DNA of 45,469 nucleotides from a virus (lineage: Duplodnaviria; Caudoviricetes): positions 1-45,469 of the IMG/VR virus record IMGVR_UViG_3300037424_000357. One strand, 5' to 3'. Shown piece after piece: positions 1 through 45,469 of the stretch. The notes under the pieces were generated by a model. It had not been told where the DNA came from. It was given only the letters and a program-made list of their open reading frames with translations, and searched no databases. Numbering within the stretch: the stretch's first letter is position 1; every line of letters begins with the position of its first letter. The translations under genes and the position numbers were made by a program.

Positions 1-32
1 ACAGAGAACATCACGCGACAGAAAGGAACAGG

Positions 33-158
33 CAATGACAACACCATGGAACAGATGTGACGCTTGCGGTGAGTTCATTGCCTTTGAAGATTTTGAACGC
101 GTCGCAAGGCGAGTTTTGGTTACTCCTGATAGCGAGTTTTCAAAAGAGGAATACGAAA
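33..158. repeat. 126-bp terminal direct repeat, left copy (assembly circularisation overlap)
   Basis: Identical to 45344-45469; bases 1-32 are not part of the repeat. Confidence 0.95.
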
Positions 159-214
159 CGCTTTGCATAAGCTGCACCGACACAGAGCGCAGACAGAAGG
201 AAAGAACTCAATGA
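35..214 (+). CDS. 59-aa putative zinc-binding protein (not in ORF track)
   Basis: Manual translation MTTPWNRCDACGEF...LCISCTDTERRQKERTQ with two CxxC motifs; ATGA overlap with the next gene. Confidence 0.7.
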   Translation: MTTPWNRCDACGEFIAFEDFERVARRVLVTPDSEFSKEEYETLCISCTDTERRQKERTQ

Positions 215-477
215 GCAAGCTAGCACATTCAAACGATGAAACAATGCTTCAAATCGAAGCCGCGCATTACCGCGAAGAACACGGGCTTGATGAACCACAG
301 GGAGTTGATCTCATGCGCGAAGCCAACAACGAATACTTCATTGCATCGCTTACCGACGATGCTGAGGACGCGCTGCACATAGTCAGGGAAATGCTTCCCA
401 AGCAGCGCGCCGGCATCAAGGATGATCTGGAACGGGCCGCTGATTTCATCGCTAAGGCTTTGCTGGAGTGCCGGTAA
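211..477 (+). CDS. hypothetical protein
   Basis: ORF 163..477 with likely ATG at 211, coupled to both neighbours. Confidence 0.65.
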   Translation: MSKLAHSNDETMLQIEAAHYREEHGLDEPQGVDLMREANNEYFIASLTDDAEDALHIVREMLPKQRAGIKDDLERAADFIAKALLECR

Positions 478-1094
478 TGGAAACGAAACTCAACATCCTT
501 CAGCGCCTTGCCGCCGTGCAGGGAGAGCTTGACTACATTCAGAAGGATAAACCAAAGGGCATGACCTACAGCATCGTAAGCCATGACAAGGTCACGGCTG
601 CGGTGCGCCCCCTCATGGTGAAGTATGGCGTGTTGTACTACCCATCAGGCATGAGAGCCACGCAAGACGGCAACCGCACCGAAGTACAGATGACCGTGAC
701 ATTTGTAAACGTGGACGACAAGACTGATTATCTGGACGTTGCAACCATCGGCTACGGCATTGACACGCAAGACAAGGGGCCCGGAAAGGCCATGAGCTAC
801 TGCGTCAAGTATGCGCTGCTCAAAACCCTTGGCCTTGAAACTGGCGACGATCCTGATCAGGACCAAGACGTGAAGCATGAAGCCGACAAGCCCAAAGCAT
901 CTAAGGCGACATCGCGCGAGGACTTTGACAGGCTGGTCAAGGAAATTCGCAACATGACAAGCCTTGCCGCTCTTGTCGCGTGGAACAAGGAAAATGCAGC
1001 GGCTACCAACTCAATGCCGCGCGACTGGTTTGATGATCTCAAGGTCGAATATCTGGACAAGCAAAGCGAACTGAAAAAGGCATTGGCAGCATGA
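477..1094 (+). CDS. erf: ERF-family ssDNA-annealing recombinase
   Basis: GYGIDTQDKGPGKAMSYCVKYALLKTLGL matches the ERF core motif; TAATG overlap at 475-479. Confidence 0.85.
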   Translation: METKLNILQRLAAVQGELDYIQKDKPKGMTYSIVSHDKVTAAVRPLMVKYGVLYYPSGMRATQDGNRTEVQMTVTFVNVDDKTDYLDVATIGYGIDTQDKGPGKAMSYCVKYALLKTLGLETGDDPDQDQDVKHEADKPKASKATSREDFDRLVKEIRNMTSLAALVAWNKENAAATNSMPRDWFDDLKVEYLDKQSELKKALAA

Positions 1095-1270
1095 ACCGTT
1101 ACCTCACATTAGGAAACTGGCTACGCGCTGTCCGCATGTGGCAAGGCGGCGCTGATACGGTGGAAATAGCCGCGCATTTTGAATGCCACGAGGCATTTAT
1201 ATATTCGCATCTTCCGGCATATCGCGGCAAGTACAGGAACACACTACAGCTTGCGGAGAGGGCGGCATGA
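1091..1270 (+). CDS. 59-aa small protein, possible HTH (not in ORF track)
   Basis: MNRYLTLGNWLRAVRMWQGGADTVEIAAHFECHEAFIYSHL...; ATGA overlaps on both sides. Confidence 0.6.
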   Translation: MNRYLTLGNWLRAVRMWQGGADTVEIAAHFECHEAFIYSHLPAYRGKYRNTLQLAERAA

Positions 1271-1713
1271 TAGAACCCGCTGCAATGCAAGCTGACTATA
1301 CCGATTTGCGCTTCATCAAGGGGCGCAAGGTAATTCAGGTGGTATTGGAACTGCCCATTGAAGCGGGGGCGCAATTCGTTTCCATGTTTGGAACGCCCGA
1401 TCCTTCCAAGACTATTCCAGTAGGGATAGCCCGCATTGATTTGAACGCCAAGCCAGAGAAGCCAAAAGGCGGAAAGCTCGCGCAACGGGCGGGGATACTT
1501 TGCAATGAAAAAGGCTTTTGGGTTTTTCTAAAAGAGCATCCGAACCACGGCCCGATGATAGTGGCCATTGAAAGCGAAAAGGACGCGGCTGGAATTATCT
1601 ATGACATTTGCGACATCGTAAGCCGCGCCGAACTGGACTACGATTTGGAGGCTGCAGCCAAATTCAAAGACCTGGAAGCCAGCTATCGTGCTTGGCTTAC
1701 GGTGGCGGCATGA
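1267..1713 (+). CDS. hypothetical phage protein
   Basis: ORF 1183..1713 with coupled ATG at 1267. Confidence 0.7.
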   Translation: MIEPAAMQADYTDLRFIKGRKVIQVVLELPIEAGAQFVSMFGTPDPSKTIPVGIARIDLNAKPEKPKGGKLAQRAGILCNEKGFWVFLKEHPNHGPMIVAIESEKDAAGIIYDICDIVSRAELDYDLEAAAKFKDLEASYRAWLTVAA

Positions 1714-2078
1714 GAACCGAGTTCAAAAAATCTGTAAAACGCGAGGCCTACAAGCGCTCTGGCGGCTTTTGCGAGGGTGAAGGTCCGCTTTATGGCCACG
1801 CTATCGGCGTTCGCTGCAACGTGCCGCTTTCCTACGGAATTCATTTCGATCATGTCAATGGCGATAGCAACGGCGGACCGGCAACGCTTGAGAACTGCGC
1901 TGCAACTTGCCCCAAATGCAATCAGTATAAGAACAACCATTTCGATACGCCACGCGCTGCAAAGGGGCTGAGACAGCAGGATAAACACCTTGGCATTGAA
2001 GCACCAAAGCAGAAAATCCCCTCGCGCGGATTCGGGCGGTGGAAATCTAATGCTGTGGACGTGAGGGACGATAGATGA
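1710..2078 (+). CDS. HNH endonuclease
   Basis: FDHVNGDSNGGPATLENCAATCPKCNQYK HNH/zinc motif; ATGA-coupled start at 1710. Confidence 0.85.
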   Translation: MRTEFKKSVKREAYKRSGGFCEGEGPLYGHAIGVRCNVPLSYGIHFDHVNGDSNGGPATLENCAATCPKCNQYKNNHFDTPRAAKGLRQQDKHLGIEAPKQKIPSRGFGRWKSNAVDVRDDR

Positions 2079-2202
2079 AGAAATTCATTCAGTGGTTCTT
2101 CGGCTTTGAACAACTCAATACCATTCAAGACCATGAACGCGAGCCGCGCTGTGTCACAAGAATATGGTGCGGAAGTATCAAACTGATGCAGGGAGGTAAG
2201 TG

Positions 2203-2559
2203 ATGACCGATGATGAATTGATTGAGTGGGCAGATTATGAACTGGGCTACAATAGCGGTGCTCCACATGAGCAAACAGATCGACTCATCGTTTTGGCGCG
2301 TATGGGCGCTGCGGTGAAGCCAAGGCCAATTGAAGAAGCGCCGAAGGATGGAAGCGAGCAATTTCTAATTCGTATGGTTGATGGAGAAGTATGTTTTCAG
2401 GGAACTGGTTCTTGGGGCGTTGCGCGTCCACAGCACGACGGCTACCGGGCAAATGACGGAATTCCCGCCTGGTTACAGTATGACAAGAAATATCTTTTTC
2501 CGGAGCCAACTCACTTCATTCCGCTTTCCGCCTTCCCCGTTCCTGTAGAGGGGGAATGA
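2203..2559 (+). CDS. DUF551-like phage protein
   Basis: PIEEAPKDG...PTHFIPL signature. Confidence 0.6.
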   Translation: MTDDELIEWADYELGYNSGAPHEQTDRLIVLARMGAAVKPRPIEEAPKDGSEQFLIRMVDGEVCFQGTGSWGVARPQHDGYRANDGIPAWLQYDKKYLFPEPTHFIPLSAFPVPVEGE

Positions 2560-3003
2560 ATGCTCGACAAGCTCTACAGCCCGCTTGAAGTCTTGCAGAC
2601 CTTTCCGGAAGGCCACAGGCCGAGCTTGCGCCGTCTTATTGCCAAGGCCAAGGAAGCGCAGTGTTGCGTCAAGTGTGGCCGTGGAATAGGCTTGACCCAA
2701 AGGCACGTTGATGCCTTGTGGGGATACCTGTCATGCTCAGGCTCAAGAAATATTCCAAGTCGCCCTATTGGCAGGTCCGTGGGACGGTTGCAGGAAGGCT
2801 CATCCACAAAAGCACTGGAACTGCTAATCGAAAAAAAGCTGAAAAATTCCGCTTCAATCTCGAAAACCAGACATACGACATTATCGCACTGGGCGAAGCA
2901 CCGCCAGCCACATTCGCAGACGCCGCCATCGTCTATGTCAACAAGGGCGGAGAAACCAAGTATCTCAAAAGAATTTCAAGATTTTTCGGAGACACCCCAC
3001 TGA
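2560..3003 (+). CDS. putative excisionase / recombination directionality factor, with C-terminus overlapping the integrase
   Basis: RBS gagggg; winged-helix-like N-terminal ~60 aa; directly upstream of int. Confidence 0.5.
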   Translation: MLDKLYSPLEVLQTFPEGHRPSLRRLIAKAKEAQCCVKCGRGIGLTQRHVDALWGYLSCSGSRNIPSRPIGRSVGRLQEGSSTKALELLIEKKLKNSASISKTRHTTLSHWAKHRQPHSQTPPSSMSTRAEKPSISKEFQDFSETPH

Positions 3004-3668
3004 GGGAAATCGGACAACAGGAAATAGATAGGGCCGCGCATGAACTCTACCCGAACGCCAAAGCAAGCACAATCAACAGAAGCCTCATCAGCCCCTACAT
3101 CACGGTGGTGCGTGCTGCCATCAAGGCAGAACTACCAGGTGCCGTACTCAGACCAATCGAGCGCAGGAAAGAATCAAAGCCTGTTGTTACACCTGCCGAC
3201 GACGAACACATCGCTTCCCTACTCCCATACTGTAGTGAAGGTTTAGCCGCGTTGATAACCCTAATGACCTACACGGGATTGCGCACCGGAGAAGCGCTGA
3301 GAGTTAAACAGGAGGATTGCAAGGATGGGTTCATCCAGATCGGCACGACTAAAAACGGCGAACCAAGAATGGTGCCAGAACCTTCTGGATGGACGTATCC
3401 ACGATCTGGTTTCGGTTTTTCTTCAACTCAGGGGGTTGGTCGGGCGCTTAGAGCGGCACACAAACGCGCAGCACTTAGCTACCGAGATGGGCACGAGCTT
3501 GGACGCCATGCGTTCGCATCTCGCTGGCTTGCGGCTGGAAATTCAATCAAGGGCCTCAAAGAAGCTGGCGGATGGAAAAAGCTGGCCGTTGTAGATGAGA
3601 AGTACGGCCATCTAGAGCAAACAGCAGTCCATGAAGTGATGCGCGAACTTTCGAGGAAGAAAACATGA
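2733..3668 (+). CDS. int: tyrosine recombinase / phage integrase
   Basis: TGLRTGEAL, TKNGEPR, HELGRHAFASRW, GGW and YGHL catalytic motifs; N-terminal YWQVRGT...STGT arm-binding-like domain. Confidence 0.93.
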   Translation: MLRLKKYSKSPYWQVRGTVAGRLIHKSTGTANRKKAEKFRFNLENQTYDIIALGEAPPATFADAAIVYVNKGGETKYLKRISRFFGDTPLREIGQQEIDRAAHELYPNAKASTINRSLISPYITVVRAAIKAELPGAVLRPIERRKESKPVVTPADDEHIASLLPYCSEGLAALITLMTYTGLRTGEALRVKQEDCKDGFIQIGTTKNGEPRMVPEPSGWTYPRSGFGFSSTQGVGRALRAAHKRAALSYRDGHELGRHAFASRWLAAGNSIKGLKEAGGWKKLAVVDEKYGHLEQTAVHEVMRELSRKKT

Positions 3669-3842
3669 GCATGTGTATTTTTCTGGGACATGATTGGGGG
3701 CGTTATTTCGTCGCCACCGTCACTGAATATTTTGGTGAGATGCGGGCCGGAGAAAGTAACCTCGCCTCCTACACCGCCAAACGATGCAAACGCTGCGGTA
3801 GAATTGAAGAGGCCAAACCATGAGAGAGTTGAGCAGGAAGCC

Positions 3843-4058
3843 ATGAAGCGCAAAACGCAATTTCACTATATCGAAGACGCCAACGCCGCGCACACGGACC
3901 TGAACACTTTTGCGGCAATTCGAGCGCTTTGCGAAAACAGCTTGTTCAGCAGACATAGTTTCGGTGGCGAAGCCCGCATAGGCCGCATTTGTGAAACAGA
4001 AATGGACAAGTGTTTGCGGCGCTTCGATAGATCAATGAAGCTAGCAGATTTAAAATAA
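3843..4058 (+). CDS. hypothetical protein
   Basis: ORF 3690..4058; ATG at 3843 follows an aggaag RBS. Confidence 0.55.
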   Translation: MKRKTQFHYIEDANAAHTDLNTFAAIRALCENSLFSRHSFGGEARIGRICETEMDKCLRRFDRSMKLADLK

Positions 4059-4268
4059 ACCGTGCATTTTTAGTGCGCTCAATATAGGATAAAAACTATG
4101 CAATTGATTTCAAACAAAAAAGAGCCGAACCATATTATCGGTTCGGCCCAAGTCTACGGACGGGCAAGCCTTCAAAACGTAACGTATATAGGCCATTTCA
4201 CGAACAGACCGTGCACGTCTTTGCTGTTCGTTGCACGTTCGTTCACAAGCCCGCAGATTAAACCGTGC
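4056..4268. other. candidate attP region
   Basis: Non-coding gap downstream of int; taaaccgtgc direct repeats at 4056-4065 and 4259-4268, and accgtgc at 4208-4214 (arm-type-like). Confidence 0.55.
4116..4149 (-). terminator. rho-independent terminator
   Basis: Minus strand reads gggccgaacc-gataatat-ggttcggctc-tttttt. Confidence 0.75.
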
Positions 4269-4285
4269 GATTCAGGTGCAGTGTC

Positions 4286-4507
4286 ATGAGCGATGATGAT
4301 CTTTGGAAAACTGCTGCAATAGTCAATGATTGGGTTCTTCCGATGCCCGCGAATTGGTTTCTTAGACTTCCTATAATTCGGAATTTCAGAGCAGCCTTTC
4401 TTTTATGGCAAGTTGAACGACACAACGAGATTTACCGCTCAATTGGAATGATCCCGCAAGGTTACGACGAATGGGTGATTTATGCAATTTGGAAAGGCCG
4501 TTGCTGA
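4286..4507 (+). CDS. hypothetical protein
   Basis: ORF 4265..4507, likely start MSDDDLW. Confidence 0.55.
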   Translation: MSDDDLWKTAAIVNDWVLPMPANWFLRLPIIRNFRAAFLLWQVERHNEIYRSIGMIPQGYDEWVIYAIWKGRC

Positions 4508-4764
4508 TGCCTGGAATCTTTTACGGAAATCCTCAACACGCCGATTACTTTGAGGACGAACCAACCCCCATCAGAAAGCAGGAAGCCATGACAACAGACA
4601 ACGAAAGATGGTGGGATACGAACGAGTTTGGCCACTGGTGCCCGTCTTGTGGGCATTGCCTCTCAAATGACCCAGAGGAAGAAATCAGCCGTGAAGAATG
4701 CCCGACTTGCGGCTTTCCAGAAGATATTGAAAAAACGGCTGAATATTTTGCAGGTGGGCCATGA
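4507..4764 (+). CDS. zinc-ribbon protein (start may be 4588)
   Basis: CPSCGHC...CPTCG. Confidence 0.55.
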   Translation: MPGIFYGNPQHADYFEDEPTPIRKQEAMTTDNERWWDTNEFGHWCPSCGHCLSNDPEEEISREECPTCGFPEDIEKTAEYFAGGP

Positions 4765-5123
4765 TCACAGACACTCAGCTCCGCGCATTGGCGGAGAAGG
4801 CGAAAGAGGCGCGGGACAGGTTTGAAAACAGAAGACCTGGCGGATTCAAAAGCGCTTTCAATTACGAGGACTACCGAAAGGCTGATAGGCTCTATCGCAA
4901 AGCCGCCAATCCAGAAGCCATCCTCGCCCTGCTTGATATGGTGAAGGAAGCCAACGAGCGGGCGGAGAAGGTGCGGGATGATACGCTGCAAGAAGCTAAG
5001 CAGCGTCTTCAACCCGTATTTATGCTAACCCGCACTCATTTTACTGACGCAGAAATTCACTGGATGGCGGCGGCTAGAGCCATCGACGCCCTCAACCCCA
5101 CCCCCGCTAAAGGAGAAACGTAA
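4761..5123 (+). CDS. Ead/Ea22-like phage protein
   Basis: LRALAEKA...AANPEAILALLD signature. Confidence 0.65.
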   Translation: MITDTQLRALAEKAKEARDRFENRRPGGFKSAFNYEDYRKADRLYRKAANPEAILALLDMVKEANERAEKVRDDTLQEAKQRLQPVFMLTRTHFTDAEIHWMAAARAIDALNPTPAKGET

Positions 5124-5212
5124 ATGAACATGCCGATGCTACTGGCCCTTGGCCGCAAGAATGGAGAAACCGGCTACTGGCTCGCGCCGTTGCCGTATGA
5201 GGGGCTTTGAAG

Positions 5213-5311
5213 ATGGAAAGTGCCCAACTAGCTTTCATCCTTGCTGTCGAAGCCGTGTTTGGTGCCGCCGTTTTTTACTGGTATTTCATCCTCGATATGC
5301 CTGCATTTTAA
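5213..5311 (+). CDS. 32-aa single-TM peptide (not in ORF track)
   Basis: MESAQLAFILAVEAVFGAAVFYWYFILDMPAF, preceded by gagggg. Confidence 0.45.
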   Translation: MESAQLAFILAVEAVFGAAVFYWYFILDMPAF

Positions 5312-5315
5312 CGCG

Positions 5316-5344
5316 AAAAAGCCCCAGTGGGGACACTGAGGCTT
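5316..5344 (-). terminator. terminator hairpin
   Basis: aaaaagccccagtg-ggga-cactgaggctt; the U-tract lies on the minus strand. Confidence 0.65.
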
Positions 5345-5447
5345 GATCGTCAAAACCAAAACTAAAGGCCGCGCTTGCAGTCGCGTCAACACCCAACTAA
5401 CTTAATTACCGTGAGTCCGTCACGGCGCGGAAATAGGAGAATATAAA

Positions 5448-5642
5448 ATGTCCGAGGAATTAGAAAACTGGCTATCTTGGCGCGACCAGATGCGCCAAAA
5501 ACATCGTGTAATGAACCTTGGGGAATACAGGGCATGGTGCTTTGCTGGTGATGCAATATCTTCCCCAACGTGCTCAAGCTCTTTCCCCGGTGGGCTTACA
5601 ATAACTCTCGACAAGCCAGCAATCATTGGGAGGATCGAATAA
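5448..5642 (+). CDS. hypothetical protein
   Basis: Strong aggaga RBS upstream. Confidence 0.55.
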   Translation: MSEELENWLSWRDQMRQKHRVMNLGEYRAWCFAGDAISSPTCSSSFPGGLTITLDKPAIIGRIE

Positions 5643-5741
5643 TAACCGCCACTGACCCGTGTGGCCCGGAATAGGAGATGATACCGTTCGGTAAAGCGCT
5701 TTAATTCGCCAAGTCTGGCGGGTTACTACAGGAGATGAAAG

Positions 5742-5945
5742 ATGAAAATCATTGGGCTTGATTTGGCGAGTGGAGAAGATTTTACCGCCTATAGGGGGGT
5801 GAGGCTTCCTAGGGGTATGTCGCCTGAATTAGCCGACGAGCTGGAGCACAAATTATGTGCTTGGTATGACGAACAAGACCAGTTCCCCCTTGAATTTGGG
5901 ATTGAGTTGTTCAAAACAATCGCCGCCTTCACATCTCCAAAATAG
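5742..5945 (+). CDS. hypothetical protein
   Basis: aggaga RBS; last gene of the + strand block. Confidence 0.6.
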   Translation: MKIIGLDLASGEDFTAYRGVRLPRGMSPELADELEHKLCAWYDEQDQFPLEFGIELFKTIAAFTSPK

Positions 5946-6294
5946 ACCTAATGAGCCTGACATCAAGCCTTCTATACTCAATCGGCTTTCCAAGCGCCCG
6001 GTAATGATCAATGCTGTAGCTCATGCCGGGGGACAGGCCCAGATCACCGTAGGCCACGCAGGCTTCTGCATCGTCTCCCCAAGCCCATCCGGCCCTGATT
6101 CCTATGTGCCTAGCCAGTTCGTCCTCATCTTCATCTATAAGGCCCCAGTGGCTAGCATAGGGGGCTTCCCATCGCCTTCGGCAGTCGGCTAGGCAATGGC
6201 CCAGGTAAATGCGGTGCTGCTCCGTAGTGTGAACTTCAGTCGCCCTATATGGGGACTCAACCACCACCTTACGGAAAGGGAGAACAACAGTCAC
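5929..6294 (-). CDS. DUF7768/DUF4406-like Rossmannoid phage protein (start uncertain)
   Basis: VVVESPY...CLADC...EAPYASH...VAYGDLGLSPGM...IEYR. Confidence 0.7.
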   Translation of the reverse strand: MTVVLPFRKVVVESPYRATEVHTTEQHRIYLGHCLADCRRRWEAPYASHWGLIDEDEDELARHIGIRAGWAWGDDAEACVAYGDLGLSPGMSYSIDHYRALGKPIEYRRLDVRLIRSILEM

Positions 6295-6343
6295 CTTATG
6301 CCCGTTTAGCGGATTGGGGATAGCGGGGGGTGTTAACACCTGT

Positions 6344-7354
6344 TTACACCTTGGCTGATTTGTTAACCGTGGGTTGAGCCCTTGCCCGGTCCATAAACAA
6401 AGATTCACCTCTGAAATACGGTATCCCATCCTGAACCGTGACAAGCTCAGGGGGCAGCAACCGGCCAGCCTTGAAGGTCAGCGAACCAAAGCCGGAACCC
6501 CAGTTCATCGGGTTGTCCTCGCCGTAGTCAAACTTGTCGGTTTCCGGCCCGAAGTCAGATAGCGTTCCAGTGTCCACGCCCCAGCGCCTGCCTCGGTAGT
6601 CAGTGATTGGAGTAACGCATGAGCGGTGCAGGTGATTTGTGACAATGGTTTTTCCGCCGTGTAGCGTGTTGTTCCATGCGGCGTGCAACCCATTCCGGAA
6701 CCGGTGCTTCACCACAACATCATCATTGATATGGGTGGACCAAGCGAAATTCCATGCCGGGAAGTGGTCTTGAAGGTCCATTCCCTCAACCCGCACATAT
6801 TCCGGCGCAACCGATGCCAGGCGGGCAGAGAACCGGGCGTCGTGGTTGCCCATGTTCCAGCACAGCTTGGCCTTGGGCGGGGCTGCCGCGGCAATCTCGC
6901 CCATCATTTCCTTGCAGAAGGCGAGCTCGTCGGCAACGTCAGGCAGCTTGGACCAGCCCTTGGGGGGGTGCCTGGAGATAGTCGGGCCGTCAAGCGCGTC
7001 CCCATTGAAAATGAGATATTGCGGCTGATACACATTAATAAAGCATATGAGGGCTTTATGCGCTACCGGCGCTTCACCCGGCCAATAGTGGCTATCTCCC
7101 CAAACTACGGCAATACCGTCTTTGATTGCCAGTTCTATACGCTGGCCAATCCGGTCAACATATTCTTTCGGTCTGCCCGTGGTTGAATTGGGGCCGGATG
7201 GGAGCAATACGCCAAGCCTGCCTTCAATGGCCTTCCGTCTATGGAATGTATTGCTTACCGTGAGGTCCAGGGCCTTGGCTATTTGCGTTGTTTGGCCATT
7301 GAATTTAAGCCATGTTTCAATGAAAATTTTGTCGGGCACCGGGGCCTTGGTCAT
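6344..7354 (-). CDS. calcineurin-like metallophosphoesterase with N-terminal HTH-like region
   Basis: GDSH, GDALD, GNHD, KH and NHLHR motifs. Confidence 0.88.
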   Translation of the reverse strand: MTKAPVPDKIFIETWLKFNGQTTQIAKALDLTVSNTFHRRKAIEGRLGVLLPSGPNSTTGRPKEYVDRIGQRIELAIKDGIAVVWGDSHYWPGEAPVAHKALICFINVYQPQYLIFNGDALDGPTISRHPPKGWSKLPDVADELAFCKEMMGEIAAAAPPKAKLCWNMGNHDARFSARLASVAPEYVRVEGMDLQDHFPAWNFAWSTHINDDVVVKHRFRNGLHAAWNNTLHGGKTIVTNHLHRSCVTPITDYRGRRWGVDTGTLSDFGPETDKFDYGEDNPMNWGSGFGSLTFKAGRLLPPELVTVQDGIPYFRGESLFMDRARAQPTVNKSAKV

Positions 7355-7524
7355 TTCCCTCCCCTTTTCTTTTGACGCGCCATCCGGCGTTTCTTCAGGG
7401 GGCTTGGAATGGGCTTATAGTTTTTGCCTTTCATGGCTTTGTTGGCCTTTCGTTGCAGCCAAGCAACGGCCTCCGTAGTAAACTCCTCAATGGGTTCTAT
7501 GAGTGGACTTTTGACAGTAGCCAT
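7351..7524 (-). CDS. 57-aa basic protein (not in ORF track)
   Basis: MATVKSPLIEP...KKRRMARQKKRGGK; gaggtg RBS; ATGA-coupled to the phosphoesterase. Confidence 0.55.
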   Translation of the reverse strand: MATVKSPLIEPIEEFTTEAVAWLQRKANKAMKGKNYKPIPSPLKKRRMARQKKRGGK

Positions 7525-7629
7525 AGATCACCTCTCAGTTTATAGTTCGTGTGCACGCGGAGAAATCATTATATTTCAGTGGCTTGTGGTAAAAATGGGG
7601 TCAAAAACCGCCATTTGCAGCCCGCGGTA

Positions 7630-7860
7630 TCAATGTTCGTCTCGCTTGGGGCGCTTTCGCCAATTGTCCCAGTCCATCGCTTGACGAAAAGCCTGGTGCA
7701 TCTTCTCCTCTATTTCAGGGGAGTTCCGCTTCATGATGATCGGGATTGCCTGCTTGATCATCCAAACAGCAAGCCGGGGCAAGTAGTCCGTTCGGGTTAC
7801 GGAATACCAAATGCCCCCGGCAGCTACGGCAAAGAGGACTAAACCTCCAAGCCAGATCAT
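7630..7860 (-). CDS. small membrane-anchored protein
   Basis: N-terminal TM; coupled to the upstream gene. Confidence 0.6.
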   Translation of the reverse strand: MIWLGGLVLFAVAAGGIWYSVTRTDYLPRLAVWMIKQAIPIIMKRNSPEIEEKMHQAFRQAMDWDNWRKRPKRDEH

Positions 7861-8054
7861 TAGTAAAGTGTCTTGGCTGTGAAGAAGGTGCGGAATACAA
7901 TCGTAATGAGCGACTGGATTGCAGTAATGCCAGCAAGAATCTGGACCTGCATTTCAGAAGAAATGTCCATTCCAAATACTGCGGCCACCATAGCCGCAAA
8001 GCTGATTGCCTGAGTCCAGTTGATCTTTGAGAGTAGTCCAGGGTTGATAGTCAT
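7860..8054 (-). CDS. putative holin (2 TM)
   Basis: SKINWTQAISFAAMVAAVFG...; 64 aa; lies in the lysis region. Confidence 0.65.
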   Translation of the reverse strand: MTINPGLLSKINWTQAISFAAMVAAVFGMDISSEMQVQILAGITAIQSLITIVFRTFFTAKTLY

Positions 8055-8066
8055 TGTAGTATCCTT

Positions 8067-8315
8067 TCAGTTGGGGTTAAAATAATCCGCCAATTCTTTG
8101 TGAGATTTGACGCCAAGAGTTTTGAAGAATGGGCAAGATCGTCCGACCCAAACGCCGCCCCTCTCTCGGTCATTGCAGAAGCAGGGCGGCTCCATGGAAC
8201 AACTGCCCCATAGGTCTAGAAAGTAATTCGCGTCGGGCTCCGTCTTTTCGACATAAAGATATGTTGTCTTAATGCCGTCCGTTATGCCCACGTATGAAGT
8301 GCCAATGTCTCGCAT
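8067..8315 (-). CDS. hypothetical Cys-rich protein
   Basis: ORF track. Confidence 0.5.
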   Translation of the reverse strand: MRDIGTSYVGITDGIKTTYLYVEKTEPDANYFLDLWGSCSMEPPCFCNDRERGGVWVGRSCPFFKTLGVKSHKELADYFNPN

Positions 8316-8318
8316 GAG

Positions 8319-8438
8319 TTAAAATGTAGTATCGTCAGGCGGTCTGGTTTTCTGGTCTATGCTTCCGCAAACAAGCCACGCGACGGCAAGCACGATAAAA
8401 ACGCCGATCCAGAACCAGCCGAATTGATCGAGGCTCAT
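8319..8438 (-). CDS. 39-aa single-TM peptide (not in ORF track)
   Basis: MSLDQFGWFWIGVFIVLAVAWLVCGSIDQK...; ATGA-coupled. Confidence 0.55.
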   Translation of the reverse strand: MSLDQFGWFWIGVFIVLAVAWLVCGSIDQKTRPPDDTTF

Positions 8439-8608
8439 TCGATTTTGACGCCGTTTTTGTCGTATTGGTAGATTATCGGGTTGATGATGTAGCCCATCGC
8501 TTCTTTTGCAAGCGCCAAGGATTCATAGCTGCCCATTGGGGCCCCGTTTTTTTCAAGGTTCCACTTTTTATCTAGGCGCTGTTGAATTTTGAAAACTGCG
8601 GTCATCAG
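8435..8608 (-). CDS. hypothetical protein
   Basis: ORF 8435..8626, likely start MTAVF. Confidence 0.55.
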   Translation of the reverse strand: MMTAVFKIQQRLDKKWNLEKNGAPMGSYESLALAKEAMGYIINPIIYQYDKNGVKIE

Positions 8609-9123
8609 TTCACCTGTGTAAGGCAATGGGTTACTTCGGAAGCGCGGCGGAAGCGCAGGCCCTTCAAGACCTTTCCGCTTGTGTTCGTGGTGAGGTCAAG
8701 CATCAGGTCAAACGCATCAATGTAGTTTTCGGCGTTGAGCAGCGGAAAAAGATTGGTCTTGTCGAGACGGCCCAACCCGTATTGGAAGCAGAGCGATGAA
8801 AGACCCTCAAACTGATACGTTGTCAGCGGTGCCTTAACCCGAACGTCAATGTAATGGGCTTGGCGATTTATGTCCCTGATGAGGATTAGCGTTCCTTCTT
8901 CTTCCGTGAATTCCATGTCCTCGGTTATCTTGAACGGCGGATTGTCGCCGTCCTCTTTGTGGCCATAGCAAATGCTGTAAACGAGTGAGCCATCACCGCG
9001 CATTCCGTCCGGGTAGCGCTTGGCCCGCCATGCTTCGGAGCGCTTCAGGTGCGGATAAAACGAGGGCCTTATAATTCTCTCGAAAGAGTGTTTTGAGCCA
9101 AAGACGTCTTCACGGAAGGCCAT
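8605..9123 (-). CDS. GH24 phage lysozyme (endolysin)
   Basis: SE...YPD...SICYGH, QFEGLSSLCFQYG and GLRFRRASE. Confidence 0.82.
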   Translation of the reverse strand: MAFREDVFGSKHSFERIIRPSFYPHLKRSEAWRAKRYPDGMRGDGSLVYSICYGHKEDGDNPPFKITEDMEFTEEEGTLILIRDINRQAHYIDVRVKAPLTTYQFEGLSSLCFQYGLGRLDKTNLFPLLNAENYIDAFDLMLDLTTNTSGKVLKGLRFRRASEVTHCLTQVN

Positions 9124-9126
9124 GGC

Positions 9127-9585
9127 CTAGCCCTCGAACGGCTTACTTTTTTTCGCCCACACGCGCCACGGGTGAAGCTCCACATGCGGCAGATCAATGA
9201 ACGATTCATTGTAGGCGTTGCCGTCCCCGTTCCAGTCGCAGCCAAGCCGGATTGGAACATGCAGCTTTTGGGCAAGTGGCCGGATGATGTTCATCTGCAT
9301 GTGCCGGAAGATTGCATGACCATCCCGGCCATCGTCTTTTGCGTCATCCCAGTCTATCGGGAGTGGCGCAATATCCAATGCAACGGCGGGTGCCCAGTTG
9401 TGGGCGGAATTGCCGAAGTGAACTTTTGTGTGGCCCTTCCTGAATGCGGCCTCCTGATCGGCCCGCCCACGCTGGCTTTGCAGGATGGTGAAGTCGAATT
9501 CAAGAATAGCCGCGTTCATCAGCTTTTGAAGAAGCGGATGGGCGCGGGACAGGCGTTCGGCGGCGGCTTCGCTGAATTTAGGCAT
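9127..9585 (-). CDS. M15-family peptidoglycan peptidase (L-Ala-D-Glu type endolysin)
   Basis: R...Q, SAHN...ALD and DLPHVEL zinc motifs. Confidence 0.88.
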   Translation of the reverse strand: MPKFSEAAAERLSRAHPLLQKLMNAAILEFDFTILQSQRGRADQEAAFRKGHTKVHFGNSAHNWAPAVALDIAPLPIDWDDAKDDGRDGHAIFRHMQMNIIRPLAQKLHVPIRLGCDWNGDGNAYNESFIDLPHVELHPWRVWAKKSKPFEG

Positions 9586-9899
9586 CAGATACCCATCGTG
9601 GAGCCGCCGGGGGCTTCGCGGGCCGAGACAATCATGCCCTTGGCTTCTTCCATCAGCGCGAATTCGCCTGCGGCAACGGCTTCAAGTTCGGTAATTCGGC
9701 TCGCTTGCGCGGTGTTGGCGTCCGTGAGATTGGCGATTACGGCCTTTGCGTCGTTGAAATCCATGATAAGGTCTTTGATGAATGGCAAGAGTTCGTTCAT
9801 TTTAAGTGCCATAGTTGTGTTCTCCTTCATAAGAGATTGAATTGTTGGGGTTGGGGTTGGGGGAACGGGGGTTTTGAAAAAGGAAAATATGTTCTTCAT
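9585..9899 (-). CDS. coiled-coil hypothetical protein
   Basis: Coupled on both sides; heptad-like C-terminal half. Confidence 0.6.
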   Translation of the reverse strand: MKNIFSFFKTPVPPTPTPTIQSLMKENTTMALKMNELLPFIKDLIMDFNDAKAVIANLTDANTAQASRITELEAVAAGEFALMEEAKGMIVSAREAPGGSTMGI

Positions 9900-10327
9900 G
9901 GTTCAAACTCCTTGGGGGCCTGTGGCGGCGGGCGGCGCACTTCGGCTATCTCGGAAGGGTCATCGACAAGGTAGAATTCATCGCCTGACTGCTCACGCGC
10001 CCGCCAGGCGTCCTGCATTGATTCAACCCCTTCGGACCATGGGTAGGCATAGCTCACCGGAACACCGTCACGCATGACCCAGAGATAGACCAGGCGCTTT
10101 TCCTGATTGGGAACGAAGCCTATAATGGGCAGGCTGGCCATCTGCCGCCATTCGATTTCCAATGGCTTGGGCTGGCCCGCCGTCTCGAATGAAAGCGCAA
10201 ACGCCCCGCCCGCAAGCATGACGAATACAGCTGTTGCAATGCCCTTGTGCCAGCTTTTAGGGACACACAGATAGGTGAAGGCCCCTAGCACGGCAACGAA
10301 TGCGGCGACATAGGCGATGAATGTCAT
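9896..10327 (-). CDS. 2-TM membrane protein with soluble C-terminal domain
   Basis: MTFIAYVAAF...GQPKP...LVYLWV...PVSYAYPWS; start corrected to the ATGA overlap at 10327. Confidence 0.75.
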   Translation of the reverse strand: MTFIAYVAAFVAVLGAFTYLCVPKSWHKGIATAVFVMLAGGAFALSFETAGQPKPLEIEWRQMASLPIIGFVPNQEKRLVYLWVMRDGVPVSYAYPWSEGVESMQDAWRAREQSGDEFYLVDDPSEIAEVRRPPPQAPKEFEP

Positions 10328-10437
10328 ATCAATCCGTTCTGCCAAAGGGCCGTATAGAAGCCCAGTGCCGTGCCGATCCCAGATGAAATAGCAACACCGA
10401 TAAGTTCGGCGATTGCCCACTTGATTTCTGTGGTCAT
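10324..10437 (-). CDS. 37-aa TM peptide (not in ORF track)
   Basis: MTTEIKWAIAELIGVAISSGIGTALGFYTALWQNGLI; ATGA overlaps at both ends. Confidence 0.65.
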   Translation of the reverse strand: MTTEIKWAIAELIGVAISSGIGTALGFYTALWQNGLI

Positions 10438-11042
10438 TCCGGCCTCACAAGCGATTTGAATATGTGGTTGACCGAGCCGGGAACAACATTGCCCTGCCCG
10501 TCTATTGTAAAGCGTACCAGCGTGGTTTCTTCGCCCGTGCGGTATAGCGTGACAGTTTGCTTGACTATCTTCTGGCTGCCCTTCCCTGCGCTTGGATTGG
10601 CTGTGATGACGACTTCGCCCTCAACATTGACGGGGTAGAATTGAGGCCCGCCGCGATAGGCATGAATGTTAACTACGTAGTCGCCTGCTGGCAGGCCTCG
10701 TGCATAAGCGTTTTCGAAGTTTCTTTGCGCCGTATCTCCAGCCATTCCGAGATCATCGCGCAAGAGGTTCCAAATCTTACCGGAGAGTTTTCCGAAAAAT
10801 ACATGATCACCGCTGGGCGAAGAGAGGTGTGTGTCAATGTCAAGGTCAATGCCGTCCGGCCAGTAGACGTAAACGGAAATGTTTCCTGCGGTAACATCGT
10901 CATTGGTTTTCTCCGTTGCCTTGGTGTTCTTGATTTGAGTTACGAGAAGTGCAGTCAGCACCATGAAGCAGGCAAGCAAGGCCCACAAAAGGTCATTGAA
11001 AGTAAAAAGTGTGGCGACTAGGCCGTTATTCCTCCTGCTCAT
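10434..11042 (-). CDS. MotB/ExbD-like single-TM protein with YfaP/DUF2135-like beta domain
   Basis: FNDLLWALLACF TM with a membrane Asp; then W...DIDTHL..PSG...RDD...ENA...GDYVVNIHAY. Confidence 0.7.
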   Translation of the reverse strand: MSRRNNGLVATLFTFNDLLWALLACFMVLTALLVTQIKNTKATEKTNDDVTAGNISVYVYWPDGIDLDIDTHLSSPSGDHVFFGKLSGKIWNLLRDDLGMAGDTAQRNFENAYARGLPAGDYVVNIHAYRGGPQFYPVNVEGEVVITANPSAGKGSQKIVKQTVTLYRTGEETTLVRFTIDGQGNVVPGSVNHIFKSLVRPE

Positions 11043-11451
11043 CGTACCAGCCAAGCAGCCTAAGGGACAATTCCAGCCAAAGATTGCAAGACAGCGCAAT
11101 CAATGAAACGTAAAAAGCTATGCCGATTGAGCCGAGAAACAGCGCCGCGACTTGCGTGACATCGCCGCCAGACAGAATGCTTTTCGAGACTGAGGCCAGC
11201 GCCGCGAGAATGCCGACTTGCATTCCTATGACGGCTATTCGCACCATCTTGTCAGCGAGCCATGCCGCGTGAGCAAATTGCCTCATCCCGACTAGGATAA
11301 TCCCCACACCGCCAAGGGCCGCGACAACCGCCGAGAACCAGCGCGAGTCACCCTCGAATGGCTTGATTAAGTAGCCCGACAGCCATAGCGCCACGAGGCC
11401 AGCGGCTAGGACGCATTGAATGACGACGAAACGGAGATAGAAAACCTTCAA
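11026..11451 (-). CDS. MotA/TolQ/ExbB-like membrane protein
   Basis: Four hydrophobic segments; IAVIGMQVGI and GIAFYVSLIAL resemble the two channel helices; directly upstream of the Asp-TM partner. Confidence 0.65.
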   Translation of the reverse strand: MKVFYLRFVVIQCVLAAGLVALWLSGYLIKPFEGDSRWFSAVVAALGGVGIILVGMRQFAHAAWLADKMVRIAVIGMQVGILAALASVSKSILSGGDVTQVAALFLGSIGIAFYVSLIALSCNLWLELSLRLLGWYDEQEE

Positions 11452-11756
11452 GAATTTTTCCCTTCAATCTCAATTGGCAAATCTTCCCAAGCCTCTCCGG
11501 ATGCAACAATGCAAGTCACGCCCTGCGGCGATGAAGATAGAACAGTCCATGTTCCGGATTTCGCGGCAAAGATTTCAACAAAGTTGTTGTTTGAGACAGC
11601 TATCACGCGCCGCGTTTCGCTGAACTTGTCGCCAAGGGCCTTGACCATCTTGGCATGATCGCCACAGGCGGCCTGCGCGTGGGCCAGTTTCGGGACAACG
11701 AACATCAGGCCAAGAGCAAGCAAAAGACCTGCGATAATCGTGATTGCATATTTCAT
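11448..11756 (-). CDS. secreted/periplasmic Cys-pair protein
   Basis: Signal peptide ending AHA; C...L...FSE...GTWT...C pattern. Confidence 0.75.
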   Translation of the reverse strand: MKYAITIIAGLLLALGLMFVVPKLAHAQAACGDHAKMVKALGDKFSETRRVIAVSNNNFVEIFAAKSGTWTVLSSSPQGVTCIVASGEAWEDLPIEIEGKNS

Positions 11757-11811
11757 GGGCGGCCTCGCTTCCTGTGGCTCCAGGGGTTGAACTTGCTCCT
11801 ATGAACGTGTA

Positions 11812-11840
11812 TATATATTTCACGGTCATATGCCTGTCAA
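11812..11840 (-). promoter_or_regulatory. sigma70-type promoter for the membrane operon
   Basis: Minus strand TTGACA-N17-TATATA. Confidence 0.6.
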
Positions 11841-11856
11841 TACAAATGTTGGAGTA

Positions 11857-12018
11857 GTGGTGAATAAGGATGTAGTTATCCAAATCAGAGCCGACGAAGA
11901 GTTCTGGCGGCTTGTTGACGATTGGCGGCGGGTTCAGCCCGATCTGCCAACCAGATCAGAAGCCGTGCGCCGAATGGTTCGCTTGGCGGCGGAATCACTT
12001 GCCCCGAAACAAACGTGA
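11857..12018 (+). CDS. ribbon-helix-helix (CopG/Arc-like) regulator
   Basis: VIQIRADEEF..LVDDWRR.QPDLPTRSEAVRRMV; ggag RBS before GTG. Confidence 0.8.
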   Translation: MVNKDVVIQIRADEEFWRLVDDWRRVQPDLPTRSEAVRRMVRLAAESLAPKQT

Positions 12019-12159
12019 CCAGACCTGAATGCAAAGCCAGATCAAGCCCGCGATGGGCAGCAAAAGCGCCGCTATGGTTGAAACGTCTTGAAGCCATGGT
12101 AGCCACCATGGGCTTACTACAGCGAGCCCCGCCGCTGTGTTGGTGATGTAGTCGTTCAT
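11995..12159 (-). CDS. small membrane protein, holin-like
   Basis: MNDYITNTAAGLAVVSPWWLPWL...LIWLCIQVWSRLFRGK with a basic C-terminus. Confidence 0.6.
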   Translation of the reverse strand: MNDYITNTAAGLAVVSPWWLPWLQDVSTIAALLLPIAGLIWLCIQVWSRLFRGK

Positions 12160-12395
12160 CAAGCCACCCCGTAAATCAGGCTTGCCAGAAGCCACCAGAT
12201 CGTGAAGCGGCAACACTTGCTCCACCATTCCCCATCATCACGAAAAGCTTGAGACCAGAATCCCTTGGCCTTATGATACCAGGAGCCGTTGCTGATCTGG
12301 CTCAAGTCCGGCCTATGGGGGAGCCGTTCGCCGCCAATCAGCATCAGCGGGAAATCAATCGGGCTTGTGAAGATGAGAACGAACAGGGCTCGCAT
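12159..12395 (-). CDS. hypothetical membrane protein
   Basis: Coupled ORF with hydrophobic ends. Confidence 0.5.
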   Translation of the reverse strand: MRALFVLIFTSPIDFPLMLIGGERLPHRPDLSQISNGSWYHKAKGFWSQAFRDDGEWWSKCCRFTIWWLLASLIYGVA

Positions 12396-12625
12396 CAGAG
12401 CGCCTTTGAAACCAAAAGAACCGTGAGACATGCCGCTATGGGTGCCAATAGCCCCTTCCAGTCAAAGACGCCGCTTTCTTCCCATTGGGTCAATTCACGC
12501 CCGGTATAAACCGAGGCCCCAGCCACAAGGCCCATATCGAGGCCAAGGAACGGCCAAAGCACGACTGCAATTAATAGCGCAATGGCTATGTGGCACATCC
12601 AGTAATGGGGAAGCGGGCAGGTCAT
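12395..12625 (-). CDS. hypothetical 3-TM membrane protein
   Basis: Coupled to the tail fibre stop. Confidence 0.6.
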   Translation of the reverse strand: MTCPLPHYWMCHIAIALLIAVVLWPFLGLDMGLVAGASVYTGRELTQWEESGVFDWKGLLAPIAACLTVLLVSKAL

Positions 12626-14067
12626 TTCACGCCCCAAACGAGGATTGAACCGGTTGAAAATGCCGCAGAGCCACCAGTAAGGCTAAACTGAATTGCATCA
12701 ATGTTGCCGGTTCCGCCCGTCGCGTGCTTTAGCATTCCTACCGTGCCAATAAAACCGGTTACAGCGTTGGTTGGTCCCGTGGCCTCTCCAATAAAGGCGT
12801 TAATGACAGCACCATTCTGGACTATGGTTTGCAGGTTCCCAAGATTGGCAAAACCGTTAAGCTCATCGGTTGAAGCAGTTGCCGGGGTTATTGGCACAGC
12901 AGTGCCATAGTTTGTTCCATTATTTCCGGAAACTGCGAGATTAAGAGTTGTGGCAGCGCCTGCCGTAACCAGGTCTTGAACCTCAATATAAAGTGATCTG
13001 TAGTCTGAACTGATGTCGGTGACTGGTGCAGTTGTGCCGCTGGAGGGAGTGAGCGTTGAAATCAGCGTCATGCCGCCCGGAGCAAGCAGCACACCATCAT
13101 CATAGACTGCGGTTGCGTTGATGGTGCCTGCGCCCTGATCGCCGCCAGTCGCTCCCTCAACCCAAACGCCCGCGCCGATGCTAAGTCTAACATCTGCGGC
13201 CCCGGCGACATATCCCAAAAATTGCATAACGCCATCTTCGGCGGCGTTGGTGGCTGTCTTTATAAAGCCCCGAAGCCATGTATAATTCACAGTGGCGGCA
13301 GTAGATGTTCTGCCCCTGAAATATATTGGGGCTAAAACATCGCTGGCGTCGGGGGATGCCGAGAAGCGGTCTAATATAAGTTCGGGGCCGGGGTCTGCAG
13401 TCGCATTCGTCGATGTAATTGTCGTATCGCCGGTCGTGTCGGCAATGGTTACAGCGCTGTTCTGAACAATCTTGCCGGTCGTGCTGTCAAAGCGGGCAAC
13501 GGCATTATCGGTTGCCGAAGCGGGGCCGACAACATCGCCAAGCGATGAACTGCTGTTGCCCCGGTTCAGCCAGATCATGTCTGTGCCGTTGTAGGCAACC
13601 GTAATGAATGAGCCGCTTCCAATGTCGCCAGACGCAAGAACCGTCATGGTTCCGGCAACGTCTTTCTTGATGGTCTTTGCACCAAGGGTGTTGATATTGA
13701 CGGTCGCATCGCCGGTGTTGGCGAAGTTGGTTATGAAGGAATAAACCTGGCCCGTGCGATAGGCGGCGGGGGCTACGGTATAGGCAACCACGTAAGCGTT
13801 TGCGCTGCCAGAGCTGGTGACGGCAAAGCTGCGGTTTTGCCATTCACGGGCAATCGCGCCCTGTAAACAGCGGCCCGCGTCATCAAGGGTTGAGGGCGCT
13901 GCGCTACCCAGCCATGACGGGCACGTTCCGGAACCATTGCTGGCATCAGTCGGCGATATGACCGACGTGTTGCCAAGATCAGCAGCAGACCAAGCCCAAT
14001 TGCCAACAAACAGGGCGGCGCACAGAAGCAGGACTGAGGCGGAAAATTTGTCGCGGTTAATTTTCAT
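12622..14067 (-). CDS. tail fibre / receptor-binding protein with N-terminal signal-like peptide
   Basis: Podovirus fibre N-terminus (ASN...APSTLDDAGR), GDVVGPASATDNAVARFD segment, C-terminal IDAIQFS...GSILVWGVK. Confidence 0.75.
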   Translation of the reverse strand: MKINRDKFSASVLLLCAALFVGNWAWSAADLGNTSVISPTDASNGSGTCPSWLGSAAPSTLDDAGRCLQGAIAREWQNRSFAVTSSGSANAYVVAYTVAPAAYRTGQVYSFITNFANTGDATVNINTLGAKTIKKDVAGTMTVLASGDIGSGSFITVAYNGTDMIWLNRGNSSSSLGDVVGPASATDNAVARFDSTTGKIVQNSAVTIADTTGDTTITSTNATADPGPELILDRFSASPDASDVLAPIYFRGRTSTAATVNYTWLRGFIKTATNAAEDGVMQFLGYVAGAADVRLSIGAGVWVEGATGGDQGAGTINATAVYDDGVLLAPGGMTLISTLTPSSGTTAPVTDISSDYRSLYIEVQDLVTAGAATTLNLAVSGNNGTNYGTAVPITPATASTDELNGFANLGNLQTIVQNGAVINAFIGEATGPTNAVTGFIGTVGMLKHATGGTGNIDAIQFSLTGGSAAFSTGSILVWGVK

Positions 14068-14070
14068 GGC

Positions 14071-14265
14071 TTACTTTCCCTCAAGCGATTTGACGCGCCG
14101 CCAAAGTGCAAAAACAGCGAAAGAAAGGACAACGATTGCCACGCAAGAGACGGCAAAAAGCGGCGTCAACACCGCAAACCCGTCAATGCTATTCGTAGTT
14201 TCGTAGATGCCATATCCGCCACTAACGGCTCCTATGCCGCCTGCGGTTTTGCCTGTGTGTTTCAT
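14071..14265 (-). CDS. small membrane protein
   Basis: Hydrophobic helix followed by a basic tail. Confidence 0.55.
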   Translation of the reverse strand: MKHTGKTAGGIGAVSGGYGIYETTNSIDGFAVLTPLFAVSCVAIVVLSFAVFALWRRVKSLEGK

Positions 14266-14315
14266 GGGTTAAGGCTCCGTTTGATTTTCGGATTGGGATT
14301 TGCTAGGGTGGGGGT

Positions 14316-14552
14316 ATGAACTTTAGAATGTTGTTCTGGGCTATCGTTCTTATCGCGTGGCTGATCGCGGCCCCGATTGGCCTTATCCTTGCGGCAAACA
14401 TTTTCAGGCTTGGTATGGTGGAGGGCTTCGAGCTTTACGGAGAGGTCTTTACGCTTATCTCTGCCCTCGGTTTGTTGCCCGTTCTTTTAGGTATTGCGTC
14501 CCTATTTGATAAGGCAGAACGGGAGAACCAAGAAGACCAGAAATGGCCTTAG
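14316..14552 (+). CDS. 2-TM moron protein, candidate superinfection exclusion
   Basis: Antisense to the late genes; overlaps the 3' end of the last ejection gene. Confidence 0.55.
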   Translation: MNFRMLFWAIVLIAWLIAAPIGLILAANIFRLGMVEGFELYGEVFTLISALGLLPVLLGIASLFDKAERENQEDQKWP

Positions 14553-16578
14553 CCTTAGCGGCATTCTGCGGCGATTGCCTGCCAATGGTTTGAAGTGTGC
14601 CGAGAAGGCCGCGAGCGTTTGCCCCACGGGGGCCAGTGAGAGCCCCGGTCAACTCCTGATAAATCTTATCTTCCGCCGCCTGCTTTGCCGCTGGTGTTCC
14701 GCCTAGCAAATTCTGAATCACGCGCTTTCCTGCGTTGATTGGCTGTCCGGACTTGATGGCGTTCCAAACGCCCTCATCGGTCAACTCGCGGACGGTCCTA
14801 TCCATTTCTAGGCGGGCGAATGTCTTGGAGTTCTGGGCAACGCCAGCGCGGAGATCAAGTGCCGTTGCAGCACGGTCAATCGCCTTGAACAATCTGTCAG
14901 CAGCCTGATTGCCAATAAGTGCAGTGATCTTCTCATGGTTCGCACGGCTGGAAAGCGTCTTGACGGCTGCGATTGCTTCCCGCGCGTCCATGTTTCCGTC
15001 TGTAACGGCACGGCTGACTTGCGCAAGTTTTTCGTCAATGAACGAGCGGGCACCCTGCATTGCGCTTTGGCGCTCCGCTTGTGACATGCCTTGCAAGCCC
15101 ATTTGCACTTCATCGCGTGTGGTGCCTGCCGACAATAGTTTCGTGCCGAACTGCAAGGCGTTACGCGCTGCTATTGGCTCTGCCGCCGTATCGAGAGCTA
15201 CCTTATAGGCCGGAACAGCGCTTTTAGCAGCACCCCGCAATTCGCGGGAAAGGTTTTGATATGATCTGCCTACGGCAGTCTGTCCTCCAAGCGCACCGGC
15301 ACCGTCGCCAACTTCGGCCAGATCATTCAGGGCGCGGGTTAGATAGTCCAATTGCATCACATCCGGGTGGCCAGTATGGGTGATGCCGTTCTGCGTTATC
15401 GTGGTTTTGAAATTCCTGGCATCAAAGCCCTCAAGCTTCATAAGCTGATTTGCCTTGTCTATCGCGCTCTGAGGAACGCGCTTCATCAGGTCGATAATCT
15501 TTTTCCCTTCTGGGGCGAGATAATCAATGGGTTCATCATAGGCCGCTTTATAGGCGCTATTTCTGGCGGCGGCGGTTGAATCCCTGATGCCCTTCTCAAC
15601 CGTCTTGAGGCCTTGTGGCCTGCCAAGCGTTCTGTTCAATGCGCTGCCGACAACATCATTTGCGCGGCCTGCGCGGCGCTCTACGGCTTCGGACGCGGCG
15701 CGGCCGGCAGGTCCGCTTTTCTGAATTGTCGTATCGAGCAACCCGCGAGCACTTGGTCCGGCATCGGCAAGCATTGCATCGGGGCCAGCTGCCCTTAGCC
15801 GTTGTGCACCAGCACCGCTTAACGACTGATCGGCGTCCATGGCGCGAGTGAGAATTTCATAGGAAGGCTTTGAAAGCCCCGCCTGCTTTGCCTGCTTGGC
15901 AATGTTGTATTGGTCCAGAACCCAATTTGAACCACGACGAATGCCCTCTTGGGCAAACGGCATAAGTCCGCCCACCGTTGCGCCAAGGCCAGCTCCAAGC
16001 TGGCCCCGCGACTTGGCATTGGCCATGCGGCCTTCAGGATCAGTCCCGGCCCCATATCCAGAAACCGCGCCTTCCGCGCCGCCCAATAGGCCGCCAACGC
16101 CCGCACCATAGCCGACGCGCGCACCCATAGTCGCAGGCGCATAGGATGTTATCGCAGCGGGGGCCGCCGCCAAACCTACCGCTGAACCCGTTATGCCGCC
16201 GCCTATCTTAAGGCCAAGTGCCGTTTTCGGGTTCTGCTGGGCAAATGCTTCTTGCCCGCCGCGAATGGCCCCAGTGGCCGTTTCTGCGCTGTTGTCGCTT
16301 ATATACGGCGCAGCCGCGCCCGCAGCTTCATCAAAGTATTCACCAAGGAACGGAACACCTTGCAGAAAGGTTGACGCTGCGGCTGCGTAGGGGTGATTTG
16401 CAGCCCAAAGCTCGCCAGTTGTGGACAAGCCTTTCTTGCCGGGAATTGTGGAACTGAAGGCGGCGTCTTTAGAGCCGCTCATTTTCACAATTTCGTCCGC
16501 AAGAATGCGGGCCGATGCAGTGTCCCCAGCAGCGTCAGCGTTTTTCAGGGCGTCCTCAAGGTCTTTAAGGCTTGCCAC
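14455..16578 (-). CDS. DNA ejection/internal virion protein
   Basis: Ala/Gly-rich hydrophobic segments in a helical protein; position equivalent to P22 gp16. Confidence 0.7.
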   Translation of the reverse strand: MASLKDLEDALKNADAAGDTASARILADEIVKMSGSKDAAFSSTIPGKKGLSTTGELWAANHPYAAAASTFLQGVPFLGEYFDEAAGAAAPYISDNSAETATGAIRGGQEAFAQQNPKTALGLKIGGGITGSAVGLAAAPAAITSYAPATMGARVGYGAGVGGLLGGAEGAVSGYGAGTDPEGRMANAKSRGQLGAGLGATVGGLMPFAQEGIRRGSNWVLDQYNIAKQAKQAGLSKPSYEILTRAMDADQSLSGAGAQRLRAAGPDAMLADAGPSARGLLDTTIQKSGPAGRAASEAVERRAGRANDVVGSALNRTLGRPQGLKTVEKGIRDSTAAARNSAYKAAYDEPIDYLAPEGKKIIDLMKRVPQSAIDKANQLMKLEGFDARNFKTTITQNGITHTGHPDVMQLDYLTRALNDLAEVGDGAGALGGQTAVGRSYQNLSRELRGAAKSAVPAYKVALDTAAEPIAARNALQFGTKLLSAGTTRDEVQMGLQGMSQAERQSAMQGARSFIDEKLAQVSRAVTDGNMDAREAIAAVKTLSSRANHEKITALIGNQAADRLFKAIDRAATALDLRAGVAQNSKTFARLEMDRTVRELTDEGVWNAIKSGQPINAGKRVIQNLLGGTPAAKQAAEDKIYQELTGALTGPRGANARGLLGTLQTIGRQSPQNAAKAKAISGLLGSPVLPYQIGTQYLKERATNRGQR

Positions 16579-17787
16579 TTACTTGCTCCTGTATTTGTTC
16601 ACGAGGTCATCAATGGCCGGGCTTGATACTGACGAACCGCTGGTCGCCATATATTGTTTCCAGCCAATGAACGGATCGGGGATTCTTGAAATCTGTTCAC
16701 GGATTGCAGCCGCCTTGTTGGTGACTGACGGATTTGAGGCAACATCGGCAATCACATTGCTGACGGCAATCTGATAGTCGGCATAGCTTTCCATCGTGTT
16801 CGTGATGATTTCGTTTGCACCCGGCTTGTTCCACAGGCTGGGCAGGCTTTCTGCGAATTTCCGCGCGTCAAAGTCAGACGTAGTGCCGGAACCCGGAACC
16901 CGTTGTTTGGGAACAAGGCCCGCAATAATCGCCTGCGCTGCTACGATGTCACTTGCACCTTCCGGCACTAAGCCGGGGGGTAAATATGGAGCAGCCGCAG
17001 CGGCCAATCCGTCAAGAGCGCCGCCCCGACCCTTCATCAAGACCCTGAGTTGTTGTGTGGCCGTTTTGGTCGCCATGGCATTCTGGCCGGTTTCCATCTG
17101 CGATACATAAACGCCAGCAACGCCCTTGGACAATTCCTTGTCAAAGTTTCCGTCACTGCCGCCGATGCTGATGCTGTTAGCGCCGGACTTGCGAATTGCC
17201 TGCTCATATTCCAATGAACTCATTGGCTGGCGTCCGGCTGCCCGTTCGCCCTGGGCATAGTATTCATAGTTTTGAATGTCAGAAGTTGGCTTGGGTGGGG
17301 CCTGCGGCACACTGGCAATTGGCCTTCCCGTTGCATCGAAGCGCTGCTGGCCCTCGCCAAGGGTGAAGCCCTCTGCGCCGCTCTGAGATTGCAACCAGTG
17401 CTTTGCGCCCTCTTCGGGGAAAGCGCGATAAAACTCCTGAACATTTTCCGGCTGGCCATCAATCCACTGCATGATGGCCGCCTTCTTGCGCTCTTTCTCC
17501 CTCTGTTCGTTTTGCTGGTTTTCAAGCTGCTGATAGCCATAGGCGTCTTGCTGATATTGCTGGCCTGCCTGCTGTGCGCCTTGCAGACCGCCTGCCAAGC
17601 TGTTGCCCAGCACTTCGCCGGTCGAGCCCTTGCCGTTTTGAAGCATGGCAATTCCGGCCTGGAGCAAGCCCTGCTTTAGCTGCTGGTTGCGCATCTGCTT
17701 TGGATCGTAGTATTTTCCAAGCAGGCCAGCGGGAGGCTGTGCGCCGAATGTGCCGCCGAAGCCGCCTAATCCGAGAAGTCCGGGCAT
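16579..17787 (-). CDS. DNA ejection protein
   Basis: Gln/Gly-rich N-terminus, TSDIQNYEY motif; position. Confidence 0.7.
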   Translation of the reverse strand: MPGLLGLGGFGGTFGAQPPAGLLGKYYDPKQMRNQQLKQGLLQAGIAMLQNGKGSTGEVLGNSLAGGLQGAQQAGQQYQQDAYGYQQLENQQNEQREKERKKAAIMQWIDGQPENVQEFYRAFPEEGAKHWLQSQSGAEGFTLGEGQQRFDATGRPIASVPQAPPKPTSDIQNYEYYAQGERAAGRQPMSSLEYEQAIRKSGANSISIGGSDGNFDKELSKGVAGVYVSQMETGQNAMATKTATQQLRVLMKGRGGALDGLAAAAAPYLPPGLVPEGASDIVAAQAIIAGLVPKQRVPGSGTTSDFDARKFAESLPSLWNKPGANEIITNTMESYADYQIAVSNVIADVASNPSVTNKAAAIREQISRIPDPFIGWKQYMATSGSSVSSPAIDDLVNKYRSK

Positions 17788-17796
17788 GTGAATCTC

Positions 17797-18540
17797 CTAC
17801 AGGAAAAGGCCAGCCGCGCCCAAGCCAAGGCCGCCTAACTGTGACCATATCGAGGGCTGCTGATAGGGCTGTGTGCTCGTTGTCATGCCGCCATAGTTGC
17901 CGCCGACAAGGCCGGAATACTGCTGCAATTTATTTGCAGGCAAATCCTGGTAATAATTGAACCTGTTAACCGCATCGCCCAATTCATTCTGGGCAAGGTT
18001 CTGTCTCTGCTGGCCTATGCCTTGCAGCGCATTGATGTCTTGCCAGTCTTGGTCAGCAAACATCTTGGAGCGGTTTGCAGCCGCGTCCATCTGGCCAAGG
18101 CCGTATTGCCTCATTTGTGTTGCATAGGGAGCCCATGCTTCCGTCATTCCGCGAGCCGCTGTGTCGGCATGGAGCCCTGATCCGCTGCGCCCTGCACCCA
18201 TGAATTGAGAATTGACGCTTGGCATAATGCGTTGCTGAATGTTGGCAAACATCGCATCTTCATTCGGGTCATTCAGATACTGCCCGCGCAATACATCGCT
18301 GTTGTAGCCTTCAGCCAAATCCATGCCCGCATTGCCCTGCGTGGCGCGTTCCGTGCCCATGCCGAATGCGGAAATCTGTTCGGGTGAAAACCCGGCAACG
18401 GTTGACTGCGGGAAGTATGATGGCCCCGGCGCATTGAACTGCTGCTGGGCTTGGCTCATAACATCCTTGATGAACGGCTGTTGCGCGGCCCATGGCTCGG
18501 TATTGGATGTTGACCTTGCGGTTTCTGTTTTGCTGCCCAT
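17797..18540 (-). CDS. pilot/ejection protein (gp7-like)
   Basis: MGSK...EPWAAQQP; Gln-rich; C-terminal LGGLGLGAAGLFL. Confidence 0.7.
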   Translation of the reverse strand: MGSKTETARSTSNTEPWAAQQPFIKDVMSQAQQQFNAPGPSYFPQSTVAGFSPEQISAFGMGTERATQGNAGMDLAEGYNSDVLRGQYLNDPNEDAMFANIQQRIMPSVNSQFMGAGRSGSGLHADTAARGMTEAWAPYATQMRQYGLGQMDAAANRSKMFADQDWQDINALQGIGQQRQNLAQNELGDAVNRFNYYQDLPANKLQQYSGLVGGNYGGMTTSTQPYQQPSIWSQLGGLGLGAAGLFL

Positions 18541-18541
18541 T

Positions 18542-18946
18542 TCAAAGCGCCTTTTCTAGAACAACGAATTTCGTTTGGTAGCCCTTGGGGGCGAGCACCC
18601 GCGCCCAACCTGGCCTGCATTTTTCGTAGCGCATCGCTACGCAATCATTTGAAAGTGCCCACGCCTCAATCATGCCGAGATCAGTTATCCAATCGTCCAT
18701 GCCAACCCCGCCGATTGAAATGACGTTGCAGATTTTTCTTCCGGCAAGAATGACGTTTTCGGTTACGCAGGCGGCGACAATCTTCTCATTTGTCTTGGCG
18801 ACCCAAAGCGCACATTCGCGCCGCATCAGGCGGGCGAACAGGTCTTCCATGTCGCCGCCTTCCATAAGGCCGCTATGAATGAACTTGGCGACTTGCGGCC
18901 ATGTTTGCGGGACTTCGCGGCTATGAATGCCGGTAATGAGGGTCAT
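18542..18946 (-). CDS. GNAT-like tail-region protein
   Basis: ACVTE...IGG.GMDDW...IEAWA...C...RPGWARVL. Confidence 0.65.
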   Translation of the reverse strand: MTLITGIHSREVPQTWPQVAKFIHSGLMEGGDMEDLFARLMRRECALWVAKTNEKIVAACVTENVILAGRKICNVISIGGVGMDDWITDLGMIEAWALSNDCVAMRYEKCRPGWARVLAPKGYQTKFVVLEKAL

Positions 18947-19299
18947 CCTAGCGCGGCGAACTGGAAGGTCTTATCTGCGTTTGCATTGTTCGGGTGCGTG
19001 ATAGTCCATGAGTCGGTCCCGCGATTGGCCGTCAACACGTACATGCCCCCGCCATAAAGATCGGCGGCGGCATTGGCCGTGCGTGGGTCAAAGATCACAA
19101 CCGACTGATTAGAGAGCCCCTTGCGGTTTAGAACGGTTGTCGCCTCACCGGCCCTGAGAGTGATTTCCCCCGTGCATTCAATTTTCCCGAGCCGCATACT
19201 ATGCAGTGCGTCCCAAAGCCGCCTTGTGTAGGAATTAACGTCGCTGAAATTCGAGAAGGTTCTGGGCTGCGGAAGGTGAAAAAACGGATGTATTGTCAT
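18943..19299 (-). CDS. tail-associated structural protein
   Basis: TGEITL...PRTANAA...TITH; position. Confidence 0.6.
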   Translation of the reverse strand: MTIHPFFHLPQPRTFSNFSDVNSYTRRLWDALHSMRLGKIECTGEITLRAGEATTVLNRKGLSNQSVVIFDPRTANAAADLYGGGMYVLTANRGTDSWTITHPNNANADKTFQFAALG

Positions 19300-19397
19300 T
19301 TAACCCAAACTCTGCTATGGTTTTTATGCTGTGACGGGGTACAGGCAAGCATGACCGAACCAGACGTGGCCAGGATGCCCCTTGCACGTCACAGCGC

Positions 19398-19745
19398 TCA
19401 CGGATTAGCCAGCGCTTCACCCGGCGCTTCCTTGGCGAGTGCTTTCAGCAGTTCAGGCAAATTTCTCTTGCGTTCGTCTTCTTTGGCTTTCAGCGCTTCG
19501 CCACGCCTTTTGACATCGGCAATCTGTTCCGCCGTATAGCCCCATACTGGAACGCCAACAGCGGCAAGGGCCTGACGCCATGCGTCGAAAGCTATTCCAT
19601 TTGTCTCATTGAGCGGAATATCAAGCCCAGTCTGGGCATTCAGAAACCCGTGCAAGTCATCGCTTGTGATATTCTCATCAAGTGATTGGAAATGAGCCCG
19701 CATCATCGGGAGGATTTGGCGGCGGTCCCGCTTAACGTCCATCAT
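19398..19745 (-). CDS. hypothetical protein
   Basis: Coupled ORF. Confidence 0.6.
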   Translation of the reverse strand: MMDVKRDRRQILPMMRAHFQSLDENITSDDLHGFLNAQTGLDIPLNETNGIAFDAWRQALAAVGVPVWGYTAEQIADVKRRGEALKAKEDERKRNLPELLKALAKEAPGEALANP

Positions 19746-21745
19746 GCGGCAATTCTTCCTGTGCTGAGCAGTTTAAGAATTTCCTGCTGACGGGCTGGGC
19801 TTGCCGTTCTAAATTCCTGAAGCAATGCCTGGTGCTCGTTCGCGCCCTGCCCCGCTCCTGCTGTTGCCGGGAATAGTCCTGGAGCGGGCGCGGATGGCTG
19901 CCATATCGGCCCGCCTGCGCCGGTAGGCGGATTTGCCCAGCCTTGCGTATATTGCGGATAGAACCATTGGGCTGGGGGCGGGGCTGCCGGCGCGGCGGGG
20001 CTTGTGGGGGTTACGGGGGCCGATGGAGACGGTGGCGGTGCGCCCGGAACGCCGGTTCCACGTCCGCCCATCACATCGCCAGCAGCGCCTGTTCTTGATG
20101 GATCGCCGCGTTTGTTGGCCAAGCCCTCGCCACCGGGCAGGAAGTTCATGATCCCCACTGCCATCTGGGCAAGTTTACCGGCCCGTTCAAAGCCGCCGTA
20201 TTTGGCAACCTGTTCCTGTGTCGGCTGGACGAGGTTTTGATCGACATAGTTGACGGCTTCCGCGCCTTTTTGATAAAGGCTGTCCCAGAAGCCCGCGCCC
20301 TGTTCCGGGGCTGGCGGCTGTGGCGTGGGAGGGGCTACGGCTGGGCTGATGCTTGCCGTTTGCGTTGGGGGGCTGGCGGCTGGCGGCTGTGCCCTGAGTG
20401 AGGCCACCTGTCCGGCTGTCGGTTCTGCGTTGCCAAAGACATGATCACCAAGCGGGGAAAACCCCGGGCCGCCCCATTTCGGATTGGAAACTTGGGGGTT
20501 GTAAAAATGCGTTGCATTCTTGATCGCCGCTGGCTGCGTGGTATTGAACAGGCTGTTGGTCGACGCCGCACCTGCCATTGAAGCGATGCCCTCACCAAGG
20601 GCGTCCGTGCCAAGCTGGGCTCCCTGGAACGCGCTGTTGGGCGTGGTTCCCTTCCTCATGCCGGTGGCATCGTATTGCCCCATGAGGGAGTTTATGTCGC
20701 CGCCGCCCATATAGCCGTATTTGTCTGGGTCAGATGCGGCCAAAGACATGCGATTGAGCATGGTATTGCCTACCGCTGTTTGCCCCATTGGGCCTTGATT
20801 GCCAGCTTCGCCAGCAATGGTCTGTGACAGCTTTTGCAAGTCGGACGGGCTCATGGGAAACCCACCTTCAGACATGGCCCCTGCAAGGGTTCCTATGGTG
20901 CGCTGCTGTGATAATGGGCTAGCCCCCGGCATAACGCCAGCCACGGAACCCGGGCCTCTTGAAACAGCCAACGCCCGTCTTTCCAGCGCGGCTTGGTCTT
21001 GCGCTGCTTGCGACGGAGAAACCAGCCCGTCAATCCCTGTTGGCGCATAGCCCGGGTTTAATTTATCTTCATCCGTCTTGTCGTTGAAGGCATTTTGAAA
21101 CATGAAGTCCGTTTGTCGTGTTTGACTGGGCAGAGCGTTTGGAAGGTAGCCCTGCAATGTGCCGGGGCCACGGCTTATGGCGGCAACCCGCGCCTGTGTC
21201 GGGGTGATGCCCATATTCAGCCCCTGTTGCTGCGGTGCCATCTGATTGACATTCGGCGGGCTGCGGTATTTCGAGTATTGGTCTGCCATATAGGCATTGC
21301 GCGTCAGGTCTTCGGCTGGTTCCTGCGGACTGCGGTACTGGCTGTATTGGTCCTTGAGCATTGCCGAACGGGCGCGATCCTGCGCCTTTTGCATCAGCGG
21401 GCTCACCTGATTGACAACGGAGCCAAGCAGGTTCGTGTTTATGCCGCCGAACATGCCGCCCGGTGAGGTCGGATAGCTGGTTTTGGTTCCGCTAAGAAGG
21501 CCTTTGGACGACGGGCCAAAACTGTTCATTGATCCCTGTGAGTTGGTCTTGACCTTGTTCGTATTTATCCCGCCGAAAAAGCTGCTGTTATTATTGTTGG
21601 ACGAACCAAAGCTGTTTGAACTGCTCTTTGAGCTGGTCTTGACCGTTGATGTGTTGATTCCGCCAAAGCTGTTTGATTTGGCTTTGCTGGCGTTCATGCT
21701 GGCCTGGTTAGCGGCCTTCTGTTTTGAACTTGGAGGTGCGGGCAT
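19742..21745 (-). CDS. low-complexity virion protein with SleB/Hydrolase_2 cell-wall hydrolase domain
   Basis: TIAGEAGNQG...AVGNTMLNR...ATHFYNP...PKW...GDHVFG at about 20430-20830. Confidence 0.78.
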   Translation of the reverse strand: MPAPPSSKQKAANQASMNASKAKSNSFGGINTSTVKTSSKSSSNSFGSSNNNNSSFFGGINTNKVKTNSQGSMNSFGPSSKGLLSGTKTSYPTSPGGMFGGINTNLLGSVVNQVSPLMQKAQDRARSAMLKDQYSQYRSPQEPAEDLTRNAYMADQYSKYRSPPNVNQMAPQQQGLNMGITPTQARVAAISRGPGTLQGYLPNALPSQTRQTDFMFQNAFNDKTDEDKLNPGYAPTGIDGLVSPSQAAQDQAALERRALAVSRGPGSVAGVMPGASPLSQQRTIGTLAGAMSEGGFPMSPSDLQKLSQTIAGEAGNQGPMGQTAVGNTMLNRMSLAASDPDKYGYMGGGDINSLMGQYDATGMRKGTTPNSAFQGAQLGTDALGEGIASMAGAASTNSLFNTTQPAAIKNATHFYNPQVSNPKWGGPGFSPLGDHVFGNAEPTAGQVASLRAQPPAASPPTQTASISPAVAPPTPQPPAPEQGAGFWDSLYQKGAEAVNYVDQNLVQPTQEQVAKYGGFERAGKLAQMAVGIMNFLPGGEGLANKRGDPSRTGAAGDVMGGRGTGVPGAPPPSPSAPVTPTSPAAPAAPPPAQWFYPQYTQGWANPPTGAGGPIWQPSAPAPGLFPATAGAGQGANEHQALLQEFRTASPARQQEILKLLSTGRIAA

Positions 21746-23247
21746 TATCTTGACCCCATGGCTTTGAATTTTATGTCGTCAAGGCCCGTGGCATGAACCC
21801 ACGTATCGCCTGCTGGAATTGTCATGACCGCCCGGTGATAGCGGGCCTTGCGGCGCACGTTGCAAACCCCGTTGGAATTCGCCGCTACGGTGCTGCCCGT
21901 GCTGTGCGCGTCCTGCAAACGGTCGCGGTATTTAATGGCAACTGAAGGTGTTACGCTTGAGCCCTCAACCATTGGCCGCAGGCTTTGCAACAGGGATTTC
22001 TTGCCTGGAACAAGCTGTGTGTCGCTCGTCTCAATCGTCGCGGCAAGGCTTGTGCCGGTATAGAAGCCCTGTTCATGATCGGTGTTAAAGGCGGCGGGAA
22101 GCAAGTGGCCTTGGCCCGCCCAAAATGAACTGTCAACGGGGTATGGAAGGCCGTCAATCGTTCCTGACGCCGCGTCCATTCCGTCAATTGTGTATGTAGT
22201 CTGCGTTGCCGCGATGTAGATAATCTCATGTTCATGGGCAATTTTTGACCATTGCCCGGTGGGCCAGTGATAGGCCCAGATGGAGTCGGGCGTTCCCGAT
22301 GATGCGCTCCCCGAAGGAAAGCCGATGAGATAGAGTTTCCGCACTGGATCAATTGCGCTTGAAACCCTGTGCCGGTAATTCGCATCGAGTGTGTCGGCAA
22401 ACTCAAGATCAACCTTGCCGTCGCCTATCGGGATGATTTCCGAGCCGCCACGGATCATATAAAACCCGTCGGGGGCTTTCCAGAAAATCAGATTTTCATA
22501 AGCCGCTATGGAGCGCTCCAGATCGCAGCCAAGGAAGTTTGCAATCTTGTCGAAACGGAACGCGGTGGGCGGGCCTTCAAAGGCCATGCGCCAGATGCCG
22601 CGCTCAAGAAGCACAATGCCGAACTCACCCCCGACAAAGCCCATAATCTGCCCGCCGTCCTGGAAATCCTGGGAATCCGAAAGCGTCGTGGCGCTTGCCG
22701 CCCAATCGGCAATATCGCTGATTGCGGACCAGGTAAGACGGTGACGGGCTGTGCTGTGACGGGCCAGAACGCCGAATTCACGAATGACCCCAAAGAATGA
22801 CGCGGTGGGGGGCGATCCGGCAAGCAGGGCGAAAGCGGCACTTACGTCCATCTGGTAGTATTGCGGAACGTCAACGCCGTCAGTGGCAATCACATAGTCA
22901 CCAAAGCTCCCGAAGTCCCACCAGCCGTCAGATGCTACCGCATAATCACCGCCAGCCGCCCTTGATATGTCGGTCCATGACAGGCCGTCACTGGCTTCAA
23001 GATAGAGGTTGGTTACATCGCCGCAGAAATTGAAAATCGTGCCCTGCAAGCCGCGTGTGGTAAATGCGCCCTGCGCCCGTGCCGTTATGGCCGAAGTCAC
23101 ATTGAAGAATGACGGAAATGGCCGAGGGCCGGTAACGCTTGGCACGACATTGTTAACGTCTTGGCACCTTATAAAGCCGGTGGCCTTAATTTCGCCAATT
23201 GATTGAAATACCGCCTTGTCGGGCTCCCAAGGGCCAAAGTTGATCAT
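21745..23247 (-). CDS. tail nozzle/stabilisation protein (P22 gp10-like)
   Basis: FGPWEPD start, beta-rich, WSAISD; follows the adaptor. Confidence 0.72.
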   Translation of the reverse strand: MINFGPWEPDKAVFQSIGEIKATGFIRCQDVNNVVPSVTGPRPFPSFFNVTSAITARAQGAFTTRGLQGTIFNFCGDVTNLYLEASDGLSWTDISRAAGGDYAVASDGWWDFGSFGDYVIATDGVDVPQYYQMDVSAAFALLAGSPPTASFFGVIREFGVLARHSTARHRLTWSAISDIADWAASATTLSDSQDFQDGGQIMGFVGGEFGIVLLERGIWRMAFEGPPTAFRFDKIANFLGCDLERSIAAYENLIFWKAPDGFYMIRGGSEIIPIGDGKVDLEFADTLDANYRHRVSSAIDPVRKLYLIGFPSGSASSGTPDSIWAYHWPTGQWSKIAHEHEIIYIAATQTTYTIDGMDAASGTIDGLPYPVDSSFWAGQGHLLPAAFNTDHEQGFYTGTSLAATIETSDTQLVPGKKSLLQSLRPMVEGSSVTPSVAIKYRDRLQDAHSTGSTVAANSNGVCNVRRKARYHRAVMTIPAGDTWVHATGLDDIKFKAMGSR

Positions 23248-24161
23248 ACAACCATTGCAGGCCGCATGATAAGCGGGCCAGCTCCATATCTGTCTGATTT
23301 GTCGCTGCGTGAAACGCCCTTGCAGGCCGCGCTATAGTTGGTATGCCACTTGAGAGCGCCTTCATCATCGCCGAGATAAAGTGCGGCCTCAAGCAATGCG
23401 CCGTAGAGATAAACGCTGGGGGCGCGGCGGAATAGCTCATTCAGTTCAGTCGAGAGCGCGGCGAATCTGCGGTAATAGATACCCTGAATAAACCGTGTGC
23501 TGTCGGGTGGCGAAATAAACCGTATGCAATCTTCTTCGATAGTATAGCCACGCACTGTGCCGGATGAATTCCGCCCTTCCATGCCGTTCATCGCCCCGCC
23601 GGAAATGAACTCAAGCTGGCGGTCTTTGGTCGCGTTGTCATAGATGCTTTTGAAGCCAAGATACCGGGTAGGCAGTGGGGCCGAGCCGATCCCCGGCATT
23701 CGCTTGTAATAGGTGCCGTCGTGGTAGACGGCATACTGTGCGCCAAGAGTAATGTCCGCCGCTTCCAGCGCGTCATTGTTGACGCCCTTGCGGATGGCCA
23801 CAGCGCTGCCACCGGTAGGCTGCAAGGTCATGGCCCCCGTGTTAGTGAAACCGGCAACGAAATTAAGGCCAAGGCCAAGGGCTACCGTAGGTGCCGTCAT
23901 GGTCAAGGTCTGCGCATCGGCGCTGCCGCCTGATGTGCCGCCGTCCTGACCCGCCTCAAGCCTGATAGTGAACGCCTGTTCCATCGCCCGGATACGGAGC
24001 GCCGGGGAATAGAACTGTTGCCCCGGCTCGCCATAGCCGTAATGAATGCGCTGCTCTGCAAGAGTGACCCATTCGTCGTCACGATCCGTAACTATCGAGG
24101 TTGTGTCATCCTCATAGTTCTGGACAGCCGACAATAGTTCAGCGTAGGTGGAAATCGCCAA
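23244..24161 (-). CDS. head-tail adaptor protein with inserted domain
   Basis: MAISTYAELLSAV...LAEQRI...LRIRAM...YLYGALLEAA.YL.DD; TTG start after aggag. Confidence 0.75.
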   Translation of the reverse strand: MAISTYAELLSAVQNYEDDTTSIVTDRDDEWVTLAEQRIHYGYGEPGQQFYSPALRIRAMEQAFTIRLEAGQDGGTSGGSADAQTLTMTAPTVALGLGLNFVAGFTNTGAMTLQPTGGSAVAIRKGVNNDALEAADITLGAQYAVYHDGTYYKRMPGIGSAPLPTRYLGFKSIYDNATKDRQLEFISGGAMNGMEGRNSSGTVRGYTIEEDCIRFISPPDSTRFIQGIYYRRFAALSTELNELFRRAPSVYLYGALLEAALYLGDDEGALKWHTNYSAACKGVSRSDKSDRYGAGPLIMRPAMVV

Positions 24162-24259
24162 GGCAATTCTCCTGAATTGGGGGTTTGGGCAGGCCGCCGG
24201 TTAAGACAAGCCCGCCCGCCCCTAAGCGCTACACAGTGGAGGAGCCGGAGCGCGAACTC

Positions 24260-25003
24260 TTAGCGTTCACGCCAGAAGTGGATATAGTCCACGGTCAGCA
24301 CTTCAGCCCCCGTGGCCCCGGCCTGTACGCCGAAGCTCATGGTCAATTCAACTGCGGTCGGCGTTGCGGTAATTGAACCGCCGACAACATCGTCGATGGC
24401 ATAGGTGATGGTTGTGGCACCGTCATAGTAAAAGGCCAGTTTCACATAAGTGCTGGCAACCATTGTATGAACGCCGGTCGATGCGGTATCAGCGCTGCCC
24501 GACATGCTGTGAAAATCAAGCAGCGCATCGCCATCGTCTTTTTGGAAGTACACGCCATCCGCAACGGCAAGCGGCGTGGTATCGCGGACCTGCAAGCCCA
24601 CGACAAAGTCCGATTGCGTGATTTCACCGATATGGAGCCGCGTCTCGAAATACGCTTCTTTGCCGGAAGCGAAAGTAAATATCTCGCCGACCGATTGCAA
24701 ATGCGCCGCATCGTCTTCCGTGGTGAGCGTGGTCAGAACCAGTTCGCCGCCGTTGGCATCGGCAAGGGCCTGTGTCGAGTCGCTGACTTCGGTAACAACC
24801 CAATCGCCGGCGGTGTATTTGAAGAAGTCGTCAAACCACTGATAGTCACGCTGTGGCACGGGCATTGTGAGCTTATCGCGCCCGCGCATCCAGTGGCTGT
24901 TGGGCAGGTTGTTAAACCCGTCGGGGAAGGCTTGTGTCGTGGCATAGGCAACGCCTGTGGCCATAACGAGTGCGGCGCTTGCCGCAAGTAAGCGTTTTTT
25001 CAT
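24260..25003 (-). CDS. beta-sandwich (lectin-like) structural protein with signal peptide
   Basis: MKKRLLAASAALVMATGVAYA; WFDDFFKYTAGDW...LTVDYI. Confidence 0.7.
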   Translation of the reverse strand: MKKRLLAASAALVMATGVAYATTQAFPDGFNNLPNSHWMRGRDKLTMPVPQRDYQWFDDFFKYTAGDWVVTEVSDSTQALADANGGELVLTTLTTEDDAAHLQSVGEIFTFASGKEAYFETRLHIGEITQSDFVVGLQVRDTTPLAVADGVYFQKDDGDALLDFHSMSGSADTASTGVHTMVASTYVKLAFYYDGATTITYAIDDVVGGSITATPTAVELTMSFGVQAGATGAEVLTVDYIHFWRER

Positions 25004-25004
25004 G

Positions 25005-25322
25005 TCAGTAATTCTCCACAGGAGTTATGTTAAGGGCCACATCGGCGGAGCCGAAGCGGATATGCGCGATGTGTGAGTAGCCGGAAACGTCCAGAATGAG
25101 CGGCTGCTCTTTCGAGACGGGAATTCCGGTGCTTGAGGTAATAACCGTGCTGCCGTTTTGAACCGGCAACACGGCAGCGGTTTCCGATGCGGTCAAGGCC
25201 CGCACCGAAACCATTTTTGCTTTGACGCCAGCGCTGTCATTGGGGATGGTGGTGGTTGAAGATGCCGCCCCCGCCGTAGCCCTGACGCCTGCTGCAATCT
25301 TTAGGTGGGGATAGGAGCGCAT
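25005..25322 (-). CDS. small beta-rich structural protein
   Basis: Located in the head-decoration region. Confidence 0.6.
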   Translation of the reverse strand: MRSYPHLKIAAGVRATAGAASSTTTIPNDSAGVKAKMVSVRALTASETAAVLPVQNGSTVITSSTGIPVSKEQPLILDVSGYSHIAHIRFGSADVALNITPVENY

Positions 25323-25334
25323 GTTCATCTATCC

Positions 25335-26564
25335 TTAGTAAGCCGTATAGACGGTGCAGACGAACGGCACGTTGGCGGTTGTAATATCGGAGGCGCTCGC
25401 AACAGCGACCGCAAAGGTAGCGCCTGAGGCAATGATCGTTGTGCTTGGCGTACCCGTAGCCGTTCCCTGCGTGACGTTATCCGCAATGGTGGCGACTGCC
25501 GAGGGGACGGTGGCCGCTGCTGCGCTGCGTGTCGTAAAGGTCAGTTCCGCGCCAGGGTCCAGGCTGATGCAATCCATACCAAGGATATGGAATGCCGTGG
25601 CGACATAAGCCGGTTCATCAGCCGTGGCTTCTGTGACGTTACCCACCGCCGTAGTATCACATTCGCGGGCAAGGCCAACGGTGGCCGAAGTTACGTTAAT
25701 CGACTGCGGCCCATAATAGACCGTGTTGGCGTTGACCGTTGTGGCGTCGCCGCAAACAGTGAATGAGCCGCGACTGGGGAACTTCAGGGCTTCTTCGCTC
25801 AACGCAACAGTGTCAACCGTGATTGTGCCGTCAAAATCAACCGCGCCGTCAAAGTTTGCGGTCCCGTCAAATTCGGAAATGCCCTCAACGTAGAGGTCTT
25901 CGCCGTTGATGGTTTCGCCCGGTGTGCCATTACCGATAAAGGCATTACCGGTCAGAACTTGCAAGCCATCGCCAGCAACAGTGGTGACCGTCAGATTGCC
26001 CGCGTCAACCTTGCCAAGCACTGCGGTTTCATTCGTCGCGTCCTGGAAAGTAAGGTCGGGCGATGCGGTTGTGCCGTCATCAAGAGTAACGCCGGAACCG
26101 GACGAAATGCCCAAATCCCAGCCGGTGCCGATAACGATGGCGTTTTCAGCACCGCCAGTGCCGGTCATCGCGCCGATATTGATACCGTTGGTCGTAACCG
26201 ACGCGTCACCCGTGATTGCATCAATCTGCAAGCCGGTGACAACATTTGTGCCGCCCGTTGCATTGCCGATGCCGATATCCATGGTCAGCGCGTTGTGGGT
26301 GTTGGTGCCAGTGGTATCAACCGGGCTGTTGAGAACGATCTCCCAACTGTCATTGGTTGCCGCACTATCCGCCGCCGTAGTGGCCGGGGTGAAGTCGAGA
26401 ACGCCAAGGCTTGACCAGCACCATGCTTCGGTTGCGGTCAATCCGCTGGTGAATTCCCAGCACATGCCGCCTGTGTCATTCTGCTTAGCGTTTACCCCTG
26501 CCCACGCAACAGCTGAGGCAAGGCCGAGTGCCGCCACTGAGGCGAGCAAGAGTTTGGTTTTCAT
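25335..26564 (-). CDS. Thr/Ala/Gly-rich fibre-like protein with signal peptide
   Basis: MKTKLLLASVAALGLASAVAWA; aaggaa RBS; EFDGTANFDGAVDFDG repeats. Confidence 0.7.
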   Translation of the reverse strand: MKTKLLLASVAALGLASAVAWAGVNAKQNDTGGMCWEFTSGLTATEAWCWSSLGVLDFTPATTAADSAATNDSWEIVLNSPVDTTGTNTHNALTMDIGIGNATGGTNVVTGLQIDAITGDASVTTNGINIGAMTGTGGAENAIVIGTGWDLGISSGSGVTLDDGTTASPDLTFQDATNETAVLGKVDAGNLTVTTVAGDGLQVLTGNAFIGNGTPGETINGEDLYVEGISEFDGTANFDGAVDFDGTITVDTVALSEEALKFPSRGSFTVCGDATTVNANTVYYGPQSINVTSATVGLARECDTTAVGNVTEATADEPAYVATAFHILGMDCISLDPGAELTFTTRSAAAATVPSAVATIADNVTQGTATGTPSTTIIASGATFAVAVASASDITTANVPFVCTVYTAY

Positions 26565-26576
26565 TGTATGGTTTCC

Positions 26577-26936
26577 TTAGATTGGTTTACAGTTGTCGGT
26601 GCGGAAATGCCGGAATTCCGGCGCTTCCAGGAGGCGCTTGAATGCCTCCGCGTGGTCTTCATTGAACACATCAACGCCATAGATTTTCTTCCAGAGTTCG
26701 ATCATGTGGAGAGGGACACTCGCCACATGCTTCAGCTCACGGGATTTCCCGTAGCCGTTGCTTCCGTCATTCTGGAGGGTCTGGTTCCAGTCCGTATTGG
26801 CCTGGAGATCGGCGCATATGGTCTGAATGTAGTTCTTGCCGTCTACCTTCACCATCTTTTGGATCGTACCGGAGAACGGGTCCACGTCGATGATGGGGTA
26901 GAGCAGTTCGTCTACTTTTTCAGGTTTGGTTTCCAT
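26577..26936 (-). CDS. conserved phage protein downstream of the capsid gene
   Basis: KHVASVP...W...G...KRLL...FRT. Confidence 0.65.
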   Translation of the reverse strand: METKPEKVDELLYPIIDVDPFSGTIQKMVKVDGKNYIQTICADLQANTDWNQTLQNDGSNGYGKSRELKHVASVPLHMIELWKKIYGVDVFNEDHAEAFKRLLEAPEFRHFRTDNCKPI

Positions 26937-27148
26937 GGCTGCCTTGCCTTTTCCAGCTTGTAGAGAAGCTCAAAATCGGCTTCGCTCAGGTCCACAACAT
27001 CGCCCTTGAACAGGCGAAGATTGTTGGAGGCCCATACGCGCCCGGTGATTTCCGCCCTGATAAAGCCTTCTTTCACTTCGCCTTTTGCTTCAAACAGCGG
27101 GCGGGCATCTTCTGGCTTGGGTGGTTCTCTGTGTTTAAGTCCGGCCAT
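26912..27148 (-). CDS. hypothetical protein
   Basis: aggag RBS before MAGLKH. Confidence 0.6.
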   Translation of the reverse strand: MAGLKHREPPKPEDARPLFEAKGEVKEGFIRAEITGRVWASNNLRLFKGDVVDLSEADFELLYKLEKARQPWKPNLKK

Positions 27149-27213
27149 TTTAACTCCTGTGTTATGAGAAAGGACGGAGATACGATCCCCGCCCTCTAGT
27201 TGGTGTTTGGTCA

Positions 27214-28164
27214 TTATGAAGTGGTCAGGTCCGCTACAACGCCCAATGCGGCCTCGTTGCCGATGACCAAGGTGTATTCAGCGAGAAGCTGAACGCGATC
27301 CGAGTCGCCGGTCTTGGCAAGCTTGTGGGTCTGGAACGGACGGAGATAACCGACCTTGGTATACTCAGGGTCGATAATCAGCGCCGAACGCGAACGGCTA
27401 AAGCGGTTGGGCACAATCTTGAGCGTGCCGAAGTCCGACTTGTAGATGTCGATTGCCGCAAAGAGCTTTTCGCCCTTGGCGTCAACCTGGCGTGTTGCAT
27501 TGCCGGTGAAAGTGGACATCACCTGCTTGTTGAACGAACCGACCATAACCGTCTTTGGCTCTGCGCCGGATTCGAAGCATTCGCGGATGACTTCCTTCAG
27601 CTGGGCCTCGGTAAAGGCCCGCTGCGTGCCGTCCGTAGCGGCAACCGTATTGCCGGATGAGAATCCGCCATCGGAACCGCCCGCGCCACGGCTTTCGTTC
27701 GCTTCGATCCACGATTCATAGCCGCCAAGCTCGCGCGCTGTCGTGGCATTGCCCGTGACTGAAGCGTTATTGCTGGTCAGCAGGCTTTCCATGTCGCGCT
27801 TAAGCTCTTTGCCGTTCTTGGCAATGAGATAGTCAAGTTCGTCGCCACGGCCAGCCGAATCGACTGAACGAGCCGTTCCGGAAACCACGATGACCTTATC
27901 GGAGATGTTGCAGCGATTGCTTACGCGGATCGTTGCGACCTGCGCGTCGGTTGTGGCGTCATCGCCTTCGATTACGTGATTGGTTGCAGATGCCGCACCA
28001 AGCACGTCGGTTTGCCATTCATGCAAGACCTGCTTGCACTTTACGCGGCCAGCGGCGGTCATGAACGGGGTTGCTGTGGGGGAAATATCGTAGATGATAT
28101 CTTCGAGGTCTTCCTTGATGCCGATCATGTCGAAGGCATCAAAGGTATTAGTGGGTTGTGTCAT
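27214..28164 (-). CDS. major capsid protein (SU10/DUF5309-like)
   Basis: EDLEDIIYDISPTATPF, HEWQTD, ELKRDME, SDFG, LAKTGD and EYTL motifs. Confidence 0.9.
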   Translation of the reverse strand: MTQPTNTFDAFDMIGIKEDLEDIIYDISPTATPFMTAAGRVKCKQVLHEWQTDVLGAASATNHVIEGDDATTDAQVATIRVSNRCNISDKVIVVSGTARSVDSAGRGDELDYLIAKNGKELKRDMESLLTSNNASVTGNATTARELGGYESWIEANESRGAGGSDGGFSSGNTVAATDGTQRAFTEAQLKEVIRECFESGAEPKTVMVGSFNKQVMSTFTGNATRQVDAKGEKLFAAIDIYKSDFGTLKIVPNRFSRSRSALIIDPEYTKVGYLRPFQTHKLAKTGDSDRVQLLAEYTLVIGNEAALGVVADLTTS

Positions 28165-28182
28165 TGGAGTGAGCCCTAAAGA

Positions 28183-29235
28183 TTAGGCCCGACGTGCTCC
28201 TGATAACCGTGCGCGAATGCGGGCTGCCGCATCGTCAACGGAGCCGGAACGTTGGGCGCGTTGATCAATGGCAGCAATCTTGTCATCGGCGGCTCCTGCA
28301 CTACTTCCCATTCCAGGCTTCATCACCTTTGGCACCGTTCGGAGATGGCCTGCGATGGCCACCTTTCCGTCCGGCGTTGGGGGTGTTTTGGGCATAGCGG
28401 CTCTCGCCTTCTCTGCCCTGTGAAACCTCATCGCATCATCAACAATTTCAATTTCTTCAAACGACAGACGCATAATCCGTTCATCCGGAATTTTTTTGCC
28501 CCGGAGATAGTTGGACACTTCCGCATCGTATCGTTCAAACTTGGCCGGGTCTTTGAGTTCCGGCTTCCATTCGATGATTTGCGTGTTGCGCGTTGAGATA
28601 TGCTCTTGCAATCGCGCGTTTTCCTCTTGCTCGGCACTCTGCGCTAGCTGCCTTTCGGCCTGCGCTAGTTGCTGGAAAGAGGTCTGGAACGCCTGATAAC
28701 GGCCCCATCTTGTCGGGTCCTGGGCAAGGCGGAACAAGTCCATCCTGCCATCGCCCAAATCAGCAAACTCATGCTGAAAAGCTGTGACCATCGGGTGTTT
28801 GTAGTGCTGGAGAGCAGACTGTAGATGCTGCCGTTCCTGTGCCGCCTGGTCTGCAATGGCTTTCGCCTCGCGGACTGCGGCCTGGTGTTCATTTTGCCTA
28901 CGTGACTCTGCGGCTTGCGAGCCCTTCTCGCGGCGGAGGATTGCTTCCTGTCGCGCGGGTTCAAGGGTATCAAACCAAGCCTTGTCTTCGGCTGTCCAGC
29001 CATGGGGAGCATCGATAGTCGGTTGTCCGGTATCGTCGCCTTCCTCTGGCGTAGCGTCGTGCGCATCATCTTGCGCATCGGGCATTTCTTCGGAAGTATC
29101 AACGGTCGCTACAGTGGCAGCGGGTTCGGTGACTTCCGGTTTAATCTTGGGTTCTGGGGCCGCTTCGGTGCGGGCTTCATGCATTTGGGCTACTGCGGCC
29201 TCAATAGAGCCGTCGTTTGTGCCTTCATCGGCCAT
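28183..29235 (-). CDS. capsid scaffolding protein
   Basis: Acidic N-terminus, coiled coil, SGSVDDAA C-terminus; directly upstream of the MCP. Confidence 0.75.
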   Translation of the reverse strand: MADEGTNDGSIEAAVAQMHEARTEAAPEPKIKPEVTEPAATVATVDTSEEMPDAQDDAHDATPEEGDDTGQPTIDAPHGWTAEDKAWFDTLEPARQEAILRREKGSQAAESRRQNEHQAAVREAKAIADQAAQERQHLQSALQHYKHPMVTAFQHEFADLGDGRMDLFRLAQDPTRWGRYQAFQTSFQQLAQAERQLAQSAEQEENARLQEHISTRNTQIIEWKPELKDPAKFERYDAEVSNYLRGKKIPDERIMRLSFEEIEIVDDAMRFHRAEKARAAMPKTPPTPDGKVAIAGHLRTVPKVMKPGMGSSAGAADDKIAAIDQRAQRSGSVDDAAARIRARLSGARRA

Positions 29236-29483
29236 TATTTTTTCCTCGCTTCTTTCTGCTGTTCGTCGTGCAGTTCAATCTTGCCGGTCTGGATAACGCC
29301 GACAAACCAGCCCTTGAGCTTTGGTATGGTGCGCCAAGCCATGAGCAGTTCAGCGTCATGGGGCGTTGCACCTGATTTCAGCTTGTCAATGATTGCTTTC
29401 TCGACTGTCTCGAAGGCCTCTTGGAACATCGGATCATCTAGCAGGGCCTGTGCCCGGTGCATTCGTTCAATGGGGGCGCTCAT
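29235..29483 (-). CDS. small conserved head-region protein
   Basis: RAQALLDDPMFQEAF. Confidence 0.65.
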   Translation of the reverse strand: MSAPIERMHRAQALLDDPMFQEAFETVEKAIIDKLKSGATPHDAELLMAWRTIPKLKGWFVGVIQTGKIELHDEQQKEARKK

Positions 29484-29637
29484 ACTTCCACCTCACTACG
29501 ATATGATTTATCGTCACGCAGCTCGTTAAAGCGCCCTTGAAGAACCTGAATTGCTTCCATCCAGAGAACAAGATTTCTGTCTTGGTCCTGAAAATCGCCG
29601 GGTGCCATTTTCATGACAACCAATGCGTCAACAACGG

Positions 29638-29841
29638 TCATGCTTTGCGCCGCCCGGCGGCAAAAGTTGGCAAGCGCCAGCCGTTAGCGGCATCCCAGAT
29701 TGAGCCGTCATCGAACCTGATTGCGTGGACCTGATTTGGCCTGCTTCTGGTTGGGGCCCTCCACGCATTGGCTTTAATGAACGGCAGCCAATCGCTGCCT
29801 TCTTCTAGCAAAATCTCAACCGTCTTGGGTTTCTTTTTCAT
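29638..29841 (-). CDS. hypothetical protein
   Basis: Coupled ORF. Confidence 0.5.
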   Translation of the reverse strand: MKKKPKTVEILLEEGSDWLPFIKANAWRAPTRSRPNQVHAIRFDDGSIWDAANGWRLPTFAAGRRKA

Positions 29842-32009
29842 GCGGCTAACAACATAATCATGATTTCTTCCTCCTGCTGGTTGGCGTAGAATGCGGCGGC
29901 ATTTGCCGCGAACGCATTGGCCGCTGTAAAATCGAGCGCGGCCATATGATCAAATGCCGTGTTTTCTCTTTGCCGTGCTGCGCTGACTTGTGCCGCGAGC
30001 CTTTGCGCTTGTTTGGCTGGGCGGGGCGTTTCGGCTTTGGCTTCAAGTTCCTTGCGTTTGCGCCTAGCCTTGGCAAATGCCTTGCGGGCTTTCTCCCATT
30101 CTTCATCAGTTAGCTTGCCGACTGTGCCGCGCCGCAATGATCTTGCGCCAAAGCCGCCACCCGCGCCGCTTGCTTCAGCAACAACGGGGACATAAGTAAG
30201 TGTGATGTCCTGCGTCGTGAAGGTGTAGCCTACCGCGTCAACCGCAATTGTCAGGCCCTTGTTGAGCGTTACGTCCTGGGCGGTGAAATTGTAGGACGCC
30301 ACCCCGGCAATGATTTCACGCCCCAGCTCCAGAGATACATCCTGGCCCGTAAAGCTGTAGGATGCTGCGTCAGGAATAATCTCACGGCCAAATTCAAGCG
30401 AGACGTCTTGGGCCGCGAAGCTGTAGGACGCAACGCCGGGGATGATTTCCCGGCCTAATTCAAGCGCTACGTCCTGAGTTCCAAAGCTGTATGACGCTGC
30501 CCCAATCGCAAGCGGAATGTCCTTGCTGAGAGTGACGGCTTGCGGGGTGAATGCGTAGGACGCGGCTCCCGCAATGATTTCACGGCCAAGTTCCAGCGAT
30601 ACGGTTTGCCCTGTAAATGCATAAGATGCGGCATCAAGGGTTAGTGTATACGCAGTAGCAGTAATAGGCAGAAGGGCGAGAACGATACAAACCAGCGGAT
30701 CATCGTTGGTCTGCGCCCAGGTAAAGTCGCCCGTCGCACCGGCAATTGACTTTAGCTCTGATGCAATGACTGATGTGGCATCAGCGCTAAGATGCTGTTC
30801 GTGGATCGGCAACCCGCCGGGGCTGGTTGTAGAGACAGCCGAAACGACATTGGCCGCCACCCAATTGCCCATCGTGAACACCGGACGGGTATTATCCACC
30901 GATGTCGTAAAGCCTGCACGAGCTTCGGTCGAGGCCGAAGTAATTTGCAGGTTTTCATAAGCTGGGTCGTTAGTGGTGACGTTGCGAAAGGCCACCAGTG
31001 TCATCGAACAGTCGGTGACTGCCGATGAATGGGTTAAAGTCTTGCTCGCGGTATTTGCCGAAGCCCGCTTGAACCACAGGGAATGGTTGCCGGGAGCGCC
31101 CGCGTCCTGATCGGCTATATTAGTCCAGCTTCCGGCCCCCTCGTCATCAGCCAGCGTTCCTGGATCATCTTCGGCCCGGTTGCAAGTGCGGACCAGTAGA
31201 TAGTCATCCGCCTCCACGCTTGCGGGGATGGTCAGGGTCTTGCTGGTGGTCGCGGCGACACTGGCGGGTTTCGCCGATGCAACAACCCAAATGGTAGTCG
31301 GATCAGTTGCGGATATCTTGAACGCACCCGCAATCATCACACTGCGCGCCGATCCGCTCGCCGTGACTTGGATCGTGCCCGTGGCCCCGGCCCCTGCCCT
31401 GATGGCGTCGGCTATGGCCAGGGATGTATCGGCTCCCGTGCCGGTGCCAGAATCAGCCCGCTCTATCCATGTTCCGGCCGTCGGCTCGGTGGTGGTATCG
31501 GTAGCCCCCGAAGCGGTGGCGGGATCAGTGGCGGCGTCGAAAGCAGACCATGTGTAGTTATCACCGCCTGCGCCCATCGCCACGATAAGCTCGCCCGCTT
31601 CGGCGGTGGTAAAAGTGCCGGTCGTGACCGTTCCCGAGGCTACGGCAAGGGTATTAGCCGTGCCCGTATCGTAGGGTGTGGCGTGATTGCCGCGATAGCA
31701 AAGAACCCGTCCCAGCGCCACGTTCCCGTTAGTACGGGTAAACACGTAGCTTGGAGCCGAACTGCCACGGACAATATAGGCCATGACGCCCGACGCTATG
31801 CCGTTGGTGGCGTCGGTATCGCCGCTTGACTGCTGCGTCGCTACCAGCCCCCAATCGGCGGGCAGGGTAAACGCGGCCCCATTACGGTAGGCAATACACG
31901 CAACAAGTAAATTACCTTCTGCCGCGCCCTCAGGTTCGGTAAGGGTTAAGTCACCCCCGGTAACGGCGGTCTCAACCGGCCCGCTTTGAGAGACATAATC
32001 CCAGGCCAT
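29838..32009 (-). CDS. large virion appendage-like protein with two beta domains and 22-aa repeats
   Basis: Two similar beta domains, then (LELGREII.GAASY.FT.QDV)-type repeats, a basic helix and EEEIMIMLLAA. Confidence 0.7.
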   Translation of the reverse strand: MAWDYVSQSGPVETAVTGGDLTLTEPEGAAEGNLLVACIAYRNGAAFTLPADWGLVATQQSSGDTDATNGIASGVMAYIVRGSSAPSYVFTRTNGNVALGRVLCYRGNHATPYDTGTANTLAVASGTVTTGTFTTAEAGELIVAMGAGGDNYTWSAFDAATDPATASGATDTTTEPTAGTWIERADSGTGTGADTSLAIADAIRAGAGATGTIQVTASGSARSVMIAGAFKISATDPTTIWVVASAKPASVAATTSKTLTIPASVEADDYLLVRTCNRAEDDPGTLADDEGAGSWTNIADQDAGAPGNHSLWFKRASANTASKTLTHSSAVTDCSMTLVAFRNVTTNDPAYENLQITSASTEARAGFTTSVDNTRPVFTMGNWVAANVVSAVSTTSPGGLPIHEQHLSADATSVIASELKSIAGATGDFTWAQTNDDPLVCIVLALLPITATAYTLTLDAASYAFTGQTVSLELGREIIAGAASYAFTPQAVTLSKDIPLAIGAASYSFGTQDVALELGREIIPGVASYSFAAQDVSLEFGREIIPDAASYSFTGQDVSLELGREIIAGVASYNFTAQDVTLNKGLTIAVDAVGYTFTTQDITLTYVPVVAEASGAGGGFGARSLRRGTVGKLTDEEWEKARKAFAKARRKRKELEAKAETPRPAKQAQRLAAQVSAARQRENTAFDHMAALDFTAANAFAANAAAFYANQQEEEIMIMLLAA
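30190..30650 (-). repeat. about 7 imperfect tandem repeats of ~22 aa (~66 bp)
   Basis: ASY.F..Q.V.L recurs seven times in the translation. Confidence 0.85.
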
Positions 32010-32020
32010 GTCAGACTAGC

Positions 32021-32387
32021 CTAGCGGATTTCCCAGATCGGGCGGCCCCCTGAACCGAACATTTTTCGCCGGTGTATGCGGCCACATGTGCAGAAAAGAA
32101 TATAAACATCAGGTGCGCCTTTGCTTTCCGGTGAATCGCGCCATTCGGCTGATGTGTAATAGGCCCCGATCAAATGATGTTCAGGATGGCGGCAACAGCT
32201 TGCAATCTGCTGGTTCTGCTCAAGGGCCTCGGCGAACTTGGCCGGTATGCGGGCCGGGCAATCCTTGAGTGGAACGCGTGGGGCGGCCTCAATCAGGTGT
32301 GAATCGGGTTCGGAATAAAACGGTGGGTCATAGCGCTCAATATATGTAACAGCTTTGATTGCTGTTCGCCCATCGGTGCTAATAACC
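32021..32387 (-). CDS. Cys/His-rich hypothetical protein (start uncertain)
   Basis: CCRHPEHH...CTCGRIH within ORF 32021..32470. Confidence 0.55.
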
Positions 32388-32804
32388 TCAAGCGAATGTT
32401 GCAAGGCTTGCCCCGAAGTCGGCTGTAAAGGTTTCGCCATTGCCGACTGTGAAGTTTCCGGCATAGTCATAATCGACCATCAGCTTGTCGGTGGTTGAGG
32501 TATCGTCATGGATTGGCAAATAGCGCCCCGCCGTCCAGTCGGCTGCCGTTGCCGTCCAGACAAAATCAACCGCAGTCATCGTGACCGTGCCGCCCGTGCG
32601 GGTGGAATCGTTCTGAATATCCCCGCCAAGCGCCGTGTAGCCGGTGCCCGTGATCTGTGTCCGGTCGGCCATTTCATCATCAGTGCCAGCCACAGGCGCA
32701 TCGGAGCATATGGCGATTTTGAATGTATCGGTTGTGCCGAACACGTCCACCAGGGCGTTAACGACAAACTCGATAAAGCTTTCATATTTGACTGCGGTTG
32801 CCAT
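32388..32804 (-). CDS. conserved phage structural protein
   Basis: FKIA...TGYTALGG...VWTA...GETFT; coupled to the portal stop. Confidence 0.7.
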   Translation of the reverse strand: MATAVKYESFIEFVVNALVDVFGTTDTFKIAICSDAPVAGTDDEMADRTQITGTGYTALGGDIQNDSTRTGGTVTMTAVDFVWTATAADWTAGRYLPIHDDTSTTDKLMVDYDYAGNFTVGNGETFTADFGASLATFA

Positions 32805-35245
32805 TAGTTCACCGTTCCGGTTTGTGAGGTATAGGTTCGCCCGTCAGGCGTTTTGATTGTCTTGGGCGCGCCAATGGCCTTGACAACGTTGGCGTTTCCC
32901 TGGGCGATTAGCTCGCCTATCTTCTGCTGGCCTTCAGCCAATGCCTTGAGGACTTGGGTAATCGGCCCCATTGCGGGCTGCTTCGCCTTGCCACCACCGC
33001 TGGTCTTTGACGCAGCGGCCTCGCTTTTAACAGCCTGCCCTTCGGCCTTGATGCTGTTATCGACCATTGCGCCTTCCATCTTCATGTCCATGTCCTGCGC
33101 GGCACACTGGCTCTTGAGGTCGAATTCCTTCATCGCCAGCCTTTCCTTGAGGTCGAATTCCATGAGCGCAATCTCGCGCTTAAGTTCGAATTCCTTCACC
33201 ATGGTTTGCTGTTTCAATTGCGAGTCGTCTTGCTGTTCCTGTTGCTTGGCAATCTTGTCGTCGGCGGCCCTTTGGTGCTCAATGGCAGCGTCTTCCTGCC
33301 TGGCAACGCGTTCATCCTGGCGCTTGGCCCTATCGCCCTCGATCTGCGCCTGGACCTTGATCATGTCGGGATCGGGCGGCGGGGGCTTGGGTGGCTTAGG
33401 CGGCTCACCCTCTTTCGGTGTCGGGTCGGTAAAGAATTCCTCGGCATTCTTGAAGCCTGAATTCTCAGCTATCTTGGACAGCGCGTTATAAACATTCTCA
33501 GCCGTAACCAAGGGGCCATCAACGCCGCCCTGCATGGTTACAATCTCCTTCTGCGCCACCGCAATGGCCTGGAGATGGCCGAGCATCTGGTCTTTATTGC
33601 CGGTGCCAAGACCGACATTGATTTGCAGGTCGAAATCGCCGCCCCATGATCCAGGGTCCATTTCAACCCATTGCTTGTTGCGAAGCCTGATGGAGCGTTT
33701 GGCCAGCTCGGGATAGCGCCTGATGTAGTAGTTCTGGAGCATGAATATACGCTTCACGCCCTCAGCGAATACCCGAGCAATCAGTTCAATGCGCTGCTGG
33801 CTCGCTCCCATGATCTGCGAAATGCCACGCGCCGTCTTGTTCAGTGTGTCAGCGTCACTGCCTTGATTATATTTGGTAACGCCGGTACGGTTTTCCTTCT
33901 CCGAATTGACAAACTCAAGCATCGGGAATGAAGCTGCGGCGACTGGCTCGGTTATGATCGGGGTAATCGCGTCGGCCCGGTACTGGCCATCAGCGGGCGG
34001 CCTGATAATGCTGCCGACACGGGGCGATAACAGGTCATCAATATTAACCGCGCTTGGGTCAACGTATTTCTGCGGGTTGTTGGTGAGATAGAGATTGTCG
34101 AGTATCTGACGCCACAGGGTTGACTTGAGCAACTGAAATTCAAGGGTCTGGTCTGCGATGGAGAGCCCAATCAGCCGATGCGGAATGATGATGGGCGTTA
34201 TGACAGCAAATGGCCGCGGCCCATTCCACTCCTCGTTGTCGAGTATCTCGGTTCCAGACCCGGCATGGACTATACGGCGCAGCTCAGCAATACCGTCGTC
34301 ATCGTAGTCAACCAGGGGGTAGGCTTCGGTAGTCCAGATCAGCCGCATGGCCTCGTTTGCGGTGGCCTTGTCGCCGGTCGGGTCTTCATCAATGCCCGTC
34401 ATCCGGGCAGTCTTCTCCTGGTCGGTGTTGGACTCATCCCCGGAAAGTGTTGCAACCTTCTTCTTGGAATAGCCCATCTTGATAAGTTCGGAGGCGGTTT
34501 TCTGCGCCCGGTGCGCCATATAGCTGGGTTCGTCAATGTCACCCTTGGCCCGCTTGGAAATCAGCATTTCCTCGGGCGGCACGGCCTCGACACAGACCTT
34601 CATGCTTTTCTTGGTGCGGCACCATACGCCGGTATGCATAGTCATCGGCTGACCAGTCATTGGGTCTGGCTGGCCAGCCTCTTCGGTATGTTCTTTCAGA
34701 TACCAAAGGATCGAGTTCTCAAGCTGCCATTTGCGCTGTCTGTACTCATCCTGCGTCTTGGTGTTTTCCTCCTCCTTTTGCAAGGCAAGCACCGAATACT
34801 GGTCATCTGGCAGGTTAAAGAAATCGTCAAGCTCTTCCTTCTCGTTGAACTCGGGGTAAACCTTGCAAGCCCCGGTCTTTTGCAGCAGCGCATCCTTCAT
34901 CATGCTGTAGAGAACGCGAAAACCGTCATTGTCCTTCAGGAATATCCAGTTGTTATATTCCGTGGCCTGCTTTGCCGATTCCTCGTCTTCCTCGCCTTGC
35001 GGGGTGAATTCGACAATATCATCACCAGCCGTGAACATTTTCATCAGGCTGGGCAGCATCCATTCAATAGTGTCGGCTACATCGGTCGAGACAACCTGTG
35101 AACGGCCCACAACCTCATTGCCGAATGGCTCGCCAAGGTAATACTCCATGGCTTTCGTGCGCGATGCGCTGAGATCACCGCCGAGATAGCCAAGGGCTGA
35201 GGTTTGCTCGGCCTCAAGCAGGGCTTTGAGTTCATCCTCGCGCAA
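32804..35245 (-). CDS. portal protein (P22-like)
   Basis: YYLGEPFGNEVVGRSQVVSTDVADTIEW..PSL, DALLQKTG, RTGVT; long helical C-terminus. Confidence 0.9.
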   Translation of the reverse strand: MREDELKALLEAEQTSALGYLGGDLSASRTKAMEYYLGEPFGNEVVGRSQVVSTDVADTIEWMLPSLMKMFTAGDDIVEFTPQGEEDEESAKQATEYNNWIFLKDNDGFRVLYSMMKDALLQKTGACKVYPEFNEKEELDDFFNLPDDQYSVLALQKEEENTKTQDEYRQRKWQLENSILWYLKEHTEEAGQPDPMTGQPMTMHTGVWCRTKKSMKVCVEAVPPEEMLISKRAKGDIDEPSYMAHRAQKTASELIKMGYSKKKVATLSGDESNTDQEKTARMTGIDEDPTGDKATANEAMRLIWTTEAYPLVDYDDDGIAELRRIVHAGSGTEILDNEEWNGPRPFAVITPIIIPHRLIGLSIADQTLEFQLLKSTLWRQILDNLYLTNNPQKYVDPSAVNIDDLLSPRVGSIIRPPADGQYRADAITPIITEPVAAASFPMLEFVNSEKENRTGVTKYNQGSDADTLNKTARGISQIMGASQQRIELIARVFAEGVKRIFMLQNYYIRRYPELAKRSIRLRNKQWVEMDPGSWGGDFDLQINVGLGTGNKDQMLGHLQAIAVAQKEIVTMQGGVDGPLVTAENVYNALSKIAENSGFKNAEEFFTDPTPKEGEPPKPPKPPPPDPDMIKVQAQIEGDRAKRQDERVARQEDAAIEHQRAADDKIAKQQEQQDDSQLKQQTMVKEFELKREIALMEFDLKERLAMKEFDLKSQCAAQDMDMKMEGAMVDNSIKAEGQAVKSEAAASKTSGGGKAKQPAMGPITQVLKALAEGQQKIGELIAQGNANVVKAIGAPKTIKTPDGRTYTSQTGTVN

Positions 35246-35400
35246 CGGCGCTCACTCTGACGTAGCGGTTATAGTCCCCGTTCTTTGGAAGCTCTTTCCA
35301 TTCGCCGCTTTCAACTAAGTCAGGCCTCTGGTCTTTTGTCATATAGAAATTGTCTTTCTCACGGGGCTTTCGCTCAATCATTCCGGTCATCGCACAATCC

Positions 35401-35613
35401 TTAAAATTGGTGGCCAGCGAGCGCTACAATCTCGGCCAATTCCCTTGCGTTGGCTTTGCGAACATACGGACTGCAAAAATTGTCCATAATCACCCCATCT
35501 TCATAAATGCGGATAGGGGGTTTTATCCTCAACGGCCATGAAGTGACGCGCGGATCAAAGTAAGGCCCTCCCTCCACAAAGCACTGCGCGACCATTTTTA
35601 CTGGCTTCTTCAT
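35401..35613 (-). CDS. hypothetical protein
   Basis: ORF track. Confidence 0.5.
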   Translation of the reverse strand: MKKPVKMVAQCFVEGGPYFDPRVTSWPLRIKPPIRIYEDGVIMDNFCSPYVRKANARELAEIVALAGHQF

Positions 35614-36903
35614 TCAAACAATTCCGCTTCTCTCTGGATAAACCAGGGGTTTTGACTTGTCTTTCGGCGACTCATAATCAATGCACATCATGCCGAATGC
35701 GTCCGCGCCATGGCTTGCCCAATCGTGTTCAGCGCCAAGCCCGACATTGCGGGCCTCGTCGCGCTTTTCATGATACCAGCCCAGTGCATCAAGCCCCGGC
35801 TGGCATGTATCGGCATTGAACCATATTGATGGAAATAGCCGCCGCGCCGCCTCAATGCGCTTGAGAAACGCGCCCGCACCCTGGTTCGGTATTACTTTGG
35901 TCTTGAACCCTGCGACACGAACTGCACCCTCATAGGTAATTCTGACAATCTTTTCGTGGTCCCCGCCGTCATGGGGCAGAACGCAAAGGGCTGATTCGTA
36001 GCCCCTGTTGCGCAGCCAGGCGAGATGGACCGATAGCTCCTGCCCTACGGCCTCATAGTAATCCAGAACACGTATCTCACGGCCAACGAACTGGGCTATC
36101 CATATTGCGCAGGCGTCGGCCTTGTCGCCGGTGCCGCCGATGTCCCAGAAAGCCCTGATTTGCATCAGCGGGTCTTTCGACACACGGCCTATGCGATTGT
36201 TCTGTTTGGCCTCAGACAGCGCCTTGGCGTAGTATGCACCGGTCAGGACAGTTGCGTATCCGCCCTCCCAGATGTGGTCATATTGGTCCGGCGTGTCGCG
36301 GAGACAGTCTAGGCGCTCCTGTTCAAGTACACTTGGGAGCCAGGGATTGTCTGACCAATTTGCCCGTATGACTGATGATCCTGTGGGCAGGAGTTCTGCC
36401 CGAAGCATTGTGTCGACGGGGTCTGATTTACGACGGGGGTTCCAGGAGAACCATAGTTCTGACCCGTCAGCCCGAATTGTGGGCCTGAGTAAGGAAAGAG
36501 AACGGGCGCTAAGGGTTTGGGCTTCTTCAACCCATGCACGCCTGAAGCCTTCGAGCGATTTGATGCTTTCCGCAGTATGGTCCTGCATGCCCTGGAAGGT
36601 GATGACACCATCACCCGGGGTTTCAATGACTTCACGGAATACTTTAAAACCATCAACCTCTCCTAGTTCAAGCTCGCCCAGCTTATCCTCAATCAAACGC
36701 TTGGCACTGTCTTTGAGGGACTTCTGAACTTCACGTATACAGACTGAACGTGTGCCGGGATCAAGCATACTATCACGGATCATCAGGCTGGCAAAGAAAT
36801 GCGACTTTCCAGAACCACGCCCACCCCAAGCGCCCTTATATCGTGATGGCTCTAGGAGCGGCTCAAAGGCCCTAGCGTGATGAATTTGAAGAGCGCGGGT
36901 CAA
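35614..36903 (-). CDS. terL: terminase large subunit (PBSX-type; start uncertain, ORF extends to 36927)
   Basis: Walker A GGRGSGKS, Walker B WVEEA, SWNP, WDIG and HDWASHGADAF. Confidence 0.93.
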   Translation of the reverse strand: MTRALQIHHARAFEPLLEPSRYKGAWGGRGSGKSHFFASLMIRDSMLDPGTRSVCIREVQKSLKDSAKRLIEDKLGELELGEVDGFKVFREVIETPGDGVITFQGMQDHTAESIKSLEGFRRAWVEEAQTLSARSLSLLRPTIRADGSELWFSWNPRRKSDPVDTMLRAELLPTGSSVIRANWSDNPWLPSVLEQERLDCLRDTPDQYDHIWEGGYATVLTGAYYAKALSEAKQNNRIGRVSKDPLMQIRAFWDIGGTGDKADACAIWIAQFVGREIRVLDYYEAVGQELSVHLAWLRNRGYESALCVLPHDGGDHEKIVRITYEGAVRVAGFKTKVIPNQGAGAFLKRIEAARRLFPSIWFNADTCQPGLDALGWYHEKRDEARNVGLGAEHDWASHGADAFGMMCIDYESPKDKSKPLVYPERSGIV

Positions 36904-37165
36904 CAATGATGTTTTCAATCCGGCCAATCACTTTGAAGCCCTCTTCATCGGCATTGCCCAAATCAACCTGCTGGGCTGGCTTGCCGTCGAGACGGTCTGC
37001 CAATGCGCTGATTGCGGCTAGTTCAGATTTCTCGGCAAGAGCCAAAAGGTTTTCAGCTATTTTACGCAGGCCCCTATCGTCGCCTTCGCGTTCTTTGATT
37101 GCGAGCATGAGGGCATCACGAAAGGGTTTTTCCTGCCGTCTGCCGCTATTGGCATTTCCGGCCAT
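36872..37165 (-). CDS. terS: terminase small subunit (putative)
   Basis: GNANSGR...DRLDGKPAQ; directly upstream of terL. Confidence 0.65.
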   Translation of the reverse strand: MAGNANSGRRQEKPFRDALMLAIKEREGDDRGLRKIAENLLALAEKSELAAISALADRLDGKPAQQVDLGNADEEGFKVIGRIENIIVDPRSSNSSR

Positions 37166-37508
37166 TCTAAAATTCCTAAATATTTATGAGTGTTATATTA
37201 TAACATGCCCTTGCGATCCGCATAATAGCGGATGATGTGGGGCTCCAGGCCCTTAATGTCTGGGAAGGCTTTTGAAACGCTGGCTACAGCCTGGGCTTGG
37301 GTTTCACCACGTTTGATTGCGTGCTTGATTTCGCGAAAAATGTTCATGGCCACTTCATCAGCTGAAATCATTTGAATGCCTCTTGGTTATAGCAGCGGGG
37401 GCCTGAAGACGTTGTTGGGGCCGAAGAACAGTGACCAAGCTGCTGTGGCCACCAAAATGACAAGAATGGCCATTGTTACATAGGCTATCGTGTTGTTTGT
37501 GGTCATTT

Positions 37509-37709
37509 TCAATCTCGCAGCGTGAGGTAATTAGGATTGGCAGGCCCAAGACCGTTTAGGCCAAGTTTGGTTTCTTCTTCGGTCAAATCACGATTGAATG
37601 TGCCAACGATGTTACCCTTATGGCTTATGAGGCGCTGGCCCTTTGTGATCTTGTTTCCATGGATTTCGCCTTCAAGCCAGCAGTTTATGGGCAATACATC
37701 AATGTTCAT
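37509..37709 (-). CDS. hypothetical protein
   Basis: aggagg RBS. Confidence 0.55.
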   Translation of the reverse strand: MNIDVLPINCWLEGEIHGNKITKGQRLISHKGNIVGTFNRDLTEEETKLGLNGLGPANPNYLTLRD

Positions 37710-37811
37710 TAAGCCTCCTGTCTATAGGTATCCCGCCGCAAGCCCTGCCAATTTGCAGTCTGAATCTGCTGATGAGTTTGGAATTGCGGGTCTATGACAG
37801 CGGGAATTGGG

Positions 37812-37994
37812 TTAATCGTCGTTCCAGCACTGGCAATTAGAATTAGGCTTGTCACGTTCGCCTATGCCGCAGTGATGGCAGAAGATGTCATTGAATCGAA
37901 CACTGAAAAAGACTTCCTCCCGCTCATTCCATGGGAATGAAAGCAGGATGTTCATGATGGTTTCAACGGCTTCTTCTTGTTCTTTCGTCATCAT
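37812..37994 (-). CDS. small Cys-rich protein
   Basis: FCHHCG...CQCWNDD. Confidence 0.6.
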   Translation of the reverse strand: MMTKEQEEAVETIMNILLSFPWNEREEVFFSVRFNDIFCHHCGIGERDKPNSNCQCWNDD

Positions 37995-38303
37995 TTATCC
38001 TTCTATGCGGGAACAATGCAGGCGGGAATGGGGTTGTGACGGGCATTTCCTGTCGGCTGTCTCAGATCGCTGATTGTAGGGAGTTGCAACTGCCTAAATC
38101 GTCTGCGCCTACTCACATTTACCCCAGAGTCCACCCGTCACAATTCTTGAAACTAGATCGTGGTGCAACGGCTTTAGCCTCCCACGCGCCCTGAGACCAG
38201 AGTCTCATTCTTGTAATTCATTAGCCAACGCTTTGCACGGCTCCATTTTGGGGTGGAGGTCAGCGCCTCGGTGTCATACACGTCAAGGCGCACTGACGGG
38301 TGG

Positions 38304-38333
38304 AATCTATATGTTATAACATAACCCGTCAAG
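38304..38333 (-). promoter_or_regulatory. candidate late promoter containing a 14-bp palindrome
   Basis: Minus strand CTTGAC, then spacer palindrome TATGTTATAACATA (38310-38323), then TAGATT. Confidence 0.55.
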
Positions 38334-38335
38334 AG

Positions 38336-38548
38336 CTATTTTGGGGGCTGTAATGGAAGGTCGTTGAGGAAGCGTTCAATGTCGCTGACCAGAACCAACG
38401 AGCGGGTTCCTAGCTTGCGAACAGGAATATCCTTGCCCAAGAACTCATAGAGCATGGTTCTTGAGATGCCGCACATAGCGGCTGCCTGTGACGGAGAAAC
38501 GGCCAAGGGAGAAATGCCAAGACTTATAATTTTATTTTTTCCCATCAC
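38336..38548 (-). CDS. AlpA/Xis-like HTH DNA-binding protein
   Basis: SPSQAAAMCGISRTMLY...RKLGTRSLV. Confidence 0.78.
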   Translation of the reverse strand: MMGKNKIISLGISPLAVSPSQAAAMCGISRTMLYEFLGKDIPVRKLGTRSLVLVSDIERFLNDLPLQPPK

Positions 38549-39009
38549 GCCGCCTCCTTTGCCAATCCGTCCATATACGCCTTGAGGTTTTTGAGGTCTT
38601 TGCCGACCGCCTTCATTTTCTTAGGCTGTTTGCTTTTCTTCACCGCCTGTTTGGCGTGGAGATCAAGGGCCTCCAAGCGCCACCAGGAGACGATTTCTTG
38701 AAACCGGGCCATAAGTCTGTCCGGAATCACGTAGGGGCGTCTGTAGAGGTCTGGGGGGGCCACAGTGGGGTGCTTAACGAGTCCGGTGCAGTATTTATGG
38801 CCGATGATGTCATACAGGCCGCGCGGATCGGGGTGGCGAATGAATATCATGCGGGGGATTATGGGGATTTCCTTGATCTTGCGCTCCCGGTTTGGCCCCT
38901 CGCGGTACTCGCGGAATTCCATGGGCAGATAGGTTTCAAAGCCGTTCATGCCAGCAGCGGCTTTCTGCTCCTTGGCGGGTTCGGTCCTCATGATGAGCCA
39001 AGCCATCAT
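38545..39009 (-). CDS. NusG/RfaH-family antiterminator (NGN domain)
   Basis: WLIMRTEPAKEQKAA...GFETYLP...PIIPRMIFI. Confidence 0.72.
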   Translation of the reverse strand: MMAWLIMRTEPAKEQKAAAGMNGFETYLPMEFREYREGPNRERKIKEIPIIPRMIFIRHPDPRGLYDIIGHKYCTGLVKHPTVAPPDLYRRPYVIPDRLMARFQEIVSWWRLEALDLHAKQAVKKSKQPKKMKAVGKDLKNLKAYMDGLAKEAA

Positions 39010-39254
39010 TCGGTGTCCGGTGGCTCTGGAAGGGGTTGCCAGTGAGTGAACTCAACATTTGTAAATCCGTCGAGTTCACTAAAGGGGTTCCCGTCCGCGT
39101 CAGTCCATTGCTGGTTAAACCAGATAGCTTCCGGCAGACGAAACTCAACGGCTAGCTGTTTTGCGCCGTCCGCGTTCCAGAAATATGAGCGCACCCACAG
39201 ATCGACGGGCGCCCTACCCCTCGGTACGGTTTCTATCGGTTGCCAGTTATTCAT
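39006..39254 (-). CDS. DUF551-like protein
   Basis: WQPIET.P...THWQPLPEPP. Confidence 0.75.
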   Translation of the reverse strand: MNNWQPIETVPRGRAPVDLWVRSYFWNADGAKQLAVEFRLPEAIWFNQQWTDADGNPFSELDGFTNVEFTHWQPLPEPPDTE

Positions 39255-39544
39255 GGTCCATCTCTTTTCTGGCGTTTCGGCTTCCAGAATTCATCCGCTA
39301 GCCCAAGCGCTGACGCCCTTACATCTTCACTGACCCTAAGCAAGGCTTTCCCAAGTTCTTTTTCTTCCTCGGTTGTGCATTCCCCAATGCAAAATTCAAT
39401 GTTACCGTCCCCAAGATTCCAGTCATCGACAACTATGTGATAGGGTCCGTAATGATCGGTAGCACCCATCCACGCTGCAAGCTTGCGGGCTTCCGGGGTA
39501 TCAATTTTCGGCGAGCCGTAGCCCTCATAGCATCCCTTGCACAT
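39251..39544 (-). CDS. hypothetical protein
   Basis: HIVVDDWN motif. Confidence 0.6.
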   Translation of the reverse strand: MCKGCYEGYGSPKIDTPEARKLAAWMGATDHYGPYHIVVDDWNLGDGNIEFCIGECTTEEEKELGKALLRVSEDVRASALGLADEFWKPKRQKRDGP

Positions 39545-39545
39545 G

Positions 39546-39854
39546 TTATTGCCCTTCCGGGTGTTCTAGCTTGTCGGCGGCGGCGCGGATGGACGTGGCA
39601 TTTTGCAAAGCGCCGTTAGATGCAGCCATATTCATGGTGTCGCCCCAATCCCTCCAAACCTTGGCGCTTTCATCACAGATATTCGCCGCTTCCCGAAGCC
39701 CGTCAGCTTTGGCTTTGCGCTCGCGGACTTCACAAGCTTCTAAAATCAAATCTGCAATCGCAAGTTCATCCATGCTGTCTGCGCTGTATTTAATTTTGCA
39801 GCCAAGGTTCACGACCCATTGATTTGGGTTAACCCAATATGGTTTCTCGCTCAT
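39546..39854 (-). CDS. hypothetical protein
   Basis: gaggga RBS before MSEKP. Confidence 0.6.
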   Translation of the reverse strand: MSEKPYWVNPNQWVVNLGCKIKYSADSMDELAIADLILEACEVRERKAKADGLREAANICDESAKVWRDWGDTMNMAASNGALQNATSIRAAADKLEHPEGQ

Positions 39855-39861
39855 CTGTCCC

Positions 39862-40299
39862 TCATGGTGTGTGGGTGCCAAGTTTTGCAAATTCTTTAGC
39901 GCTTGATTTGCGCAGTTTCCTGAGACCAGGAATATCAGCCATAGAAATTTTCATGTGCCCGTACCTCATGCAAACAATGCGCGGATGAAAAATCAAAACG
40001 GTGAGATAGCCGCTCTCCCAATCATCTGGCTCTTCGCCATCCTCAAATTTTGCATTTTCGCCATACTTTTTGAAAGACGCCTCAATGTCCTCAATAGTCG
40101 TATATGTGCCATGGATTCCAGATGTGCTAAACACGCAAATATTATATTCATCTGCCTGCCATTTGGGGAAAATTGCCCTAGTGTTTTCCATCGTAACGTT
40201 AGCGTAAATGTTGTAGTGAGCGCCATCGTTTCCGAACTGGCTTTCCATTCCATCGTGAATGCGAGGCTCAAAACACGGTCCCGATAAAGTTAAACTCAT
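39862..40299 (-). CDS. hypothetical protein
   Basis: Likely start MSLTL, coupled to a 39-aa basic ORF at 40296-40415. Confidence 0.6.
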   Translation of the reverse strand: MSLTLSGPCFEPRIHDGMESQFGNDGAHYNIYANVTMENTRAIFPKWQADEYNICVFSTSGIHGTYTTIEDIEASFKKYGENAKFEDGEEPDDWESGYLTVLIFHPRIVCMRYGHMKISMADIPGLRKLRKSSAKEFAKLGTHTP

Positions 40300-40411
40300 T
40301 TCTTCACCGCTCGTTTCTTCGCCAATGCGATCAATTCTTTCTTGGTCAGCTTGGGTGTTGGGCCATAGCGGGTGATGGGTTGTTTCGATAAATATTTGGG
40401 AGTGGGTTTGT

Positions 40412-40759
40412 TCATGCGCGTCCAATCCGTCTAACCAATTCCCTCGCCGACGCGAACTGATCGCTTCCCCCATCAGCATGTTTTACAATATCGGCCACAG
40501 TGGGGAGAAAGCTGCACTTCGATGGAATGCCAGTTCTGAGGTCGCAAAGCCTTTCTTGAATGTGTCGCGGGTAGGTGCTCAAAACTGAAACAACCGCGGC
40601 GAGATATTCAGGGGGTGATTTGGCGTAGTCGGGGTAGCACTTCAGAATCCGCTTCGCTGTCTCCCCTGCGTAGGTCAGATTGTCTAAGTCTGGCTTGTTC
40701 GAGGGCGAGGTCAATGACGTCAAATCCGCCCTTGATCGTATTGGGGTTATTTTTTCCAT
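40412..40759 (-). CDS. putative helicase loader / P-like replication protein
   Basis: YPDY...YLAAV..VL..YP...FLPTVADI; overlaps the initiator 3' end. Confidence 0.55.
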   Translation of the reverse strand: MEKITPIRSRADLTSLTSPSNKPDLDNLTYAGETAKRILKCYPDYAKSPPEYLAAVVSVLSTYPRHIQERLCDLRTGIPSKCSFLPTVADIVKHADGGSDQFASARELVRRIGRA

Positions 40760-41300
40760 TTGTTTTTTTCCTGTCTTCCGCCGCGCGTTTGATCCAATTT
40801 CGAAAAGCCCCCTGCCAATCCCGTTTGATTGAAACCTGCCCTGTGGCCGCATTGGCCCAATCCCTGAATTTTTCAGTCTCGTCGGCCAAATCAAATTCGG
40901 AAAGGCCACGATTGCGGCCAAGTTCCAGGATATTTGGCAGGGGCACGAAGTCGGCAGGAAGCCGTGAGCCACGTGAAACAGGGGGTTTTGAGGGGTCGCG
41001 CGCGTTGTGAATATCGGAGATTGGGGTGGTGGGGGTAGTTATTATAGGGGGTATGGGGGAAAAAGAAGAAGGGGGAGGCGGGGAAAGAACCAATTCTTCG
41101 GTGTCCTCTACCTTGTCGCGTGACTTTCCTGTGACTGTCCTTATCCTGTCGCGTGACTGTCTCTTTCTTTCGGCCTGCGCTGTCCGCCTCTTGTCATCCG
41201 TTTCAATGCGGGCCGCCAAAAGCTCTAGAACGCCCTTCATCTGTTCTGTTGACAGATTGAGGTCTGCCAACGCGCGAAGCTCTGGGGCGGTCATTGACAC
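40608..41300 (-). CDS. replication initiator (O/DnaT-like)
   Basis: AERKRQSR, GSRLPADF.P, EKFRDW...DWQGAFRNWI; contains iteron-like repeats. Confidence 0.78.
   Translation of the reverse strand: MSMTAPELRALADLNLSTEQMKGVLELLAARIETDDKRRTAQAERKRQSRDRIRTVTGKSRDKVEDTEELVLSPPPPSSFSPIPPIITTPTTPISDIHNARDPSKPPVSRGSRLPADFVPLPNILELGRNRGLSEFDLADETEKFRDWANAATGQVSIKRDWQGAFRNWIKRAAEDRKKTNGKNNPNTIKGGFDVIDLALEQARLRQSDLRRGDSEADSEVLPRLRQITP
41114..41161. repeat. iteron-like repeats (probable replication origin)
   Basis: tgtcgcgtgact at 41114 and 41147; tgtgactgtc at 41130. Confidence 0.6.
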
Positions 41301-41684
41301 TTAAGCCGCTTCCTTCATTGAAAACTTTTCAGAGAGGATGCTTTGTGCTAGGGTAAAGTGCTCCTGGAATTTAGGGGTGCAGTAGCTTTTTCCAAATCGC
41401 TGAAGGCCGTTCATGACGGTCGTGTGGTCCCTGCCCCCGCAAGCGTAGCCAATCGCTGTAAGGCCCCGTGAGGTGTAGTTTCTGGCAAGGTGGTAGTAGA
41501 GGAACCTGGCCTGAACCAATTCCGTCATACGGCTGCTGGATTTGATTCTGCTCACCGGCAATTGGGTAGCGGTGGACACTACGGCCAGGATTTCGTGGAG
41601 ATACGGCTCCTCCCAATCTTCACGCTCACGCAGAGAATAGATTGCGCGGGTGATTGGGCTTAAATGGCTGATGGGGTCATTCAT
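41301..41684 (-). CDS. DnaA C-terminal HTH domain protein
   Basis: AR..YYHLAR.YT...IG...GGRDHTTVMNG. Confidence 0.85.
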   Translation of the reverse strand: MNDPISHLSPITRAIYSLREREDWEEPYLHEILAVVSTATQLPVSRIKSSSRMTELVQARFLYYHLARNYTSRGLTAIGYACGGRDHTTVMNGLQRFGKSYCTPKFQEHFTLAQSILSEKFSMKEAA

Positions 41685-42283
41685 GCAACCCTCATGCTTT
41701 GGAGGATTGCGTTGCCACCCCATTGTTCAGCCATGGCCTTGGCAATGCCAGGCAGCGTCCTGGAGCGGTTTTTCCAGCGGCCAGGTCCCGGGGGCTCCCG
41801 ATGAACACGGGCCGTCCTGCCCTCTACAATGTCGGTTGGAACGAGTTTCGGAAGGCCCTTGAGCCAAAGGCATGTGGCCTTGGTTTCCCCGTGGCCGAAT
41901 TGATATGGCTGAATGATTTGCTCGGGCTTGCGGATGCGGCTGCTGATGATGCTGATTGGATTTTCTATGCAGATGCGTTCAATGTCTGCCAGCATAAGGG
42001 TCTGGACAAAATTCAGGGCGGCTTCCTGTTCACGCTTCTTGCCCCTGAACCAGCGGGCTCCGCTCACCGCCAGGTGTGTGCATGGCGGGTGTGCGATCAT
42101 CAGATCAAATGGCCGGAATGCCATCCAGGCGACAACATCACCCTGGACATGGAATTCGCTGCCATCTTCGGCTGGGAGCAAATCGCAACTCCAGGCGTCA
42201 TGACCAAGGGCGCGAAATGCGCGGCGGACGGTTCCTGAAAATTCGCAGGCAATTAAAACCTTGAGGGGCTTAGGCTGGCTCAT
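41681..42283 (-). CDS. short DNA cytosine methyltransferase-like protein
   Basis: VLIACEFSG, AHPPC, ENP, KATCLWL and IAKAMAEQWG. Confidence 0.75.
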   Translation of the reverse strand: MSQPKPLKVLIACEFSGTVRRAFRALGHDAWSCDLLPAEDGSEFHVQGDVVAWMAFRPFDLMIAHPPCTHLAVSGARWFRGKKREQEAALNFVQTLMLADIERICIENPISIISSRIRKPEQIIQPYQFGHGETKATCLWLKGLPKLVPTDIVEGRTARVHREPPGPGRWKNRSRTLPGIAKAMAEQWGGNAILQSMRVA

Positions 42284-42650
42284 GTTGCTTGCCCCCAAGC
42301 GAATGCGGGTCGGGAAATGGTTCCAACTTTTAGCCCTGCTGCATATTTATTTTTCATTCACGGCCCCAAATTCGCTTTAATTATATGGTTAACAGAGTGG
42401 GCCTGCCGCTGAGTGACCAAGAAACAGCAGGCCCTAGTTTCTGCGTGCGGGGAAAATAGCGCACGCAGGGGGAGGTAACTTGAATGTTCGGTAATGCCGT
42501 CTGGTAATACCCCCGGTTTGAAAATCTGTTTCTACGTTCTCTCTTTCAATCGCCGCCTGATACTGTCGCGGCGTTTAAGTGCATTGAGACGCAGAACAAA
42601 CGTGAATAGTAGAAAGCCCCCCCAGGCTGTGGTTATGATGATGGCCGCCG

Positions 42651-42863
42651 TCACGCTGCCTCCGAGTGCATAGAAACGAGAGCGTCATACGAAACGCCAT
42701 AGACGCCATTCGCGGCGCAGGCGGAAACAAGCTTGGGCCAATACTTCACCGGGATTGATTTTCGCCGCCTCATTTCAGAGGCCGCCGATGGCTTAACATC
42801 TAGAAAATCGGCCACCTTGCCAGTGCCACCAAGCTCGCTAAAGATCGTGTCAATGTCCTTCAT
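42651..42863 (-). CDS. cro: Cro-like repressor
   Basis: LGG..KVA..L.V..SAASEM..R.SIP..YW; divergent from cI. Confidence 0.78.
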   Translation of the reverse strand: MKDIDTIFSELGGTGKVADFLDVKPSAASEMRRRKSIPVKYWPKLVSACAANGVYGVSYDALVSMHSEAA

Positions 42864-42876
42864 AACGTGTTTCATT

Positions 42877-42914
42877 AACACGCATCATGTTTTAATGCAA
42901 ACATTATTTATGTG
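42877..42914. promoter_or_regulatory. OR-like operators
   Basis: AACAC-GCATC-ATGTT (42877-42891) and AACAT-TATTT-ATGTG (42900-42914). Confidence 0.65.
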
Positions 42915-42938
42915 AATGAGCTAAGTAAGGGTTTCGCT

Positions 42939-43268
42939 ATGGAATACATGGGCGAAAGACTTAAGAAGGCTCGCATTGAGGCGGGGTTTAGTTCGGCCTC
43001 GAGCGCCGCCAAGAAGCACGGCTGGGCCGTCTCAACCTACACCGCCCACGAAAATGGCCAGAACAACTATGGACCTCAACGGGCCAAAATATATGGGAAA
43101 GCCTTCAAAACAGAACCAGAATGGTTACTATTGGGCCGCCAGCCAATGGAAAACGGTCCAGGGATTGACAGCCAGTTGCTTGAAATGCAGCCCGAAATGT
43201 CCCGTGCCCTTATAGATCGCTTTAACGCCATGATTGAGGGCGCAAAAATCATTGGAAAAGTGAAATAA
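42939..43268 (+). CDS. cI: CI-like XRE HTH repressor without a peptidase domain
   Basis: ERLKKAR..AGF.SA..AA...STY..HENG...EWLLLG. Confidence 0.8.
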   Translation: MEYMGERLKKARIEAGFSSASSAAKKHGWAVSTYTAHENGQNNYGPQRAKIYGKAFKTEPEWLLLGRQPMENGPGIDSQLLEMQPEMSRALIDRFNAMIEGAKIIGKVK

Positions 43269-43298
43269 TTCAACGCCATATATTTTTTGTGTTATTCT

Positions 43299-43341
43299 AA
43301 CACGATTTGTGTTGACATGATTTGTGTTAACATGTTAGGTT
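43299..43341 (+). promoter_or_regulatory. pL-like promoter with tandem OL operators
   Basis: AACAC-GATTT-GTGTT (43299-43313) and GACAT-GATTT-GTGTT (43314-43328) overlap TTGACA at 43312-43317. Confidence 0.72.
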
Positions 43342-43377
43342 CATCCCATCGCAGGGCAATCAAGCCAGCGATAGGAG

Positions 43378-43620
43378 ATGAAGATGCCAAACATCAACGA
43401 ACTTAAGTTCTCCCCCACAAGGTTCACCACAAATGAGGAGGGACTTGTTTATGGAAACATGGGGAATGGCGTCTGGTCATTCTTCGTAGCTGATTTTAAG
43501 GCCAACGGATTTCGCGGCATCGACAAAGCCCCATCTCGTGTCGGCCCTGTCTATTCCAGCAAAACCGAATTACTCGCTGATCTCCCCCGCTACGCAGCTT
43601 CCTATGGATACGAGGTGTAG
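43378..43620 (+). CDS. hypothetical early protein
   Basis: aggag RBS; first gene after pL. Confidence 0.65.
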   Translation: MKMPNINELKFSPTRFTTNEEGLVYGNMGNGVWSFFVADFKANGFRGIDKAPSRVGPVYSSKTELLADLPRYAASYGYEV

Positions 43621-43622
43621 CC

Positions 43623-43898
43623 ATGGACCGCAACTGCACATGCGGCGCTGTTGAAGATGGCAAGTGGGCTTATTACCACACGCCTGATTGTCCCGCAGCA
43701 TGGACCCTTAAGGACACAATAGCGAAAATGAGATTGCTCGTTGATCGGGCGATTACGGGGCAACACGTCGATCTATCGCAGCATGAATGCAAGATGGTTC
43801 TCAACTCGTTGGATGATGCATTTGAGCGTGGCCGCGCCGATGCTTTAGCCGACTTGGCCGATAACGCGCGGCAACACGTGAAGGACTCGCGCACATGA
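43623..43898 (+). CDS. hypothetical protein
   Basis: gaggtg RBS; CTC...H..DC. Confidence 0.6.
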   Translation: MDRNCTCGAVEDGKWAYYHTPDCPAAWTLKDTIAKMRLLVDRAITGQHVDLSQHECKMVLNSLDDAFERGRADALADLADNARQHVKDSRT

Positions 43899-44070
43899 CT
43901 AATCTCAAAGCGTATGGAATTGGACTGTTTCTAGGGTTTCTTGCGGGGTTTGCATGCTTCACTGACATGGCTGAAGTGCAGGCGTTATTTCAATGAACTC
44001 CCATCCAGCCACATGGTCAATCAACCGAACAGCGTGTGTGAGCCGCGCTGTTCAAAACAGGAAATACAAT

Positions 44071-44403
44071 ATGAAATCTCTAATTGCACTAGCCGCGCTC
44101 GCCATGTTTTCAATGGGCGGAAGCGGTGCTGCCCTTGCAGGCACTGTTCCATCAACTTTTGATGAGAATTGCAACGTTAACTGGAAGGGCGGCGGCTGTG
44201 GTGAACGCATGGCTGGCTCAGGTGCGTCGTCTGCCGTTGTTCGGGTAAGGGCGCCCGGTTCACCCGATGAACCCTCTGCTCCACCAAATTGGCCGGACAA
44301 GCCAAAGGGCAATAACGGCCATGGCAATGGCGATGAAGGCGATTGCAGCGGCAGTGGATGCAGTGATCCTACCAATCCAGGCAAGGGGCCGAAGAACAAG
44401 TAA
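44071..44403 (+). CDS. small secreted Gly/Cys/Asn-rich protein
   Basis: Signal peptide MKSLIALAALAMFSMGGSGAALA; KGNNGHGNGD...DPTNPGKG. Confidence 0.68.
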   Translation: MKSLIALAALAMFSMGGSGAALAGTVPSTFDENCNVNWKGGGCGERMAGSGASSAVVRVRAPGSPDEPSAPPNWPDKPKGNNGHGNGDEGDCSGSGCSDPTNPGKGPKNK

Positions 44404-44466
44404 CGCAAAGACGGACGCTGTGTTCTCACAAGCGCAGCGCCCCACTTTACTAGAGGATAGCAAGAT

Positions 44467-44793
44467 ATGACATACGTTGATTGGACATTGCCACCGCCGC
44501 TTCCTTGGAAATTTGATGAAATCAATATCAACATAACTGATGCAAATGGTGCGCGCGTGTTTGATCCGCGCTCTGGCTATGTCATCGAAGAAGAAACAAT
44601 CATCGCCAAGTGCAAGCTTACCGTCCGTGCTGTCAATAGCCATGATGAGTTGGTGGAGGCGCTGAAATGGTATGAGGAGCAAGCCCGCCTTGCTCGCCTC
44701 ATACATAGCGAAGGCGACAAAGGCCGTCATGCTCTTGCAGATGATGGTGGCAACACCGCCCGCGCCGCGCTCGCCAAGGCAACCAAGCCATGA
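44467..44793 (+). CDS. hypothetical protein (VRAVNSHDELVE family)
   Basis: gagga RBS; paralogous to the next gene. Confidence 0.65.
   Translation: MTYVDWTLPPPLPWKFDEININITDANGARVFDPRSGYVIEEETIIAKCKLTVRAVNSHDELVEALKWYEEQARLARLIHSEGDKGRHALADDGGNTARAALAKATKP
44623..44667 (+). repeat. 45-bp direct repeat, copy 1
   Basis: 43/45 identical to 44988-45032. Confidence 0.85.
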
Positions 44794-45161
44794 GCGACAA
44801 ATCCAATCCCACATCGGGGCATACGCCAACGCCCTGGGTTATCGGAACAGAAAACTTGGGCGCAGAAGAAATTGCGACTGTGGCGTGGATTGGTGCGCGT
44901 CGAGTTGGCGTTCACACCCCCGGCATTCCTGGCGGCAATTACAGGGACACTGCATTTGGCAATCAAGAAGCGGACACCGCCTTCATAGTCCGTGCTGTCA
45001 ATAGCCATGATGAGTTAGTGGAGGTGCTGAAAGATATTTCAAAGCAACGTTTGTCAACCGAGATTTCCACAGAGGAAATCGAAGATGACTGTGATTTCAT
45101 CAGTGGCTATGACGCAATAGTCACTGTCGCCCGAGCCGCTCTCGCCAAGGTGCAATCATGA
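44790..45161 (+). CDS. hypothetical protein (HTPTPW...VRAVNSHDELVE family)
   Basis: ATGA-coupled. Confidence 0.65.
   Translation: MSDKSNPTSGHTPTPWVIGTENLGAEEIATVAWIGARRVGVHTPGIPGGNYRDTAFGNQEADTAFIVRAVNSHDELVEVLKDISKQRLSTEISTEEIEDDCDFISGYDAIVTVARAALAKVQS
44988..45032 (+). repeat. 45-bp direct repeat, copy 2
   Basis: 43/45 identical to 44623-44667. Confidence 0.85.
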
Positions 45162-45349
45162 GCGGCATATCTCCAAACCTCCTGATCTACTACGGCTACG
45201 ATAAAATGTCGCCCGAGCGCCGCGCTATATTCGAAGCCAGCCTTCACGAACTGGGCTTTTGCATACGTGCAACCGCGCTGGAACGTGTCGGGACATACAA
45301 TCGCAGGCTTGGGTATGCCATCACGGAAGAGGAGTTTTGGTCACAATGA
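45158..45349 (+). CDS. hypothetical protein
   Basis: ATGA-coupled to the upstream gene and to the zinc-binding ORF across the junction. Confidence 0.6.
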   Translation: MSGISPNLLIYYGYDKMSPERRAIFEASLHELGFCIRATALERVGTYNRRLGYAITEEEFWSQ

Positions 45350-45469
45350 CAACACCATGGAACAGATGTGACGCTTGCGGTGAGTTCATTGCCTTTGAAG
45401 ATTTTGAACGCGTCGCAAGGCGAGTTTTGGTTACTCCTGATAGCGAGTTTTCAAAAGAGGAATACGAAA
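45344..45469. repeat. 126-bp terminal direct repeat, right copy
   Basis: Identical to 33-158. Confidence 0.95.

What the first reader, a model, noticed from the sequence alone, without database searches (positions are those of the whole stretch)
9585..12018. Phage-encoded MotA/ExbB + MotB/ExbD-like membrane operon with its own promoter, coupled to the endolysins
Seen: a minus-strand chain of overlapping ORFs, namely a secreted Cys-pair protein (11448-11756), a 4-TM protein (11026-11451), a single-TM protein with FNDLL plus a beta domain (10434-11042), a 37-aa TM peptide, a 2-TM protein and a coiled-coil protein, running straight into the M15 peptidase. A TTGACA-N17-TATATA promoter and a divergent RHH gene lie upstream. 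Established: MotAB, ExbBD, TolQR and ZorAB are 5:2 ion-driven motors whose B subunit has an essential TM Asp. Inference: this is a minimal phage-borne ion motor or channel. It could act in lysogen defence or exclusion, membrane depolarisation, or envelope remodelling at lysis. The B subunit lacks the OmpA-like peptidoglycan-binding domain, and no ZorC/D/E, TonB or TolA is present, so it is not a canonical system.
Basis: partly seen in the sequence, partly recalled or inferred. Interest (0 to 1): 0.85.

Follow-up and report, generated by a model that had tools for sequence, protein, structure and literature searches.

The report
Phage mini ion-motor with rewritten pore
This phage carries three conserved membrane genes, also found in many alphaproteobacteria and other phages, that likely build an undescribed relative of the ion-driven flagellar-stator/Ton/Tol motors; its lineage has replaced a pore residue those motors keep, and the position beside the lysis enzymes is local rather than general.

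Summary
The ORFs, overlaps and promoter motif are as described. The conserved unit is three genes. A (11026-11451) links through homologs to MotA/TolQ/ExbB. B (10434-11042) has a membrane Asp and a predicted TerD-like beta-sandwich with near-invariant acidic residues. C (9896-10327) is a 2-TM protein of no known family. A accompanies B in 161 of 163 loci with room and C in 152 of 166 (some loci are duplicates); B occurs in 53 of 401 alphaproteobacterial genomes and in temperate and T4-like rhizobial phages. Specific to this clade: A has Met-Gln and Val-Ser where relatives have Thr/Asn and mostly Thr-Thr (42 of 43 rows), under purifying selection. The secreted Cys-pair gene is a frequent passenger; the 37-aa ORF fills a variable slot. 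Endolysin adjacency holds in 4 of 6 clade loci but 0 of 46 other phage loci. The 5:2 complex could not be modelled. The scan has noted this trio before on other DNA (9 notes); my paper searches found no description.

The parts
11026..11451 (-). Subunit A: 141-aa 4-TM MotA/TolQ/ExbB-like protein without a cytoplasmic domain; pore motifs read IGMQVG (M77-Q78) and FYVSL (V115-S116) instead of GTV and TT
10434..11042 (-). Subunit B: 202 aa, one TM helix with Asp17, short linker, predicted TerD-like/DUF2135-like beta-sandwich with near-invariant D68, D70, D96, D97, N108, E110
9896..10327 (-). Subunit C: 143 aa, two TM helices plus small beta/alpha domain and Pro-rich tail; no family; conserved third gene
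11448..11756 (-). S: 102-aa likely secreted Cys-pair protein (phrog_25396); frequent but optional neighbour of the cassette, also common alone
10324..10437 (-). 37-aa ORF filling a variable slot between B and C; no homolog found; other loci have unrelated ORFs or nothing there
11812..11840 (-). TTGACA-N17-TATATA sigma-70-type promoter-like site facing the cassette
   Evidence: similar site in L042
11830..12018 (+). Divergent small RHH-like regulator gene (name recalled from motif); homolog in the same arrangement in L042
9585..9899 (-). 104-aa soluble ORF, likely coiled coil; not part of the conserved core
9127..9585 (-). Endolysin (PHROG 465), peptidase-type by recalled motif; neighbour, not core
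8605..9123 (-). Phage lysozyme (PF00959); neighbour, not core
11995..12159 (-). 54-aa holin-like membrane ORF upstream; its homologs run straight into S in L037 and L039
   Evidence: holin label is inference

Best explanation
Genes A, B and C likely form a small ion-driven inner-membrane motor of the 5:2 (MotAB/ExbBD/TolQR/ZorAB) kind, shared between alphaproteobacteria and their phages, that this phage likely expresses from its own promoter to alter the envelope of the infected or lysogenic cell rather than to lyse it. Steps: (1) shown: A-B-C travel together, A is homologous to MotA/ExbB through close relatives, B keeps a membrane Asp, and all three are under purifying selection. (2) Inferred from the family: five A ring two B helices; ions cross via B Asp17 and A Ser116, with Gln78 probably standing in for the lost Thr; loss of two of the three polar filter residues common in the chromosomal members points to protons rather than sodium. 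(3) Predicted: the periplasmic head of B is a TerD-like sandwich whose invariant acidic cluster binds a divalent metal such as Ca2+, so it would sense or grip the envelope and gate the pore in place of a plug or OmpA domain. (4) Inferred: since A has no cytoplasmic torque domain, output must be periplasmic, and C would be the side-bound arm, in the role TonB/TolA play, acting on the wall or a wall enzyme. (5) Least certain: the benefit to the phage is most likely hindering entry of competing phages.
For: Synteny A 161 of 163, C 152 of 166 loci with room (first count 86 of 89 and 89 of 93). 16 of 18 A homologs hit PF01618, 11 above the gathering score; a profile made only from this clade hits those homologs at E 1e-27 (L047, L051); the family profile hits ZorA, MotA, TolQ, ExbB, PomA chains in the PDB (E 4e-6 to 0.1). 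B Asp in 317 of 359 rows, 51 D + 4 E of 56 in this clade; D68/D70/D96/D97/E110 in 349-353 of 359. B model pLDDT 88; best fold matches TerD 2qz7 Z 9.8 (rmsd 3.6, 132 aligned) and 2kxt Z 9.0, next 5.8. dN 0.12-0.28 against dS of 1.4 or more for the closer pairs. ZorA works with Ser at the second site and single T147A keeps partial activity (PMC11946911, passages). Promoter plus divergent regulator also in L042. In cultured phages the trio lies among replication/early-type genes, away from endolysins.
Against: The window's A and its 26-member clade alignment have no PF01618 hit of their own. The Thr called essential in ExbB/TolQ (Thr148/Thr145; PMC12905483 figure legends) is Met here. A profile of the B membrane segment found no ExbD/TolR/MotB chain (36 positions, low power). 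C's membrane helices show no conserved Ser/His of the TonB SHLS type. In L037 and L039 there is no room for a promoter, so the cassette would be read with the late genes. In this clade 4 of 6 loci lead into a lysozyme-like gene. No expression or phenotype data.
Confidence: 0.45

Rival explanations
1. A wall-breaching or lysis-timing accessory: the A-B motor reads the membrane potential and C steers or restrains a muramidase, so the location between holin-like gene and endolysins is functional.
For: In this clade the cassette sits between a holin-like gene and lysozyme-like genes (window, L042 by Pfam; L039, L040 by eye and by a profile seeded with them). The Atlas structure search aligns C residues 25-143 (TM 0.60) to a 297-aa protein of an 86-member viral cluster that is 100% PF00959. 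L037/L039 lack the internal promoter.
Against: 0 of 40 IMG/VR loci and 0 of 6 cultured-phage loci have a lysozyme-profile hit within 2 kb downstream of B (profile is narrow); among 148 neighbours from 41 loci only L042 had an endolysin domain; L043 and L045 of this clade show none; chromosomal copies have unrelated neighbours. No C-lysozyme fusion in 193 loci.
Confidence: 0.2
2. A gated leak channel: envelope stress or loss of metal from B's head opens the pore and depolarises the cell (abortive or exclusion response), with no mechanical output.
For: No plug-length linker (residues 45-49), no cytoplasmic domain on A, altered filter residues, own promoter.
Against: Housekeeping-like single-copy presence in 53 of 401 genomes with varied metabolic neighbours; an obligatory third membrane protein is more like a force transducer; carried by T4-like phages for which suicide gives no gain.
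Confidence: 0.15
3. A non-conducting or dominant-negative copy: the Met/Gln pore no longer passes ions, and the phage subunits poison or redirect the host's own A-B-C motor or serve as a scaffold.
For: T148-equivalent lost in 42 of 43 clade rows; long branch to the clade on the B tree (0.76); hosts of this class often carry the trio.
Against: Asp17 (or Glu) and Ser116 are kept throughout the clade; all three genes are kept together under purifying selection; other phage branches keep Thr or Asn.
Confidence: 0.12
4. Neutral cargo or chance ORFs with no function in the phage.
For: Insertion-prone slots between the genes.
Against: dN far below dS; 516 clusters at 50% identity with E <= 1e-30 for B; retained in several unrelated phage groups.
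Confidence: 0.02

Closest known systems
ExbB-ExbD-TonB and TolQ-TolR-TolA (Ton and Tol-Pal motors)
   Same: A-type channel subunit, single-TM partner with Asp (often Phe nine residues later, 216 of 359 rows), third membrane gene in the operon, small cytoplasmic part
   Different: B head is a predicted all-beta TerD-like sandwich; C has two TM helices, no SHLS motif and no long periplasm-spanning linker; Thr148 equivalent is Met in this clade
ZorA-ZorB (Zorya)
   Same: Best PDB profile hits for A (8vvn E 4e-6, 8qyy E 8e-5); Ser at the second filter position; phage-related context; a metal site is predicted (though on B in the periplasm, not on A)
   Different: No ZorA tail, no OmpA-like domain on B, no ZorC/D/E-type neighbour seen; carried by phages themselves
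MotAB / PomAB flagellar stators
   Same: Four hydrophobic segments in A; GxxGT and TTxxG motifs in the chromosomal members; Asp-bearing B helix
   Different: No torque-generating cytoplasmic domain, no plug+linker, no OmpA-like domain, no flagellar context
TolQ-like + TPH-vWA motors predicted in PMC12204202
   Same: A 5:2-type motor whose B subunit carries a non-canonical periplasmic head
   Different: Head is TerD-like, not vWA; single B gene; fixed 2-TM third gene; passages read mention no phage carriage or this family
TerD domain (2qz7, 2kxt) and DUF2135/YfaP
   Same: Fold of B residues 53-200 (Z 9.8, 9.0); weak DUF2135 hits in homologs (E 3e-4); acidic motif
   Different: 11-13% identity; membrane-anchored and periplasmic; no Pfam TerD hit; metal binding untested

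Membership tests
MotA/TolQ/ExbB channel (PF01618) | Profile match of the window's own protein | tested here: not met
   No hit for A or for 26 clade members
MotA/TolQ/ExbB channel (PF01618) | Homology through close relatives in the same gene position | tested here: met
   Clade profile hits L047/L051 at E 1e-27; these score 31 and 30 bits against cut-off 22.9; 16 of 18 homologs hit; PDB hits
5:2 ion motors | First pore Thr (ExbB T148, TolQ T145, ZorA T147) | tested here: not met
   Met77 followed by Gln78 in 42 of 43 clade rows; T 67, N 15, C 1 of 88 other rows, 5 gaps
5:2 ion motors | Second pore hydroxyl (ExbB T181, ZorA S184) | tested here: met
   Ser116 in 42 of 43 clade rows, Thr in 86 of 88 others; Ser in ZorA
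5:2 ion motors | B subunit with conserved membrane Asp encoded next to A | tested here: met
   Asp 317 of 359 rows; adjacency 161 of 163
5:2 ion motors | Sequence homology of the B helix to ExbD/TolR/MotB | tested here: inconclusive
   36-position profile found no such chain at E <= 10; low power
5:2 ion motors | A5B2 assembly and ion-driven rotation | not testable with these tools
Flagellar stator (MotAB/PomAB) | Torque-generating cytoplasmic domain in A; plug+linker and OmpA-like domain in B (PMC12505986 passages) | tested here: not met
   About 10 residues between TM2 and TM3 of A; B linker 45-51 then all-beta domain in a pLDDT-88 model
Ton / Tol-Pal | TonB/TolA-type transducer with one TM helix bearing SHLS | tested here: not met
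   C has two helices; conserved columns are P90, P96, W97, K139, none in the membrane
Zorya | Long ZorA tail and ZorC/D/E effectors | tested here: not met
   A is 141 aa and ends 17 residues after the last helix; no nuclease/helicase effector in the window cassette; neighbours vary; PADLOC not scanned
TPH-vWA motors (PMC12204202) | vWA (Rossmann-type) head on the B subunit | tested here: not met
   Model head has ten strands and no helix of 4 or more residues; best match TerD
TerD domain | Beta-sandwich fold | tested here: met
   VIA Z 9.8 and 9.0 over 132-133 residues, rmsd 3.5-3.6; only modestly above the 7-8 typical of chance best hits
TerD domain | Ca2+ binding | not testable with these tools
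   Only the invariant acidic cluster is shown; its correspondence to TerD ligands was not mapped

The most novel reading that the evidence does not exclude
An undescribed three-subunit class of 5:2 motor that phages trade with alphaproteobacteria and have re-tuned: this lineage conducts with a Met/Gln/Ser filter unlike any characterised motor, is gated by a periplasmic Ca2+-binding head, and uses C to aim ion-gradient energy at a peptidoglycan hydrolase, making it a phage-encoded envelope machine for exclusion or controlled wall opening.
Probability: 0.2. Interest if true: 0.9.

Novelty: new variant of a known kind. Interest (0 to 1): 0.66.

Why it matters
Known 5:2 motors are bacterial machines, one of which (Zorya) fights phages; here unrelated temperate and T4-like phages carry one of their own, with a new B head and a fixed third subunit, and about one in eight sampled alphaproteobacterial genomes has the same trio with no function assigned. 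At 141 residues with no cytoplasmic domain, A is close to a minimal motor ring, and this clade is a natural, selected substitution at a pore Thr regarded as essential, so it tests what the ion filter really needs. The classic phage 16-3 (p038, p040, p042) and Azospirillum brasilense carry the trio, so the question is testable in laboratory strains now.

Tried and rejected
No direct Pfam, PHROG (beyond phrog_25396 for S and a weak phrog_1735 for B) or NCBIfam family for A, B, C. Six-gene operon as the unit: rejected, 37-aa and 104-aa ORFs had no tblastn hit in the loci held; L039 has an 86-aa ORF with a similar start by eye only. S as a core subunit: rejected; within 2.5 kb of B in 7 of 49 IMG/VR, 17 of 87 genome/metagenome, 0 of 6 cultured and 0 of 50 short-flank genome loci, and present in 88 of 401 genomes mostly alone. 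C-lysozyme fusion: seen only as an Atlas structure lead; the search for longer forms covered 316-2000 aa and so missed the 297-aa size and found nothing; none in 193 loci. C fold: the wide PDB search was filled by TM-hairpin matches and did not test the soluble domain; BFVD gave Rhizobium phage C orthologs (E 3e-4) and only weak OB/SH3-type rows; the beta-beta-beta-alpha-beta-beta order suggests an OB fold but this is unconfirmed; Foldseek on the PDB never ran. PDB sequence searches with B, C and S profiles gave nothing significant. This clade was not found in IMG/VR or cultured phages. Trypsin-like protease as a partner: adjacent in the 16-3 group and four other loci only. Sequencing runs: no RNA holder listed. 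Complex prediction: not available, no result. The tree is the quick IQ-TREE result, not the finished search. Paper searches (listings only) showed no description of the trio; PMC12204202 (outline, passages), PMC12505986, PMC12905483 and PMC11946911 (passages) were read in part, their supplements not, and these could list members.
Full report
Observation. The window is one complete 45,469-base contig with portal, major head, scaffold, terminase, ejection-protein and integrase genes: a temperate tailed phage. Hydropathy gives four segments in A, one in B, two in C. The TTGACA-N17-TATATA site is unique in the window and absent from 100 shuffles. None of A, B, C hits Pfam or NCBIfam directly.

The conserved unit is A-B-C. 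B found 55 relatives among 213 candidates and A 36 among 911. Locus scans with a B alignment gave 28 viral, 7 genome and 80 metagenome loci, a second B sub-type 21 more viral loci, and genome searches 50 loci. Where there was room, A was present in 48 of 49 viral, 6 of 6 cultured-phage, 59 of 60 genome/metagenome and 48 of 48 genome loci; C in 40 of 47, 5 of 6, 65 of 65 and 42 of 48. Several loci are near-duplicates, so these are not independent counts, and some C misses are divergent 2-TM ORFs of the right size. The B profile matches 516 clusters at 50% identity with E <= 1e-30 and 53 of 401 sampled genomes of the class of an Aestuariivirga genome. Among cultured phages 21 records match, all Rhizobium/Sinorhizobium phages: 16-3 p038/p040/p042 are A/B/C with unrelated small genes between them, and the T4-like RHph_I1_9 carries gp146-148 between gyrase and the late sigma factor; C's model finds the RHph_Y68 ortholog by structure. 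Such insertions, including homing endonucleases, and unrelated ORFs in the B-C gap of L037 and L039 explain the 37-aa ORF as a variable slot. S is an optional passenger.

What A is. The window's clade has drifted off PF01618, but a profile of the clade alone hits the A genes of L047 and L051 at E about 1e-27, and those exceed the Pfam cut-off; 16 of 18 A homologs tested hit PF01618, the two misses being clade members. The family profile hits ZorA, MotA, TolQ, ExbB and PomA chains over the two pore helices. A has only about ten residues between helices 2 and 3, so it lacks the torque-generating domain that defines flagellar stators (PMC12505986, passages).

What is special here. At the position of ExbB Thr148 the clade has Met followed by Gln, and at Thr180-Thr181 it has Val-Ser, in 42 of 43 rows (one fragment unaligned); the 88 other rows have Thr 67, Asn 15, Cys 1 (5 gaps) at the first site, never Met-Gln, and Thr in 86 at the last. 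I chose the clade rows by identity; on the quick B tree the 20 clade rows included form one branch with 100% SH-aLRT. Pairwise dN is 0.12-0.28 for closer pairs of A, B and C (up to 0.59 for the distant L042) while dS is 1.4 or more or saturated, so the rewritten pore is maintained by selection. Thr148 and Thr181 are called essential in ExbB (PMC12905483 figure legend), but ZorA has Ser at the second site, a single T147A keeps partial activity, and lack of extra polar residues was taken to mean proton coupling (PMC11946911 passages). A working proton pore with Ser116 and perhaps Gln78 is therefore possible; whether Gln78 faces the pore is not shown, as I had no model of A.

What B and C are. 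B keeps Asp17 (317 of 359 rows; 51 Asp and 4 Glu of 56 in the clade), but its homology to ExbD/MotB rests on position, the Asp and spacing, not on a profile hit. Its model (pLDDT 88) is a long helix, a short linker and a ten-strand domain whose best matches are two TerD structures (Z 9.8 and 9.0; next 5.8), a margin that is suggestive rather than conclusive. D68, D70, D96, D97, N108 and E110 are more conserved than the membrane Asp (349-353 of 359), as expected of a metal site; one TerD entry is titled as calcium-binding. C (pLDDT 88) is a helical hairpin plus a small beta/alpha domain; its soluble fold was not resolved and it lacks the SHLS motif of TonB/TolA.

Link to lysis. In this clade the cassette lies downstream of a holin-like gene and, in 4 of 6 loci with downstream DNA (window, L039, L040, L042; not L043, L045), upstream of lysozyme-like genes (L039 and L040 lacked a Pfam hit and seeded my profile). 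Outside it, 0 of 40 IMG/VR and 0 of 6 cultured-phage loci had a lysozyme-profile hit within 2 kb downstream, and neighbours range from portal/scaffold to replication and metabolic genes. The promoter and divergent regulator recur in L042, whereas L037 and L039 have the holin-like gene 12-20 bases before S. So the cassette can be expressed on its own in some members and with late genes in others. One lead keeps a wall connection open: the Atlas aligns C to part of a 297-aa protein in a viral cluster that is all phage lysozyme (TM 0.60); I could not confirm the fusion by sequence.

Mechanism and verdict. Most likely an A5B2 ion motor with a metal-binding periplasmic head and C as output arm, used by the phage to change the envelope of the cell it occupies, most plausibly against competing phages (0.45). 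Rivals: lysis or wall-opening accessory (0.2), gated leak (0.15), non-conducting decoy of the host's trio (0.12). Assembly, ion flux, metal binding, expression and benefit are all inferred. It works like a 5:2 motor but fails the membership tests for stator, Ton/Tol, Zorya and TPH-vWA systems. Six paper searches showed no description; the library lacks most subscription papers and I did not read supplements.

Noticed in passing
window 11787-11819 (+): A TTGAAC-N17-TATATA site on the plus strand shares the TATATATA palindrome with the cassette promoter and faces the divergent regulator; overlapping divergent promoters would allow one regulator to control both (read output).
   Followed up: no
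L116 4244-5143; L117, L120, L121, L034, L193 upstream; L055, L119, L188 downstream: A trypsin-like periplasmic protease gene lies near the trio in the 16-3 group and a few other loci; S41 and S49 proteases near L107 and L055.
   Followed up: partly
L117 3270-4028, L120 3249-3986, L121 4535-5077: Homing/HNH endonuclease-type or similar-sized genes inserted between A and B or B and C in rhizobial phages.
   Followed up: no
L003, L013, L015, L019-L021, L025-L028: In one phage group the trio sits between portal-region genes and the scaffold/capsid genes.
   Followed up: no
P0020, P0023 (B) with P0088-P0090 (A): A sub-branch of the clade has Glu instead of Asp17, and related A proteins read GMQLC with Cys substitutions; pairing on the same contig is suggested only by matching contig length for P0023/P0089.
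   Followed up: no
L005, L007, L010-L012, L014, L016, L017, L022, L034, L094, L117, L121: Several phage branches have Asn at the Thr148-equivalent position, a second departure from the canonical filter.
   Followed up: partly
L191 4074-4523; L193 3748-4584: Genes just downstream of C look by eye like an RlpA-type and a transglycosylase-type wall enzyme; not scanned.
   Followed up: no
L160-L164: A chromosomal subgroup has A and B but no C detected by my profile; a different or more divergent third gene is possible.
   Followed up: no
window 7860-8054, 7630-7860, 12395-12622 (-): Further small hydrophobic ORFs around the endolysins with no family; candidate holin or spanin-type parts.
   Followed up: no
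window 6344-7354 (-): Metallo-phosphoesterase (PHROG 221) after the lysis genes; similar genes follow the cassette by eye in L043, L045, L119 and L179.
   Followed up: no
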